64,000 nt of DNA from a candidate division WOR-3 bacterium (GCA_039802005.1 JBDRVV010000009.1:3549-67548), one strand, 5' to 3'. Positions 1 through 64,000 are shown, counted from the first letter of the stretch. Notes: generated by a model not told the origin, from the letters alone. A program made the numbers and translations.

Positions 1-339
1 CAGTAGTTCAATTTGCTGGATAAATGCCTTGGGCACATAACCTTCTTTTACTGCAATATTCTTAATTGCGTTCATCACATCCGTAAACCGCACACCCTGT
101 GGACACCGTTCAGTACAGGCATAACAACTTGAACAAAACCATATAAAATCATTCTCCAGAACCCTTTTCTTCATTCCTAAGAGAATCATCCTTATTATCT
201 TTCTCGGATTGTACCTATCATCAATCTCGCGCACCGGGCAACTTGCCGTACAGATACCACAGGCAAAACACAATTTTATCTTCTCACCACCCGGTTCCTG
301 GGCAACTCGGTATTTAAATTTTGGATCAATACCGCTCAT
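1..339 (-). CDS. hdrC: Heterodisulfide reductase subunit C-like 4Fe-4S protein, 3' end runs off the window; paralog of 6186-6677
   Basis: Not in ORF track. My translation from ATG at 339 (GGGGGA RBS): MSGIDPKFKYRVAQEPGGEKIKLCFACGICTASCPVREIDDRYNPRKIIRMILLG...WFCSSCYACTERCPQG, two CxxCxxCxxxCP motifs, very similar to 6186-6677. Confidence 0.9.
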   Translation of the reverse strand, partial: MSGIDPKFKYRVAQEPGGEKIKLCFACGICTASCPVREIDDRYNPRKIIRMILLGMKKRVLENDFIWFCSSCYACTERCPQGVRFTDVMNAIKNIAVKEGYVPKAFIQQIELL

Positions 340-429
340 AATCCCCCTTTTGTTTTAAAGCCATTTTTTTGCCCTTTTGCCATTCGTGCCTTTTTCTACC
401 TCTTGAGTCTTTTTGAGCCATTTTACCCT

Positions 430-1221
430 TTACCTGAATAACAGATGTTTTTCTATCTTCTTCAAAAGGGTCTGCGTATCAACTGGTTTATCAATGAAAT
501 CATCTGCAAGGTGGTCAATGGCAATATCCACAGCATATTCGGGCTTGGATAATTGCTGTCCGATTGCGGTAAGCATAATGATTGGAATCGGCCTTGTTTG
601 CGGGTTTTTCCTCAATTCATAACATACCGTATACCCATCCTTTCCCGGCATAATCACATCAAGGAATATCAAATCTGGACTTTCAATCTTCGCCTTCTGG
701 ATACCTTCTTCGCCATCTTTCGCAGTTATCACCTCAAAGCGATTTGCCAGCAGAATCTGTTTTGTTGCCTCAAGAAAATCCGGGTCATCATCAACAAGTA
801 AAATCTTGGGTCTCTCACCTTCTGTTTTCGGCTTCGGTGTCGCAGTGGTCAAAAGAAAATTGACCTTTTCTAAAAGCAAATTTGGATTCGCCGGCTTTTC
901 AATGTATGCATCTGCCTTATGCTGCTTCCCGATATTTTCAGGATAACCGCCTGTTTTGGTTCCGATAGCCGTAAAGAGTATCACCGGAATATTTTGTAAA
1001 TCAGCATTCTCCTTCAGTTCCCGGCAGACCGAAAAGCCATTAATATCGGGCAAGATAACATCAAGAATTATCAAATCAGGCTTTTCACTCATTGCCTTTT
1101 GCATTCCAGTCTTTCCGTCATTAGCAGTGATAACTTCGTATCCTGCATTAGTGAGAATGATTTTGTTTGCCTCAACAAAATCCTTGTCATCATCAATGAA
1201 TAAAATTTTTGATTTCTTCAT
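430..1221 (-). CDS. Response regulator with two tandem receiver domains and no output domain
   Basis: Two REC domains (ILFIDDD...LDVILP...EKP; ILLVDDD...LDVIMP...DKP), both with phosphoacceptor Asp. Confidence 0.9.
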   Translation of the reverse strand: MKKSKILFIDDDKDFVEANKIILTNAGYEVITANDGKTGMQKAMSEKPDLIILDVILPDINGFSVCRELKENADLQNIPVILFTAIGTKTGGYPENIGKQHKADAYIEKPANPNLLLEKVNFLLTTATPKPKTEGERPKILLVDDDPDFLEATKQILLANRFEVITAKDGEEGIQKAKIESPDLIFLDVIMPGKDGYTVCYELRKNPQTRPIPIIMLTAIGQQLSKPEYAVDIAIDHLADDFIDKPVDTQTLLKKIEKHLLFR

Positions 1222-2345
1222 TACTCACTCCTTTTTTCATTCCCTTTCATACTACTTGAAATGGGTAAATAAATTGTAAATGTGCTCCCCTCATTCAATT
1301 TGCTTCTGATTTCAAGCTTGCCATTGTGGATATCAAGAATTTTCTTCACAATCGCAAGCCCCAGACCAGAACCACTTGCAACGCCTTCTCTTTTTACCCT
1401 ATAAAACTCTTCACCGAGCCTTTTGAGTTCATCCTCTGAAATACCAATTCCTGTATCTGTTATATCGACTGCGATATAGTCTCCATTTTTTCTGCAATTT
1501 ATAACAACCGAACCCTGACTTTGATTATATTTAACCCCATTTGTAATTAAATTTATAAGGACCTCTTTTATCAAATCCCTTTCTCCAAAGACTTCATAAA
1601 TTTCATTTGCGAACTTTTTTTCGATCTTTATTCCCTTCTCCAAAGCAAGCGGCTTTATCAATTCTACCGATTCATCAATCAACGGTTCCAAACTAAATTC
1701 CTGAAAATTATCTTTAATATTCAATTCTTCTATACGAGCAAGTTTCAGCCATCTATTTATCAAATCAAGGAGTTCATTCAACCTTATCTTCATTCTCTCA
1801 ATAATCTGTTTCTGCTGTCCAGAAATCTGACCTGCCATTCCACCATAAAGGACTTCAAGATATTGTATGACAGCAACAAGCGGAGTGCGTAATTCGTGAG
1901 AAACAAGGGAAATAAAGTTTTGTCGCATCATTTCTTTTTCTTTCTCAATTTTGTTCTTTTCATCAAGGTCTCTTTTTTTCGCGACTGCTCGCTCAGTAAT
2001 AACAATTAACTCTTCAGCAGTGAACGGTTTAGGAAGAAAATCAAAAGCGCCATTTTTCATTGATTCAACTGCGGTTTCAATTGAGGCATAGCCCGTGATA
2101 ACAATCGGGATCGCATTCGTTTTCCTATCAACAATTGCCTTCAGCACATCCATTCCGCTTATCCCGGGCATCTTCAAATCAATAAATACTACATCAGGGT
2201 TAAAATCTTCAAACTTTTTTAATCCCTCTTCACCATTTTTTGCGAGCTCTACTGAATAACCTTTATCAGTGAGAATCTGGCAACAGGCATCACAGATCGT
2301 TGGTTCATCATCGATTACAAGTATCTTAGGAAAATCAGACTTCAT
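1221..2345 (-). CDS. Hybrid receiver-histidine kinase (REC-HisKA-HATPase_c)
   Basis: N-terminal REC (VIDDE, IDLKMP), H-box VSHELRTPL, N box NLITNGVKY, G boxes DTGIG and GSGLGL. Confidence 0.92.
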   Translation of the reverse strand: MKSDFPKILVIDDEPTICDACCQILTDKGYSVELAKNGEEGLKKFEDFNPDVVFIDLKMPGISGMDVLKAIVDRKTNAIPIVITGYASIETAVESMKNGAFDFLPKPFTAEELIVITERAVAKKRDLDEKNKIEKEKEMMRQNFISLVSHELRTPLVAVIQYLEVLYGGMAGQISGQQKQIIERMKIRLNELLDLINRWLKLARIEELNIKDNFQEFSLEPLIDESVELIKPLALEKGIKIEKKFANEIYEVFGERDLIKEVLINLITNGVKYNQSQGSVVINCRKNGDYIAVDITDTGIGISEDELKRLGEEFYRVKREGVASGSGLGLAIVKKILDIHNGKLEIRSKLNEGSTFTIYLPISSSMKGNEKRSE

Positions 2346-2539
2346 TTTTCCTTCTTTTTGTTGTCTTTATGGCTCTCCTGTTTCTTTTTCGTTAAATAAT
2401 TCTGATAGACCGGACAGGCGAAATATTCCTGTTCGCATTTTGACAATTCTTTACTTTTACCCTTGGGAATCATTTTACGAACCGGGGCAACCGCACAATA
2501 GTTTACAACAATCTCTTCAAGGAATGGACATTTCATCAC
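2342..2539 (-). CDS. Small Cys-containing protein (CPFL...C...C...CP)
   Basis: ORF track; stop overlaps start of next gene; four spaced Cys; first gene after sigma54 promoter. Confidence 0.7.
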   Translation of the reverse strand: MMKCPFLEEIVVNYCAVAPVRKMIPKGKSKELSKCEQEYFACPVYQNYLTKKKQESHKDNKKKEK

Positions 2540-2550
2540 TTAATTTAATA

Positions 2551-2566
2551 TGCAAAATTCGTGCCC
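2551..2566 (-). promoter_or_regulatory. Sigma54 (-24/-12) promoter
   Basis: Minus strand GGGCACG-AATT-TTGCA matches TGGCACG-N4-TTGCW with exact spacing; NtrC-type activator encoded at 4727-6079. Confidence 0.75.
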
Positions 2567-2696
2567 GGCGGAGTCAAAAAAAGTTTTGAAATTTCAATTG
2601 ATTTTTCTGACAAAAACGAGCCTGCTAAATAAATTAGTGTATATTTTTTCAACATCAATATTGTAAACGATTTTTCATTAGTTTTATGTTGCATTT

Positions 2697-4619
2697 TTAA
2701 ACATTAATTGGTAATTTAATTTTAAAAGTTGCTCCCTTACCAAATTCACTATAAACTTCTATCACTCCATTATGGTCATCTATGATTCTTTTGCTTATTG
2801 AAAGGCCAAGTCCAACTCCGTGACTTGCCTCTTTGGTTGTAAAAAATGGCTCAAAAATTTTCTTAATATGCTCAGGTTTTATACCAGGACCGGTGTCTGA
2901 TATTGATATAACTACAAAATTTTTGTCTTCAGAAAACGCTGTTTTTATTGTGAGTTCACCCTTTCCTTCCATCGCTTCAACTCCATTCATTATTATATTA
3001 ATAATAACCTGCTGAATCTGTCCGGGGTCAATGTTTATCTGAGGTAAATTTTTATCGAGTTCAAGTTTTGTGTTTATATTAAGAAAGATTGCCTGGGTCT
3101 TCAACAAACTTAATGTTGACTCAATCAAATCATTTATTGATACCTTTTTTACCTCGGGCTTTTTTTCCCTTGCAAAATCTAATAAACCCTTAACTATCGT
3201 TTTGCAACGCTGTGCCTCACTGTTTATACGGATCAAATTCTTTTTGTATGGTGAATCGTCGGGAAAATTTTTCAGCATTAAATCGCAATAAAGTAATATA
3301 CCGGTCAAAGGATTGTTTATTTCATGTGCCACACCTGCAGCAAGTTGACCAATTATCGCTAATCTTTCTGCTTCGGCGATCGTCTGCTGGGCATATCTTT
3401 TCAACTCTTCATCGCGTTTCTTGATAGAATCTATCATATACTGAAATGCCCTTGCTAAATCTGCTATCTCATCCTGCGTTGTAATGTTAATTCTTTCGGG
3501 GAAATTACCTTTACCAATTTCGCGCGCAGCGCGAGCGATCTCTCCGATAGACTTTGTAATCGTGCCGGAAAGTAAATAAGAGAACCCTGTCACGGCAAGT
3601 ATTGCTATGATAGTTAACCCGATAAAAAATAAAACAATTTGATTGCGCATATCTGTATACTTCTTTTCCAGAATACCAACATAAAGAACGCCTACCGTTT
3701 CACCAAGAAAATTTTTGATTGGTCTATAGGCGGTTATATACCAATCTTTTACTACAAACGCCCTTGCCAACCAGGTCTGTCCCTTCTCAATTACCGCCTC
3801 ATAAACCTCTTTTGAAATCAGTGTTCCTATTGCCCGTGTTCCATCAACATTCTTTACATTCGTCGATACCCGTAAATCCTTCATAAATATGGTTGATGTT
3901 CCAATATCCCGTCCCTTATACTGTTCATTGAGAAAGACAGTATTTTTTATACGGTCAACGATATCAAAATTGTTATTTATTAATTTACCTGCGTAAACCA
4001 CACCAATCACATTTTCATAATCATCAAGGATTGGTGCAGAACCGACTATTACCAAACCTGATGTCTCAACGCCTGAACGCTGGAATTTGACTCTTTGGGT
4101 AGGTAAAATCTTTATCTCTGCTTTCTTTTTGAGTACGGGGTTCTCTTTATATAATCCTTCGGCAGTCAAAATCTCAGTAGCATATGTGGGAGATTTAGTT
4201 TTCATTGTGTGTTCAATCAAGGGATTATAAACAGTATCGTTAAAATTATCTTTGTTGGTCCCTCGAGCAAGAACTACTCCATTTGTATCAACAACCGAAA
4301 GAAAATCAAGATTTTCGGTTTTCAGAACCCTCTCCAACTCCTGTATCATATCCAGATTTTTTTTCTCTAATAATGCTTTTTTTAGGAAAAATCGCGTTGC
4401 GGTAAATCTACAGACATTCAACACCTGGTTTGCAAACTGGTCATATATTTCTCCTGCAGAATTCAAATCCGCACTCACGCGATTCTGCGCCTGATTGATA
4501 ATTCCCCGGTTGATTGTCGCGATGCCTATAATAGAACATAAAATCCCAACAAGTCCAACTGCAAGTACATAACTCAGAGCGAGTTTGGTCCTTAAAGAGT
4601 TAAGATGAAAAAGTGCCAT
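2697..4619 (-). CDS. Membrane sensor histidine kinase (Cache-type periplasmic domain, HAMP, HisKA, HATPase), NtrB-like
   Basis: Two TM segments, HAMP (DEIADLARAF), H-box AHEINNPL, DTGPG, GVGLGL. Confidence 0.92.
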   Translation of the reverse strand: MALFHLNSLRTKLALSYVLAVGLVGILCSIIGIATINRGIINQAQNRVSADLNSAGEIYDQFANQVLNVCRFTATRFFLKKALLEKKNLDMIQELERVLKTENLDFLSVVDTNGVVLARGTNKDNFNDTVYNPLIEHTMKTKSPTYATEILTAEGLYKENPVLKKKAEIKILPTQRVKFQRSGVETSGLVIVGSAPILDDYENVIGVVYAGKLINNNFDIVDRIKNTVFLNEQYKGRDIGTSTIFMKDLRVSTNVKNVDGTRAIGTLISKEVYEAVIEKGQTWLARAFVVKDWYITAYRPIKNFLGETVGVLYVGILEKKYTDMRNQIVLFFIGLTIIAILAVTGFSYLLSGTITKSIGEIARAAREIGKGNFPERINITTQDEIADLARAFQYMIDSIKKRDEELKRYAQQTIAEAERLAIIGQLAAGVAHEINNPLTGILLYCDLMLKNFPDDSPYKKNLIRINSEAQRCKTIVKGLLDFAREKKPEVKKVSINDLIESTLSLLKTQAIFLNINTKLELDKNLPQINIDPGQIQQVIINIIMNGVEAMEGKGELTIKTAFSEDKNFVVISISDTGPGIKPEHIKKIFEPFFTTKEASHGVGLGLSISKRIIDDHNGVIEVYSEFGKGATFKIKLPINV

Positions 4620-4637
4620 CCAAAAATCTCCTTTTAA

Positions 4638-4665
4638 ATTATATCAAAATCAAATGGGAAGTCAA
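4638..4665 (-). promoter_or_regulatory. Sigma70-like promoter TTGACT-N16-TATAAT
   Basis: Read directly; upstream of kinase start 4619. Confidence 0.65.
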
Positions 4666-4726
4666 GAAATGTAAATTTTAGTAAAAATTTGCTTAAAAGT
4701 TTAAATCTTGAAATGATTTTTCGTAT

Positions 4727-6079
4727 TTACTCCTTCTTCAATCCGTACTTTTCCATTTTATTATATAATGTTACACGATTGATACCCAGGACCTGGGCTG
4801 TCTTCTTTATATTCCAATTATAAATTCTTAGCACATTTAAAATATGCTCTTTTTCCATTGTATCAAGGCGTAAATCCTTATTGGTAAACTGGGGAATTAA
4901 AAATTTATCAACTAAATTTTTGGGCAGGTCTTTTTTTCCTATCTCCCTGCCTTTTGTTACTACTACCGCATGTTCAATAACATTCTCAAGCTCACGGACA
5001 TTACCGGGCCAATCGTAAGATAACAACAACTCCATCGCATCCGAACTGATTCCCGAAATATCTTTTTTATTTTCTAAATTGAATTTTTTCAAAAAGTGTT
5101 CTAAGAGAAGTGGAATATCTTCTTTTCTTTCGCGCAAAGGAGGAATTTCTATTGTAATAACATTTAATCGGTAATACAGATCTTCCCTGAAAGTTCCTTC
5201 CCGTATCATTTCTTCAAGTTTCTTATTTGTCGCAGCAATCACCCTTGTATCTACTTTAATGAGCTCTTTACCGCCAACCCTGCGGAATTCGCGCTCCTGC
5301 AAGAATCTTAAAAGGTCAACCTGCGTTTTAAGGCTGATATCGCCAATCTCATCAAGAAAAAGAGTCCCCCGGTCTGCCATTTCAATTCTACCTTTATGCT
5401 GGCTTAAAGCACCGGTAAACGCACCCTTTTCATAACCAAATAACTCCGCTTCAAGAAGTGTCTCTGGCATTGCCCCACAGGCAGTTGCAACAAAAGGGCC
5501 TTTACTGCGTGGACCTAAATTATGGATTGCCCTTGCGACAAGTTCTTTTCCAGTTCCACTTTCACCTCTGATAAGAACAGTTGACCTTGTTGGTGCTACG
5601 GTCTTTATCAATTCAAAAATTTTTTGCATCTTTGGACTCTTACCTATCAAATCCTCTAATCTAAATCGTTTTTCAAGCTCTCTGCGTAGCAGGATGTTCT
5701 CCTTAATAATTTCCTGATGTTCAAGTAATTTTTTAAGAATGATATTTATCTCTTCAGGATTGAATGGTTTCATAACATAGTCTACTGCACCTTCTTTCAT
5801 TGCAACAACCGCACTATCAACTGTTCCATGTCCGGTAATTATTATCACCGGCAAATCCGGTCTTATCTTATGAATTCTCCGCAATGTCTCAATCCCGTCA
5901 ATCTTCGGCATCTTCAAATCCACAAGGACAACATCCCAATCATTAATTTCTATCTGTTCAAGGGCTATTAGACCATCTTCAACCGCCTTTACTTGATATC
6001 CCAAATTATCAAGCCATTCACTGAGTGCGTCTCTAACAATTTTTTCATCATCAATAATCAAAATTTTATATTTCTTCAT
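4727..6079 (-). CDS. Sigma54-dependent response regulator (NtrC/AtoC family)
   Basis: REC + AAA+ (GESGTGKE, GAFTGA, LFLDEIG, WPGNVREL) + C-terminal HTH. Confidence 0.95.
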   Translation of the reverse strand: MKKYKILIIDDEKIVRDALSEWLDNLGYQVKAVEDGLIALEQIEINDWDVVLVDLKMPKIDGIETLRRIHKIRPDLPVIIITGHGTVDSAVVAMKEGAVDYVMKPFNPEEINIILKKLLEHQEIIKENILLRRELEKRFRLEDLIGKSPKMQKIFELIKTVAPTRSTVLIRGESGTGKELVARAIHNLGPRSKGPFVATACGAMPETLLEAELFGYEKGAFTGALSQHKGRIEMADRGTLFLDEIGDISLKTQVDLLRFLQEREFRRVGGKELIKVDTRVIAATNKKLEEMIREGTFREDLYYRLNVITIEIPPLRERKEDIPLLLEHFLKKFNLENKKDISGISSDAMELLLSYDWPGNVRELENVIEHAVVVTKGREIGKKDLPKNLVDKFLIPQFTNKDLRLDTMEKEHILNVLRIYNWNIKKTAQVLGINRVTLYNKMEKYGLKKE

Positions 6080-6090
6080 AGTGATTAAAA

Positions 6091-6118
6091 ATTATACACA
6101 TTTAGAATAAAAAATCAA
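6091..6118 (-). promoter_or_regulatory. Sigma70-like promoter TTGATT-N16-TATAAT
   Basis: Read directly; -10 box lies 11 nt from the ATG at 6079. Confidence 0.6.
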
Positions 6119-6136
6119 TACCCTTCTATATCACTC

Positions 6137-6164
6137 TTGATTTTCTGCGATTAATATATATAAT
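6137..6164 (+). promoter_or_regulatory. Sigma70-like promoter TTGATT-N16-TATAAT for hdrCBA
   Basis: Read directly; divergent from the previous promoter; GGAGG RBS follows. Confidence 0.6.
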
Positions 6165-6185
6165 TTAAACACTTATGGAGGCAAA

Positions 6186-6677
6186 ATGATTGATTTAAAA
6201 AATGCCGATATCAATTTTAAGTGGAACATTATTAAACAGGAAGGCGGAGAGGGATTGCTAAAATGTTTTGGTTGCAGTGACTGTTCTGCAAGTTGTCCGG
6301 TGCGATATCTGGATGATAGATATAACCCAAGAAAAATCATCAGGCTCACACTTTTAGGGATGAAAAACGAAGTCCTTTCTTCACCATTCCTGTGGCTCTG
6401 TGCCCATTGCCATGCCTGTACCGAAAGATGCCCACAGGGAATCCGTGTTGCCGAAGTTATCAATGCAATAAAAAACTATGCCGTAAAAAGTGGATATTGC
6501 CCTGAAGGTCTGAAAGTGCAGTTGAATTTACTAAATAACTCAGGCAGGTTGTATGAACTTGAAGACTTTGACCTTAGAAAGAGACAGAGAATGGGGCTAC
6601 CTGAAATAGCCAAAAAGATCGCCGATGTCGCCAGAATTTTTCAATCAACAAAAATTTTTGAAAGGATTGCAAAATGA
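6186..6677 (+). CDS. hdrC: Heterodisulfide reductase subunit C-like
   Basis: CFGCSDCSASCP and CAHCHACTERCP 4Fe-4S motifs; ATGA overlap with hdrB. Confidence 0.92.
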   Translation: MIDLKNADINFKWNIIKQEGGEGLLKCFGCSDCSASCPVRYLDDRYNPRKIIRLTLLGMKNEVLSSPFLWLCAHCHACTERCPQGIRVAEVINAIKNYAVKSGYCPEGLKVQLNLLNNSGRLYELEDFDLRKRQRMGLPEIAKKIADVARIFQSTKIFERIAK

Positions 6678-7528
6678 AAAGGTATGCTTTGTTTCTTGGA
6701 TGCACAGTGCCGGTTCGGGCACAACATTATGAACTTGCCACAAGAAATGTAGCCAAAGAACTCGGTATTGAATTCGTTGATTTAAAAGAGGGCTCCTGCT
6801 GTGGTTTTCCCTTAAAAGCACTTGATGCTGAAACTTCTTTATTAATGGCAGCAAGGAATGTTGGACTGGCAAGCAATTTAGGCCTTGATGTCGTCACACT
6901 TTGCAATTCCTGCACTGCTATGCTCTCAGATGCCCAGTTGAAATTAAAAGAAAGCGAGTTTCGTAGGAAGTTTACTGAACTCGGGTTTACCTACCCATGT
7001 GAAATAAAAGTCCGTCATTTTGTTCGCATGCTTTATGAAGATATAGGTGTGGAAAATTTAGAGAAGGCAATAAAAAAATTCTTGAAAAACTTAAGGATAA
7101 TTTCACACTATGGTTGCCATTATCTCAGACCATCATACCTCCATTCCTTTGATAATGTTGAAAATCCCCACACCCTTGAGCAACTTGTTGGCTTGACCGG
7201 TGCGACAATAATAGATTATCAAGAAAAGAAATTATGTTGCGGTGGTTCGGTATTGGGTGTAGATGAAGAACTCGCTTTAAAAATGGCAAACCAAAAACTT
7301 TCCATAGCAAAAAACAATAATGCTGATGCATTGATTTCAATCTGTCCATTCTGCACGGTAATGTACGAGGATAATCAACGGAAGGTAGAAACAAAATTCA
7401 CAATCACATACAATCTCCCCGTGCTGTATTACCCACAACTTTTAGGACTTGCACTTGGTTTAGCACCTGATGCCTGTGGTTTGAAATTCAATCGCATTAA
7501 ACCAGATAATATTATCTCAAAATTATAA
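6674..7528 (+). CDS. hdrB: Heterodisulfide reductase subunit B-like (two CCG domains)
   Basis: FLGC, CCG, CNSC, YGCH, CCGG, CPFC motifs. Confidence 0.93.
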   Translation: MKRYALFLGCTVPVRAQHYELATRNVAKELGIEFVDLKEGSCCGFPLKALDAETSLLMAARNVGLASNLGLDVVTLCNSCTAMLSDAQLKLKESEFRRKFTELGFTYPCEIKVRHFVRMLYEDIGVENLEKAIKKFLKNLRIISHYGCHYLRPSYLHSFDNVENPHTLEQLVGLTGATIIDYQEKKLCCGGSVLGVDEELALKMANQKLSIAKNNNADALISICPFCTVMYEDNQRKVETKFTITYNLPVLYYPQLLGLALGLAPDACGLKFNRIKPDNIISKL

Positions 7529-7540
7529 AGGGAGTGTAAA

Positions 7541-9652
7541 ATGAGATTAATTATTTGCCATTGTAATGGTTTGATCAATATTCCTGATTTGGATCTTGGC
7601 CCGGATGTAAAAATTGAAAGATATGATGATCTCTGTAAACAGGAAGTAAAGATTGACCCTGGCGAGAAGGTGGTAATCGGAGGATGCTCCCCATCTTTAA
7701 TGGAAGGTTTATTCCCCGATGCAGATGTTGAGTTTGTAAATCTCAAGGACCACATATTTTTAATGAATCATTCAGTAGAGAAGGCACAGTCACTGCTTAA
7801 AGCAACGATTGAAAAATCCAAATCAGGTATGGGGCTGAAGAAAAAAATATTTACAATTAGATCAAAATCTACTGCAGTAATTGGTTCGGGTGTTGCCGGG
7901 CTTGATCTGACAAACGCATTAACAAAGGCGGGGAGAAAAATATATCTTATCGAAAAAGAGCCATTTTTGGGTGGCACAGTTGCAAAACTGGACAGGCTCT
8001 ATCCCGAAGGCACACCCTGGAGTCATACAGTCCTGCCATTGATTTCAAGTGTAGTAAAAAATAGAAATGTTGAAATTTTCACAAACACTGAAATAATGGA
8101 AATAAAAGGCGAATTAGGAGACTACAAGATCCAGTTGAAGAACAAACCCCGTGGTGTGGTTGATTGCAACAATTGCGGTGCGTGTGTTGCGGTGTGCCCT
8201 ATTACTGTACAGGATAATGGAAGAATTCGCAAAGCAATATATACAATCAACACATATCCTTATATTTATGCGATTGACTTTAATTCCTGTAATAAATGTG
8301 GTGAGTGTGTAAAAGTATGTCCAAAGAAAATAGATCTCAATGAAATAGAAAAGATTATTGAAATTAATACCGGAACGATTGCGGTAGCAACCGGTCTAAA
8401 ATTTTATGACTTGGAAAAAGTTGAGGAATACGGATATGGTAAATATCCTAATGTTATGAATGTTTTAGAGTTTGAACGGAAGATTACTGATGGTTCTTTT
8501 GCCCCTCGTAATGTTGTATTAATTTGCTGTGCCGGTTCGCGTGACAACAACCATTTACCTTATTGCTCAAGGATTTGTTGTTTTCTGGCATTGAAAGAAG
8601 CGAAACTCGTTACCGACCGTTATCCTGAAACGCGCGTCTTTGTCTGTGCTATGGATATGCGTAGTTATGGGAATTTTGAATATTTCTATGCAACATTACG
8701 CGAGCGAGGTGTATCTTTCATAAAAGGGAAACCTTCCGAAGTCATGCAGCGAGACGGCAACCTCGTCGTAAGAGTTGAAGACCTTTACACAAATGAACTT
8801 CTTGAGATTGATGCAGATGCAGTTGTCCTTAGCGGCGGTTTTGTTCCCGATAAAGAAACATTTGATAAACTTGGGGTAAAAATTGATGGAAATTTCCCCG
8901 TTATCTTCGAAAGCGGCAAACTTGGAAATATTGAAATGCCCAGAGGAATATTTGTTGCGGGTTCAGCAAGTTTTCCGGCTGGGGTTTTTGAGACAATCGT
9001 TGACGCAAGAAAATCCGCATTCTCAATCTTCAGTCTATTGCAAAACGATACTATTGAATCCAGCCAACCCATTGTCTATGTAAACGAAGACTACTGTAGT
9101 GTTTGCAAAACCTGCATTAGCGTCTGCCCTTATAATGCAATTACTATTGAGAACGATAAAATAAAAATTCATCCTGATTTATGCATGGGTTGTGGAATAT
9201 GTGCCAGTGCCTGTCCAGCAGCTGCAAGCCGTCTTGAAAAATTTACTGTTCGGGAAATTTCTGATTGGGTCAAAACAACTACAAAGCCCGGTGATATAAT
9301 CGCATTCCTATGTAAATGGTCTGCATACAATGCCACCGAAACTGCGGCATATATGAAAGTTCAGTATCCAGAAAATATCAAGATTCTCAGAGTCCCCTGT
9401 AGTGGCGCAGTAGAACCGAACCATATAATTCAGGCATTGAACTTAGGTGCCAGAGGTGTGCTTATCGGAGGCTGTTATCCCGATGCCTGTCATTATGTAA
9501 AAGGTAATTTTAAAGCAAGAACAAGGGAGAAGATATTAAAGGAAACCATCGAACTTTTGGGTTTATCCAGAGACCGTGTTCGCCTTGAGTGGATTGGTAA
9601 GGATGAGGCAAAAAAGTTTGAAAGTATAATTAAAGAAATGAATAAAGGTTAA
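7541..9652 (+). CDS. hdrA: HdrA-like flavoprotein fused to a C-terminal MvhD (2Fe-2S) domain
   Basis: CHC N-terminus, GSGVAG FAD motif, LGG, four CxxCxxCxxxCP ferredoxin motifs, CAGSR/YCSRICC, then FLCKW...RVPCSG...GGC...CHY..GN MvhD signature. Confidence 0.92.
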   Translation: MRLIICHCNGLINIPDLDLGPDVKIERYDDLCKQEVKIDPGEKVVIGGCSPSLMEGLFPDADVEFVNLKDHIFLMNHSVEKAQSLLKATIEKSKSGMGLKKKIFTIRSKSTAVIGSGVAGLDLTNALTKAGRKIYLIEKEPFLGGTVAKLDRLYPEGTPWSHTVLPLISSVVKNRNVEIFTNTEIMEIKGELGDYKIQLKNKPRGVVDCNNCGACVAVCPITVQDNGRIRKAIYTINTYPYIYAIDFNSCNKCGECVKVCPKKIDLNEIEKIIEINTGTIAVATGLKFYDLEKVEEYGYGKYPNVMNVLEFERKITDGSFAPRNVVLICCAGSRDNNHLPYCSRICCFLALKEAKLVTDRYPETRVFVCAMDMRSYGNFEYFYATLRERGVSFIKGKPSEVMQRDGNLVVRVEDLYTNELLEIDADAVVLSGGFVPDKETFDKLGVKIDGNFPVIFESGKLGNIEMPRGIFVAGSASFPAGVFETIVDARKSAFSIFSLLQNDTIESSQPIVYVNEDYCSVCKTCISVCPYNAITIENDKIKIHPDLCMGCGICASACPAAASRLEKFTVREISDWVKTTTKPGDIIAFLCKWSAYNATETAAYMKVQYPENIKILRVPCSGAVEPNHIIQALNLGARGVLIGGCYPDACHYVKGNFKARTREKILKETIELLGLSRDRVRLEWIGKDEAKKFESIIKEMNKG

Positions 9653-9798
9653 AAAAATCTTTTTTTATTTACCCAATATCTAACGCTTTTGATATATCTA
9701 TTAGGCAATAGAGAATTTAGTCACTATTACCATATTAATTAATATCCATAAACCACCGACTATTTTCTGAGGTAAAGAGGTATCTACTCGATTAAAAT

Positions 9799-10074
9799 GG
9801 CTGGGTCCTCTCCATTTTTTCTTTTCTTGAAATTTTAAGTTTTCATACTAAGTATCAATATATGTTTCTTTTTCCACTATTCAATATTACAACTTTTCGC
9901 AAAAATGAAAAATCTCAATCCCTCTTTCCCCCTTTCATAAAGGGGGATAATGGGGGATTATATTTTTACAAAGGGGACAATGGGGTTATCGAAAGAAAAA
10001 CCAAACTTCTGATATTTTAAGAAAAAAATTCAGGTACGATCTCTTAATATCGAAAAAATGGAGAGGACTCAGTC
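9799..10074. mobile_element. MITE-like non-autonomous element (276 bp)
   Basis: 23-bp terminal inverted repeats (9799-9821 and 10052-10074, 21/23 match) flanked by a direct AAAAT duplication (9794-9798, 10075-10079); no transposase inside. Confidence 0.7.
9917..9959. repeat. C/G-run palindromic repeat inside the MITE
   Basis: TCCCCCTTT-cat-AAAGGGGGA core with outer AATCCC...GGGATT; partial second copy (AAAGGGGACAATGGGG) follows. Confidence 0.6.
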
Positions 10075-10084
10075 AAAATGGTTA

Positions 10085-10112
10085 TTGACATTTATATAAT
10101 TTTTAGTATAAT
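10085..10112 (+). promoter_or_regulatory. Sigma70-like promoter TTGACA-N16-TATAAT
   Basis: Perfect hexamers read directly. Confidence 0.75.
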
Positions 10113-10130
10113 TGACATACTGGGGGCTAA

Positions 10131-10973
10131 ATGATTTTATTTTTACTTATTGCCAGCATAGGATATGAATATATGCTCGTTGATCCGGTTGCAGAGAGGG
10201 TAGGAATGGGTTATGCCGTCGTTGGTGACGGACATAATATTTTTTATAATCCAGCAGGAATTATACTTAATACAGGAGTAAGTTATTCATTCTCTTATCT
10301 GAATTATATTGGGGGGACTCACTTTGGTCATGTTGATTACGAAAGCAATGTATTGGGTGCAGGTATTAGATACTTCTATAGTGGGAAAATGAAAAAAACC
10401 GATGCCTCTGGGCAGGAGTTAGGAGATTTCAGCACAAATTTTATTGATTTTAATATCGGTAAGGGCTTTACAATGAGCAATATTCTATTAGGTGTTTCGG
10501 GAAAATTCGTGTATGAACTTATTGACACATTATATTCTTTGGGCTTTGGCATTGATATGGGAGCCCTATACCTTCTGTCTCAAGAAAATATCCAGCTGGG
10601 TCTCGCAGTAAAAAATCTTGGGACGGGTATAAAGCCATTTATTAACGATAAAGAATTATTACCTTATGAAATCAATTTGGGTCTCATTAAAAAATTTAAT
10701 CAGGGCTGGATTGGACTTGATATTGTTAAACCCGCCCTATTAAATCTTGGTTTTAGAATTGGTGGTGGATATGATCTCACAGAATACTTAACATTCCGTA
10801 TCTCATACAATAGCCTTTTGTCTCAGGTTAAAACTGATACAGGTCTTGATTTTCTTGCAGGAATTACGCTGGGGTTTGGAGTAAAAAAGAATAAAATAAA
10901 TGTCAATTACTCATATACCCCATACTTTAATCTGGGACAGGCACATAGATTAACAATAAGAATAGGAGGTTAA
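10131..10973 (+). CDS. PorV/PorQ-like (UPF0164) outer-membrane beta-barrel protein
   Basis: Short signal peptide, GMGYA...IFYNPAG motif, alternating beta-strands, C-terminal YSY..Y..LG..HR.T. Confidence 0.75.
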   Translation: MILFLLIASIGYEYMLVDPVAERVGMGYAVVGDGHNIFYNPAGIILNTGVSYSFSYLNYIGGTHFGHVDYESNVLGAGIRYFYSGKMKKTDASGQELGDFSTNFIDFNIGKGFTMSNILLGVSGKFVYELIDTLYSLGFGIDMGALYLLSQENIQLGLAVKNLGTGIKPFINDKELLPYEINLGLIKKFNQGWIGLDIVKPALLNLGFRIGGGYDLTEYLTFRISYNSLLSQVKTDTGLDFLAGITLGFGVKKNKINVNYSYTPYFNLGQAHRLTIRIGG

Positions 10974-10974
10974 A

Positions 10975-11964
10975 ATGTCTCGTGTAACATTCGGTATAAT
11001 ACCCGCCATCCTTATAATCATTCTGTCGGTTTTCTTTTATTTAAGTCCTCAATTCCTGGGACAGAAACCGGCAAATGGTAAGGAGGCATTGGCAGAATTG
11101 ATAAACAAAAGAATTACCAATCTTGGCAATTTTATTGTCCGCTCAACATTTGTCCAAGACGCAATGATTGAAAAAGATGATGCAAAATTATCAGAAATCA
11201 TTGTATCTCTAAAACAAGATGAACCTGAGATTTTAAGCGTAAACTTCACCGATAGCAAAAATAAAATAATTGCCTCTTCTAATGCAAATTTACATGGAAC
11301 TGACTATGCCCCTTTTAATCCTGGTAGTTCAAGTAAAATTGTTGAAAAATCTGGTATTTATGAGGGTGGATTCAGCATTAATTTAGGAACTACCTCTCTC
11401 GGAACACTTTATATACAGTTAAAGCCCAAAGTCCCTGAAATAAAGGTGGCTACTTCTCCAAACCCGATAATTCTGATTGTGGGTATTGCAGTAGCAATAA
11501 TCACTTTTATCATTATGTTTTCTATGGCTTCGGGACTTGAATCGCACCTCGTTGAGGATATAAATCTTCGTCAGGAAGAGGTATTTCTTCCTAAAATTGA
11601 AGAATTGAAAAAACAGCAAACAGAAGCACAAAAAGTTCTTGAAGAAATAAACAAAAAAATTGCTCAAGGGGAAAATAAGATAAAAACACTTGAGGCAGAA
11701 TATCAAGCAAGAAAGAAGGAATTTGAATCGAGCCCCGTTGTTCAATCAGTTGAAAAACTCAGGGAAACCGAGTCCGAATTATTGAAAAAACTCGAAGTCT
11801 TAAAGACTGAAGAAAATAGATTAAACAATGAAATCAATCTCCTGACGCAAAAAAGAGAAGAAATTATGAATGCCCTTGAGGCAGAGAAAAAAGAAGAAGC
11901 AAGGCTCCGGGAGAAACTTGATCTAATCAAAAAGAAAATTCTGCACCTTGAGAGCCCTGCATAA
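10975..11964 (+). CDS. Two-TM membrane protein with periplasmic (Cache-like) domain and long cytoplasmic coiled coil
   Basis: Two hydrophobic segments; heptad-rich E/K C-terminal half; GGAGG RBS. Confidence 0.7.
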   Translation: MSRVTFGIIPAILIIILSVFFYLSPQFLGQKPANGKEALAELINKRITNLGNFIVRSTFVQDAMIEKDDAKLSEIIVSLKQDEPEILSVNFTDSKNKIIASSNANLHGTDYAPFNPGSSSKIVEKSGIYEGGFSINLGTTSLGTLYIQLKPKVPEIKVATSPNPIILIVGIAVAIITFIIMFSMASGLESHLVEDINLRQEEVFLPKIEELKKQQTEAQKVLEEINKKIAQGENKIKTLEAEYQARKKEFESSPVVQSVEKLRETESELLKKLEVLKTEENRLNNEINLLTQKREEIMNALEAEKKEEARLREKLDLIKKKILHLESPA

Positions 11965-12011
11965 CAAACAAAGAAGTAGAAAATTAACGCCGATAAGAAT
12001 AACCAAATTTT

Positions 12012-12965
12012 ATGAAGAGTCAGTATATTAACGAATTAAAGGCTGGGCAGCTTGTAAAGGAGAAATTTTTACTTACCAAAAAAGTACTACGGGAAAAAAA
12101 GGATGGCGGTTTTTTTACACAGATAGAACTCAGTGACCGAACGGGCACTATTGAAGGGGTCGCCTGGGATAATATCAGTGACGAATTCAAAAATATATCA
12201 TCTGGTGATTTTGTATTTATAACCGGCAATGTAAATGAATATAATGAAAGACTGCAAATAGTAGTAAATTCCATTGCGCGGGTTCCTGATGATGAAATAG
12301 AAGCCGAGGATTTCCTCAATGTTGTTGATGAAGACATTGAAAAGGTAATAAATGAAATAAAAGAAATATTAAATAAACTAACAAATCATTTTTTAAAAAA
12401 TCTAATTACGCAATTTCTTAATGACTCCAAGTTTATGGAAAAATTCAGAAAAGCTCCGGCAGCAAAGAAGGCTCACCATGCCAGTATCGGCGGGCTTGCT
12501 GTTCACACACGCAATGTAATGAATTTAGGCATTAAGATATGCGAAATATTTGATTTTCTCAATTCCGACCTGCTCATCGCTGGGAGTTTTCTCCATGATA
12601 TTGGCAAGATTGATGAATATACATATCATAAAAAGATTGACCATACTAAAGATGGACGGATGCTGGGACATATTGTTATTGGCTGTGAAATAATCGCTAA
12701 AAAAATTGCGAAAATTGATAACTTTCCCAACGAATTAAGACTGAAATTGTTGCATATGGTTGTTTCTCATCATGGTGAACTTGAATATGGCTCACCCATT
12801 CTACCTGTCTTTCCTGAAGCCCTTGTCTTACATTTTATAGATAACCTTGATTCAAAACTTGAAATGATGCGTGATGAAATAAAAAAGAACAGAGGGACAC
12901 TCAGCGACTGGAGTGAATATCATCCCTTGCTTGAAAGGGTAATATACCTTGGCACTGAAGATTAA
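12012..12965 (+). CDS. yhaM: 3'-5' exoribonuclease YhaM/Cbf1 family (OB fold + HD domain)
   Basis: OB fold (LSDRTGTIEG), PAAKKAHHA, LHDIGK, SHHG, DNLDSK. Confidence 0.9.
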   Translation: MKSQYINELKAGQLVKEKFLLTKKVLREKKDGGFFTQIELSDRTGTIEGVAWDNISDEFKNISSGDFVFITGNVNEYNERLQIVVNSIARVPDDEIEAEDFLNVVDEDIEKVINEIKEILNKLTNHFLKNLITQFLNDSKFMEKFRKAPAAKKAHHASIGGLAVHTRNVMNLGIKICEIFDFLNSDLLIAGSFLHDIGKIDEYTYHKKIDHTKDGRMLGHIVIGCEIIAKKIAKIDNFPNELRLKLLHMVVSHHGELEYGSPILPVFPEALVLHFIDNLDSKLEMMRDEIKKNRGTLSDWSEYHPLLERVIYLGTED

Positions 12966-12983
12966 TAAAAATATTTCCTCAAA

Positions 12984-15900
12984 ATGAAAATTAAAGAAAT
13001 CAAGCTTTACGGGTTCAAATCATTTCAGGAAGAAACTAAATTTTTACTAAATCCTGGAATTACTGCTTTTGTTGGTCCCAACGGTAGCGGTAAATCGAAT
13101 ATTTTTGATGCCTTAAGGTGGGTATTCGGTGAACAGAGTATGAAGGCACTACGCTGTGAAAAGAACGAAGACCTCATTCATATTTCCGCAGACGGGCAGA
13201 GTGATTCAAATTTTGCCGAAGTAACGGTGACGATAGAAAATGAAGACTTTTTCCCTCAATTCGGAAGTGAGTTTGAAATAAAAAGAAAATTTTATAGAGA
13301 CGGAGAAAGTGAATTTTATTTAAATCGTGTAAAATGCAGATTGCAGGATATCCAGGCATTATTTCTGAACTCAGGGACTCTTACCTATTCGTTCTTAGAA
13401 CTATCCGAGATAGAAAGGATTATCAGCGGAGACACAAAAGAGATGTTTGACGATGTTTCGGGAATTTTAAAATATCAGGAACGCCGAGAACAGACCCAGA
13501 GAAGATTGGAACAGACTGAGCAGGATCTTCTACGTCTTGAAGATGTGATAAGTGAAATGGAAAGAACGGTTCGCAGTCTAAAAAGGCAGGCACGACAGAC
13601 ACAATTATATCAGGAATTAAAAGAAGAATATAAAAAATTGTCGCTTATCATAACTAAATCAGATTACGAAAGAACTATCAATGAATTAAAAGAGGTAGAA
13701 ACCTCACTACATAACCTAAATCAGCAGAAACAAAATGTTCTTATCAGGTTAAATAATCTTGATGAAGAGCGGCAGAAATTAAAAAATGAATTTACTGAAC
13801 TGGAAACAAAAAAGAGAGACATTGTAACTGAAATAACCAATCTAAATAATGAAATCGATAATCTACAACAGGAATTGAACAATCTTGAAAATGAAACAAG
13901 GCAATTTAGCATTGAATATGAGAGAAAGACTGCATCCCTTAAAGAAAAACAAGAATACCTGAAAAATCTGAATAATAAAATTATTGAAAACGAAAGAAAA
14001 TTGAATGAAGTAAATAATGAGATTGCCCTCTGGAATGAAAAACTTTTAACTGAACAAAATAATCTTGAGAAACTTTCTAACGATTTTATTGAAATCACCA
14101 GAGTTATAGAAGAAAAACAAAAGACAATTGATGGCATTATGCTTAAAATCCAATTACTAAAAAATGACCTTGCCCGCGTGGAAATAAGCAAAACCAATAA
14201 AGAAAATATCCTCATTCAAATAGAAAAAGAAAAGGAAGAATTAAAGTCTGATTTGTCAGTTAAATTTAAAGAAAAGGCTGATTATGAACAAGAATTAAAT
14301 AATATAATCAAAAACCAGAACAATATAAGTCAATCCATTTCCGAGCAACAGAAAACAATTGAAGACATTGAAATTAAAATAGAAGAAATTGAAAAGGATA
14401 TTGTTAAACGTCAGGAAGAACTGAACGATTGTCGGTTGTTGATCGATACACTACAAAACAGGCTGGGTAAAGTTGAAAATATAAAATTCATTAAACAGCA
14501 ATTTAAAGAAAGATTTGTGGGTATATTCCGGGATTTCTTAATCGTGCGTCCCGGATATGAACAGATTGTTGACCTCTGTCTGTATGATGCCTTAAACTTT
14601 TTTATAGTCAATGACATCTCACCGAATGATTTTAATAACCTTCCGGAAGGTAGATATGGTTTTATGTTGAAGGAAGAAAACATAGCACAGGAAAATCCCG
14701 ACGAATTAAAGGCTCTGAAATCTTTGACTGAACTTGTTGAAATAAGAGCAAATAAGGAAATTTTTTCGGCATTTTTAAGTAAATATTTTTTAACAAATGG
14801 ATTTGAAGAAGCATTAAGATACTCAAAAAAATTTCCGAATTTCGGATTTTTAACACTTGAAGGCTGCTTATTTAATAATAATTCGGTTATAATTCAAAAA
14901 GGTGAATTCGGATATTTCCAGATAAATCAAAGGTTAAGTGAATATCAATCAAAAGCCGAATCTCTTCAGAATGAAATAGTGTTTATGAATGACGAAAAAA
15001 AGAAACTCTTAGAACAACTAAACCAGATAAGAAATGGTCTTGAACAAAATAAAGAAAAACTATTTTCTTTGAATATAAATAAATCCGAATTTTCAATGCA
15101 AGTAAATACATTGAAAAATCAGTTAAATAATCTAAATAAGGATATAGAAGAAGTTGATAATGAGAGGAATAAACTGCTGACGGAAATTGAAGAATTGAAT
15201 AAATATTTTATCGAGTTTACAAATCAAATTACTGAAAACGAGAATATACTTAATAAAACTCAAACTGAATCTGAAGAATTGAAAAATATACTTGATAATC
15301 TGGAAAAAAAGATTGAACGCCAGAATAAAGAGTTAAATCAAATTATCCTTAAAATTGGGATATTAAACGAAGTCAAATCTGTAACAGAAAAAAATTTAAA
15401 CGACACCCAGGTTGAAATTACAAATCTCACTAATGAAATAGAAGAAATTGGCAAATTATCGGCGAGTGAGGAACTTGCCGCCATTGAACAGAAAATAACG
15501 GAACTGAAACAATCCATACAGGAAAAGAAAGAAAGACGTGCGAATCTGGAAAATCAAATTCCTGAGCAGAAAATTCAGGAAATATCAAAAAATCTTGATT
15601 CAATCTACGATGAGATTGCTCAATTACAAAGGCAACAAGATGAAATTCAGAATGCAATAATGCAGGTTAATTTTAAAGTTTTTGAACTGAATCATAAGAA
15701 AGAAGAGCTTAATAAAAAGGCAAAAGAAGAATTCCAAACTAATTTAGAAGATTATGTATTAGAAGATATTCCTGAGCCCGAACAAAAATTAAATGAGGTC
15801 AAAGAAAGAATGGCACGCCTTGGAGAAATAAATCCATTAAGTCTAAGTGCTTATGAACAGGAAAAGAAAAGGCTTGATGAATTTTTAAATCAACGAAATG

Positions 15901-16442
15901 ATATAATTGCTGCCAAGCAAAATCTTTTAAAATCCATTGCCGAACTTGATGCCAGGGCGAAAGAAAGATTCATTGATACCTTTAGAGAAGTGAAGGGAAA
16001 ATTTAACGAAGTCTTCGCAAAATTCTTTGAAGGTGGAGAGGCGGACCTTATTTTGACTGATCCAGCAAACCCATTAACTTCCGATGTTGACATTGTTGTT
16101 CGTATGAAAGGCAAAAGGATAAAAAGGATAAACCAGCTTTCTGGGGGTGAAAGAACACTGCTTGCGGTCAGCCTGTTGCTTGCTTTCTACCTTGTCAAAC
16201 CTGCTCCTTTCTGTATCCTTGATGAAATTGATGCACCGCTGGATGATGTCAATGTTGTGAGATTCAATAAGTTCTTGCGAGAATTGGCACAACATACCCA
16301 GGTGGTTATAATAACCCATAACCGCGCTACAATGGAATATGCCGATTACATATATGGACTTACCATGGAAAGACCCGGCAAGAGTAAGATTATATCAACC
16401 CGTCTGGAAGATTTGGAACCAGTAGAATTAACAGAACAGTAA
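12984..16442 (+). CDS. smc: Chromosome segregation protein SMC
   Basis: Walker A GPNGSGKSN, long coiled coils with central hinge-like region, LSGGE, LDEIDAPLD, ITH. Confidence 0.96.
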   Translation: MKIKEIKLYGFKSFQEETKFLLNPGITAFVGPNGSGKSNIFDALRWVFGEQSMKALRCEKNEDLIHISADGQSDSNFAEVTVTIENEDFFPQFGSEFEIKRKFYRDGESEFYLNRVKCRLQDIQALFLNSGTLTYSFLELSEIERIISGDTKEMFDDVSGILKYQERREQTQRRLEQTEQDLLRLEDVISEMERTVRSLKRQARQTQLYQELKEEYKKLSLIITKSDYERTINELKEVETSLHNLNQQKQNVLIRLNNLDEERQKLKNEFTELETKKRDIVTEITNLNNEIDNLQQELNNLENETRQFSIEYERKTASLKEKQEYLKNLNNKIIENERKLNEVNNEIALWNEKLLTEQNNLEKLSNDFIEITRVIEEKQKTIDGIMLKIQLLKNDLARVEISKTNKENILIQIEKEKEELKSDLSVKFKEKADYEQELNNIIKNQNNISQSISEQQKTIEDIEIKIEEIEKDIVKRQEELNDCRLLIDTLQNRLGKVENIKFIKQQFKERFVGIFRDFLIVRPGYEQIVDLCLYDALNFFIVNDISPNDFNNLPEGRYGFMLKEENIAQENPDELKALKSLTELVEIRANKEIFSAFLSKYFLTNGFEEALRYSKKFPNFGFLTLEGCLFNNNSVIIQKGEFGYFQINQRLSEYQSKAESLQNEIVFMNDEKKKLLEQLNQIRNGLEQNKEKLFSLNINKSEFSMQVNTLKNQLNNLNKDIEEVDNERNKLLTEIEELNKYFIEFTNQITENENILNKTQTESEELKNILDNLEKKIERQNKELNQIILKIGILNEVKSVTEKNLNDTQVEITNLTNEIEEIGKLSASEELAAIEQKITELKQSIQEKKERRANLENQIPEQKIQEISKNLDSIYDEIAQLQRQQDEIQNAIMQVNFKVFELNHKKEELNKKAKEEFQTNLEDYVLEDIPEPEQKLNEVKERMARLGEINPLSLSAYEQEKKRLDEFLNQRNDIIAAKQNLLKSIAELDARAKERFIDTFREVKGKFNEVFAKFFEGGEADLILTDPANPLTSDVDIVVRMKGKRIKRINQLSGGERTLLAVSLLLAFYLVKPAPFCILDEIDAPLDDVNVVRFNKFLRELAQHTQVVIITHNRATMEYADYIYGLTMERPGKSKIISTRLEDLEPVELTEQ

Positions 16443-16452
16443 GCAGAAATCC

Positions 16453-17286
16453 ATGCCTCTACCCTATCTCAGCAAATTCCTTGGGAAATTGACCGGTATT
16501 TTTAGTCCAGCAAAAAAACCCGATATATCCAATCTGGAACAAGTTTTACTTGAATCCGATGTCGGAGTAAAATATACAAATATGTTGCTCGAAAAAATTA
16601 ATTATAATCAGGCAAAACTTAAAGAGGAAATCCTAAAACTGATTAATATCAAACCACCAAATTTAAATCCAACAAAGCCTTTAATCATAATAATTTGCGG
16701 TGTAAACGGCTCGGGCAAAACGACGACCGTGGCAAAACTTGCCTATATGTATCAAAAAAAAGGCAACGTCCTTCTGGTCAGTGCGGATACATATAGGGAT
16801 GCTGCATCAGAACAACTTGATATCTGGGCACAGAAAGTCGGTGTTGAAATCATTCGTTCCCAGAAAGGGCAAGATGCGGGTGCCGTCGTCTATGATGGAC
16901 TAAATAAGGCAATATCAAGAAATAATGATACAGTCTTGATTGATACTGCCGGAAGATTACATACCCGAACCGACCTTATGGAAGAATTAAAAAAAATCAA
17001 AAGGGTTGTAACCAAACTCAAACCTTCAGGTCCTGATCTTTCCCTTTTGACTATTGATGCCACACTGGGTCAGAACTCCATTCAGCAGGCAAAGATATTT
17101 ACCCAGGAACTGGGAATCAATGGCTTGATTTTAACCAAATTTGATGGCACCGCAAAAGGTGGGGCAATAATTCCTATATGTGCAGAATTAAAAATCCCGG
17201 TGCTTTACCTGGGTGTCGGCGAAAAAATTGAAGACCTTATTGAATTCAAACCCGAAGAATTCGTTGAAGCAATGTTTGCTGACTAA
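16453..17286 (+). CDS. ftsY: Signal recognition particle receptor FtsY (short form)
   Basis: GVNGSGKTTT, DTAGR, TKFDGTAKGG; follows smc. Confidence 0.95.
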   Translation: MPLPYLSKFLGKLTGIFSPAKKPDISNLEQVLLESDVGVKYTNMLLEKINYNQAKLKEEILKLINIKPPNLNPTKPLIIIICGVNGSGKTTTVAKLAYMYQKKGNVLLVSADTYRDAASEQLDIWAQKVGVEIIRSQKGQDAGAVVYDGLNKAISRNNDTVLIDTAGRLHTRTDLMEELKKIKRVVTKLKPSGPDLSLLTIDATLGQNSIQQAKIFTQELGINGLILTKFDGTAKGGAIIPICAELKIPVLYLGVGEKIEDLIEFKPEEFVEAMFAD

Positions 17287-17978
17287 TTTGAATAAATATT
17301 AAATTTATTAATATGTTTCTCAAAAAATTCTTCCACTTTTTTTCTCAACAAAAAATAAAGTATTAACGCAATTAAAAATCCAACTCCCCCCATAACCCAA
17401 CCCTTTATTCCCATTGCCATAATCCGATCCCCAGCCACTACATAAATCAGTATCCCGGGGATTCGGCAGAACCCAATAATAACAATCAAAACTTTCAAGG
17501 GGATCATAGTCAGTCCTGCCAGATAAAAAAGTCCATCACCGATAGGGTTGGGAAATATTGCTAAAAATAATACCAGCGGCAAGCCTTTTTTAGTTATCAT
17601 TTGCTCTAAACGCGATGTTCCTTCTTCGGCAAATAGATAAAGTATCTTTTTACCAAAAACCCGTGCTACAAGCATCGCTAAAAAACCGCCAACTATTACT
17701 GCAAGCCATGATACTAAAAATCCTTTCAATGGGCCAAACAACATGCCAGATGCAATATTTAAAACCTGTCCCGGAATCGGCGCGAAGAAAATCTGGAAAA
17801 TATAAAGCAGGAAATATATAAAATAGGAAACAAGACCATAGCGCTGAATTGCATCTCTAACTGCCTCCGGATCATTTACGATAAAATTGAAATTTTTTAC
17901 AAAAATAATTGATACCAAAACAATTATGGTAAAAAAAACAATTGTTCCGCAAAAACCCAAAAATCGTTTTATTTTCAT
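17283..17978 (-). CDS. TVP38/TMEM64 (VTT/DedA-related) membrane protein
   Basis: FAPIPGQVL...SGMLFG, FPNPIGD motifs, multiple TM segments. Confidence 0.85.
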   Translation of the reverse strand: MKIKRFLGFCGTIVFFTIIVLVSIIFVKNFNFIVNDPEAVRDAIQRYGLVSYFIYFLLYIFQIFFAPIPGQVLNIASGMLFGPLKGFLVSWLAVIVGGFLAMLVARVFGKKILYLFAEEGTSRLEQMITKKGLPLVLFLAIFPNPIGDGLFYLAGLTMIPLKVLIVIIGFCRIPGILIYVVAGDRIMAMGIKGWVMGGVGFLIALILYFLLRKKVEEFFEKHINKFNIYSN

Positions 17979-17985
17979 CTAATTA

Positions 17986-18013
17986 ATTATATTTATTTTG
18001 TATTTTCATTCAA
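17986..18013 (-). promoter_or_regulatory. Sigma70-like promoter TTGAAT-N16-TATAAT, probably leaderless
   Basis: -10 box 7 nt from ATG at 17978. Confidence 0.6.
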
Positions 18014-18060
18014 TATCCTTAATATTTATATTTAAATTCATCTTCATTTTTGTGAATTAT

Positions 18061-18290
18061 AAAGACCATTTGACCTTAGGCAATAGGCTGATTGCACTTT
18101 TTATTGATGATGGTTTAATGCGAGAGAACGAACCAGAACAGGTTACCGCTATATTAAAAAAACTTGGTATAAAAACAGTAGTGATAAATGCCGCAAATAT
18201 TTTTTTAAGGCATTGAAAGGCAAAGAAAACCCTGAAGAAATGCGTAAGGCATTTTGCGATACATTCTATAAAGCTCTTGGTGATTCCATA
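18061..18290 (+). pseudogene. Remnant of a GMP synthase ATP-pyrophosphatase (GuaA-B/ExsB-like) gene with a -1 frameshift
   Basis: LGNRLIALFIDDGLMRENEPEQV...VINAANIF, then in the -1 frame KALKGKENPEEMRKAF; resembles GuaA GDRL..IFVD.GL.R..E....D...F...L.GV.DPE.KRK; SGGVDS P-loop and C-terminus absent. Confidence 0.7.
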
Positions 18291-18318
18291 TTGACACACA
18301 AAAGAATTTTAATATACT
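18291..18318 (+). promoter_or_regulatory. Sigma70-like promoter TTGACA-N16-TATACT, leaderless
   Basis: -10 box 6 nt before ATG at 18325; no SD sequence. Confidence 0.7.
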
Positions 18319-18324
18319 AAAAAC

Positions 18325-20931
18325 ATGAAGATATTTATAGATTACCTAAAACAAAAGTTACATTCGGGTTGGGTTATTGCCAACCATATCCTGGTTTCAT
18401 TCCATGTTGCCTTTATCTCTTCTGTTTTGTGCATTCCAAAAGGTTTGCAGGGAAAGGAGGTATTAGGATTTGTCTTTACAAGTGTTGATACAATAATCTC
18501 GGCACTCTTCTGGTTTATAAGTTTCCATACCGGGATCGCTATCCACGAGATGGGGCACTATTTGAGGGCGGTTAAATTAAATGCCCTGAATGAAAATATT
18601 TTGCCGGCAGCCCAAAAAAGATATAAAAGCCCAGGATTAAGTAAACTATTCTGGTATTTAGAAATGTTCATCAAAATACCTTATGGAAAATTCACGGGAG
18701 TAAAGAAAGAAGGATTGACATATTATCCAGAAGCCCCATTCAATCTAAGCGTTGCGGCGGCAGGTCCTGAAATCAGTGGTAATATGGCACTTGTGATGTT
18801 GCCGATTGCAGTAATCCTGCTTGCAATTGGACTCATTGGCGACCATATCATTCTCACCTATATTGGCAGATTGTGCCTTGGTATCGGAACTGTAGGATTA
18901 CTTGATTTTCTACTCGCTGACCCCGGAAAATATCGCGAATTCAAAGAAAGGGAAGCAAGGGCGAAAATGAAGGCTGAAAAGATTGAAATTTCTAAAGAAA
19001 GCTGGCTAAATAAGGTCAAACAGGTAAAAGAAATGATGATGACAAAAAGAATTCAGGAAGTCACACTTCCGGATGGTGAAAAACTCCGTGCGCCCTGGCA
19101 ATATCGGAATTGTGGGATGGGTGGTAGGCATACTGAGAAAGAATATCCCGAGAGTAACATAAGTATGCAGGAGATGATGTTTGTTCCACTTTGTGCCAAA
19201 AATTACGAAGAAGCGCAGATGATTACGGTTGCGCTCCAGACACGATTGAAAGAGATTATTGAGAAGAGCGAAGGTGCACGGGTTATGGGAATCGGTCTGG
19301 AAGGTGGACTCGCACCTTATATAAGTAAGGATCCCAATGACATTGTACCAGAACAACGAATGTGGAGAATGGCGGTTCAGGCAATAAGAGACATTGGTTA
19401 TAAACCGGGTGAAGATATCGCCCTTGCCTTTGACCCCGCGGTAAGTGAATTGAGCAATGCATATCGCGAGGAATTCAATCAGCCGGATGCAGTGGGAATG
19501 TATTATTTCTGGCGTGGAGAAGAGAAAGTCGTTATGTCGCGCGACCAGATTGTTGACTTATACAAGAAGACTGTTCAAGAACTTCCTATTGTTATGTTAG
19601 AGGATGGATTTGCAGAAGATGATTATGAAGGATGGCGTCTTGTGATGAAGGAACTTGGCGATAAAATCTTTATTGTTGGTGATGACATCGTAACCACAAA
19701 AGACTCTACAATTGAAAAATGTGCAGATGACGGATTGATGAATGTTTCTCTCATAAAGGCAAATCAGATCGGAACCCTCTCTGAAACTTTAATCGCAATG
19801 CTTGTTGCGTTAGGCAAAGGGATGGATTTACTTGTATCTCATCGTTCTAAATCACCTAATGATGATATGGAGGCACAGATTGCACTTTCCGCAAATACAA
19901 TGGGATTAAAAGCAGGTGGTGGTGCTAACACCGAGCGCCTCTTCAAATATGGCTCAATTACTAAAATAATGAAAGAACTTCAAAGCGCGCGCGATAAAAA
20001 GTTTGATGAAAAAGAGTATGGTGATGTAAGGAATTTCTTAAACAATCTCGTTATAACAGATATTATTGCCTATGAGGAGCCAACCAATGCAGGTATTCCA
20101 AGTGTTGGTGTTAATATTTATGCCGGTATTCCAGGCAGCGAAGCATACAAAAAGATACTAAAAATGACGGGTTCAACGCCATTAGGTACATCGGCTGGAA
20201 CCGGTGAAGCAATCCATCTTGTTGACAGTACAATTGAACGCTCTTCTCTGACTGATAAATATTCAGATTTATTTACTCCCCAACCTGATAAAACATTTAA
20301 ATTCAAGAAAGGGCTCAAAGAATCTGATATCCTTGCGAAGAATGATTCTGAATTGACAGCGCTCTGGCAGAAAGTGCAACGTTATGAAGGGAAAGGCTGT
20401 CTCAATGCGGTCAATAATATCCTGACAATAATTGCCCCGCACTTTATCGGCAAAAAGGTTTCGGAATTTAAGTCAATATCAATGATTGATAAGATATTGT
20501 TAAACCTTGAAAAAGAGACCGCAATCCTCAGAGGTAAACTCGAAAAGAACGCTTCCCAGGATGAAGTCATTGAAATTATGCAGAGAAAAGGAAATCTCGG
20601 AATGAATGCGATACTCTCAGTTTCACTGGCGATGGGCAGGATGATTGCCCATATTCAAGGAAAAGAACTCTGGCAGTTATTAAGAGAAGAAATGAAGCAG
20701 TTAATGGCAAAAGTAATCGCGGCAAATGGCGGATGGGAAATCATAAAGGATGTAGTTCCCCAAGAAAAAGCATCTGCAATACAATCAGCCAAAGAAAATC
20801 TTGTGTCTGTTTTACAAAAAGAATTAACATTTGAAAACCTTGTAAAATGTCTCCAGAATGTTGAAAAAAGGTTGAAAAAAGAAAACAAAAAACTCTATCA
20901 GGCTTTAAGAGAGCAGGCACAGATTTATTGA
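18325..20931 (+). CDS. M50 (site-2 protease)-like membrane domain fused to a circularly permuted enolase
   Basis: aa ~1-205: TM helices, HEMGH, AAAGP; aa ~250-552: enolase barrel motifs (GGRH, QE, EGG, FDPAVSE, LEDG, VGDD, IKANQIG, SHRS, LKAG, ERLFKY); aa ~576-790: enolase N-domain motifs (GTSAG..EA, RYEGKG..AV.N, LGMNAILSVSLA). Confidence 0.88.
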   Translation: MKIFIDYLKQKLHSGWVIANHILVSFHVAFISSVLCIPKGLQGKEVLGFVFTSVDTIISALFWFISFHTGIAIHEMGHYLRAVKLNALNENILPAAQKRYKSPGLSKLFWYLEMFIKIPYGKFTGVKKEGLTYYPEAPFNLSVAAAGPEISGNMALVMLPIAVILLAIGLIGDHIILTYIGRLCLGIGTVGLLDFLLADPGKYREFKEREARAKMKAEKIEISKESWLNKVKQVKEMMMTKRIQEVTLPDGEKLRAPWQYRNCGMGGRHTEKEYPESNISMQEMMFVPLCAKNYEEAQMITVALQTRLKEIIEKSEGARVMGIGLEGGLAPYISKDPNDIVPEQRMWRMAVQAIRDIGYKPGEDIALAFDPAVSELSNAYREEFNQPDAVGMYYFWRGEEKVVMSRDQIVDLYKKTVQELPIVMLEDGFAEDDYEGWRLVMKELGDKIFIVGDDIVTTKDSTIEKCADDGLMNVSLIKANQIGTLSETLIAMLVALGKGMDLLVSHRSKSPNDDMEAQIALSANTMGLKAGGGANTERLFKYGSITKIMKELQSARDKKFDEKEYGDVRNFLNNLVITDIIAYEEPTNAGIPSVGVNIYAGIPGSEAYKKILKMTGSTPLGTSAGTGEAIHLVDSTIERSSLTDKYSDLFTPQPDKTFKFKKGLKESDILAKNDSELTALWQKVQRYEGKGCLNAVNNILTIIAPHFIGKKVSEFKSISMIDKILLNLEKETAILRGKLEKNASQDEVIEIMQRKGNLGMNAILSVSLAMGRMIAHIQGKELWQLLREEMKQLMAKVIAANGGWEIIKDVVPQEKASAIQSAKENLVSVLQKELTFENLVKCLQNVEKRLKKENKKLYQALREQAQIY

Positions 20932-20936
20932 AAATT

Positions 20937-21029
20937 TGCAGGCAACTTTCTGTGTGATTACAAATTTTAATAATATATAAGAGCCAACTTAAAAAATACA
21001 TTTAAGAGAAACACAAAAAGTTGCCTGCA
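20937..21029. repeat. 19-bp inverted repeat pair enclosing a 55-bp AT-rich spacer
   Basis: TGCAGGCAACTTTCTGTGT (20937-20955) vs ACACAAAAAGTTGCCTGCA (21011-21029), 18/19 complementary. Confidence 0.7.
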
Positions 21030-21040
21030 CCTTTTTGCTA

Positions 21041-21068
21041 TTGACTTTACACTAAAATTGATTAATCT
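21041..21068 (+). promoter_or_regulatory. Sigma70-like promoter TTGACT-N16-TAATCT, leaderless
   Basis: -10 box 6 nt before ATG at 21075. Confidence 0.55.
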
Positions 21069-21074
21069 TTATCA

Positions 21075-22742
21075 ATGTCTATTACAGCAAAAACATTCTG
21101 GGATATTGAAAAAGAAAAGACAACTGTAATATATGCAATTTTTGGAGTTCTTGTATTTTTTTATTTTTTTTCTTTTTTTATCATCTGGACTATATTTAAA
21201 CTTTTAATTTATGTAAGGCTTCAACTGGAAAATCCTCATATCCGTTTCCATCTCTTCGGCTCGGATACATTAATCGTATTTATTATTGCCCTCATACTTG
21301 CAATCATGCACTGGTTTTACACAAATCGTAATGTTGTTGAAAAAATTTTAAAATTGCTTAATGCGAAGCCACCGGATAAAAACGACCGTTATCATTATGT
21401 CTTCAAAAATATTGTGGAAGAAATCAGCATTGCTGCAGGTAAAATAGCGGTTGAACCTTATATCGTTCCAACTATAGCAATGAATGCATTTGCACTCCAG
21501 GATATTTATGGTAGAAATGTCATAGGTGTAACCGAAGGGCTCATATCAAGATTAAATCGAGATGAACTCCAGGCAGTCCTTGCCCATGAAATGGCACATA
21601 TTGTATCAAATGATTCATTATTAACAACTGTAGCAAGTTCACTATTTGGAGTATATAATGAAATGCTCAACGGCATTGTAAATAATATCAGCAAAATGAA
21701 TCGGGCTGACGAAGATATTCCTTTTAGTAAAAGCCAAAAGAATGCCGCTGCGGCCGGTTTGGTCTTCCTACCTGTATTTATCTGTCTTTTAATAATGAGT
21801 TTTTTATCCCAACTTCTATATGTTTTTATCTCGCGTGAAAAAGAATATCGGGCAGATGTGAACGCAATAAAATATACCAGAAATCCTTTGAGTCTCGCCC
21901 GTGCCCTTTATAAAATAGCAACCCATTATCGTGGGACTGCAAGTTATCTGGCACCAATTTTTATCTTAAGTCCTGAGGCAAATCCACTTGAAGAGCGAGA
22001 AGATTTTTTTGCAAACTTATTCTCCACCCACCCCCCTTTCACAAAAAGGCTTCAACTAATCCTTGACCAGGCGCACGCTGACTTAAGCCAGATTACCGAA
22101 GAGATTTATAAAATACCACGAAGTGAAGAACAGACAAAACCAACCAAGTCTGAAATTTTTATAAAAAAAGAAGAAAGATGGCTTGGACCTTATACATTGC
22201 TTCAACTCCAATCTTTAGACTTTTTAACCCCTGATACCGAGGTTAAAATTAAAGGTACCGAACAGATAGTAAAGGCAGAATCAATTCCTGCATTAGACCA
22301 TTATTTTAAAATAAAAAATACTCCTCTGTGGAAGATGCGACGTATATGCCCGGTATGTAATGAATGGTTAATAGTCCAGGAATATGAGGGATTGTATGTC
22401 TGGCGTTGTGCATTTTGCGATGGGCTACTTGTGGAAAGAGAAAAACTGCCGAGAATAATTGTGCGCGAAGAAAAAGAATTTTCTGAAGAGACCATACGTA
22501 TCGCATCTTTTATTCTTGCTGAAGCCAAAAAGAAAAAACCAAATTTCAAATTGCTCATAGAGACCGTTAACAAGAGAAAATGCCCAAAATGTGGTAAACC
22601 GATGGTGCGTAAATTGTATAGTTATGTATACCATATTGAGATTGACGAGTGTAATGAATGTAATTTAATCTGGTTTGATAAAAATGAACTTGAGATATTA
22701 CAATGTTTAATTGAAATGGAGGAAAAAGATGGAAAAGGATAA
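21075..22742 (+). CDS. HtpX-like M48 zinc metalloprotease with C-terminal GYF-like motif and two zinc ribbons
   Basis: TM segments, NAFA, HEMAH, SREKEYRAD, STHPP; WLGPY; CPVC..CAFCDG and CPKC..CNEC..WFD. Confidence 0.85.
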   Translation: MSITAKTFWDIEKEKTTVIYAIFGVLVFFYFFSFFIIWTIFKLLIYVRLQLENPHIRFHLFGSDTLIVFIIALILAIMHWFYTNRNVVEKILKLLNAKPPDKNDRYHYVFKNIVEEISIAAGKIAVEPYIVPTIAMNAFALQDIYGRNVIGVTEGLISRLNRDELQAVLAHEMAHIVSNDSLLTTVASSLFGVYNEMLNGIVNNISKMNRADEDIPFSKSQKNAAAAGLVFLPVFICLLIMSFLSQLLYVFISREKEYRADVNAIKYTRNPLSLARALYKIATHYRGTASYLAPIFILSPEANPLEEREDFFANLFSTHPPFTKRLQLILDQAHADLSQITEEIYKIPRSEEQTKPTKSEIFIKKEERWLGPYTLLQLQSLDFLTPDTEVKIKGTEQIVKAESIPALDHYFKIKNTPLWKMRRICPVCNEWLIVQEYEGLYVWRCAFCDGLLVEREKLPRIIVREEKEFSEETIRIASFILAEAKKKKPNFKLLIETVNKRKCPKCGKPMVRKLYSYVYHIEIDECNECNLIWFDKNELEILQCLIEMEEKDGKG

Positions 22743-23379
22743 AAAAATATTTGCAGAAAAAATAATTGACGGAATAAAAAGGCATTTTCCAAATCCCAAG
22801 ATTGAACTAAATTATAGAAATGAATTTGAACTTTTGATCGCAGTCCTTCTATCTGCCCAGACTACCGATAAGAAAGTCAATGAAGTCACACCACAGTTGT
22901 TCGCAAAATATCCAACACCCCAGAAACTTGCACAGGCGGATATAAATGATTTATATAAAATAATCAAGCCACTCGGCTTCTTTAAAAGAAAATCTGAGCT
23001 CATAAAGAAATGTGCGGAAACGATATGTAAAAAATTTAATGGTAAAATTCCAGCAACAATTGAAGAACTTGTTCAATTGCCCGGTGTAGGCAGAAAAACC
23101 GCTTCTGCAGTCCTGGTAAATGCCTTCAATAAACCTGCAATTGTGGTTGATACCCATGTAATACGGGTTGCAACGGAAAGATTAAAACTCAGCAAGGCAA
23201 AAGACCCTGATAAAATTGAACAGGATCTGGCAAAAATTTTTCCGAAAAATGATTGGCAATTTATAGCGAATGGACTCGTATTATTTGGGAGATATGTCTG
23301 CACTGCAAAAAATCCCAATTGTTCTTCCTGCTATATATATAACCTATGTCCTTACGAAAATAAAACATCTAAAAAATAA
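22729..23379 (+). CDS. nth: Endonuclease III
   Basis: LSAQTTD, HhH LPGVGRKTA, VDTHV, C-x6-C-x2-C-x5-C; start placed at MEKD after GGAG. Confidence 0.95.
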   Translation: MEKDKKIFAEKIIDGIKRHFPNPKIELNYRNEFELLIAVLLSAQTTDKKVNEVTPQLFAKYPTPQKLAQADINDLYKIIKPLGFFKRKSELIKKCAETICKKFNGKIPATIEELVQLPGVGRKTASAVLVNAFNKPAIVVDTHVIRVATERLKLSKAKDPDKIEQDLAKIFPKNDWQFIANGLVLFGRYVCTAKNPNCSSCYIYNLCPYENKTSKK

Positions 23380-23403
23380 ATTGCATCCAGGAAAATTTTG
23401 TAA

Positions 23404-24660
23404 ATGATTAAAAAATTATCAAAAAACTTTGTCATATTAGTTTTTGGAGAAGGTTTTAGCCATTTTATGGGTTTTATCATTAATGCGTATATAGCCCGTA
23501 AACTGGGTGTAGATGGCTTCGGGGTAATAAATTACAGTCTTGCATTTTTGACTTATCTATTACTTTTCAGTACTATGGGTCTACCCACATTGGGTGCACG
23601 AGAAGTCGCGCGGGACCACAACAATACACAGATAATCGGCGAAATAACTGGAGTAAGATTTTTTTTAACACTAATCCTTTATAGTATATTTCTATCTTTC
23701 CTCTTTATCATTCCAGGTAATCCAATAACGAAAAAAGTAATTTTGTTATACATTTTTGCCGGATTTCCTTATGCCTTTTATTTAGAATTTGTATTTCAGG
23801 CAAGAGAAGAAATGGAATATGTTGCCGGCGGCAGGATAATTCAATATTTAGGTTATTTTATTTTTTTATTGATTTTATTTAAAGATAAAAATCAAATTCT
23901 TGCCGTTCCTTTTTCGTTTTTGGGTGGTTATATTATAGCGACATTATTTTTGATTGTAATTTTTTTACACAAATATAAAAAAATATATTTTTCTATCAAT
24001 TTTCACCGGTTTCATCAAATCCTTACTGCCGCCCTGCCCATTGGTATTGCTACAATCATTTATCAAGCAGTGATCAACTTCCCCGTAATATCTCTGGGTA
24101 TATTCCATAGTGATAGTGAAGTTGGACTTTTTAGTGCTGGATTCAAGATAATACTTTTACTTTTAATCATAGAACGGGCATTTTATTATCTCCTCTTCCC
24201 CACCTTTTCGAAACAAGACCCCCCAAAATTAGAAAAAAGCCTTGTGTTTTTCTCTCAACTCATCTTAGGTATTACATTATTTATTGCGGTTATTGGATTT
24301 ATATTTGCGAAAAATATTATTACATTGATATATGGTCCTAATTTTGTACCTGGCTCAGTGGTATTACGAATTTTATTACTATATTTTATAATTGCGCCCC
24401 TTAATACCATTTGGGGTTATGCATTAATTGCCCTCAACCATGAAAAGAAATTTTTATATGTCATTGTTATAATCGCCATTTTAAATTTGATTTTAATGCT
24501 TATATTTGGTTATTTATTTAAAAGCAGCGGCGTTGCTATGTCAATGGTGTTCAGTGAATTAGCAGGTTTAATAATTATGAAAAAAAACTTGAATTCTGTT
24601 GTCAATTTTCGTTTTTTTTCGCGATTTAAATTTGAAGAAATAAAATACTTATCAAAATAA
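23404..24660 (+). CDS. Polysaccharide flippase (Wzx/MOP superfamily)
   Basis: ARKLGVDGFG, GAREVAR, multiple TM helices. Confidence 0.85.
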   Translation: MIKKLSKNFVILVFGEGFSHFMGFIINAYIARKLGVDGFGVINYSLAFLTYLLLFSTMGLPTLGAREVARDHNNTQIIGEITGVRFFLTLILYSIFLSFLFIIPGNPITKKVILLYIFAGFPYAFYLEFVFQAREEMEYVAGGRIIQYLGYFIFLLILFKDKNQILAVPFSFLGGYIIATLFLIVIFLHKYKKIYFSINFHRFHQILTAALPIGIATIIYQAVINFPVISLGIFHSDSEVGLFSAGFKIILLLLIIERAFYYLLFPTFSKQDPPKLEKSLVFFSQLILGITLFIAVIGFIFAKNIITLIYGPNFVPGSVVLRILLLYFIIAPLNTIWGYALIALNHEKKFLYVIVIIAILNLILMLIFGYLFKSSGVAMSMVFSELAGLIIMKKNLNSVVNFRFFSRFKFEEIKYLSK

Positions 24661-24675
24661 CAAAAGATACAACCC

Positions 24676-24703
24676 TTGACATTCTTTTTTTTTTAATTAT
24701 AAT
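24676..24703 (+). promoter_or_regulatory. Sigma70-like promoter TTGACA-N16-TATAAT for tRNA
   Basis: Perfect hexamers 7 nt before the tRNA 5' end. Confidence 0.8.
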
Positions 24704-24710
24704 ATGCTAT

Positions 24711-24782
<72 letters not shown>

Positions 24783-24803
24783 TTTAAATAAAAAGGGGTT
24801 TTG

Positions 24804-24971
24804 ATGGAAAGAAGAAAAAAGTTAGAGAGGAGAAAAGGCGAGAGAAGAAAGTTGCTAATCGAAGATGAATTTCGCAAATTGATTGAGGAAGGAAAAGTAA
24901 GCAAAAATGACCGCCGCTCCTGGACTGATAGACGTAAATTTAAAAGAAGAAAAAAACAAATCGGAATCTGA
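24804..24971 (+). CDS. Small basic protein with repeated ERR/DRR motifs (55 aa)
   Basis: Not in ORF track. MERRKKLERRKGERRKLLIEDEFRKLIEEGKVSKNDRRSWTDRRKFKRRKKQIGI; AAGGGG RBS; TGA abuts next ATG. Confidence 0.75.
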   Translation: MERRKKLERRKGERRKLLIEDEFRKLIEEGKVSKNDRRSWTDRRKFKRRKKQIGI

Positions 24972-25199
24972 ATGCCAATCTTTGAATTTAAATGCAAAAA
25001 ATGTTTTAATAAATTTGAAGAACTTGTTTTCAAAAATAGTGATCTGGATGATATAAAATGTCCCAAATGTCAGGGAAAAGAAATAGAAAAATTAATTTCT
25101 GTTTTTGGTTTTCGTAGCACAGGCTCAAATGGCAAAACGATAAGTACAGGAAGTTCCTGTACTGGATGTCAGCGAACAACCTGTGCAGGTTGTAAATAA
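24972..25199 (+). CDS. FmdB-family zinc-ribbon protein
   Basis: MPIFEFKC..C...FE.....CPKC; Cys-rich tail. Confidence 0.88.
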   Translation: MPIFEFKCKKCFNKFEELVFKNSDLDDIKCPKCQGKEIEKLISVFGFRSTGSNGKTISTGSSCTGCQRTTCAGCK

Positions 25200-25212
25200 A
25201 CAGGAGGTTAAA

Positions 25213-25506
25213 ATGCGCCGTGAATATCTTATTGAAGCAATATCGGCAAAATTTGGTTCTATATACCCTAAGATTGATATTGAAAAACTTATTGATGCAT
25301 TCCTTGATCTTATCATAGATACTTTGATAAAAGAAAAAAGGGTGGAAATTAGAAAATTTGGCACATTTGAATTAAGAAAAAGACCGGGCAGAACATCAAG
25401 GGCTCCTAAATCGGGTAAGGAATTCACCCTACCAGACCGATATGTTCCTTTCTTTAAACCATCTAAGGTATTCAAAAAGTTGATAATGGATAGAACAAAG
25501 CCATAG
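25213..25506 (+). CDS. HU/IHF-family DNA-binding protein
   Basis: VEIRKFGTF..RKR.GR..R.PKSG....P.F.PS; GGAGG RBS before ATG 25213. Confidence 0.9.
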   Translation: MRREYLIEAISAKFGSIYPKIDIEKLIDAFLDLIIDTLIKEKRVEIRKFGTFELRKRPGRTSRAPKSGKEFTLPDRYVPFFKPSKVFKKLIMDRTKP

Positions 25507-25603
25507 TTTTGAAATAGAATATTGCAAAATCAGAATATTAGAGTATTAATAGTGTTAGAAAAATCTTTAACTGATGTCTTGGATATATTGATAAACCTTT
25601 AAT

Positions 25604-26173
25604 ATGGATGTCTTTGAAGCAATCAAATGGCGGAGGAGCGTAAGAAAGTTTTTACCACAAAAGATAGAAAAAGAAAAAATTTTAAAAATACTTGAGGCTG
25701 GAAGGCTTGCCCCTTCTTCAAGCAACCGCCAGGCGTGGCATTTTATAGTTGTAGATGACGAAAATCTAATAAAACAAATCCCGGAAAAGGTTGTTATTGG
25801 CACGAAGAGTATCATATCATGGATCCAAGATGCCCCGCTTGTTATTGTTGGCTGCTACACAAAGGCAGTAACCCATTTCGTGGCAGGACTTTATGGAAGA
25901 GAAAATCATTTAATCGACATTACAATTGCAATGACCCATATGGTTCTTGAGGCAACCGAGCTTGGTATAGGTACCTGTTATATTGGCTGGTTCAATGAAA
26001 AGCACTTAAAGAAAATTTTAAAAATCCCTGACCATTACCGTGTTGCAATGCTCGTTGTAATGGGGTATCCTGCAGAGCCTTCTACACCAGATGGTATCGG
26101 TGGGATAAAACCAAGACCAAGAAAGGATCTAAAAGAAATTGTTTCATATAATATCTGGGGTAAAAACTTTTAA
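25604..26173 (+). CDS. Nitroreductase family protein
   Basis: RRSVRKF, APSSSNRQ.W.F, LGIGTCYIG. Confidence 0.9.
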   Translation: MDVFEAIKWRRSVRKFLPQKIEKEKILKILEAGRLAPSSSNRQAWHFIVVDDENLIKQIPEKVVIGTKSIISWIQDAPLVIVGCYTKAVTHFVAGLYGRENHLIDITIAMTHMVLEATELGIGTCYIGWFNEKHLKKILKIPDHYRVAMLVVMGYPAEPSTPDGIGGIKPRPRKDLKEIVSYNIWGKNF

Positions 26174-26211
26174 TTTTCCAATCTCTCAGTGCAATAAATA
26201 AGTTGAACAAT

Positions 26212-26237
26212 AAAAAGCCCCGGCATTAAGCCGGGGC
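26212..26237 (-). terminator. Rho-independent terminator
   Basis: GCCCCGGC-ttaat-GCCGGGGC then TTTTT on the minus strand, after gene end 26256. Confidence 0.8.
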
Positions 26238-26255
26238 CCTGATTTATATGTTTTT

Positions 26256-28265
26256 TTACCGGGTCAGGATGAATTTCTGGGTTATTATAGCATTATCTTT
26301 TTCAAGAACCACAAAATAAATACCATCAGAAAGTGCTTCAGCACGTGGATTCCAGTTGAGTATATTATCACCTTTTTTGATTGATATCTTTGCAACAAGC
26401 CTGCCATTAATGTCAAAAACTTTCAAGTAATTAGTCTTCAGATTGGTAGCATTAATTTCAAATGTTACAACATCCTTCACTGGATTAGGTACGACTTTCA
26501 GTAACCGGCTGTAAGCAACATTCTCTTTTTCTGACTCCTCAACTGGAGTTAGCGGTGTATAAAATCCTTTTACCTTAACAACCTGATTGACATAGGTACC
26601 ACTTATTTGAGCGATTGTTACCCAATAATTTCCATCCCTCGGGTCAAATTCAATTCCACGAATGTTCCAACCATAATTGAGAAGGAATTTTTTGCCTGTG
26701 AATATCGGTGGCGGACCTTGAAATTCAACAACACCGACACTATCAAGTGTCTGGCTTGCATTGAACCAGGTTTGAACATTGACGAAAGAATTGCCCAGTG
26801 AATCATACGCAAGGCAACGGGTATTCAAATATCCCTGAATCGGACTGTTATATTGAGTTGCACTACCAAGCGTATCACCGATATAAATCAGTTGTGTTGC
26901 ACCAAGTGCGGTTCTTCTATCTGCGTACCACATTGTATTAGGTGGTTTAAAAGCAAGACCAACAGGATAATCTTGGGCAGGATTACTGAATTGTCTGAGA
27001 ATTGCACCGGTAGATTTGTTAATCTTCCACACCATTTTCTGGGGATAATTGCAGACATATAGTCGGTCATCATATCTGCTATAGGATATATCAACCACAC
27101 TATCTTCAGGACCGGTAATTACGCCCATATATGTAACAAAACTATCCGAAGAATACTGCCTTATCTGATTGGAGTAAAAGTCAAGGACATATATCCTGTC
27201 GCCCAGTCGGTCATAGGCAAGGCCATAAATGAACTGGGTGCTTGGAAAATTGGGAAGATATTTCGGACCCCAGATAATTGTACCCGGTGCCATACCAACA
27301 CTATAGGAAAAAGTCCTTACCCAGGTTGACTCGGCAGAAGTAAGTACAAGCTGGAATTCAGCAATATGACCCGGTGGTGTTGATGCATGAACAGACAAAT
27401 CATAAGGGTCTGAAATATTATTGGCACTGACCCCTGCGTTCATTGTGCCATAGGTGTAGGTGGAATCGGTGATTGTAATATAAGGAGAAGTAGTTCGCAA
27501 TTTCCCCTGAACATTGGTTGCCGCCACAGTTCCCACATTTTTTATGTAGGTAACTATTCCCGCATTCTCTCCTGGGTCAAGTTTGCCATTGCCATTGTTG
27601 TCGTTTACAACCTTGGTGCTATCTAAGGTCAAAAATGGTTTATTGCTTAAATAAATGAGTTGTACATCATCGGCGAAGACCTTCGCCAGTTGTGCAGCCC
27701 CTCAGCAAGTATGGGCGGTAGTATCATAAAATGCTACTTCAATCTTTTGAACATTTGCTGGATTAACACCTGGTAAATTCTGCAGTTCACTTGCCAAACT
27801 GAATGAATGAGTATGCCATAGAGAATCATTGACCATAATCAAATGACAGGTTGGCGTATTCTGCCATGGACAGGGCGCAGTAAACTGACAAATACGCGTC
27901 TCACCTAACAAAACACCACTTGAATTACGATAGCCAATTATCACTGCGGCGGCCGCAAAAGTCAGGGTATCGGCATTATTATCATAAGCATAAATTTTTG
28001 CCTTAACCGAAAAGGTAACATTATTCACCGATGGAATATCAACAATCTGCCTCACCCGGGCATAGCCACTGCCCGTCTGTTTTTCTACACGCAGCTCATA
28101 ATCAGGGTCTGGTTCATAGGTGGTAGCACGGTCGATGTAGATATAATAACCTGAAGTATCCTTAGTCCACCCTACACTTATATCCTGCTCGAAATCTCCA
28201 TTGGTAATGAGATTCTGAGCAGAAACTGCACTAATAAACAACAGGATTGTTATTATTCCTCTCAT
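26256..28265 (-). CDS. Secreted protein (CBM-like domain, Ig-like domain, beta-propeller-like region, C-terminal sorting-type domain); predicted selenoprotein with Sec at TGA 27704-27702
   Basis: ORFs 27702-28280 and 26256-27632 are in the same frame, separated by one TGA: ...HTC*GAAQLAKVFADDVQL...; SECIS-like hairpin follows; signal peptide only on the first part, sorting domain only on the second; RBS before ATG 28265. Confidence 0.75.
27672..27687 (-). promoter_or_regulatory. Candidate bacterial SECIS element
   Basis: GGCGAA-GGUC-UUCGCC hairpin starting 14 nt after the in-frame UGA, loop 20 nt downstream. Confidence 0.65.
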
Positions 28266-28352
28266 TAAACCCCCTTTCAAACTTTAATTATCAGTTTTTA
28301 TGTTTATTTTTGTTATCCATCACCTCCTTTCTATCTATCTAAATCTCTTACC

Positions 28353-29705
28353 CTATTCTATCTTAACTACCTTGTGGGTACCTGCTTCCGGCAATCGAAT
28401 AAAATAGACACCTGAACGCAATTTTGAACAGTCAAAATAGCCGTTATCGGTGTGGGCAATATTCCTGCCACTGGCATCATATAGATATACAGTTTTTCCT
28501 GAAAATTCTGGGAGCACTATGTCTTTTTTGATAATGCTCGGTATCTTTATTTTTGATATCCCTTCTTGTTCTGTTTCTTCAACCCCAACAATTTCAATAT
28601 CAATATTGCCACGGATATCATACTGTGATGAAATATATTCACTCCAGACATTGAGATAACGATTATTGGCACCGGGAACGACATCAGCATAGTATATATT
28701 ATTTGTTGACGGTGAAATCCTAAACGCTGAACCAACCTGAAGACCGCTGGTATTGTATTTGACACCCCAAAGCTGATAGATACCGCCTACCTGGTACGAA
28801 TAGGTAACGAGATAATTTATCCCGTCAAACACAACGCGCGAAGACTTAAAATAATAAACCGGGGAAGCGATTGTAAATGGACTGCCAATAGGGGTACCCG
28901 TATTTGAAACTAACAGACCTTTCAAAGTGTATGGTGAACTCGTTTCATTCCAGATGACCATGAAATTAGCTCCACTGTATGCGACATCTACATTGTAGAT
29001 AGCTGCTGAAGCACTGGCTAATTGCAAGGTATCGCTCGCCATAGATCCATCTGGATTTACAAAACGTCCATAGACATGATAAGGTGCTGGAGTATAAACG
29101 CCCCAAACCACAAAATATCTCGTCCCGCCCCAGGTGACTGAAGGATAATAGTAGTATTGACTTGTGCCTATTGAAATTTGAATTCCTGTTGGGTCAAGAA
29201 CCGAACCACCGGGTGTAACCCGGGCGCCGTATATCTGATAAATATTGTTCCGATAGTCATGCCAGACTACAAAATAATTGCCACCCCCAAAAGTTATTTC
29301 TGGAGCATATTGAGCAGGTATAGGACCGTCATAATATATATAAAATGCTGAACCTAATGGGTCACAAGTCGGAGTGACACGCACTCCGCGGATATCACCA
29401 TAACTTCAACATCCTTCGCGCCAGACCACCAGAAAGTTTGTTCCATCATATGCTACTGCCGGTGTAAAGCAACTATCCTGAAATTGGAACTTTCCGTTTA
29501 AATCTATTACAGTACCGGTTGCCGAAACCCTTGCCCCGTATAAAGCGTACATATAGGAAGAAGAATTACGATAATCAGTCCAGAAGACATAATATTGATT
29601 GTTGGCAAAGGCAACACAGGGATATACCTCAATTGTATTAAGATTGGTTATAGCAAAATCCGCATTAAAGAGACTTAAGGTTAACATACCAATTATGCAA
29701 GCCAT
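28353..29705 (-). CDS. Secreted repeat (beta-propeller-like) protein with C-terminal sorting-type domain; predicted selenoprotein with Sec at TGA 29408-29406
   Basis: ORFs 29406-29705 and 28353-29384 are in frame across one TGA: VVWREGC*SYGDIRGVRV aligns without gaps to the next repeat VVWHDYRNNIYQIYGARV; AAGGAGG RBS. Confidence 0.78.
29370..29388 (-). promoter_or_regulatory. Candidate bacterial SECIS element
   Basis: CGGAGUG-CGUGU-CACUCCG hairpin starting 17 nt after the in-frame UGA. Confidence 0.65.
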
Positions 29706-29764
29706 AAGACCTCCTTTTAATTCTTTTGTTTCAAAACTCTTTCCGAGGTCATTTCTATGTTAAT

Positions 29765-29792
29765 ATTATATTCATAATTTGAGATTTGTCAA
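29765..29792 (-). promoter_or_regulatory. Sigma70-like promoter TTGACA-N16-TATAAT for the predicted selenoprotein operon
   Basis: Perfect hexamers read directly. Confidence 0.75.
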
Positions 29793-29840
29793 GGGGAAGG
29801 GGTTAGGTGCGAAATACCTTGAGATTTAGACATATTTATC

Positions 29841-29950
29841 CGCAGGCTAAAGCCTGCGACTACCAATTAATTCCATTTTTGTGTTTTGTAGTGGTCGAGC
29901 TTGCTCGACAATTTGCTATTTATTTTTGCGAGGCTAAAGCCTCGCCCTAC
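29841..29950. repeat. Cluster of three GTAG-type REP palindromes
   Basis: GTAGTCGCAGGCTTTAGCCTGCG (-, 29841-29863), GTAGTGGTCGAGCTTGCTCGAC (+, 29888-29909), GTAGGGCGAGGCTTTAGCCTCGC (-, 29928-29950). Confidence 0.8.
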
Positions 29951-29962
29951 ATTATTTATTCT

Positions 29963-32800
29963 CTAATCCATGATATCTTCTGGCAGAAGAAATAATTCTT
30001 CGGGCTCCAGCATTCCCCTACCTTCAATCAGGTCAATGAATTTCTGAGTTTCTTTTTTCAAGACAGGATAATCAGACTTCAAATACCGTCTTACAATTTC
30101 GGTCAGATGTTTTTTGTACTCGGTTGTCTTTTCCTTGTTATCCATTTTTGCGTATATCTTCGCCATTGTTTTTATCATTATGGCAATGTGTTGTTCATTT
30201 TTGGCCTTCTTCAGTTCTGCTTCTACCCTATCCAATGCGTACTTTCCAAGTTGTGCCATTCCTTCCATTGCAGCAATCTTTACAACATAAGAAGAATCGG
30301 TGAGCAGTTTTATTAAGATTGGGACACCGGTGGTATCTTTAATATTCTGCAATGCCTCAGCCACACGCAGTCTCATTCTTTCGTTCTTGTGTCTGTAGTA
30401 TTGATTAAAAATTGGAATCGCAAGGGTATCCTTCAATTTCCCGAGTGTATAGATCAAAACACCAGCAACCTTATCTTCGGGCTTTTTTTCAAGCATTAAT
30501 CTCAATGTATCCTTTGCCTTTGTGTATTCAAGTTGTCCAAATAGATATATGCAATTCCTCACAATTGTATCATTTTCATTATGCAGACCCTGGTATAAAT
30601 AAAAAGCAGCGGTATCCTTGAATGCCTTGAAAACTTCTTCAATCGCCCGCAGTTTGAGACCATCAAATGTCCGCATTTCGTTTTTAAAAATATATTCCAC
30701 TGCCCTTTCTTTGAATTCGTTTATCATGATTCTTCTGCCGGTCTTCGCTTTAGGAATATCCGCCCGGACCTCCCACAAAGAGCCATAATAAAAAAGCCTT
30801 GCCATCTTTGCCGAATCACTTTGCATTGTATCAATTTCGGGAAATGTAGTAATGGTATCTTCCCAGGGTTCTTTTTTGGGTTCCACTGCCTCAAGGTCCA
30901 TTCCTAAGGCATAAGTGCCGGAAGTCCAGATATGATTATTCTTGCCCTTGTCTTTCTCTGCATATCTATCTTCACCCTGCAAATCAATAAACAAACCTAT
31001 CCCACCAGTCCCCCGTGACCAGTTTGCACCACCCTGACTCATTCCTTCCCTTGAACAGTAGTCATCATTACCCCTGGTATCAACAAATATTCCAACAGAG
31101 TTTGTAAGACCTATCCCCTGTCCACCCGATGCATAATATACATCATCACCATCTTTATCTAAAAGCCAGCCAACTGCGACATCGTGTCCTTCACCCTGGG
31201 CAGGACCGAATCTACTAAAATAATGGTCATCACCTTCTAAGTCCACAAGTCCACCAATTGATAAATGAATCCCTGCACCCTGGGAATATTGTGCTGCAGA
31301 ATATAAATCATTTCCCTGTTCATCAAGTAGCATACCGAGTGCAAACCAGTATGAGGTTGCCTGCCCATAAACCTCAGAGATATATTTATCATTCCCAGAA
31401 CAATCATACAAAAATCCAATCCCACCTGATGCTACATCCCGCCAACCAAAACCAAACCCCTGAGCAAATGAACGAAACTGGTCAGGGTCTAAGGGCATAT
31501 GGAGATATTTCCCACCAGCATAATACAAATCATCACCCTCTCTATCATATAATAACCCATAGCCACAGGTACCGCCCATCCCCTGTGCCCAACAATATGA
31601 ATGATAAATGTCATCTTCTTTATAGTCAACTAAAATCCCTGAGCCAAAATTTCCAGCCCCCTGAACAAAGTAACCACCACGAAAATTATCAAAACCATCT
31701 TCGTCAATGAGTATACCGATTCCAAATAATCCTGCACCCTGACTGATATGGAATCCAGTATATGTATCATTCCCGGATATATCCCATAGTATCCCTGCAC
31801 CAAATAAACCAGCACCCTGATTGACAAGTTTGTTATAATTCCTATAGACATCATCTCCAGAAAGGTCAATGACAAAGCTCACTGGAGTATTCAATTCTCC
31901 AACCGCACCGGCACACCGACCAAGATATGTATCATTACCGCCCAGATCAATGATTACTGCAAAATCATTGTAGTAGATATTGTCATCAACACCACCAATA
32001 ACACCCTTAAATCCGCCGGGTAGTTCAAAGGTCTCGTAAACAAATCCCTTGACCCCGGATATCTCTTTGTAAGATAGATTTTCTTGCTTAGATAATTTTT
32101 CAGCAATCGCTTTTATCTTTTCAATTCCTTGGGCAAGAATGATACCAGCACAATGTATTTCACAAATATCTATCTTTTTGGCTAATTTTAATAATTGAAC
32201 AGTTTCAAGCGTGGTGACGGTGTCACGCTCAATTCCAAATTCTTTGTGTAAGGCACCTGCATATCCACGCTCAATAGAATCGGCCTCATCTGCCCAGAGT
32301 GATGGGGCGGTGTAGATTAGACTATCTTTTTGTTCGGGTGTGAGTTTGATAAATGCCTTATCAAGATGTTTTTTTGTGAGGGTATAAACCTCTTTTATTA
32401 AAGTAATAAAATCATCCGATTTAAGTTCTGCAAGGCTAACCTCTGGTTCTGAAAGAACCATCGGTTCTTGAAGAAAGCCTTGCCCTACATTGAATGTCCG
32501 TGATAAATTTTGCCCAATAATCTCTCCAGCACAAAATTTTATATAATCCGATGGGGTTTTTAAATTTTTTATTGTGTTTCCCGAATATAAAACATAATCA
32601 GGAACCGACATTGGTTTATCCATTAAATTTTTAACAACCGAAAGCCGAAAACTATCCTGTATCCAGTGTTTATCATATTCTAAGTCAATTTTTGAAAGAT
32701 TCAAGAGAGCCAAACCTTCAAAAATATATCTCCGCTCTACCTGCCATAAGGTATCAGGTTGTGGTAAGGGCAGGGTCAAAAATAAAATGAATGTGGCCAT
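29963..32800 (-). CDS. Large exported protein with repeated GxGxLxDxxGxDxY units and C-terminal HEAT repeats
   Basis: Signal-like N-terminus; many DxxGxDxY repeats; HEAT-like helices (VRLRVAEAL, VKIAAMEGM). Confidence 0.8.
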   Translation of the reverse strand: MATFILFLTLPLPQPDTLWQVERRYIFEGLALLNLSKIDLEYDKHWIQDSFRLSVVKNLMDKPMSVPDYVLYSGNTIKNLKTPSDYIKFCAGEIIGQNLSRTFNVGQGFLQEPMVLSEPEVSLAELKSDDFITLIKEVYTLTKKHLDKAFIKLTPEQKDSLIYTAPSLWADEADSIERGYAGALHKEFGIERDTVTTLETVQLLKLAKKIDICEIHCAGIILAQGIEKIKAIAEKLSKQENLSYKEISGVKGFVYETFELPGGFKGVIGGVDDNIYYNDFAVIIDLGGNDTYLGRCAGAVGELNTPVSFVIDLSGDDVYRNYNKLVNQGAGLFGAGILWDISGNDTYTGFHISQGAGLFGIGILIDEDGFDNFRGGYFVQGAGNFGSGILVDYKEDDIYHSYCWAQGMGGTCGYGLLYDREGDDLYYAGGKYLHMPLDPDQFRSFAQGFGFGWRDVASGGIGFLYDCSGNDKYISEVYGQATSYWFALGMLLDEQGNDLYSAAQYSQGAGIHLSIGGLVDLEGDDHYFSRFGPAQGEGHDVAVGWLLDKDGDDVYYASGGQGIGLTNSVGIFVDTRGNDDYCSREGMSQGGANWSRGTGGIGLFIDLQGEDRYAEKDKGKNNHIWTSGTYALGMDLEAVEPKKEPWEDTITTFPEIDTMQSDSAKMARLFYYGSLWEVRADIPKAKTGRRIMINEFKERAVEYIFKNEMRTFDGLKLRAIEEVFKAFKDTAAFYLYQGLHNENDTIVRNCIYLFGQLEYTKAKDTLRLMLEKKPEDKVAGVLIYTLGKLKDTLAIPIFNQYYRHKNERMRLRVAEALQNIKDTTGVPILIKLLTDSSYVVKIAAMEGMAQLGKYALDRVEAELKKAKNEQHIAIMIKTMAKIYAKMDNKEKTTEYKKHLTEIVRRYLKSDYPVLKKETQKFIDLIEGRGMLEPEELFLLPEDIMD
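32430..32488 (-). repeat. 59-bp REP-derived element, intragenic copy
   Basis: Identical to 33476-33534; encodes VGQGFLQEPMVLSEPEVSLA within the 945-aa ORF. Confidence 0.85.
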
Positions 32801-32823
32801 GTAACCCCCTTTAGAAAAAAATA

Positions 32824-32965
32824 CCTAAACGCCTAAATTCCTAAATACCTAAATTCAACATCCCTTCTTCACCCTTGTTTACCCTTCTTTTCCTTTTTTT
32901 ACCCTTTTTATCGCCTTCTGCCCTTTAGTCATCTTTCGCCTTTTTGACCTCTTTAGTCCTTTTTC
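32824..32965. repeat. Degenerate short-period tandem repeats (8-mer CCTAAATN, then 9-10-mer ACCCTTNTTT/GCCTTTTT units)
   Basis: Read directly in the intergenic region. Confidence 0.6.
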
Positions 32966-32981
32966 GCCATTTTTGGTGTTT

Positions 32982-33458
32982 TCATTTAAATGTCGCGATC
33001 CAGTCACCAATGAAATGTGTAATTACTATGACCACCACCGCAATCAATAAATGCTCACCAACAATAGACCAGGGATTTGTCTTTTGCTCCCTGCCCATCA
33101 TAAAACTGAAAAGGGAAATCAAAAACAATCCCCAGAGTACACTCACAATGATTGCTGTTGTAAGAGGGAAGATTAAAACCGGAACAAGGAATGTAAGGGC
33201 AAATAAGAATTTGGCAAAAAATGTCATTATCGTTGATTCCCATATCTCTTTTGTAGTATGTTTATTTTCGGACTCTTCAGAAATATGAATACCGAGGGCA
33301 TCAGAAAATGCATCGGCAATTGCAATTGTCAGGATACCACCAATAACCACAATTTTTGAATGGGTTCCTGAATGGAGTCCTACCATTAACCCAAGGGTTG
33401 TTATTATTCCTGATGTTGAGCCAAAACTAAATCCGGTTTTTAATGAATGTTTAAGCAT
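32982..33458 (-). CDS. VIT1/CCC1-family membrane protein
   Basis: FSFGSTSGIIT, IADAFSDALGIHISEESE; AAGGAG RBS before ATG 33458. Confidence 0.8.
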   Translation of the reverse strand: MLKHSLKTGFSFGSTSGIITTLGLMVGLHSGTHSKIVVIGGILTIAIADAFSDALGIHISEESENKHTTKEIWESTIMTFFAKFLFALTFLVPVLIFPLTTAIIVSVLWGLFLISLFSFMMGREQKTNPWSIVGEHLLIAVVVIVITHFIGDWIATFK

Positions 33459-33475
33459 AAATAGCTCCTTTGTTC

Positions 33476-33534
33476 GCAAGGCTAACCTCTGGTTCTGAAA
33501 GAACCATCGGTTCTTGAAGAAAGCCTTGCCCTAC
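33476..33534 (-). repeat. 59-bp REP-derived element, intergenic copy
   Basis: GTAGGGCAAGGCTT-[36 nt]-TAGCCTTGC, identical to 32430-32488. Confidence 0.85.
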
Positions 33535-33569
33535 GGAGAAAATTACTGGAGCCTTGTCCTACATCAATT

Positions 33570-34010
33570 TTATTCTTTCAATTCAGATGTGCAATTAGGG
33601 CAGCGCACTGCTTTTATGGGGATAGCCGTAAAACAAAATGGACATTCCTTGGTCGTCGGGGGTGGAGGTGCTTGGGGTTTAGGTGCAGTCCAGCGATTAA
33701 CCTGCTTAATCATTAAGAACAATGCAAAAGCAACGATTATAAAATTAATTACCGTGTTTAAAAACAGACCATAGTTTATTGTTGGCACACCCGCCTTTTT
33801 TGCTTCAGCAAGGCTCGCAAACGGTTGTCCAGAAAGATTGATGAATAAATTTGAGAAGTCTACTTTATTCAGCAGCAACCCTATAGGCGGCATAATGATA
33901 TCATTCACCAGCGAGTTTACAATCGCGCCAAAGGCACCGCCCATAATAAAACCGACGGCGAGGTCAATGACATTACCCCGCATTGCAAATTTTTTGAATT
34001 CAGAAAACAT
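33570..34010 (-). CDS. mscL: Large-conductance mechanosensitive channel
   Basis: [35 protein letters not shown]; C-terminal CPFC...CPNC extension. Confidence 0.96.
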
Positions 34011-34036
34011 AGAACCTCCTTGGAATTTAAACTACA

Positions 34037-34065
34037 AAAAGGGGAGGTATTATACCTCCCCTTTT
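34037..34065. terminator. Rho-independent terminator
   Basis: AAAAGGGGAGGTAT-T-ATACCTCCCCTTTT perfect hairpin downstream of the OmpA-like gene. Confidence 0.85.
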
Positions 34066-34084
34066 GTAAAATATGAGTGGATTA

Positions 34085-35923
34085 TTATTTAATTATCACA
34101 AATTCAACCCTGCGATTCTTTGCCATATTCTCAGGTGTAGTATTCGGCACAACCGGTTTGGATTCACCGTATCCCTTGGGAATTAAACGATTCGCATCCA
34201 GATTGTGATTGGTCACGAGATAATCTTTGACTGCGTTTGCCCTATCTTGAGATAGTTTAAGATTGTAACTATCAGAACCTCTGCTGTCGGTATGACCCTG
34301 AACTTCAATAGTTGTGGTTGCATTCCCTGCAAAGATCTTGGCAATTGTTTTCGCGGCATCGTCAAGGACTGGATACGATTCAGGTTTTATCTCGGACTTT
34401 GCCGTTTCAAAATAAATTTCTGGCAATACAATTTTGAATTCTTTCTTCACAAGTGCAATTTCCAGTTCTAATTTTTTGCCCGCTTCTATTGTAACCGTTC
34501 TCTCATAAGGTAGATAATTCTCATCGGTGACACTTGCTTTTATCGTATATGTGCCTGCCTTTAATGTCTTGGTCATTGAAGATGTCATTTCTTCTACAAC
34601 ATCACCGATAGTAACTTTTGCAACCATTGGTTGGCGGGTTGAGAGGTCAATCACATTAACTGTCAGTTCACCTTCTGTCGGTACCGGCCTCAATCTCAAA
34701 CTCAAAGGTATTTTTTCTCCGGCGCTGACCAGTAATTCAATTGACTCATCATAAAACCCATCAAGTGATGCGACAATGCGATAATTACCGGGTTCAAGTT
34801 CCTTTAATTCAAATTGACCAAAGGTATTTGAAGTAATGGATTTAACAAGAGAACCATCGCGGTAAAATGATATATTAGCAATAAGGGGTTCATCTGTCTT
34901 ATCATTAACAATGGTTCCGGCGATAGTAGCCAATTTGGGACCTTCTGGTTTGAAATCAACACAATAAGAAAATCCTGCAATCACTGCCCAGGGTGGTGCA
35001 ACACCCCAGCCGGTGGTAATATTTGTGCTGTCGGTCAATGCGGTTGGGAATGCGCGGTCATTTAATCCTTCCCAGGCGCGAATATCAACTGCAAGATTCA
35101 AACTGAATCTACCAGGTCGGAAACTGATACCAGGGGTATAATAGACCTCATTCGCGCCAAAGATTGCATCATCATCAATAAATGTAAAGAACTGGTCTTC
35201 ACCACAAAAATCAATTCCACCGACTTCAATAAACGGAGTAATTTTGCCGAGATCCCAGCTCAATGCCGCGCGATAAATAGTGTAATTATTGCGCCAGCCC
35301 ATTTCATCATCATTCTTATTTTTATCAATATAACCACCATTCAAATCAAGGGTCATCATTTTTGACTTAAAAGAAAGTCCCATCAATACACCGTAATCTA
35401 TGGCACCGCTCGAGAAATAACGAAAGACCCCACCATCATTGCCATAGGCTTCGCCGAAAATGGGATAGTTTTTCTGTTCAAGACTTGTCCCCCGATCTGA
35501 ACCGGTAGGCAATGATAAAACCGGTCCGATTGCCCAGGCAAAGTTTTCTTTACCAAGGCTCAGTTTCAAACCAAGCTTTGTATCACCCCAGCCCAAACTT
35601 GCCCGATTGTAATCGGTTGCGGTATAGTTAACACCGTCTCCATGTAATGAAGTCGCAATATTGAATGCCAGGTTATCGGTAATCGCATAACCAAGACCAA
35701 AAAACATATCACCACCTCCATGAACCGCTTCGCCTGCCGGTTCCCCGATAATTGCGACATCCCTTGTCTCTGTGAAATAGCGTGCGAACCAACCGATGTG
35801 AAAATGCCCGGCACCGCCATTCCAGGCAGACTCAGTACGAAACAGCCCGTATGCACCCTGATTATTAGAATAAGCAGTGCACAGAGCAATAACAACGAAT
35901 AGCGTTATAATGTTGCGTTTCAT
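34085..35923 (-). CDS. OmpA-family protein with N-terminal beta-barrel-like region and Ig/PEGA-like domains
   Basis: Signal peptide; C-terminal IYFE...IEVQGHTD.RG...YN..LS.DRA.AV..NRRVE. Confidence 0.88.
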   Translation of the reverse strand: MKRNIITLFVVIALCTAYSNNQGAYGLFRTESAWNGGAGHFHIGWFARYFTETRDVAIIGEPAGEAVHGGGDMFFGLGYAITDNLAFNIATSLHGDGVNYTATDYNRASLGWGDTKLGLKLSLGKENFAWAIGPVLSLPTGSDRGTSLEQKNYPIFGEAYGNDGGVFRYFSSGAIDYGVLMGLSFKSKMMTLDLNGGYIDKNKNDDEMGWRNNYTIYRAALSWDLGKITPFIEVGGIDFCGEDQFFTFIDDDAIFGANEVYYTPGISFRPGRFSLNLAVDIRAWEGLNDRAFPTALTDSTNITTGWGVAPPWAVIAGFSYCVDFKPEGPKLATIAGTIVNDKTDEPLIANISFYRDGSLVKSITSNTFGQFELKELEPGNYRIVASLDGFYDESIELLVSAGEKIPLSLRLRPVPTEGELTVNVIDLSTRQPMVAKVTIGDVVEEMTSSMTKTLKAGTYTIKASVTDENYLPYERTVTIEAGKKLELEIALVKKEFKIVLPEIYFETAKSEIKPESYPVLDDAAKTIAKIFAGNATTTIEVQGHTDSRGSDSYNLKLSQDRANAVKDYLVTNHNLDANRLIPKGYGESKPVVPNTTPENMAKNRRVEFVIIK

Positions 35924-35954
35924 TTAACCTCCTTTTATTTATAACACTTGTTTA

Positions 35955-35982
35955 ATTATAGTCAATATTTTTTATATGTCAA
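35955..35982 (-). promoter_or_regulatory. Sigma70-like promoter TTGACA-N16-TATAAT
   Basis: Perfect hexamers read directly. Confidence 0.75.
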
Positions 35983-36045
35983 TTGTTACTTTCAGACTTA
36001 AGTGTGTAATTTTATATTGCTAAATCACCAAGGTCATTATCCCGG

Positions 36046-36867
36046 TTAACAGAGCCCTAAATTTCTTTTCTTCTTATGAATCTCCGGAAGCAATTTACGG
36101 AATCTTTCTTTTGTATTGAGAATCCAATCTTTGAAATGTTCTTCCATTTTTTCTTTGGTCCAGCGATGTTTATTCAAATCCTTTGCATCAAAATAAAATC
36201 CATCTTCAACCGCTTTCGCAGTCGTCAAACATACCGGGCAGCGATATAAATCACCTTTTATACGCTGGAAAATATCACAAAAATCTATTGGGCAGTATTT
36301 TGAAACGACTGAAGCAAAAGGCTCGCATTTAAAATCAATCAGTCTATTAATTGATTTTTCAATCTTGGTTATCCCATCTTCCAGCAATACCTCTCCCTGT
36401 CCTGCACCGTATATGAAAAAACTACCAACAATCCGACAACCCAATGCCAGCAAGAAAATATTCATCAAAGACAGCTGGAATTGATTCCAGTCAATCGGTG
36501 ATGCCACACCAATACTTATTGCGGGCCATTCAGGTCTATCTTTAATCAATGGGTAAAGGCACAAAAATCTATCAAGAAAAATTTTTAATTTACCCGGAAT
36601 TGTTAATACATAGGTTGGTGCAAATAAGATTAAACCATCAGTATTTATAATCTTTTCGGCAAGTTTATAAAGGTCATCATCAATTTTACATTTTGCGTTC
36701 TTAAAAACACAGGACATACATCCCTGACATTGTTTTATCTCAAAATCTTTTAGATATACAAGATTTGGCGTAACCCCTTTTTCTCTTAAATATTTTTCCG
36801 AGTACCTTGCGAGTAAGTCACAATTACCATTCTTCCTTTCTGATGCAATGATTATTCCAACCTTCAT
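36046..36867 (-). CDS. Flavodoxin-fold protein (NADPH-dependent FMN reductase / iron-sulfur flavoprotein-like)
   Basis: S.RKNGN, CQGCMSC....C..DD, APTY; start placed at MKVGII overlapping the upstream stop. Confidence 0.85.
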   Translation of the reverse strand: MKVGIIIASERKNGNCDLLARYSEKYLREKGVTPNLVYLKDFEIKQCQGCMSCVFKNAKCKIDDDLYKLAEKIINTDGLILFAPTYVLTIPGKLKIFLDRFLCLYPLIKDRPEWPAISIGVASPIDWNQFQLSLMNIFLLALGCRIVGSFFIYGAGQGEVLLEDGITKIEKSINRLIDFKCEPFASVVSKYCPIDFCDIFQRIKGDLYRCPVCLTTAKAVEDGFYFDAKDLNKHRWTKEKMEEHFKDWILNTKERFRKLLPEIHKKKRNLGLC

Positions 36868-37193
36868 TTTCCCTTTCTTGCAGCATAAAAAAACGGATAA
36901 AAATAACTCTGCCACAACTCATCAGAAGAACCATATTGATTATCAAAATAAAAATAATCAACAAGCACCTCACGCAATCGTACTAATTCCTTTAAACGTC
37001 TTTTATTTTTAGGATCAATAATCGTCAAATCAATAAGTTCCAGTGCCCTTTCTGTCGCTTTTATACTGTATTCACGGTTTTTCTCACGCCAGTTAATCGC
37101 TCTATTAACCTCACTACCAATATGTGCCATCTGTTCAATAAAAGAAAATTGGAACCATTTCCCCTGAGCAAGTTCCTTATGCTGGTAGTTCAT
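36864..37193 (-). CDS. Hypothetical protein (109 aa)
   Basis: ORF track; coupled by overlaps on both sides. Confidence 0.75.
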   Translation of the reverse strand: MNYQHKELAQGKWFQFSFIEQMAHIGSEVNRAINWREKNREYSIKATERALELIDLTIIDPKNKRRLKELVRLREVLVDYFYFDNQYGSSDELWQSYFYPFFYAARKGK

Positions 37194-37531
37194 CTTGCTA
37201 TCAAACTATTTACAATCTCAATTATTCTTTTTCTTATTTCTGGATTATCAACACCGCGCGTTTTGTTACCCTGTGAAGGCCGCAATTTTATCAACGAATC
37301 AAATTCAATAAAACTTTCGCTTTCGGCATCAGGATAGATATTTATGCCCCAGAGACTTTCTTGTTTTGACCCAATCGCAAGCAACTCGGCTTCTTCATCG
37401 GCGTGAAGTTCAGCTCCGATAGCCATTATACCCTTTTCCACATCCACAACTGCTTTCACTACAGTTCCAAATGTCTCCTGAGCAATTCGTTTAATTTCAT
37501 CAATATTAATTTTCTCTCTTAAAATTAACAT
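37190..37531 (-). CDS. DUF5674-family protein
   Basis: KAVVDVEKG....G.ELHAD.E..LL..GS.Q..LWG.NIY...IEFDS.I..RP.Q.N. Confidence 0.75.
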   Translation of the reverse strand: MLILREKINIDEIKRIAQETFGTVVKAVVDVEKGIMAIGAELHADEEAELLAIGSKQESLWGINIYPDAESESFIEFDSLIKLRPSQGNKTRGVDNPEIRKRIIEIVNSLIAR

Positions 37532-37537
37532 CTAACA

Positions 37538-38761
37538 TTATGCTTTTGGTTCAACAACCCTGCCAATGAAAAGTATATTACCGGTATTTTTTTCTTGTAT
37601 CACAAAAATAAATGGATGATCAGCACGAAACACAGGAATTCTTGGACCCACTGAAGTAATACCAACCACTACACCGGTTGCTGCTGCAGCTTCAGTCCCT
37701 TCTTCGTTGACATCAACATAAGCTTGATGGACAACTGCACGGATATATAAATTTTTTGTGCCATCTATACCGGAAAAGTCGCAGTGAGGGGAAAATGCGT
37801 TGGGCATACCAAGTTGTGATAAGTTGGGTGTAAGGGTATATCTCGTTTTGAAAGTAAACTTGGGCAAATATACTTCAACCCTTGTCTCAGACAAAAGTTT
37901 TTTCCACTCTTCAAATTTTTCTTGAGATAACTCTTTCTCAACTAATTTCAAATCATTCTTGCGCGGCAGTAATATGACCATTGATAAATCATTTCCTTCG
38001 TAAGGTAATTCAAGAATTTGCAGTTCATCTGTCTCAGCATAATTAAATCTGGTCTCCGGGTCTATTCTCTTCATCATCGGTACTTTTATTGTCTTTGACT
38101 CGTTAACCCAGAAGTCTTCTTCGGTTGTTAATGATTTATCAAATTGCTTGAGCCACTGCCCTTTAAAATATATCGCATTGGTAATCACCAATCTTGATTG
38201 TTGGTCAATTGAACCTGGTGGGAAGAGGTCTTTTATTTTTTGATTGGTCTTATCTTCTACCCATTTGTTGATTATCTGGCGCGTTTGTTCGGTTGCTCCT
38301 ATAAAATCCACATTCCGTGCATAACCATCGTAATATTTTTGAATCGTCTTCAAATATTCAGGTAAAAATGGGTAGTCTTTTTGAATCCATAAGGCATTAG
38401 CAATATGTAATCTATATTTTGCATTCTTTTTATTAATTTGTTTATAAAGGGATAGAAAAGTTTCCCGACGATTTTTCTCATCCAGAGGGAATTTAAAGAC
38501 TTCATACATCTCACCTTTAACCCAACCCTTTGCCCCTTCAAAGACCATCGCTATTGCCATTGTAATACTGAATGGTGAATAAAAAATATTCCCGGTTTCA
38601 TTTTCAGTCAAATTCTTATAAAGATTAAAACAGAAACGATTATTACCCTGCACAATTTCATCAAATTTCTGTGGCACTTCAGCCTTACCACCCATAGCGT
38701 ATACAAATGTAAATAGCATTAAACCAATCAGAAAATATTTCATAATATAGCCTCCTTGCAA
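37538..38761 (-). CDS. Secreted serpin (serine protease inhibitor); start may be MKYF at 38743
   Basis: NIFYSPFSI, TNAIYFKGQW, EEGTEAAAAT hinge, FRADHPF. Confidence 0.95.
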   Translation of the reverse strand: MQGGYIMKYFLIGLMLFTFVYAMGGKAEVPQKFDEIVQGNNRFCFNLYKNLTENETGNIFYSPFSITMAIAMVFEGAKGWVKGEMYEVFKFPLDEKNRRETFLSLYKQINKKNAKYRLHIANALWIQKDYPFLPEYLKTIQKYYDGYARNVDFIGATEQTRQIINKWVEDKTNQKIKDLFPPGSIDQQSRLVITNAIYFKGQWLKQFDKSLTTEEDFWVNESKTIKVPMMKRIDPETRFNYAETDELQILELPYEGNDLSMVILLPRKNDLKLVEKELSQEKFEEWKKLLSETRVEVYLPKFTFKTRYTLTPNLSQLGMPNAFSPHCDFSGIDGTKNLYIRAVVHQAYVDVNEEGTEAAAATGVVVGITSVGPRIPVFRADHPFIFVIQEKNTGNILFIGRVVEPKA

Positions 38762-38768
38762 TCACATT

Positions 38769-38796
38769 ATTATCCATATTTTTAAAATAAAGTCAA
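38769..38796 (-). promoter_or_regulatory. Sigma70-like promoter TTGACT-N16-GATAAT
   Basis: Read directly upstream of serpin. Confidence 0.55.
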
Positions 38797-38812
38797 GAAT
38801 TCCTATATCTTT

Positions 38813-40723
38813 TTAAATATTTAACCTGATGGTGAATACGGTGCCCTTTTCCTTGCTACTCTCAACATTTATGGTGCCATTATGTTCACTTACTATCTTG
38901 TGCGCAATAAACAGCCCCAGTCCGGTCCCACCTTTTTTGGTTGTAAAATATGGTTCAAAAATTTTATCAAGGGCAGAAGCAGGTATTCCTGGTCCGTTGT
39001 CATATACCTTAATTAAAGCATGCCCATTTTCTTTTTTCAAAGAGATCCCGATCTGGGAATCAATTTTAGGTACAGAAGAAACAGCCTCAATTGCATTGAG
39101 TAGTAAATTCATTAATGCACGCCTTATATCTTCCATATTTCCCTTTATAATCACCCCCTCTTCTATATCAATATTGAATTTAATATTTTTTTGTTTTGTC
39201 TGTTCATTTATTAAAATCTCCATATCTTTTATTAATCGGCTCAGATCAAATTCCTGACTTTCCTTTATCTGCGGTCGCACCAGGCTTAAAAAATCATTAA
39301 GGATTCTTGTCATTGAATCAATTTCTTTGATGATTGCAGAAATGAGCTGATTATAAGATTCACCCTGTGAAGGAAATTCTCTATGTAAGCGTTGGGCTGC
39401 AATTGCCAGACCATTCAATGGATTTTTTATCTCATGTGCAAAGTTTGCAACAAGATTCCCAAGAAAAGTCAATCGCTCTTTCTCCTTTTGTTCTTTTTCT
39501 CTTTTTCGAATTTCTGAGACATCATGTAGTATTGATATTGTTCCAAAAAATTTTTTGTTTCTATCATAAAGTGGATATGTGGCATACTTTATAACCTTAT
39601 TGAAGATTTCCCTTTCCTCTTCAACAAAATTATTTGTTTCCTTAACGATTTGCAGTAAAAAAGGATCTCCTCTAAATACTACATTATATTGCTTATTTAA
39701 TATTTCAGATTCCTGCACACCAGTAATTTTACCGAACATTTTATTGGCACCTTTGATATTTCCTTTAACATCCAGAAGCAGAATACCTTCATCAATCGCG
39801 CCGAGTATATGAGAGAAGAATTGTTCACGCATCTGATAATCCTGATGCTTTATGAAAATTGTAAATACAGCAATACCAACACCGAACAATATCACAAATA
39901 AAAGCCCCAATTGAATATAGGTACTATTAAGATACTGATAATAATTATCTAAATTCATACCGATGCGTAGAAGTCCAATAATTTCCTTTTCAACGATAAA
40001 CGGGGTGACAATTTCAAGCACTTTCTTGTTTTCAAAATTTGTTATACGTGATATTTCTTTTCCATTTTGAAATGCCTTCAATAATAATGAATCGCTCTGT
40101 ATCCTGGGCATTACTTTAACATTGGGTGTAGCAAAAATAATTCCCTGTAAATCTTGAAGCGCAACATAATTGATAATTGGATTTATTGCCATTTGATTGA
40201 GAATCTTGCCGATACCATACTCCTGACTGAATTTTTTTATCTCCTCGGCGGATAACTCAATCTGGAATACAACCCTTTCAGTTTTATAAATAAAACGAAT
40301 AAATTTTTCGTTAAGTATTGTGAAATAATAATATTTAATCCTATCCCCTTCCTTAAAACTTTTGTAATCAATTTCGTATGGATTGCCCGACTTTAATAAA
40401 TCCTTTTTCCTTATTGAATCATAAATCACTATTGAACTTAGATTAAAATTCTGTCGTACTTTATCAAGGTTGTCTTTTTTTAGACCAATTTCGTTGAGAT
40501 AATTTATTATGCTAATGAGATTATCAGTAATTTTATCTTCAAGTTCTGCCTCCGCAAAGATGGAGTGCTCCTGAGCAAGTGCAATCAGTGTTAAAAATGA
40601 ACGGGCTTCGTCTTTGAAAAAAGCAAGCATAGTGCGCTGGTTGTTTATTATGCTGAAAATCAGAAATATGCCCAATAAACAGAGCAAAATAAATGCCATT
40701 AAAAGATAGTTTTTAGTATTCAT
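38813..40723 (-). CDS. Membrane sensor histidine kinase with PAS domain (no adjacent regulator)
   Basis: Two TM, PAS, AHEIKNPL, DNGPG, GTGLGL. Confidence 0.9.
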   Translation of the reverse strand: MNTKNYLLMAFILLCLLGIFLIFSIINNQRTMLAFFKDEARSFLTLIALAQEHSIFAEAELEDKITDNLISIINYLNEIGLKKDNLDKVRQNFNLSSIVIYDSIRKKDLLKSGNPYEIDYKSFKEGDRIKYYYFTILNEKFIRFIYKTERVVFQIELSAEEIKKFSQEYGIGKILNQMAINPIINYVALQDLQGIIFATPNVKVMPRIQSDSLLLKAFQNGKEISRITNFENKKVLEIVTPFIVEKEIIGLLRIGMNLDNYYQYLNSTYIQLGLLFVILFGVGIAVFTIFIKHQDYQMREQFFSHILGAIDEGILLLDVKGNIKGANKMFGKITGVQESEILNKQYNVVFRGDPFLLQIVKETNNFVEEEREIFNKVIKYATYPLYDRNKKFFGTISILHDVSEIRKREKEQKEKERLTFLGNLVANFAHEIKNPLNGLAIAAQRLHREFPSQGESYNQLISAIIKEIDSMTRILNDFLSLVRPQIKESQEFDLSRLIKDMEILINEQTKQKNIKFNIDIEEGVIIKGNMEDIRRALMNLLLNAIEAVSSVPKIDSQIGISLKKENGHALIKVYDNGPGIPASALDKIFEPYFTTKKGGTGLGLFIAHKIVSEHNGTINVESSKEKGTVFTIRLNI

Positions 40724-42687
40724 AAAATACCCATAACTGCGTTAGCAATTTCAGTTGCATGAAAGTTGATTCTTTCGAGGTCGCTTAATATATCAAGATG
40801 GATAGTTGAAGTTTCAAGACTTTCTTTCAATCCGCGGTGTAATCTCTCAATATGTTTTATCTCAAATTCCTTAGCCATTTTTAATCCTTTATCGCGTCTT
40901 GAGAAAACTTCCTGAGCAAATTTCCGATCCCTGGTTGCCATACTGGAAATTGACATTCTCAAAGTATCCAGAACAAATTTGTGGAATTCTTTGATTTGCG
41001 CCAACCCCTCTTGAGAAAATTCCATGCCTTCATCTATCTGCTTTTTTGCGTAGTTCATTAAATTTTTTGAAATTGTATCGCCGATATGTTCCAGTTCTGA
41101 AGTAACAGTGAGCAAACCAATTTGCATTTTTCTAAGTTCTTGGTCCATCTCTTCAGGATTCAGTCGGGAAAGATAAGGAGTTACCAATTCATCTATACGA
41201 TCGATCTCATCGTCTGCCTCAATAATTGATTTCCTTAAAACAATATCCCTCTTTTCAAAGACCTTTATTGAATCCTCAAGCATCTTAACCGTTTTATCAC
41301 CCATATCCATAATTTCTTTCAATGCCTGACTGATTGCAATTGATGGTGTATCAAGGAATGTCTGATCAAGTTTTTTAGTTTTTAAAATTTCGTGCTTTGT
41401 TTCAATAACAAGATAATTTAGCAACTTATTAAATGGACTGAGGAGAGGCAGAAAAATAAGTGCAATAAAAATATTAAAGATCGTATGGAAATTCGCAATC
41501 TGTCTTGCACTATTGCCACCGAAGGATATAAATCCGATATAATCAATTAATAATACGAATATTATAACACCAACCAGTTTAAAGATGAAGTTTCCCAGAG
41601 CAATCCTTCTCGCATTAACTGAATCTGCAATGAGCATGTGAAGTATCGTTGTTCCGAGATTTGCTCCCAGCACCAGATTAAATGCAGAAATGGTAGATAT
41701 CGCGGATTCAAATACAAGAACAAGAATAAAACCAATAATTGCCGTGCTCGAACGAAATATGAACGAAAGCAATGTGCCGATCAAAACTGCAAGAATCGGG
41801 GCATTATTCAAACTTACAATTGATTTAGTAAATCCTGATAGATATTTTACATTTACAATGCCTGTAGAAATAATCTTTAATGAGAAGAATAATAAACCGA
41901 TACCAAAAATAAACTGAGCGAGATTTCGGAGGTTTGGGAATAATAATCTTAGGAGCACACCAGCAGTAACTATTAAAAGTGAATAGTTCATAATATTGAA
42001 AGCAAGAAATTGAATTGTTATTGTGGCACCCACATTCGCACCGAGCATTACCGCAAGTCCAGACATCACTGGAACAACACCCGCTGAGGCAAACTTTATC
42101 AACAATGATGCAGTTGCAGTACAGGAACCAAAAATAGCCGTAATAAAAAATCCGCTTACCAGAGCAGTCAGACGACGATTTGTGAAATTGAATAATAGAT
42201 CTCGCGTCTTGGAACCAAGCCCCCGAATCAACCCTTTGCTACCATAACTCAGGGCAAATATAAAAAGAGCGAGTCCTCCAATTATAGAAATTATCATTAC
42301 CAATACCCAGTCTTGTTCCATACCCGTAAAATGGAATATAAGAGCGTCGTTATTATTTCTAACAAGTATGTAGTAATCACCCCGGGCACCCCCGAGTTTT
42401 ATAAAAGTTTTTGCAAAACCATCTTTATCAGTGTATGTAGTCTCAGGATGTATAACCGCAAATTTACTTGTAAGATTATTTTCTAAAGGTTCTTTGAGAA
42501 CTGCAAAGATCACTTTTGCATTCTCAACCCCTCTGCCCTTTTCATCAACAACACGGACCACAACCGGTTTTTGCAAAAACTGATTCACTATGCCTATTTG
42601 CTGGTCACCCGAGATATCGTTTCCTAATGGGTCCTGTCCTTTCAATAGTATGCAGAAAAACCACAAAAAAAAGTGTCCATTAATCAT
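40720..42687 (-). CDS. Na/Pi cotransporter (NptA family, PhoU-like C-terminus) with N-terminal Ig-like domain
   Basis: GANVGAT and GANLGTT repeats, IANFHTIFN, PhoU-like helices; N-terminal SGDQQ...VRVVD..G..V....TD.DG Big_1-like segment; start at second Met (42687) fits the promoter. Confidence 0.88.
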   Translation of the reverse strand: MINGHFFLWFFCILLKGQDPLGNDISGDQQIGIVNQFLQKPVVVRVVDEKGRGVENAKVIFAVLKEPLENNLTSKFAVIHPETTYTDKDGFAKTFIKLGGARGDYYILVRNNNDALIFHFTGMEQDWVLVMIISIIGGLALFIFALSYGSKGLIRGLGSKTRDLLFNFTNRRLTALVSGFFITAIFGSCTATASLLIKFASAGVVPVMSGLAVMLGANVGATITIQFLAFNIMNYSLLIVTAGVLLRLLFPNLRNLAQFIFGIGLLFFSLKIISTGIVNVKYLSGFTKSIVSLNNAPILAVLIGTLLSFIFRSSTAIIGFILVLVFESAISTISAFNLVLGANLGTTILHMLIADSVNARRIALGNFIFKLVGVIIFVLLIDYIGFISFGGNSARQIANFHTIFNIFIALIFLPLLSPFNKLLNYLVIETKHEILKTKKLDQTFLDTPSIAISQALKEIMDMGDKTVKMLEDSIKVFEKRDIVLRKSIIEADDEIDRIDELVTPYLSRLNPEEMDQELRKMQIGLLTVTSELEHIGDTISKNLMNYAKKQIDEGMEFSQEGLAQIKEFHKFVLDTLRMSISSMATRDRKFAQEVFSRRDKGLKMAKEFEIKHIERLHRGLKESLETSTIHLDILSDLERINFHATEIANAVMGIL

Positions 42688-42694
42688 TATCTTA

Positions 42695-42722
42695 ATATTA
42701 ATCATTCAACTAAGAAAGTCAA
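42695..42722 (-). promoter_or_regulatory. Sigma70-like promoter TTGACT-N16-TAATAT, leaderless
   Basis: -10 box 7 nt from ATG 42687. Confidence 0.6.
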
Positions 42723-42802
42723 TAAAGTATTTTAACTTCTTGCAGGGTATCCAATAATTCATGTGGCGGTCGTTTTAAATCTCATTTAGTGGCACAAATA
42801 GA

Positions 42803-42830
42803 TTGACATATTTATATGATTAACTATAAT
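42803..42830 (+). promoter_or_regulatory. Sigma70-like promoter TTGACA-N16-TATAAT, leaderless
   Basis: Perfect hexamers; ATG 5 nt after the -10 box; no SD. Confidence 0.8.
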
Positions 42831-42835
42831 TTCCA

Positions 42836-44326
42836 ATGGATTTTAAATTTGAAAAATATAAGAAATTTATACCCTGTATTTTAATTACAATCGGTTCCAT
42901 TTTCCGTCTCGCACAATATATCTTCAACCGCTCTCTCACTGAAGGTGAAGCACCATTGGCAATGAATATTATAGAACGCTCTTATCAAACATTGATTAAA
43001 CCCCTTGATTATGTCCAGGCAGCGCCGATCGGTTTTCTTTATATAGAGAAATTGTGTGTGAATATATTTGGCAATAATGAATATGCATTACGAATCTTCC
43101 CGCTAATTGTTGGCATTTTAGCCCTTTTCCTTTTTTACAAAATTTTAAAAATAATTGGCGACTATAAAATCACACTTTTTGGTCTTGCCTTTTTTGTCTT
43201 AAATGATTATTTAATCTATTTTTCTTCGGAAGTAAAACCATATTCAAGCGATGTATTCTTTTCTCTATTACTAATCTTTCTTGTATTAATTACAATTAGA
43301 GATAACCTGAATATTGCAATGTTGATAATCTATGGGATTATCGGTGCCATCACCATCTGGCTTTCTTTTCCTGCAGTCTTTGTATTCATTGGCACTGGCA
43401 TCATCCTGTTAATTTACATAATAAAAAATAAAGATTACAAAGCATTCTTGATTATTATGTTAGCTGGAGCGATTGGTTTTTTAAGCCTTACTTCAAATTA
43501 TTTTCTTTGTCTCCGCCACTATACAACACATAAAGAATTACTGGATTTCTGGCAAAATGATTTTATTCCATTCCCACCTAAGTCATTAGCTGAAGTATAT
43601 CAAATAATTTATATGTTGGTCAGAATTTTTAAAAATCCTGGGGGTTTTTCTATTTACGATATCTTCCTTGCAATATTATTTTTCATAATTGGTATTATTT
43701 ATTTTTATAGAAACAAAAAAATCGCCTCATTAATCATTATTATTCCCTTTATTATTACTATCCTTTGTTCTATTCTTAGACTCTATCCATTTGAAGGTCG
43801 GGTGATACTATTTATCGCACCAATTTTATCAATCTTTGTTAGTGCTGGTGTTACCTTAATGTACAACATAGTAAAAAAGAGTTCAACACCAATTGCAACA
43901 TCAATCTCTTTGATATTGTTTATTTACCCAGCATTGAATTCATGCTATCATCTTATCAAACCCCGTGCACCCGAAGAGTTAAGATCGGTGTTGGAATACC
44001 TCTTAAAGAATAGGAAAGAACAGGATAAAATTTATGTATATTATGGGGCAGTAAATGCATTCAGATATTATCAGACCAGATTTTCAGATTTTCACGAGGA
44101 TTATATATTGGGGATTGAATCGCGGAATGATTGGACTGGATATTATCGCGATTTGGAAAAATTAAAAGGCAACAGAAGGGTCTGGTTTATATTTTCACAC
44201 ATCGCTACACATTTAGGGGGTAATGAAGAGAAAATATTTTTAAGTTATTTAAATCTAATCGGCAATCAGGTTGCATCATTTACCACATCAGGTGCATCTG
44301 CATATCTTTATGATTTAAGCAAGTAA
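42836..44326 (+). CDS. Polytopic membrane glycosyltransferase (GT-C, ArnT/PMT-like)
   Basis: RSL..GE, ALRIFPL, SEVKPYS motif, many TM helices. Confidence 0.75.
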   Translation: MDFKFEKYKKFIPCILITIGSIFRLAQYIFNRSLTEGEAPLAMNIIERSYQTLIKPLDYVQAAPIGFLYIEKLCVNIFGNNEYALRIFPLIVGILALFLFYKILKIIGDYKITLFGLAFFVLNDYLIYFSSEVKPYSSDVFFSLLLIFLVLITIRDNLNIAMLIIYGIIGAITIWLSFPAVFVFIGTGIILLIYIIKNKDYKAFLIIMLAGAIGFLSLTSNYFLCLRHYTTHKELLDFWQNDFIPFPPKSLAEVYQIIYMLVRIFKNPGGFSIYDIFLAILFFIIGIIYFYRNKKIASLIIIIPFIITILCSILRLYPFEGRVILFIAPILSIFVSAGVTLMYNIVKKSSTPIATSISLILFIYPALNSCYHLIKPRAPEELRSVLEYLLKNRKEQDKIYVYYGAVNAFRYYQTRFSDFHEDYILGIESRNDWTGYYRDLEKLKGNRRVWFIFSHIATHLGGNEEKIFLSYLNLIGNQVASFTTSGASAYLYDLSK

Positions 44327-44399
44327 AACTTCTTCTACATTTCCTTAGTCAACTTTTGTTCAAATAATTTTTAGTTTTAAACTGCGATTGATTATTAAT

Positions 44400-44580
44400 G
44401 TAGAAGCCGAGTTCACTCCGCTTTTAAATATTTGCAGACCAATCCGTCATAAAACGCGGCAGACCGCAAATACCATCAATCATTCCAACATCCTGTAGTG
44501 GTTGAGATTGCTCAACATTGATTATTTCAGAGTAAACTCTGCCACAACAATCTTTATTGCAGACCAAGGTCTGCCACTAC
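44400..44580. repeat. Cluster of at least four GTAG-type REP palindromes
   Basis: 44400-44423 (+), 44495-44516 (+), 44528-44548 (-, GTTG variant), 44559-44580 (-, GTAGTGGCAGACCTTGGTCTGC). Confidence 0.72.
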
Positions 44581-44663
44581 AGCTTTACGAAATTTCAATA
44601 GATTTTATTGAACCTGAAAAAAGTATTGTATAAGAGATGGAGAGAACTCAGATACATTCTACC

Positions 44664-44691
44664 TTGACATTTATGTTAATTTGAATAGAAT
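44664..44691 (+). promoter_or_regulatory. Sigma70-like promoter TTGACA-N16-TAGAAT, leaderless
   Basis: -10 box 5 nt before ATG 44697. Confidence 0.7.
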
Positions 44692-44696
44692 ATCGT

Positions 44697-44858
44697 ATGA
44701 TGGAGAGATTGAACAAAGGCATACTCGGTGCAATTATCGCTGGTGTTTTTGGAATATTTTTAGCCACGGTTGGGTTCTGGCGTACATTATTAATATTATT
44801 TTTGATAGTAATTGGGTTTTTAGTCGGCACATACTGGGAAATAAGAAAAAAAGAATAA
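44697..44858 (+). CDS. Small integral membrane protein (DUF2273-like, 53 aa)
   Basis: Not in ORF track. MMERLNKGILGAIIAGVFGIFLATVGFWRTLLILFLIVIGFLVGTYWEIRKKE; G.W.TLL..F....G motif; own promoter. Confidence 0.8.
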   Translation: MMERLNKGILGAIIAGVFGIFLATVGFWRTLLILFLIVIGFLVGTYWEIRKKE

Positions 44859-44864
44859 TCCCCT

Positions 44865-45917
44865 TTAAAATATTGAAAAAGGCTGGGGGATAAAGGTAAG
44901 TATTAATACAATCAATGCGATTAATGCATATATTTTTTCTTTCTTTGAAAGCGGTGTTAACGCATCCTGTATTAGAGGCTCTCTGCGGGCAAGTATAAAA
45001 GCAAGCAAGCCCCAAATTATCCATCCCTGCCAGAGGATTCCAAATCCAATTAGTACAATAATAAGAGGTAAATAGAGTTTTTTCTGATTTTTCAATAAAA
45101 CACTATAGGCTATATGACCACCATCAAGCTGACCAATTGGCATTAGATTCATTGATGTAACCAGAAATCCAATCCAGCCTGCAAATGCCATTGGGTGTAA
45201 AAATATATCCATACCTTCCGGTATTGAAGGATGAAATATTCTCCCCAAGACAAAAAACAATAATGAATCGCCCAATCTTAAATAAGTTCCAGTAGCTGGC
45301 GCTTGTTTAACCTCAGAAAGCATGATACCAATTATTGAGGCAATCAGTGCAACGAAAAATCCCGATAATGGTCCTGCCATTCCAATTCTCAGCAATGCCT
45401 TTCTTGAAGGAACGATTGATTTCATTCTAATGATGGCACCGAATGTGCCTAAAAAATGGAATGGAACAGGAATGAAATAAGGCAGACTCGTAACCAGCCC
45501 ATATCTTCTTGAAATAAAATAATGTCCAAGTTCATGACAGGTAAGGATTGCCATAAGCGAGAATGAAAATGGAATACCCAAAAAAATATCTGAAAAGTTC
45601 GTCAGGGGATTACCCCCGCTGTTGAATGAGCCAGCAAGAAGTGTAGTAAAAATTGTCGCTACAAATAACAAAACATTCAGCCATATCTTAGGTTTATCAA
45701 CAATTTTAGGAAAAACACCTATAGTCACTTTATGATACATACCTTCTTGGCTGAATAAAGGAGTGCAGTCATACTGAGAACAAAAATCTTTTATCTCTTC
45801 AATCGTCTGCTCAAGTGGTTCGTATATTTTGCCATAAAACGCAATAAACTGTACACCCTGTGCTGTATCAACAATAAACATTTTCTTTTCAAGAAAGTGC
45901 ATTATCTCTTCGTTCAT
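44865..45917 (-). CDS. Site-2 protease (M50) family protein
   Basis: HELGH, GTFGA, MAGP, NLMPIGQLDGGH. Confidence 0.92.
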   Translation of the reverse strand: MNEEIMHFLEKKMFIVDTAQGVQFIAFYGKIYEPLEQTIEEIKDFCSQYDCTPLFSQEGMYHKVTIGVFPKIVDKPKIWLNVLLFVATIFTTLLAGSFNSGGNPLTNFSDIFLGIPFSFSLMAILTCHELGHYFISRRYGLVTSLPYFIPVPFHFLGTFGAIIRMKSIVPSRKALLRIGMAGPLSGFFVALIASIIGIMLSEVKQAPATGTYLRLGDSLLFFVLGRIFHPSIPEGMDIFLHPMAFAGWIGFLVTSMNLMPIGQLDGGHIAYSVLLKNQKKLYLPLIIVLIGFGILWQGWIIWGLLAFILARREPLIQDALTPLSKKEKIYALIALIVLILTFIPQPFSIF

Positions 45918-45920
45918 TTT

Positions 45921-47795
45921 CTATTCTTCTCCCTTTTTGTTTTTTAAATTTATTAAAATTGTCAATATATCAACCGGGCTTATTCCCTGTATCCGTGATG
46001 CCTGGTCAAGATTCTTTGGTTTGGTTTGGTTGAGTTTACTTTTTGCCTCATTTGATAAACCTTTAATTGCATTGTAGTCAAAATCTTCGGGTATTTCAAT
46101 ATTTTCAATTTTTTTAAGTTTCTCAATCATTTCCTGTTCGCGTTTTATGTAACCCTCATATTTAACTTCAATCTCGGTCCTTAAACCAATTTTTTCTGCA
46201 ACCTGTTCACTTAAAAAGGCAAATATATCCTGCCAGGAAATCCCGGGCCTCTTCAAAATCTGTAATAAGCTTATCCCTCCCCCTTCTTCAGGAACAGGCA
46301 TTTCATTTTTTGCAATCAAAAGCGGATTCATAATTTCCGGCTTTATTATTGACTTTTTTAACTTCTCAATCGTTCTATCAATCATTTCCCTTTCGCTTTG
46401 AACTTCTTTATAAAAATCAATATTGATAAGTCCAAAATCAACCCCATAATGCATAAGTCTATCATACACATTATCAATCCTCAATATCAATCTATGTTCG
46501 GCGAGGGATGTAAACATCCGATAAGGCTCAATGGTATTCTTTGTAACGAGGTCATCAATCAATACTCCAATATATGCCTCATACCTTTTTAATATGAAAG
46601 GTAATTTACCCCGCAATTTCAAGACTGCATTTATTCCGGCAATAAATCCCTGGGCTCCTGCCTCTTCATATCCTGATGTGCCGTTTATCTGCCCAGCACA
46701 ATAAAGGTTTTTGATTAACTTTGTCTCCAGTGTTGGATATAACTGTATCGGATAGACAAAATCATACTCCACAGCATAACCGGGCCTGGTGATTATTGCA
46801 TTTTCCAGTCCATTTATTGAATGGAGCATATCAATCTGAACATCATAGGGAAGGGATGTTGATAATCCATTAAGATAATATTCGCCCGAGTCATATCCTT
46901 CGGGTTCTACGAAAACAATATGGGAATTACGGTCTGAAAATCTTACCACCTTTGTCTCTATTGATGGGCAGTATCTTGGTCCTATTCCGATAATTCTGCC
47001 TGTGTAGAGTGGTGAACGATCAAGATTTTTATTTATAATTTTATGGGTCTCTTCATTCGTCCTTGTGATATAACATGGCAGTTGTTTAATCCTTATTTCA
47101 GAACTTCTGTATGAATATGGTTCAATTGGTTCTTCACCATTCTGAATATCCATCTTTGATATATCTATTGAATTCTTTGCTACCCTTGGGGATGTCCCAG
47201 TCTTCAACCTACCAAGATTAAAGCCCAATTTTATTAATGACTGGCTCAAATTGCCTGATTTTGGTTCACCAAGCCTCCCCCCAGGATAGGTTTCAAGTCC
47301 TATATGCATCAGACCATTTAAAAATGTTCCTGTTGTAATGATAACCGCCCTGGCAAGATATTCATTTCCAATGCCTGTCCTGACCCCTACTATCTCTTTT
47401 TTTTCCACCAAAATATCAATTACTTCTTCCTGTTTTATCGTAAGATTCTTTTGATTAACGAGCGTGTTAAGTGCCTCTTGCTTATATCTTATCCGGTCAT
47501 TCTGCGTCCTTGGAGACCATACGGCAGGACCTTTTGAACGATTAAGCATTCTGAACTGAACAATGGTTTTATCAGCGAGAAAACCAATCTCTCCACCCAG
47601 TGCATCAATCTCTTTCACAAGATGCCCTTTGGCAAGACCACCGATTGAGGGATTACAGGACATTTGACCAATATTATCTATATTTAAGGTTAAAAGAAGG
47701 GTATTAAAACCACTGCGGGCTGAAACAAGGGATGCCTCAATACCTGCATGCCCACCCCCAACCACAATAATATCAAATTTTTCAGTATATGCCAC
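45921..47795 (-). CDS. mnmG: tRNA uridine-5-carboxymethylaminomethyl(34) synthesis enzyme MnmG; start probably GTG 47795
   Basis: GGGHAG, MSCNPSIGG, GPRYCPSIE, AGQINGTSGYEEA. Confidence 0.97.
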   Translation of the reverse strand: MAYTEKFDIIVVGGGHAGIEASLVSARSGFNTLLLTLNIDNIGQMSCNPSIGGLAKGHLVKEIDALGGEIGFLADKTIVQFRMLNRSKGPAVWSPRTQNDRIRYKQEALNTLVNQKNLTIKQEEVIDILVEKKEIVGVRTGIGNEYLARAVIITTGTFLNGLMHIGLETYPGGRLGEPKSGNLSQSLIKLGFNLGRLKTGTSPRVAKNSIDISKMDIQNGEEPIEPYSYRSSEIRIKQLPCYITRTNEETHKIINKNLDRSPLYTGRIIGIGPRYCPSIETKVVRFSDRNSHIVFVEPEGYDSGEYYLNGLSTSLPYDVQIDMLHSINGLENAIITRPGYAVEYDFVYPIQLYPTLETKLIKNLYCAGQINGTSGYEEAGAQGFIAGINAVLKLRGKLPFILKRYEAYIGVLIDDLVTKNTIEPYRMFTSLAEHRLILRIDNVYDRLMHYGVDFGLINIDFYKEVQSEREMIDRTIEKLKKSIIKPEIMNPLLIAKNEMPVPEEGGGISLLQILKRPGISWQDIFAFLSEQVAEKIGLRTEIEVKYEGYIKREQEMIEKLKKIENIEIPEDFDYNAIKGLSNEAKSKLNQTKPKNLDQASRIQGISPVDILTILINLKNKKGEE

Positions 47796-47800
47796 ATATA

Positions 47801-47828
47801 ATAATAAAGATATTCTGCCAAAAATCAA
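47801..47828 (-). promoter_or_regulatory. Sigma70-like promoter TTGATT-N16-TATTAT, leaderless onto GTG
   Basis: -10 box 5 nt from GTG 47795. Confidence 0.55.
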
Positions 47829-47844
47829 TGGGGTTGATTTGGGG

Positions 47845-47870
47845 TGAAACTTTTTTGAGGATTTTGCGTA
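47845..47870 (+). promoter_or_regulatory. ECF sigma (SigW-type) promoter TGAAAC-N16-CGTA
   Basis: Exact match to the B. subtilis SigW consensus directly upstream of an anti-sigma gene. Confidence 0.7.
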
Positions 47871-47877
47871 TTACTTA

Positions 47878-48390
47878 TTGATGAGGCATGAAGAGATAGA
47901 AAGGCTTATCCATAAGAGACTGGATAAAGAGATAACAACAGAAGAAGAAAAAGAGCTCTTTGAGCATATAAGAAGATGTTCCCAATGCAGGGAATTTTAT
48001 CTTGAAATGGAAAGGATAAAGCAAGATATCTTCAACTTGACCGAATTCTTCCCAAGGGTTGATTTCAATACCCGTATTATTTCCGCGATAAATATCAAAA
48101 GGCATAAAATCTGGTATAAAGCAATTCCTGCTTTCGGAAGCATATATTTAATTGGACTTGCTATTCTATTATTCACCCCACTTCCCAATTATCTATTTTC
48201 AAAACTGATTCTAACATTACCTGGGCTTGTTTATATTTTTGACAAGATAAAGCCATTTGGAAACGGATTATTTCTCCTTGCCTCATCTTTTTTAAAGTTT
48301 AACCAGGTTGTAATCTTTACTGGCTTTTTGCTTAGTTTGTTTATATTTTACACCATTGGGAAAATATTAAAAACCAGGGAGGTATTATGA
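47878..48390 (+). CDS. Zinc-binding anti-sigma factor (zf-HC2) with TM helices
   Basis: HIRRCSQC (HxxxCxxC) then hydrophobic C-terminal half. Confidence 0.85.
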   Translation: MMRHEEIERLIHKRLDKEITTEEEKELFEHIRRCSQCREFYLEMERIKQDIFNLTEFFPRVDFNTRIISAINIKRHKIWYKAIPAFGSIYLIGLAILLFTPLPNYLFSKLILTLPGLVYIFDKIKPFGNGLFLLASSFLKFNQVVIFTGFLLSLFIFYTIGKILKTREVL

Positions 48391-49523
48391 AAACACCAAA
48401 AATTATTTTTATCTTTGCTTTAATCATTGGTTTAACAAACCCGGGGGGTGCATTGGTATTCAAAAGGGGTAACGAAATAATCATTGGCCCCGACGAAGTC
48501 ATTGATGATGATTTAATCGCTGCGGGCAGAATAGTAAAGATTGAAGGAAAGGTTAACGGCGATGTATTTGCCTTTGCCCAGGAAGTACATATAAAAAGCG
48601 AAATAAATGGCTCTATTTATACTGCCGGTTCTGAAATAAGGATCAATGCAAAAAGTTGTAGGAGTTTATGGGCATTCTGCGGTTCCCTTGAGGCTGATGG
48701 TAATGTTGAAAATAACCTTTTGTTTTTCGGTGGGCAGATCAAAACTGAAAAAACGAATTTAATTAAAAAAGACCTGTTCGCATTTGGTGGAGAAATAAAT
48801 ATTGACGGTGAAGTCAAGGGCAAAGTAAAAGGTGGTATGGGGAGATTCAATCTAAGCGGCAAAATAGGCAGTGCAGATATTGAAGCAAATAATGCTAATA
48901 TTAAATCAGGCTCAATTGTTATTGGAGACCTGCTGATCAAAGGTAAACAGGAACCCAATATTGCCCCTGATGCACAGATTTTAGGCAAAATTGATTACCA
49001 AAGGGCAGAAGGAAGAGAGTCAAAACAAAGAAAAGGCGGATTGGGTACGGCTCTAAAAACTATATTTTTCATAAGTAAGTTAATCATTGGCATAATATTA
49101 ATTGCCCTGTTCAAGCGATTTATTATAAAAACAAATGAAATCTTGAAAAATTCTACCTGGAAAGCACTCGGGTTTGGTTTCCTTACAATAATTATCATTC
49201 CTGTAGCAATGGCTATAACACTGATAACCATTATTGGCATTCCAGTTTCAGTATTCTGTCTATTTGTCTTTTTGACCCTTGTGTATTTATCAGGTATAGT
49301 CTTTGCCACTGGATTTGGTGAGTTCCTTATCAAATTGATAAAAAAAGAAGGAACTATTTCACCATTCATCTCATTCCTTGTCGGCATAATAATAATAAGT
49401 CTGGTCTCATTAATTCCATATCTCGGTTTTCTGGTGCGCCTTGTTGTTTTATTCTTCGGAACGGGAATGCTCGTGCTCCTGTTTAACAATATCTGGAAAA
49501 AATCTTTAACGATGGAGGCATAA
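48387..49523 (+). CDS. Exported beta-helix (polymer-forming/bactofilin-like repeats) plus multi-TM C-terminal domain
   Basis: Signal peptide; G.V.GD/V..GG repeats; GFLT.I..P....L.IT.IGIP TM domain. Confidence 0.8.
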   Translation: MKTPKIIFIFALIIGLTNPGGALVFKRGNEIIIGPDEVIDDDLIAAGRIVKIEGKVNGDVFAFAQEVHIKSEINGSIYTAGSEIRINAKSCRSLWAFCGSLEADGNVENNLLFFGGQIKTEKTNLIKKDLFAFGGEINIDGEVKGKVKGGMGRFNLSGKIGSADIEANNANIKSGSIVIGDLLIKGKQEPNIAPDAQILGKIDYQRAEGRESKQRKGGLGTALKTIFFISKLIIGIILIALFKRFIIKTNEILKNSTWKALGFGFLTIIIIPVAMAITLITIIGIPVSVFCLFVFLTLVYLSGIVFATGFGEFLIKLIKKEGTISPFISFLVGIIIISLVSLIPYLGFLVRLVVLFFGTGMLVLLFNNIWKKSLTMEA

Positions 49524-50569
49524 TGATAGAATTTATAACAATTCTTATATTGTTAACGGTAGATACTCAATATCAATCAGAGCCCTGTGCATATAAATTT
49601 TCCGGTGATTATCATTTAAAATCAGGTGATACACTAAGAGAAGATGTCTCGGTGAGCAGTGGGAATGCTATGATTGATGGTGTGATTGATGGCGACCTTG
49701 CGGTGATGGGTGGTTCAGTAACGGTTAATGGGACCATAGATGGTGATGTTGCAGTATTTGGTGGTGAGATTGAAAATTATGGTAAGATCACCGGTGATGC
49801 GGCAGTTGCTGGTGGCTCGGTAAAAAATAAAGGAACAATTGATGGCGACATTGCTGTTGCTGGCGGGACAGTCATTCTTGATTCAGGTTCGGTCGTTATG
49901 GGTGATATAGCAATCGTTGGTGGGAGTGTTGACCGCTCTGACTTCGCAGTTGTTGAAGGACAGATAACTACCGTTGATATCGGTAAGATTGACAAAATTA
50001 TGCCAAGGCTCAGCAGGTTGTTACGATTAAGGCAAAATCCGTGCATATTGGGATCTGGATTGCACATAGTTACATCAATCGCATTTATCATTGTAATGTA
50101 TATTTTGAATCTCCTCTTGCTTTTGATTTTCCCTAAAGCGATAGAAAAAATAGGCAACAAAATAAAAAAGAATATCTGGGCTTGTATCGCTATCGGCATC
50201 GGTATTGAAATACTTTTTGTCCCATTGATTCTACTCTTTGTTATTTCCATTATAGGCATTCCTATAATCCCAGCCTTTGTCCTCGCACTATTCATTGGTA
50301 TGCTCTTTGGTATCTCTGGATTCTCGGTTGTCCTTGGCGAAAGGATATGTACAGGATTGAACTGGAATATAGATAATAAAATCGGTCTGTTTTCAACCGG
50401 CTGGCTCGGGATAATGATTATACTGATAATTGGGATACTACTAAAAAATGCAGGCTTTTTTGGAACTTTGATATGGCTCCTGGGGATTGTAATAGTTTAT
50501 GTTGCAGTAACGATTGGAATTGGTGGTGTCCTTTATGCACTGGTAAAAAAAGATAAAGAAATTATTTAG
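49523..50569 (+). CDS. Paralogous beta-helix repeat plus multi-TM protein
   Basis: IDGDLAVMGG/IDGDVAVFGG repeats; ISIIGIP TM domain. Confidence 0.8.
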   Translation: MIEFITILILLTVDTQYQSEPCAYKFSGDYHLKSGDTLREDVSVSSGNAMIDGVIDGDLAVMGGSVTVNGTIDGDVAVFGGEIENYGKITGDAAVAGGSVKNKGTIDGDIAVAGGTVILDSGSVVMGDIAIVGGSVDRSDFAVVEGQITTVDIGKIDKIMPRLSRLLRLRQNPCILGSGLHIVTSIAFIIVMYILNLLLLLIFPKAIEKIGNKIKKNIWACIAIGIGIEILFVPLILLFVISIIGIPIIPAFVLALFIGMLFGISGFSVVLGERICTGLNWNIDNKIGLFSTGWLGIMIILIIGILLKNAGFFGTLIWLLGIVIVYVAVTIGIGGVLYALVKKDKEII

Positions 50570-52772
50570 AAAATCTGAACCCTTTTTCTTTAAATAATTT
50601 TATACAGATATCCACAATCTCGGGTTCAAATTTGATTCCCCTTCCTTTGCTTATATCATTAAGTGCCTGGTCAAGACCCAATGCCTCACGATATGGACGA
50701 TGGGACATCATTGCCTCAACAATATCTGCGACACAAAGTATCTTTGCCTCAATCATAATCTCATCTCCTTTCAAACCCTTTGGATAACCAGAACCGTCCA
50801 TTTTTTCATGGTGTTGAAGAACAATCTCAGGTATGGGCCAGGGGAAATTTACCGGAGCAAGAATCTCATAACCAACCTGGCTATGTGTTTTTATTATCTC
50901 AAATTCTGCCGGTGTCAATGTGGTGGGTTTGGCAAGTATCTCTGCAGGCACATATATCTTACCAACATCATGGAGGAGAGAGGCGATACGAAGATAATTT
51001 ATAATTTCCTTTGAAAGACCCATTTCTTCAGCAATGGTACAGGTCAATTCCGCAACACGGCGCTGATGGCCTGCAGTATAAGGGTCGCGTTTTTCTACTG
51101 CTGAGGCAAGGGCGGTTACTGCACCTTCAAGTAGTCTATTGAGTTGTTCATAACTTTTTTTCAATTCCTGGTGTGCATTATATGCATCACTAACATCCCT
51201 TGCCACACCAAGAATCCCGATTGGTTTGCCTTCTTTATCTCTTATAAATTTAAAAGTCGTCTGTGCCCATATTTCCATTCCATCACGCTTTTTAATTTGT
51301 AGCAATAATGAGCGGTATCTATTTTTGTTTAAAGTAGGTATGCTCTCAATTTCTAATTCTTCTTTCAACACCTTCATTGCATCTGAGTAGGAATGTCGGG
51401 TTAATAGTTTTTCAACCCCGTTATTTAACAATTCATCCGTATCATAACCAATTATCTTTATAGAAGGGCTCATAAATGTAAACTTCAAATCCATATCAAG
51501 GATAAAAATAACCTCAGTTATATTCTCTGTTATTAGTTGCAGCCGTTCCTGGTTCTTTATTAATTCACTTTTCGTTGTCTCTTGTTCAGAAATATCCCGC
51601 GCGATACCACAAAGTCCCCAAATCTCACCTTTTGCATTATAGAGAGGAACCTTAATCGTATGGAACTTAAATCTTTTTCCTCTTATATTTCTTTCCGAAA
51701 AATTTTCAATAACCTCTCCGTTTAGAACTCTCCGGTCTTCGGAAATAATTGTATTAGCAGTATCCGGACCAAAAATATCAAAATCAGTTTTACCAATTAT
51801 TTCTTCGGTTTTCATTCCCAATAATTCAGCCGTACATTTATTGACCATAACATATCTCAATGCCTTATTTTTTATGAATATACAATCCTTTGCTGACTCA
51901 AATATTGTCCGGAACAATTCTTCATTCTCTTTTAACTGCCCCTGTATTCTTTTTTTCTCAGTAATATCCCTTACTAATGCAAGAAGATATACACCATCGG
52001 GCAATTCAAATCTTCTCAAACTTACTTCAGTATCAAATAACGAACCATCAATTCTTCTGTGCTGCCATTCAAAAAACATAGGTTTCCCGTAAAGTGCTTC
52101 CTTCATCATCTGTATTGCCTTTTCATTTGAATTACTTCCGTCGGGTTGGAACGCAGGAGAAAGTTCGTAAGGGTATTTCCCAATTATGTCTTTTTCATCG
52201 CAACCAAAAATCTCAAGTGCTCTTTTATTACATTCTACAAATTTATAATCCTTTAGAATCATAATACCATCACCCGCACTGTCAAATAGCGTCTGATATT
52301 TGGTTGATATTCCAAGTAACTTTTGTAAAAAATGTGCGCTGTAAGTCTGCAAAACTGACTTGTCTATATGCAATGAAGGCCTATTTGTCTGTATCGAACC
52401 ACTAACGATATCACTTATAAAATCATTCAATTTATGAGCGAATTGTTCTTTTTGCATAGTAGTATTCATAACGGCATCCGCCCCGAGATTTTTTAAATAC
52501 TCCTGCCCTTTTTCATCAGTAACACCAGGAACACAAATTACCATTGGGATATCTTTTGTCTTATCATTTGTTTTTACCCGATAACAGAATTGCAATCCAT
52601 CAAGAACCGGCTGTAAAATACCGCTGATTATTAAATCAAACCCATTTTCTAAAAGAAGTTTAAATGCATCAACACAATTGTTGACTTCTACTATATTGTG
52701 CCCCTTCTCTTTTAAAATTTCCTTCAATAAAATTCTATTTTCTGCCTTATCGTCCAGAACTAAAATCTTCAT
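50562..52772 (-). CDS. HD-GYP phosphodiesterase with degenerate REC and three PAS domains
   Basis: RDPYTAGH, LHDVGK, HHEKMDGSGYP; PAS/PAC motifs; REC phosphosite reads ISGIL. Confidence 0.9.
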   Translation of the reverse strand: MKILVLDDKAENRILLKEILKEKGHNIVEVNNCVDAFKLLLENGFDLIISGILQPVLDGLQFCYRVKTNDKTKDIPMVICVPGVTDEKGQEYLKNLGADAVMNTTMQKEQFAHKLNDFISDIVSGSIQTNRPSLHIDKSVLQTYSAHFLQKLLGISTKYQTLFDSAGDGIMILKDYKFVECNKRALEIFGCDEKDIIGKYPYELSPAFQPDGSNSNEKAIQMMKEALYGKPMFFEWQHRRIDGSLFDTEVSLRRFELPDGVYLLALVRDITEKKRIQGQLKENEELFRTIFESAKDCIFIKNKALRYVMVNKCTAELLGMKTEEIIGKTDFDIFGPDTANTIISEDRRVLNGEVIENFSERNIRGKRFKFHTIKVPLYNAKGEIWGLCGIARDISEQETTKSELIKNQERLQLITENITEVIFILDMDLKFTFMSPSIKIIGYDTDELLNNGVEKLLTRHSYSDAMKVLKEELEIESIPTLNKNRYRSLLLQIKKRDGMEIWAQTTFKFIRDKEGKPIGILGVARDVSDAYNAHQELKKSYEQLNRLLEGAVTALASAVEKRDPYTAGHQRRVAELTCTIAEEMGLSKEIINYLRIASLLHDVGKIYVPAEILAKPTTLTPAEFEIIKTHSQVGYEILAPVNFPWPIPEIVLQHHEKMDGSGYPKGLKGDEIMIEAKILCVADIVEAMMSHRPYREALGLDQALNDISKGRGIKFEPEIVDICIKLFKEKGFRFSK

Positions 52773-52817
52773 AAAAAAACCTCCTTCAGGGGCCATTTCT
52801 AATTTACAAATATAAAT

Positions 52818-52845
52818 AGTATAATCTATTAGGTTTAAAAGTCAA
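52818..52845 (-). promoter_or_regulatory. Sigma70-like promoter TTGACT-N16-TATACT
   Basis: Read directly. Confidence 0.65.
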
Positions 52846-52880
52846 GAGAAAAAATTGCTGCCTTATTTATTTACTAATAT

Positions 52881-53903
52881 CTACCTTTGAGGTTCTATTA
52901 ATATTTTTAATGAATAGCCAGCCTTTTCTACAAGTTCAAATCCTTTTTGAATTTCATCCAAGCCAAATCTATGTGTAATCATATCATCAACATTTAGTTT
53001 CTTATTTTTTAATAAATCAATTGCTTCAACTATATCCTGCTTAACTGCTGCATAAGAAAAAACAATCTTAACCCCTTTAAAATAAAGGTCAAAAAGTGGA
53101 AGGGGAATACGCACTTCAGGGGCAGTAGGTGCAAACAACAAAAGCGTGCCGGCACGGTCTACAGATGAAAACGCCTGTTCAAAGGCACTGAGCGCAGTTG
53201 TATTTACAATCACAACATCTGCGAGACGACCATTATTTAATTCTTTCACCTTTTCCATTACATTATCTTTTGCATTGACAACCTCTGCCCCACACTTTTT
53301 TGCAAATTGAAGGCGGTATTCATTTATATCTGTTGCAATTATACTTTTAACGCCCCGTGCCTTTAAAAGTTTTATATGTAATATACCCGCAATGCCCGAG
53401 CCAATCACCAGCACGGTATCATCTGTTTTTATTTCCGCAAACCTCTGACCTCTTATTACACAACCGAGTGGTTCAATGAATGTCCCTTCTTCATAAGATA
53501 CTTGTTCGGGTAATAAAAATGTTCCGAATTTTACATTTATTTCCGGAACGCGCAGGTATTCAGCAAACCCCCCGGGGTCAAAGTTGGTCTTTTTGAGTGT
53601 CTCGCAGACCGTATGATAACCTTTGATACAATATCTGCATTCATTACAGGGAACATGATGGGATACAAAAACCCTATCTCCTATTTGAAAATCTTTAACA
53701 TCTCGGCCCTTTTTAACAATCTCACCGGCAATCTCATGCCCTAAGACCCTTGGCGCACTCTTTATCCGATACCACTCCATTACATCACTACCACATATCC
53801 CGCTGGCAATCACCTTAACCAGCAGTTCGTTTTCTTTAATCTCTGGTATGGGTCTTTCTTCTATTCTTATATCTTTATTGTTGTAGTAAACTGCAACACG
53901 CAT
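52881..53903 (-). CDS. Zinc-dependent alcohol/polyol dehydrogenase
   Basis: GICGSD, GHE, CNECRYC...C, GSGIAG. Confidence 0.92.
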   Translation of the reverse strand: MRVAVYYNNKDIRIEERPIPEIKENELLVKVIASGICGSDVMEWYRIKSAPRVLGHEIAGEIVKKGRDVKDFQIGDRVFVSHHVPCNECRYCIKGYHTVCETLKKTNFDPGGFAEYLRVPEINVKFGTFLLPEQVSYEEGTFIEPLGCVIRGQRFAEIKTDDTVLVIGSGIAGILHIKLLKARGVKSIIATDINEYRLQFAKKCGAEVVNAKDNVMEKVKELNNGRLADVVIVNTTALSAFEQAFSSVDRAGTLLLFAPTAPEVRIPLPLFDLYFKGVKIVFSYAAVKQDIVEAIDLLKNKKLNVDDMITHRFGLDEIQKGFELVEKAGYSLKILIEPQR

Positions 53904-53948
53904 TATGGTTAAATGGTTAAGTAATCTGCAAAAACCAGCATCTCAACC

Positions 53949-54746
53949 TCAACCCTTATAACTTTTCCTTCTTTTTTCCTCAAATATCTCATATGCCTCA
54001 TTTACGCTTACATTTTTGTGCACGATTGCCCTCACCGCCTGTATCATCGCAACCGGGTCTTCAGATTGAAATATATTCCTGCCCATATCAACTCCGACTG
54101 CTCCCTTATTTATTGCATTATAAGCAAGTTGTAATGCTTCTTTTTCAGGAATTTTCTTACCACCTGCGATAACAATCGGAACCGGACAAGTTTCAACAAC
54201 TTTTTCAAAATCTTCGCAATAATATGTCTTTACAAAATGGGCACCAAGTTCTGCTGCAATCCGACAGCATAGACTGAGATATTTTGCATCCCTTTCCATT
54301 TCTCTGCCTACAGCAGTAACCGCAAGGACTGCAATACCATATTCTTCTGCCTGATTGACGAGTTCGGAGAGTGCTAATAATGTTTCCTTTTCATGTTCAG
54401 AGCCTACAAATATTGAGAGTGCCACTGCACAGGCATTCAACCTTATTGCCTCTTTTATTGATGTAGTAATTCCTTCATTCGATAAATCTTTTGAAAGTAT
54501 ACTTGTGCCACCCGAAACACGGAGTACAATCGGTATATCAAAATAATCGGGTACTGAAGTCCTTAATACCCCTCTTGTGAGCATTAATGAATCGGCAAAA
54601 CGAAGTAATGGTCTAATTGTCTTTGACGGAACTTCAAGTCCGCTTGTTGGACCAAGAAAATAACCATGATCCACTGCCAGCATCACGGTCCTGCCGGTTT
54701 CTGGTTTAATTATTCGTGATAATCTATTTTTTAATCCCCAATCCAT
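53949..54746 (-). CDS. lsrF: LsrF-like class I aldolase/thiolase
   Basis: MDWG.KNR, MLAVDHGYF.GP, VKTYY, AGGKK, DMGRNIFQ. Confidence 0.9.
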   Translation of the reverse strand: MDWGLKNRLSRIIKPETGRTVMLAVDHGYFLGPTSGLEVPSKTIRPLLRFADSLMLTRGVLRTSVPDYFDIPIVLRVSGGTSILSKDLSNEGITTSIKEAIRLNACAVALSIFVGSEHEKETLLALSELVNQAEEYGIAVLAVTAVGREMERDAKYLSLCCRIAAELGAHFVKTYYCEDFEKVVETCPVPIVIAGGKKIPEKEALQLAYNAINKGAVGVDMGRNIFQSEDPVAMIQAVRAIVHKNVSVNEAYEIFEEKRRKSYKG

Positions 54747-54776
54747 AATAACTCCTTTTTGTATTATAGATAAATT

Positions 54777-55802
54777 TCAAAGTTTTTTTATGAATTCTAT
54801 AACAAGACGGGCAGTCCGCTCAATATCCTTCAGACAGACCACCTCTATTGGCGTATGCATATAGCGAAGCGGTATACCCAGAACACAGGTGGGAATTCCT
54901 TCTTTATTAAACGCAATCGCATCTGCATCGGTGCCAGTATAACTCGGCAGGGGTTCAATCTGGTATGGAATCTCTTTGGATTGGGCACTTTCAGTAAGAA
55001 GTTTGTATAATTTTTGCGGAATTGTTGCACCACGTGCGATAACCGGCCCTTTATTCAAACTGAAGTATTCACCCTCTGAAAGCCCAGGATATTCGCCATG
55101 TGTAACATCAATCACCACACAATAATCAGGACTCAAACGGTATGAATGAATTCTTGCTCCAAGTCCAGAAAATTCTTCCTGATTTGTAGCCACAAAATGT
55201 AAATTAACAGGGGAACCGAGTTCTGAAAGTTCGCGCAGAACAAGGATAGCACAGGCAATGCTCGAACGATTATCAAGTGCTTTAGCACTTCTAAAATCAC
55301 CCTGTAGTTTATTATAATATCCTGCAAAACATATAAAATCACCAATATCCACAAATTTTTTTAATACTTCAGGTTTCAATCCTGTGTCAATAAAGAGTTT
55401 ATCAGTAGTCATTACCTTATTTACTTCTTCTTTTTTCATTAAATGTGGTGGTTTGGCACCTACATAACCTTTTATTTCTTTTTTTCCAAGAATGACAACT
55501 TCCTGTCCGGGTAAAATTCTGTCGTCACAGCCACCAACCTGTTTGAATCTAATAAAGCCATTATCTTCAATACTACTAACAATAAAGCCAATTTCATCAA
55601 TATGGCAGGCAAGCATTACATTTACATTTCTCATTCCTTTGATTAATCCATAGACACTGCCGTCAGGAAAGTTTCTTGCATCATCAGTGTAAGGTTTTAT
55701 CTCACCAACAAGTATATCTTTTATCTCACCTGCATAACCAATCCCATTTGCCTTGCATAATTTTTCTAAAATTTCATCAAGATATGTTGAATTATTATTC
55801 AT
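54777..55802 (-). CDS. M42 family aminopeptidase
   Basis: HIDEIG, ALDNR, QEE, IDVT, GTDAD, RYMHTP. Confidence 0.9.
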   Translation of the reverse strand: MNNNSTYLDEILEKLCKANGIGYAGEIKDILVGEIKPYTDDARNFPDGSVYGLIKGMRNVNVMLACHIDEIGFIVSSIEDNGFIRFKQVGGCDDRILPGQEVVILGKKEIKGYVGAKPPHLMKKEEVNKVMTTDKLFIDTGLKPEVLKKFVDIGDFICFAGYYNKLQGDFRSAKALDNRSSIACAILVLRELSELGSPVNLHFVATNQEEFSGLGARIHSYRLSPDYCVVIDVTHGEYPGLSEGEYFSLNKGPVIARGATIPQKLYKLLTESAQSKEIPYQIEPLPSYTGTDADAIAFNKEGIPTCVLGIPLRYMHTPIEVVCLKDIERTARLVIEFIKKL

Positions 55803-56428
55803 TTTACCTGCCCACCTTTCACTTTTTGTTCTTCAGTTTCTATAAGACTATCGGCGGATTCAACCGCGGTGCCGAATACAAGATTACCTGTTTCAGATTG
55901 TATCATTGAAACAACCTTAACATCCACATTCCGATTTATATACTTCGCACCATTTTCCACTATCACTTTTACGCCTTCAATATAACCCACCCCTTCATTA
56001 GAATTTAATCCCTTTTTAATTATCCTTACCGAAATTATTCTACCCGGATAGAAAATTGGTGTAAGAATGCGGTAAAGTTCTTTTATATTGATAATACGCA
56101 GTTCAGGAAATGATTTGATATAGAATTCGTAACCATCGGATGCAGTTATGACCTTGGCTTTCCTGCGTTCGGCAGTTTTCAAAACACACTCTTCTTCCAC
56201 AACACCATCAACATTTTTATCTACAAATTCAACACTTGCAAATTTTTTGAGATTATTGATTATTTTATCTGCCTCAACTCCAATTTTTCGACGGACGACG
56301 ATTCTAACGAGATAAGGTATTATCACCTTACCTTCAAAAAATTTCTTTTCAAAAAGGTTGACAATACGTCCATCAATAATGCATGATGAATCAAGAACAA
56401 ATCTCTCTTCTTTCTTAAAAAACAACAT
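55799..56428 (-). CDS. PIN/TRAM domain protein (YacL-like, no N-terminal TM region)
   Basis: VLDSSCIIDGRI; TRAM GVGY..GVKVIVENG; downstream of radA. Confidence 0.8.
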   Translation of the reverse strand: MLFFKKEERFVLDSSCIIDGRIVNLFEKKFFEGKVIIPYLVRIVVRRKIGVEADKIINNLKKFASVEFVDKNVDGVVEEECVLKTAERRKAKVITASDGYEFYIKSFPELRIINIKELYRILTPIFYPGRIISVRIIKKGLNSNEGVGYIEGVKVIVENGAKYINRNVDVKVVSMIQSETGNLVFGTAVESADSLIETEEQKVKGGQVK

Positions 56429-56444
56429 TCAGAACCCCCTTGTC

Positions 56445-57773
56445 TCAGGTAGAAAAAATTGCCGAAACTGCTTCATTCACTTCACTCACCTGCATTACAT
56501 TTATTTGTAAATTGTTCGGTAATTTATTTTTTGCAGGTGCAATTGCGGTTTTGAACCCAAGTCTCTCTGCTTCTCTTAATCTCATATCAATCCCGAAAAC
56601 TGGTCTGACTTCACCACAGAGTCCCACCTCACCAACCACCAGTAATGTCTTACTTACTGGCTTATTTTTTATAGATGAAGCGATAGCAAGGATTATACCT
56701 AAATCGCTTGAAGGCTCATTAACTTTAATACCACCGGCAACATTGACAAAACAATCAAGTCCATAGGCATTTATACCAACACGCCTTTCCAGAACAGCAA
56801 GCAACATTGATAATCTTTTATAATCTACGCCCGTCGTAACACGCTGGGGGTAGTTAAAAAATGTGGGACTCGTCAATGCCTGGACCTCAACTAAAAATGG
56901 CCTTGAACCCTCGATCACTGAGACAATAACCGCACCCGGAGCCATTATATCTGAGATAAATATGCTTGATGGATTCTCAACCCCCTTAAGGCCGCTGTCC
57001 GTCATCTCAAAGATACCAAGTTCATTTGTTGCACCAAACCTATTTTTTATTGCCCTTAAAATTCTGAACTGACCTTCTTTGTCGCCTTCAAAATACAAAA
57101 CTGTATCAACGATATGTTCCAGTGTCTTGGGTCCGGCAATGACTCCAAATTTTGTTACATGTCCGATTATCACTGTCGTAATATTATATGCCTTGGCAAA
57201 TCTCATTATATCACCACCACATTCCCGAACTTGGGCTACACTTCCCGGTGCAGAAGATATTTCTGATTTATAAATGGTCTGAATTGAATCAATGACCATC
57301 AAATCTGGTTTTACCTCTTCGGCAACACTGAGGATTGAATTTAGTTCGGTCTCGGCGAGGATGCTGATATTATCTGCACTCATACCAAGCCTTTCTGCCC
57401 GTAGTCTAATTTGCGAAGAAGATTCCTCTCCACTTACATAGAGAATCTTGCCGCCATTTTTGCTAACAAAATCCGAAATCTGTAGCATTAATGTAGACTT
57501 ACCAATTCCCGGATCACCACCCAGAAGAATTAGAGAACCTGAAACAAGTCCACCGCCGAGGACTCGATCCATTTCACCTATGCCTACGGAACGACGCCGG
57601 TAATCCTCATAAGGCACAGACGAAAGCACAACAGGCTTTACCTTCTTTGCAGCAGTCTCAACTTTATCAACTCTTTCTTCAACCATTGTATTAAAGGCGC
57701 CACAGTTTGGACACCGGCCCAGCCACTTAGGTGAAACCGCACCACAATCCTGACAGACAAACCTGCTCTTCAT
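56445..57773 (-). CDS. radA: DNA repair protein RadA/Sms
   Basis: CQDCG...CPNC, GGDPGIGKST, KNRFG. Confidence 0.97.
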   Translation of the reverse strand: MKSRFVCQDCGAVSPKWLGRCPNCGAFNTMVEERVDKVETAAKKVKPVVLSSVPYEDYRRRSVGIGEMDRVLGGGLVSGSLILLGGDPGIGKSTLMLQISDFVSKNGGKILYVSGEESSSQIRLRAERLGMSADNISILAETELNSILSVAEEVKPDLMVIDSIQTIYKSEISSAPGSVAQVRECGGDIMRFAKAYNITTVIIGHVTKFGVIAGPKTLEHIVDTVLYFEGDKEGQFRILRAIKNRFGATNELGIFEMTDSGLKGVENPSSIFISDIMAPGAVIVSVIEGSRPFLVEVQALTSPTFFNYPQRVTTGVDYKRLSMLLAVLERRVGINAYGLDCFVNVAGGIKVNEPSSDLGIILAIASSIKNKPVSKTLLVVGEVGLCGEVRPVFGIDMRLREAERLGFKTAIAPAKNKLPNNLQINVMQVSEVNEAVSAIFST

Positions 57774-57831
57774 AAAAAACCCAGATACCTAAAATTTTTC
57801 AGGCAATGCAGGATTGAATCTTTAGGCATTT

Positions 57832-58572
57832 TTAAAATACCTTTATCTCCAAATATTTTTTGGGATTTGCCTTTATATCTTCAATCAATGACTTCAAAGC
57901 CTGATTGGTTTCCCTGATTTCTTCATAAAGTTCATCAGACTCTACAAGTTTCGCTACAGTTCCCTGTTTCTGCAGGAGTGCATTTAACGAATCAAGAAGC
58001 ACACCCAATTTCAATGCGATCAATCCCAACTGGTCTTTAGGTTCCTTTATCATTTCTTTCAATTCCTTGATATTTTTATCCAGCATATTGGTAAACCTAT
58101 CACCAATATTACCGAGATCCGGAAGTTTTAAGTTATTAAACAGATTGCTCAAACTATCAAGTTTTGTTGCCACAAGTTCAATATCAAATGACGCATTATA
58201 ACCATAGTAATATTCAGGAATTACTCCGCTCTTTCCTGGTACGATTTTTATATAACGGTCAGAACCAAGATAACTTACAAGTCGAATAGAAATCTTTGAA
58301 TCGTCGTAAAGCACAACTTCCGGTGCAAGTGCAAGAACAACCAGAACCTTATCACCTTGGAGCGACATTGATTTAACCTTTCCTTTCTCAATCCCGTATA
58401 TGATGACCGGGTCACCGGTTCTTAACCAGGTGACATCATCAAAATAAACCTTAATCTCCTTGGTGTGATGCAGTGAGAATTTTCCTGAAAGAAGTATATA
58501 AAATATAATAAAAAGTATCACACCAAGCGTAATATAAACACCAACTAATGTTCTTTTAATTTTGTTATCCAT
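57832..58572 (-). CDS. mlaD: MlaD/MCE-family protein
   Basis: N-terminal TM, FDDV..L..GDPV...G...G.V, helical tail; follows mlaE/mlaF. Confidence 0.85.
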   Translation of the reverse strand: MDNKIKRTLVGVYITLGVILFIIFYILLSGKFSLHHTKEIKVYFDDVTWLRTGDPVIIYGIEKGKVKSMSLQGDKVLVVLALAPEVVLYDDSKISIRLVSYLGSDRYIKIVPGKSGVIPEYYYGYNASFDIELVATKLDSLSNLFNNLKLPDLGNIGDRFTNMLDKNIKELKEMIKEPKDQLGLIALKLGVLLDSLNALLQKQGTVAKLVESDELYEEIRETNQALKSLIEDIKANPKKYLEIKVF

Positions 58573-59251
58573 AAATTCCTTTCTCAATCCTTTCCAATCT
58601 TTTAATCTGTCCATCTTTTAACATATAAATCACATCGCCAACTGTCCGGGCTGTCTCAAGGTCATGAGTAACAACAATCCCGCTTTTTTTAAATTCTTTC
58701 TTTAAATTCGCAATCAAGGATACTATCCGGTCGCGCATAATCGGATCAAGCCCGGTTGTGGGCTCATCATAAAAAAGATAACGGGGTTCGAGGGCAAGTG
58801 CCCGGGCAATTGAAACAAGCCTTTTCATCCCACCTGATAAAGCATTAGGATATAATTTCTCCCTGCCCGGCAATCCTACTATCTCCAATAATGTCTTAAC
58901 CTTTTCTTTTACTTCCCTATCCGATATCCTGGTATGCTCAAAAAGGGGCAAAGCAACATTCTCATAAACATTCATTGAATCAAACAGTGCACTGCTCTGA
59001 AAAATAAAACCAACAGTTCTCCTTATTTCATATACTTCCTTAATGTCGGCTGTCAAAATGTTCCGCCCATCAAAATAAACCGCTCCACTATCCACTGGTA
59101 ATAAGCGAAGTATTGATTTTAAAAGAACCGTCTTACCTGTTCCTGATGGTCCTAAAACAACTACGAGATTCGCATCCTCAACAGTAAAACTCACATCCTT
59201 CAAAACATAATGCCCATCAAATTGTTTTGTCAAATTTTTTATCTCTATCAT
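58565..59251 (-). CDS. mlaF: MlaF-like ABC ATPase
   Basis: GPSGTGKT, LSGGMKR, YDEPTTGLDP. Confidence 0.88.
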   Translation of the reverse strand: MIEIKNLTKQFDGHYVLKDVSFTVEDANLVVVLGPSGTGKTVLLKSILRLLPVDSGAVYFDGRNILTADIKEVYEIRRTVGFIFQSSALFDSMNVYENVALPLFEHTRISDREVKEKVKTLLEIVGLPGREKLYPNALSGGMKRLVSIARALALEPRYLFYDEPTTGLDPIMRDRIVSLIANLKKEFKKSGIVVTHDLETARTVGDVIYMLKDGQIKRLERIEKGIYG

Positions 59252-59988
59252 TATCCAAACACAAGGAGGGCAACAATAAAATCTAAAATCAAAATCAAAA
59301 CACAGGCAGTAACAACTGCATAGGTAGCAGCCGCACCAACTTCTTTAGCACCACCCCTGACCTTAAACCCGAAATAGCAACCAGAGGTTGATATTGCGAA
59401 AGAGAACAAAATTGATTTTAGCAACCCACCAAATAGGTCGCGGTGATAAAAATTTCTCACCAGCCCATAATTATAAACACTGAGCGGAACATTCAAAAAT
59501 GTATGGGCATATAATCCACCAGTATAAATTGCTACAAATTCAGAAAAAACGGTTAGAATTGGTAGTGAAATGAGTGTTCCCATAATCCTGGGGAAACCAA
59601 GAAATTGATATGGATTTATTGCCATTGATTCAAGGGCATCGATCTGTTCCGTAACCCTCATTGTCCCAATTTCTGCTGCCATTGCTGATGCACATCTTCC
59701 ACTAACGATCAAACCAGTAAGTATTGGTCCGAGTTCAATTAAGACCATTCTACCCACCACTGCACCAAGAAAATATCTGGGCAGTATACCAAGTAATTGG
59801 TATGACAACTGAACGGTTGTGACCAGACCAAGAAATGCAGAGATAAGAATAATGATGGGCAGTGAACCAATACCCACACTATCAATCTGCTCAAGAATTC
59901 TTATCTTGTGCTTGCGAAAGTTCCAGCGAAAAAAGAAACTTCGCAAAAATGATTCAGCATAGTCTGCAATATTGCTAAAAAGGCTCAA
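59251..59988 (-). CDS. mlaE: MlaE-like ABC permease
   Basis: ELGP.LTG..V.GR..SA.AAEIGTM.VTEQIDAL. Confidence 0.92.
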   Translation of the reverse strand: MSLFSNIADYAESFLRSFFFRWNFRKHKIRILEQIDSVGIGSLPIIILISAFLGLVTTVQLSYQLLGILPRYFLGAVVGRMVLIELGPILTGLIVSGRCASAMAAEIGTMRVTEQIDALESMAINPYQFLGFPRIMGTLISLPILTVFSEFVAIYTGGLYAHTFLNVPLSVYNYGLVRNFYHRDLFGGLLKSILFSFAISTSGCYFGFKVRGGAKEVGAAATYAVVTACVLILILDFIVALLVFG

Positions 59989-61348
59989 AATCCTCCACCT
60001 CCGAAACTATAGAACCAGGTGCAAGGTTTGTAAATCTTGTAAACTCTTTTTGAAAACCGAGTTCAATCCTGCCCGTAGGTCCGTTCCTCTGTTTTGCTAC
60101 ATCAATCTCTGCTTTCCCTTTGGTATCAGGATCATCGGGATGATAAAATTCGTGGCGATAAATAAATATTACCACATCTGCATCCTGTTCAAGCGCACCA
60201 CTTTCCCTTAAATCCGCAAGTCTTGGTCTGTGATCTCCTACCCGGTGTTCGGGCATTCTTGAAAGTTGGGATACAACGGCAACTGGAACATCCAGTTCTT
60301 TTGCCAATGCCTTCAATGAACGAGAAATCTCTGAAATTTCCTGTTGACGGGAAACCGCCTGTTTTATCCCCGGACTACCAGCAATCATCTGGAGATAATC
60401 TATAATAATAAGTTGAATATCATAATCAACTTTCAACCTTCTTGCCTTCGTCTTTAATTCCAGCATTGTTAGAGAAGCACTATCATCTATGAATATTGGC
60501 GCACGGTCTAAGTTCCCGGCTGCAGTTGCAAGATTAACCCAGTCCTGGTCTGTAAGAATGTTACGCCGCAAATTTCTCAAATTAACTCCTGCTTCACTAC
60601 ATAACATTCTTTGGGTCAAACTTTCGGCAGACATTTCAAGAGAAAATATTGCTATAGGCACATTATTTTTTATTGCGGCAAAGGCAGCAATATTGAGAGC
60701 GAATGCCGTCTTTCCCATACTCGGCCTTCCAGCAATAATAATAAAATCGCCTTTCTGAAAACCCGAGGTTAATTCATCTAATGCAAAAAATCCTGTTTCA
60801 ACACCAGTAACTAATCTTGCCCCCCGCATTCGCTCGGCTGTCTCAAGTATATTTGTAACAAAAAACTTTATCGGCATGGGGTCCTTGCGCAATCCTCTTT
60901 CTTTTATCTGGAATATTAGATTCTGAGCAATGTCAACCATTTCCGCAGCGCTTTGTACATCTTCAAAAGCGTTCTTTAAAATATCCATAGAAGATCTAAT
61001 CAGTGTCCTTTTTATTGCCTTATCAAGAACAACGCGGGCGTGATGTTCTACATTTGCGGTGGTAATCACACTGGCAACAATATTTGAAAGATAATCTGCG
61101 CCTCCTATGTCTTCAAGCATTTTATTCTTTCTTAACCAGTCGGTAACAGTAACAAGGTCGGGGGTGACATTATGATTATATAAATCAGCAATCGCACGAA
61201 AAATTTTTTGATTTGCCGGCGAATAAAAATGTTCTTCTTTTAAGATTTCGAGAATTTTAACAACTGCTGATTCATCAAGGAGCGCGGAACCGAGGACTGA
61301 TTCTTCGGCTTCAAGAGAATGTGGTGGGACTCTTTTATCTTCAAACAT
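59975..61348 (-). CDS. dnaB: Replicative DNA helicase
   Basis: PPHSLEAE, GRPSMGKT, IIDYLQ, LRESGALEQDAD, KQRNGP. Confidence 0.97.
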   Translation of the reverse strand: MFEDKRVPPHSLEAEESVLGSALLDESAVVKILEILKEEHFYSPANQKIFRAIADLYNHNVTPDLVTVTDWLRKNKMLEDIGGADYLSNIVASVITTANVEHHARVVLDKAIKRTLIRSSMDILKNAFEDVQSAAEMVDIAQNLIFQIKERGLRKDPMPIKFFVTNILETAERMRGARLVTGVETGFFALDELTSGFQKGDFIIIAGRPSMGKTAFALNIAAFAAIKNNVPIAIFSLEMSAESLTQRMLCSEAGVNLRNLRRNILTDQDWVNLATAAGNLDRAPIFIDDSASLTMLELKTKARRLKVDYDIQLIIIDYLQMIAGSPGIKQAVSRQQEISEISRSLKALAKELDVPVAVVSQLSRMPEHRVGDHRPRLADLRESGALEQDADVVIFIYRHEFYHPDDPDTKGKAEIDVAKQRNGPTGRIELGFQKEFTRFTNLAPGSIVSEVEDFEPF

Positions 61349-61351
61349 TTT

Positions 61352-62503
61352 CTATTCTTCAACAATTAAATCAAGAATACGATTTGCTATCTCCCATTTC
61401 GTCATTGTTCCCAATTCTGTAATTTTTCCATTCTTTGTTAATATGGTTACAGAAGTAGTTTCTTTCCCGATAACCGAAACTGGATTGGAAATAATATAAT
61501 CGAGTCCCTTTTCCTTCAATTTTTCCCGGGCTCTTTTTAATACATTTTTATCCTCTACAGAAAAACCGATAAATGTTTTATTTTTCTTATAACTTCTCAT
61601 TGATTGCAAAATGTCAATATTCTTTTTTAAATCCAATCTCAAAGAATCAGAGTGAATCTTTGTCTCACACAACTTTAAAGGTTTATAATCACCAACTGCA
61701 GCACTCATTATTAGAGTATCCGTCCATTCAATGTGTTTTTTCAATGTTTGCAACATTTCTTCTGATGTCCTCACCCTGAATATACCCGGCTCATCAGGCA
61801 CTGAAACGCTCGTCTGTCCAATAATCAACCTGACATCTCCATCCCTGCACTTTGCTGCCTCATACAATTCAAGTGCCATAATTCCTGAAGAACGATTTGT
61901 AATAACCCGGACCGAATCAATATCTTCTTCTGTTCTCCCACCGGTTATGAGAATCTTTTTATCGGCAAGTGTTTTGTATCCAGCAGCACAAACAATTATT
62001 TTTTTATAAATTCTATCCAATTTGGGAAATCTTCCTTTACCAACCTTGCCTGAAGCAAGCGCCCCTGAATCTGGTTCAAGAAAATAATATCCGTTTTTTT
62101 TCAGTTTTTTTAAATTATCCTGGACAATCCGGTTATTCCACATTCCTGTATCCATCGCAGGTACAAAAAGCACCGGCTTCTGAAAAGAGATTATCGTTGT
62201 AGAAAGTAAATCATCTCCTATCCCTGCTGCTGTCTTACCAATGATATTTGCGGTGGCAGGTGCAATTACTAATATGTCAGCCCAATCATTTAGTGAAATG
62301 TGTTTAATCCCCTTTGTTAGAACAAATTGGTCAATATAAACTTCGTTATCAGAAAGTGTCTGGCAGGTAAGTGGGGTAACGAATTCAAGAGCAGATTTTG
62401 TAAGTACTACCTTTACTTCGTTACCATTACGCCTCAAAAGTCTGATAAGTTCTAATGCCTTATACCCAGCAATAGAACCAGTTATTCCTAAAACGACCTT
62501 CAC
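61352..62503 (-). CDS. coaBC: Phosphopantothenoylcysteine decarboxylase/ligase
   Basis: GITGSIA, APATAN, PAM, TGG.T.E.ID.VR.ITNRSSG, AAVGDY. Confidence 0.95.
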   Translation of the reverse strand: MKVVLGITGSIAGYKALELIRLLRRNGNEVKVVLTKSALEFVTPLTCQTLSDNEVYIDQFVLTKGIKHISLNDWADILVIAPATANIIGKTAAGIGDDLLSTTIISFQKPVLFVPAMDTGMWNNRIVQDNLKKLKKNGYYFLEPDSGALASGKVGKGRFPKLDRIYKKIIVCAAGYKTLADKKILITGGRTEEDIDSVRVITNRSSGIMALELYEAAKCRDGDVRLIIGQTSVSVPDEPGIFRVRTSEEMLQTLKKHIEWTDTLIMSAAVGDYKPLKLCETKIHSDSLRLDLKKNIDILQSMRSYKKNKTFIGFSVEDKNVLKRAREKLKEKGLDYIISNPVSVIGKETTSVTILTKNGKITELGTMTKWEIANRILDLIVEE

Positions 62504-62691
62504 TCTTTATATTTATATTTTATAACACCTGCAGAACACTTAATCAATGCTTCCCTGATTGGACTAACTTTACTATCTACCAAGTGCTGTCCCTGCTCAT
62601 CCTTTATCTTTCGTGCATAAAGTGCAGCAATATTTATTGCCTTGTATTTATTTTTATAATGTTTCCAGATATTCTCTATGGGAAATATCAT
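62500..62691 (-). CDS. rpoZ: RNA polymerase omega subunit-like
   Basis: NKY.....AA..AR.I motif, size, conserved position upstream of coaBC. Confidence 0.7.
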   Translation of the reverse strand: MIFPIENIWKHYKNKYKAINIAALYARKIKDEQGQHLVDSKVSPIREALIKCSAGVIKYKYKE

Positions 62692-62778
62692 AAACCTCCT
62701 TTTTTCTCAATTATTCGTTAATCCCAGTTCAATCATGAAAAAACCTAAAGTTTTCGTTCCCTATATAAATAATATTAT

Positions 62779-62806
62779 ATTATATGGAAATAGTTATCAA
62801 TGTCAA
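62779..62806 (-). promoter_or_regulatory. Sigma70-like promoter TTGACA-N16-TATAAT
   Basis: Perfect hexamers read directly. Confidence 0.75.
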
Positions 62807-62838
62807 GAAAAACATTATTCAGTTCCCTGGGTTATCTA

Positions 62839-63348
62839 TTAATATTCTATTCCTTTCCGTGCCTTAACGCCTTGCTGGAAATAATGCTTTACTTCTATGA
62901 TTTCGCTTATCAAGTCGGCGTAATCCTGTAATTCTTCAGGCATATATCTACCAGTTATAATTATCTCTATTTTCTTTGGTGTCTTCTTTAACAATTCAAC
63001 AACTTCTTTAACAGAAATCAATCCATAATCTACTGCCACATTCAGCTCATCAAGAATAATAATATCGTATTTTTTACTTTTTATCAATTCTTTTGCCCTT
63101 TCAAACCCCTTTTTTGCTAATTCAATATCTATTTTTGCAGGATTATCTTTGTCAACAAAATCCGGCCTGCCGTATTGTTCAATTTTAAAATTTTTTAAAA
63201 GTTTTGCTGATTTCAGTTCGCCATAATTTATCTTTCCCTTCATAAACTGAATCATTATAACCTTTTTCCCGTGCCCCACTGCACGCATAGCAATCCCCAA
63301 TGCTGCAGTCGTCTTTCCTTTACCATTGCCGGTATATATCTGAATCAT
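62839..63348 (-). CDS. cobO: Cob(I)alamin adenosyltransferase (CobO/BtuR)
   Basis: IYTGNGKGKTTAALG, QFMKG, LDE, ITGR, GIEY. Confidence 0.95.
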   Translation of the reverse strand: MIQIYTGNGKGKTTAALGIAMRAVGHGKKVIMIQFMKGKINYGELKSAKLLKNFKIEQYGRPDFVDKDNPAKIDIELAKKGFERAKELIKSKKYDIIILDELNVAVDYGLISVKEVVELLKKTPKKIEIIITGRYMPEELQDYADLISEIIEVKHYFQQGVKARKGIEY

Positions 63349-63397
63349 ATGCTCTCCATTTTAAAATTAAACCACATCCTTTTGTGGCAAAGCCAAT

Positions 63398-63817
63398 CTA
63401 TATCTCAAGCAAATTCAAACCTGTATCAGAATCTTTTTTACGCACCATTTTTTTATCAAACGGCAAAACAATTATTTCTAATGTTGCTGGAACATAACCT
63501 GAAAATAAATGACCACCAAAGGCATTAAAGTTTTTATCAGTAATTGTAACATGGATATGAATAACCAGCTCTTTCTCAAAATAGGAAACATTACCAAGAA
63601 AGCTCGTAAATTCGTATTCGTCTTCAAAATGCTTTTCTATATAAGATTTCTTATGGGCATCAAAATAACCGAGTTTCAATCTCTCACCAACACCAAGACC
63701 ATAAAGAAATGCGCCTTTTAATTTTATCTTTTTTGCAAAAATTTTTATACTCTCAATTATTTCTTCACCTTTTTGTAATCGTAAAATATAATAATTTTGG
63801 TATTTCTTGTATGTCAT
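63398..63817 (-). CDS. PPC/DUF296 domain protein
   Basis: L..GE, G.G, HIHV, GGHL, TLEI; AAGGAG RBS before ATG 63817. Confidence 0.85.
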   Translation of the reverse strand: MTYKKYQNYYILRLQKGEEIIESIKIFAKKIKLKGAFLYGLGVGERLKLGYFDAHKKSYIEKHFEDEYEFTSFLGNVSYFEKELVIHIHVTITDKNFNAFGGHLFSGYVPATLEIIVLPFDKKMVRKKDSDTGLNLLEI

Positions 63818-64000
63818 AAGTTCTCCTTTTTTGCAGAGTAATCTATGCCACGACATTTCATTTTTTAATTAATCTTTTTGCAATACAATCCTTCGTAACC
63901 GGAAGAACACCGCCTTAGAACTTAATTATCACAATATTCACAAGAAAGTTCAAGGTTTGATTTCTTTAATAATCCTGCAATCTCCAGCCAGAACCTTATC

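Follow-up and report, generated by a model that had tools for sequence, protein, structure and literature searches.

The best described relatives of the repeat reported here are the GTAG-headed REP families and REPtrons (Nunvar 2010, PMC2817692; Ton-Hoang 2012, PMC3333891; Di Nocera 2013, PMC3733652). In these systems, as in ours, a GTAG head is followed by a GC-rich stem of 7-8 bp, several REP types and tens of dispersed copies are found in one genome, and inverted copies of its own REP flank the RAYT gene. Short and long self-complementary loops coexist in published GTAG REP families, which also include in-frame intragenic copies (PMC3733652). The present family likewise combines short- and long-loop variants with self-complementary inner loops, and its intragenic singles and dimers also encode 8-30 aa in frame. 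GTAG REPs with both loop lengths have been published before, as have in-frame REPs and REP-RAYT units; the present case stands out by the unusual clarity of its allelic series.

REPIN-RAYT systems (Bertels and Rainey 2011, PMC3116915; bioRxiv 10.1101/2021.07.10.451892) share with this family the inverted doublets, the dominant master sequence and a REP abundance that follows the presence of a cognate single-copy RAYT. Loss of the RAYT is expected to bring repeat decay in both.

Sequence and fold of the 59-mer

We analyzed a 64,000-nt stretch of a candidate division WOR-3 genome (GCA_039802005.1, JBDRVV010000009.1:3549-67548), called the window below. The relevant features are as follows.

29928..29950, minus strand: plain short-loop REP-A variant GTAGGGCGAGGCTTTAGCCTCGC, just past the stop codon of the 945-aa gene
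29963..32800, minus strand: open reading frame of the 945-aa protein (PF13646, HEAT_2), host of the in-frame REP
32430..32488, minus strand: in-gene long-loop REP (site S5), 59 nt, exact repeat, with in-frame translation
32982..33458, minus strand: gene for a VIT-family membrane protein, VIT158 (PF01988), 158 aa from the ATG at 33458
33476..33534, minus strand: intergenic long-loop REP, 59 nt, solo recombinant of sites S1 and S4
33535..33562, minus strand: degenerate REP head and spacer GTAGGACAAGGCTCCAGTAATTTTCTCC, directly 5' of the intergenic 59-mer
33570..34010, minus strand: MscL gene (PF01741, E = 2e-43), upstream neighbour of the intergenic REP cluster

Direct comparison of 32430-32488 with 33476-33534 bears out the two identical 59-bp copies of the initial annotation (100% identity over 59 nt, spacing 1,046 nt). 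On the minus strand both read GTAGGGCAAGGCT-T[TCTTCAAGAACCGATGGTTCTTTCAGAACCAGAGGT]T-AGCCTTGC, that is, a GTAG-headed REP (GTAGGGCAAGGCT..AGCCTTGC) with a loop enlarged by 36 bases. The same annotation had described the repeat as the local REP type with 36 nt added in its loop, and indels of exactly 36 nt relative to paralogous or orthologous plain REPs are indeed seen at four independent loci. The comparison REP that it named at 29928 is present (29928-29950, minus strand), and its two overlapping palindromes (AAGAACC-GAT-GGTTCTT and GGTTCT-TTC-AGAACC) are both legible in the insert. The REP at 29928-29950 is the inverted doublet partner of a GTAGTGGTCGAGC-type REP on the plus strand (about 29888-29909). 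The window contains four copies of the head motif GTAGGGCRAGGCT, where 0.01 would be expected by chance.

In the minimum-energy DNA fold of the 59-mer (-16 kcal/mol, z = -6.8), GGTTCT-TTC-AGAACC and an AACC/GGTT helix are stacked on the REP stem, predicting an interrupted hairpin of 19 bp. The predicted RNA fold has -25 kcal/mol (z = -4.5). Pairing in the outer 8-bp stem GCAAGGCT/AGCCTTGC is retained in 91.7% of cells, with compensatory (two-sided) changes at 5 of its 8 pairs. A covariation test of the two alternative inner hairpins revealed no compensatory pairs in helices that are too conserved to discriminate between them. Between genera, the 36-nt cassette hardly changes, whereas the REP arms vary and covary. 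Among copies with at most three differences, 22 substitutions fall in the arms and 17 in the loop, versus 13.9 and 25.1 expected (P = 0.006). When the arms are compared with the loop outside the inner hairpin, P is 0.12, and the excess of arm over loop substitutions is overall only suggestive.

Distribution of the repeat family

In the genome that contains the window (G000), REP-A is represented by 13 exact plain and 17-18 long copies spread over more than 25 contigs. Six of the long copies are identical. The family is dispersed and recently active or homogenised, in line with this part of the initial annotation. The genome has about 170 GTAG-headed REPs of at least six types, and all its major repeat families begin with GTAG; GTAGGGCAAGGCT alone occurs 24 times. 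REP-A loop lengths are bimodal, either 2 nt or 38 nt. Intermediate lengths were not found in G000, candidates with loops of 5-92 nt being chance arm matches without a GTAG head. A GTAG or GTAA head is kept in 15 of 17 long copies, and 13 of 17 are intergenic. About 6 of 17 pair with an inverted REP-B 10-12 nt away (C10, C14, C19, C22, C51, C42), but the inverted doublet of REPINs is not formed by the window copies, one of which is a singlet and the other part of a direct array. With its GTAG head, its stem-loop with compensatory change and its dispersed, mostly intergenic copies, the family has the attributes of REPs.

The 59-mer is also found in 9 of 11 genomes of the same genus, in one sister genus and in one Stahlbacteria MAG. 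All 50 long-loop copies from 12 genomes lie between REP arms; in this set, no 36-mer without REP arms was found, and the only other 36-mer match (C11) is a chance partial match within a gene. The cassette is carried by AAGGCT stems, by AGGGCT stems in G010, where plain AGGGCT REPs exist, by GGGGCT in G030, and by a different REP, GTAGGGGCT/AGCCCC, in the Stahlbacteria MAG. A second, unrelated long-loop cassette occupies the same REP arms in G024 and G034. A CRISPR repeat, for which 36 nt would be a typical length, was also considered and rejected: there is no array, and each copy is inside REP arms.

A RAYT at the same locus in sister genomes

The initial annotation had suggested searching for a RAYT, and a gene of this type, flanked by REPs of the same type, is present at the same locus in sister genomes. 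The G001 protein (P0121) scores 95.9 bits with NF047646 (cut-off 80) and 28.6 bits with the IS200 model NF033573 (cut-off 55). Both P0121 and the L068 protein contain the HUH and catalytic tyrosine motifs FMPDHLHILI and GYYEHV. Orthologs were identified in G005, G010, G002, G008 and G024; all are preceded by direct REP-A arrays and followed by an inverted REP-B, which overlaps the stop codon. This arrangement recurs in six genomes, with one close ortholog per genome. Model match, motifs, inverted flanking REPs and low copy number all point to a bona fide RAYT. In G005, the RAYT shares a contig with the ortholog of the HEAT protein, which makes its position ancestral.

No ortholog of the locus RAYT was found elsewhere in G000. 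A cognate RAYT flanked by REPs is present in G001, G005, G010, G002, G008, L066 and L068 but not in G000, yet G000 has the highest long-copy count (17) among the genomes examined. Exact REP-A copies number 14-57 in genomes with the RAYT, 0-5 in genomes without it, and 13 in G000. On sequence grounds, REP-A can be assigned to a RAYT system of this WOR-3 lineage.

The intergenic copy as a deletion scar

The intergenic 59-mer is located between the MscL stop codon and the start of VIT158, with its end 17 nt before the VIT158 ATG. VIT158 orthologs are called with 158 aa in L066 and L068, and a ribosome binding site (AAGGAG) and the ATG are legible in the window. In the nearest relative, L068 (98-99.9% identical), two 59-mers 1,663 bp apart surround a VIT290 gene and an intact RAYT. 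G000 corresponds to L068 minus the 1,663 bp between identical 59-mers, with flanks that are 99.9% and 98.1% identical, and the two BLAST alignments to L068 overlap exactly at window positions 33469-33539. G001 carries the same extra VIT290-RAYT segment. The intergenic 59-mer is therefore a deletion scar, at which two direct 59-mers (S1 and S4) recombined with removal of VIT290 and the RAYT. The adjacent GTAGGACAAGGCTCCAGTAATTTTCTCC stretch, which aligns with an intact REP and the AGACAAAACCAAAATCTCC spacer in G001, is the remnant of a REP-spacer-REP array. The ancestral locus had the order MscL, (REP + 59-mer), VIT290, RAYT, inverted REP-B, (REP + REP or 59-mer), VIT158, HEAT.

The copy inside the HEAT protein gene

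The 59-mer at S5 encodes VGQGFLQEPMVLSEPEVSLA, residues 105-124 of the 945-aa HEAT / beta-helix protein. This protein begins with a helical region, continues with beta-helix-like repeats and ends in HEAT repeats; its orthologs have 917-933 aa. In a structure model with a mean pLDDT of 81.5, the S5 peptide is predicted as coil (pLDDT <50) flanked by two confident helices. In agreement with the earlier claim of a peptide added in frame, the reading frame is open and the 20-aa segment is missing from 34 orthologs; the DNA of 9 relatives is likewise without the insert. The in-gene 59-mer is a lineage-specific insertion that would add 12-20 aa to a protein loop, and from the open frame we infer that it is translated.

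Three alleles are found at one codon in proteins that are at least 92% identical: a plain REP (exactly 12 aa shorter), the 59-mer, and REP-spacer-REP. These are inserts of 24, 60 or 66 nt of one REP site, and the protein alleles have 945/939 aa versus 933/927 aa. The 939-aa protein, from another assembly, is 98.6% identical and has the same insert. In G001, the codon is occupied by REP-19 nt-REP, with a spacer that this genome holds 3 times, always at the locus. In each genome, S5 has the same form as the element that directly precedes the VIT gene, about 1 kb upstream of S5. The entry of a REP into the HEAT protein gene, in frame, predates the divergence of the five closest genomes. Because plain-REP and tandem-REP alleles occur in close relatives, the S5 59-mer is best read as a loop-allele change at a REP already resident in the gene. 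The recent mobility invoked in the initial annotation is not supported in the sense of two fresh transposition events, as the intergenic copy is a deletion product and the in-gene copy a loop-allele change.

In-frame copies in intact genes number three (the HEAT protein and two T9SS C-terminal domains), and 1 of 6 frames of the 59-mer is open. Intragenic copies would persist only because of this single stop-free frame, length differences of 36/42 nt that are multiples of three, and sites in surface loops. The 59-mer probably has no cellular function of its own.

Proposed exchange of loop alleles

Indels of 36 nt in the loop, with homologous flanks, are also found in T9SS C-terminal-domain paralogs, in REPIN doublets, and at site S4 (L068 versus L066, G001 and L067). 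The gene tree is ((G000, L068), (L066, (L067, G001))). S1 is long in both clades and short in L066, where it appears to have reverted from long to short, so that changes would run both ways. This apparent reversion favours allele swapping between REPs over one-way insertion. For S4 and S5, parsimony on the gene tree requires one step in either direction.

We consider it fairly probable (about 0.72) that the 59-mer is the long-loop allele of REP-A (GTAGGGCAAGGCT-TT-AGCCTTGC), a repeat of a RAYT system, with an exchangeable cassette, and that the RAYT at this locus was deleted by 59-mer recombination. The cassette would lengthen the REP hairpin by an inner stem-loop and act as an exchangeable loop allele. 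Its spread to resident REPs, and sometimes its loss, could be due to non-reciprocal copying among REP copies with the REP arms (13 + 8-10 nt) as homology, either by template switching at the hairpin in replication or by RAYT-mediated strand exchange; nearby donor REPs seem to be preferred. Gene conversion between REPs is the route of cassette spread that we infer. For classical RecA-mediated gene conversion, an arm homology of this length is short.

Alternative explanations

The initial annotation also considered a mini-element that targets REP loops. The 36-mer would then be a miniature mobile element, moved seamlessly into and out of the single-stranded REP-A hairpin loop by a Y1 HUH enzyme (RAYT or IS200-like) in a peel-and-paste manner, and the 59-mer would be a REP with a passenger. 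This is unlikely in our view, even though the precise presence or absence of 36 nt at no fewer than four independent REP loci would suit it, as would the several stem backgrounds that match plain REPs of the same genome, the different REP that carries the cassette in the Stahlbacteria MAG, and the base beside the 3' arm (T or C, matching the TT and TC loops of plain REPs). The apparent reversion of S1 in L066 is compatible with seamless HUH-type excision. The cassette core is also conserved more strongly than the arms; a near-invariant cassette in varying arms and stem backgrounds weighs against the exchangeable-allele reading, as it could equally be independently mobile or functionally constrained. 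Against a mini-element, 0 of 50 copies are outside REP arms, and the 36-mer has no GTAG head of its own. The cassette ends (CTTCAAG... and ...CCAGAGG) are not inverted repeats, and the only repeated flank is an ambiguous T/TT rather than a clear target duplication. The 36-mer thus has neither the terminal repeats and target duplications nor the carrier-independent target sites of a MITE or autonomous mini-transposon. IS200/IS605 elements have separate hairpins at their left and right ends, which the two hairpins of the 36-mer cannot imitate because they share an arm. Empty sites read TG or TC and the filled paralog T..T, so that the loop was apparently replaced, not split. The match of S4 and S5 within each genome suits copying between neighbours, and the other long cassette in the same arms (G024) suggests that the REP family as such has variable loops. 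It is slightly less likely still that the cassette is the smallest known self-standing mobility unit, pasted into and excised from REP hairpin loops by a Y1 HUH enzyme. If true, it would hop among REP families and genera as its carriers diverge, with 12-aa insertion/deletion alleles in proteins as a by-product.

A selected cis element is improbable, whether a structured RNA (a 5'-UTR regulator or stabiliser) or a protein-binding DNA site with three AGAACC/GGTTCT half-sites at 9 nt spacing and the REP stem as a clamp. Such an element could account for the nearly invariant core with its covarying outer stem, the strong predicted RNA fold, one U-G-compatible change in G030 and the position of several copies 17-30 nt 5' of start codons. 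However, orientation relative to neighbouring genes is random (5 sense, 5 antisense, 2 convergent, 2 divergent), and a search of window positions 29500-34500 on both strands with Rfam 15 gave no match at E up to 1; both observations argue for a repeat at the DNA level rather than an RNA element. It is mainly the random orientation, together with the intragenic copies, in coding regions of unrelated proteins, that speaks against the RNA reading. Moreover, the flanking genes have no common function, the inner helices lack covariation, and presence is polymorphic at the same sites in near-identical genomes. Least probable is an assembly artefact, in which one 59-mer or the intergenic junction would result from a mis-join or from collapse of a repeat. 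G000 is a MAG of 62 contigs with several REP-bearing repeats at contig ends, and the deletion junction falls exactly in a repeat. Nevertheless, a duplication during assembly is disfavoured by the independent MAG L068, in which the two copies recur 1,046 nt apart. The 945-aa frame stays open, as does that of the 939-aa homolog with the insert, typical read pairs exceed a 59-nt repeat in length, and the flanks, which are unique, show collinearity with three other genomes.

Comparison with known systems

Taking the 59-mer as a long-loop allele of REP-A, the data bring an uncultured lineage from hot springs (WOR-3 / Stahlbacteria) into REP-RAYT biology. They provide an unusually clean natural series, in which a single codon of a conserved protein has three REP alleles among genomes of 92-99% identity, and a concrete case of REPs causing protein length polymorphism (HEAT protein, T9SS sorting domains). 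They also show a route of RAYT loss, in which the transposase gene of a repeat family is excised by recombination of two of its own repeats. The short-loop/long-loop pair offers tractable substrates for studying what RAYTs cut and join. For annotation, 59-mers and REP arrays matter because they inflate ORFs (for example, RAYT N-termini) and break MAG assemblies.

Rickettsia palindromic elements (RPE; cited in PMC3733652) resemble the in-gene copy as palindromic selfish repeats that are tolerated in frame within functional genes and encode a short surface-exposed peptide. They differ in sequence, which is unrelated to REP-A, whereas here alleles of 24, 60 or 66 nt belong to one REP site. RPEs are about 100-150 bp long, longer than the REP inserts here, and they are not known to be served by a RAYT.

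REP-targeting insertion sequences (IS1397/ISKpn1, ISPpu9/10, IS621; Tobes and Pareja 2006, PMC1525189) also insert specifically at the hairpin or loop of a REP, and are a precedent for the idea of an element directed to REP loops. These are full-length elements of 1-1.5 kb with their own transposase, whereas the 36-mer is non-coding and lacks its own ends.

Compared with REPIN-RAYT systems, the doublet arms here are unlike REPs (A and B), and the window copies are singlets or direct arrays. The decay after RAYT loss is not yet visible, as 6 of 17 copies are the master sequence. Compared with REPtrons, the repeat resides in uncultured WOR-3 / Stahlbacteria, the loop cassette has 36-38 nt versus 27 bp for the longest inner loop quoted in PMC3733652, the cassette is conserved across genera despite changing arms, and the cognate RAYT has just been deleted via recombination of two long-loop REPs.

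Long-loop REP elements in the window

Comparison within the window identified two 59-nt elements that match without a single mismatch:

32430-32488, minus strand: in-gene 59-mer, in frame in the 945-aa ORF (29963-32800, minus strand), encoding residues 105-124
33476-33534, minus strand: intergenic 59-mer, with the MscL gene on one side and a VIT-family gene on the other, ending 17 nt before the VIT ATG

On the minus strand, each copy reads GTAGGGCAAGGCT-T[TCTTCAAGAACCGATGGTTCTTTCAGAACCAGAGGT]T-AGCCTTGC, which is the local plain REP (GTAGGGCGAGGCTTTAGCCTCGC at 29928-29950) with 36 bases in its loop. The initial annotation had described such a pair of identical 59-bp loop-enlarged REPs, one intergenic and one in the gene for a 945-aa protein, and this description was borne out. 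The 59-mer has only one stop-free reading frame out of six, as read from the sequence and in agreement with the survey of coding copies. The gap that separates the stop of the VIT gene from the 945-aa gene start also holds a pyrimidine-rich low-complexity tract (32826-32960) with a period of about 10 nt (CCCTTCTTCACCCTTGTTTACCC...) and CCTAAATACCTAAA-type repeats; 14-mers related to it rank among the commonest in the genome.

As single-stranded DNA or RNA, the 59-mer is predicted to fold into an 8-bp REP stem, a 9-nt 5' bulge, an AACC/GGTT helix and an inner hairpin TGGTTCT-TTC-AGAACCA (DNA -16 kcal/mol, z = -6.8; RNA -25 kcal/mol, z = -4.5). Among 39 distinct copies, both sides have changed at 5 of the 8 outer stem pairs. 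The inner helices are nearly invariant, so the two alternative inner hairpins of the initial annotation cannot be ranked.

The window covers C9:3549-67548 of the source genome (2.54 Mb, 62 contigs, 37% GC; placed in candidate division WOR-3 by homolog and record names). This genome contains at least six types of GTAG-headed REPs, with about 170 copies in total. A search with the 59-mer and its 36-mer, as the initial annotation had proposed, found 17 copies of the 59-mer (6 of them identical) and one diverged copy. These copies share no flanking similarity, and the repeat unit therefore extends from GTAG to the 3' arm. Loop length in this family (REP-A) is bimodal, with either 2 nt (13 exact copies, about 25 when variants are counted) or 38 nt (17 copies), and no real intermediate case was found in the genome. 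A 26-nt core of the loop cassette was detected in 9 of 11 other genomes of the genus (1-8 copies each) and in one sister-genus genome. A Stahlbacteria MAG from a different family carries a variant of it; the reversed pattern, used as control, gave 0 hits everywhere. Among approximately 185,000 species genomes searched, the cassette is restricted to these few MAGs, and in each of the 50 copies inspected it lies between REP arms.

In G034 and G024 (G024:C74:1894-2572, L059/L081; GTAGGGCAGGGCT[TTCCTGACCCGTTGTTTCCAACTACGGGT]AGCCCTGC), these REP arms hold a second long cassette that is unrelated to the first, and 3 of the 4 G024 copies flank the REP-associated tyrosine transposase (RAYT) of that genome. 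Its presence indicates that long-loop alleles arise repeatedly in the REP-A family. Plain REP-A also forms direct tandem arrays with a 40-42 nt period, in the source genome (C17:41969-42071) and preceding the RAYTs of L055 (G005) and L056 (G010), where gene callers have taken them as an N-terminal extension of the RAYT ORF (repeated VGQGFSLA). G014:C19:1-1394 (L013/L076) and the source genome (C19:4392-5785) share, at 94.9% identity, a 1.4-kb segment that comprises a 59-mer, a REP-B (another REP type) and a DUF1722 / 2-thiouracil-desulfurase gene, after which similarity ends. The two genomes are assigned to different genera, and the segment was either transferred horizontally or is a chimera produced by binning or assembly.

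REP elements within coding sequences

The 945-aa protein is the product of a HEAT gene. Alignment to orthologs, suggested in the initial annotation as a way to reveal an insertion of about 20 aa, showed the segment to be entirely absent from 34 orthologs (917-933 aa), and no REP was found at the site in the DNA of nine relatives. Proteins at least 92% identical to the 945-aa protein carry three alleles at this codon.

Alleles at the in-gene site and lengths of the proteins
One plain REP: 927 and 933 aa, with exactly 12 residues fewer here than in the 59-mer allele
59-mer: 945 and 939 aa
REP-spacer-REP: 947 aa

The third allele comes from G001, a sister species (about 91.5% DNA identity), and consists of 66 nt in frame (REP-19 nt-REP, encoding VGQGVSLADKTKIPVGQGFSLA); its spacer was found at this locus only. 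Genome G011 (L017) and protein P0002 show CTGGGGCAAGTA (LGQV / LEQV) at the orthologous position of 32430-32488, exactly where the REP sits in the source genome. This stretch is identical to the REP head at 8 of 12 positions; it may be what is left of a decayed REP, or else pre-existing microhomology that guided insertion.

In the AlphaFold model of the 945-aa protein (mean pLDDT 81.5), residues 99-122 are coil with pLDDT below 50 between helices above 90. The model fits a tolerated loop, although low pLDDT is expected anyway for an insert without homologs in the alignment.

Two further long copies lie in frame in T9SS C-terminal sorting domains (PF18962) of proteins of 774 and 1172 aa, between the first two strands, with the 3' arm encoding SLA of '..VSLAIYDVTGR'. 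At this position, paralogs have a plain REP in place of the long one and differ solely by a clean 36-nt indel. We infer that the inserts in coding copies are translated; the predicted junction peptides would be GFLQEPMVLSEPEVSLAELK for the HEAT protein and ...EPEVSLAIYDVTGR for the T9SS domain. The fourth coding copy, also the third long-loop REP of contig C9, lies about 3.8 kb past the window end (C9:71352-71410) in a paralogous T9SS C-terminal-domain gene. Here, the REP head has changed from GGGCAAGG to GGGTAAGG by a C-to-T substitution that gives an in-frame TAA, and the REP has thus broken the sorting domain. Among about 95 copies of other REP types, a single intragenic case was seen (GTAGTGGCAGAGTTTACTCTGC at C44:2824, within a 993-aa open frame, ..CSGRVYSA..), versus 5-6 of about 30 for REP-A.

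Loss of the RAYT from the source genome

The initial annotation had also pointed to a RAYT as a partner to look for. One is present at the same locus in G001, L066 (GCA_039802125.1) and L068 (GCA_039802105.1, the nearest relative), in the order OmpA-like, MscL, REP site S1, VIT290, RAYT, inverted REP-B, REP-A, REP site S4, VIT158 and HEAT gene with the in-gene site S5. This RAYT, of 192 aa, passes the curated model NF047646 (95.9 bits, cut-off 80) with HUH and Tyr motifs kept. In G005, G010, G002, G008 and G024, every ortholog is preceded by direct REP-A arrays, and an inverted REP-B lies across its stop codon. In G005, RAYT and HEAT ortholog share one contig, which indicates that the RAYT position is ancestral.

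REP alleles at the three sites in close relatives
L068: S1 long; S4 long; S5 long (all three identical)
L066: S1 short; S4 short; S5 short
G001: S1 long, diverged (5 differences); S4 short; S5 REP-spacer-REP
L067: S1 not on contig; S4 short; S5 short

The source genome is 99.9% identical to L068 through the S1 59-mer, and 98.1% identical beginning with the S4 59-mer. Both alignments cover window positions 33469-33539, which is exactly their overlap, and 1,663 bp with VIT290 and the RAYT are absent from the source genome. On this comparison, the intergenic 59-mer is best read as a deletion scar, and the RAYT as lost via recombination between two of its own repeats.

A search of the source genome for further orthologs of this RAYT found none; two other family members are retained. 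A 143-aa RAYT-like gene (C49:4606-5037; 49.7 bits, below the cut-off) keeps the HUH and Tyr motifs; a REP type of its own (GTAGCGGTGCGATTTATCGCAC) flanks it, making it a second REP-RAYT unit. A 174-aa homolog (C2:101080-101604) passes NF047646 with 86.6 bits, has S-F-Y for HUH and QSFDA for GYYEH in the Tyr region, lacks flanking REPs, and looks dead or domesticated.

Spread of the cassette

The gene tree is ((G000, L068), (L066, (L067, G001))), with G000 the source genome and with outgroups lacking the REP, which places REP entry into the gene before these five genomes split. Because long S1 alleles occur in both clades, this state is probably ancestral, and S1 of L066 would have changed from long to short; the direction at S4 and S5 is ambiguous on the gene tree. 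The element within the HEAT gene and the one just before VIT158 match in every one of these genomes.

The initial annotation had proposed recent mobility of a composite REP, or a mini-element that targets REP loops. An independently mobile cassette is possible: it is found within several different stems, for example AGGGCT in G010, a genome that also has plain REPs with this stem, and GGGGCT in G030, and its core is more conserved than the arms. However, alleles appear to have changed in both directions, the in-gene element matches its nearest neighbour, and TG/TC loop bases are replaced in filled sites. From these patterns we favour non-reciprocal copying between REPs, which would carry the cassette between loops, rather than one-way insertion; the intergenic copy, as a deletion scar, does not represent a fresh transposition event.

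Intergenic long copies have mixed orientations relative to flanking genes (5 sense, 5 antisense, 2 convergent, 2 divergent), their neighbouring genes show no common theme, and the element has no Rfam match. We therefore conclude that the 59-mer is a selfish or neutral DNA repeat and not a regulatory RNA.

Comparison with known REP systems

The 59-mer belongs to the already described GTAG REP / REPtron kind. GTAG REP families are known to combine members with different loops, among them long self-complementary ones of as much as 27 bp, to occur in frame within genes, with dimers encoding 20-30 aa, and to form REPtrons, units of REP and RAYT (Di Nocera et al., 2013; PMC3733652). RAYTs were defined earlier (Nunvar, 2010, PMC2817692; Ton-Hoang, 2012, PMC3333891), and REPs as IS targets were documented by Tobes and Pareja (2006; PMC1525189). 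The present case adds a loop cassette of 36-38 nt whose sequence is conserved across genera, a series of three alleles at one codon, and the loss of a RAYT when two of its own repeats recombined. Exact REP-A counts follow RAYT presence (14-57 with RAYT, 0-5 without, 13 in the source genome), the same pattern as in REPIN-RAYT systems, where repeats decay after RAYT loss (bioRxiv 10.1101/2021.07.10.451892).
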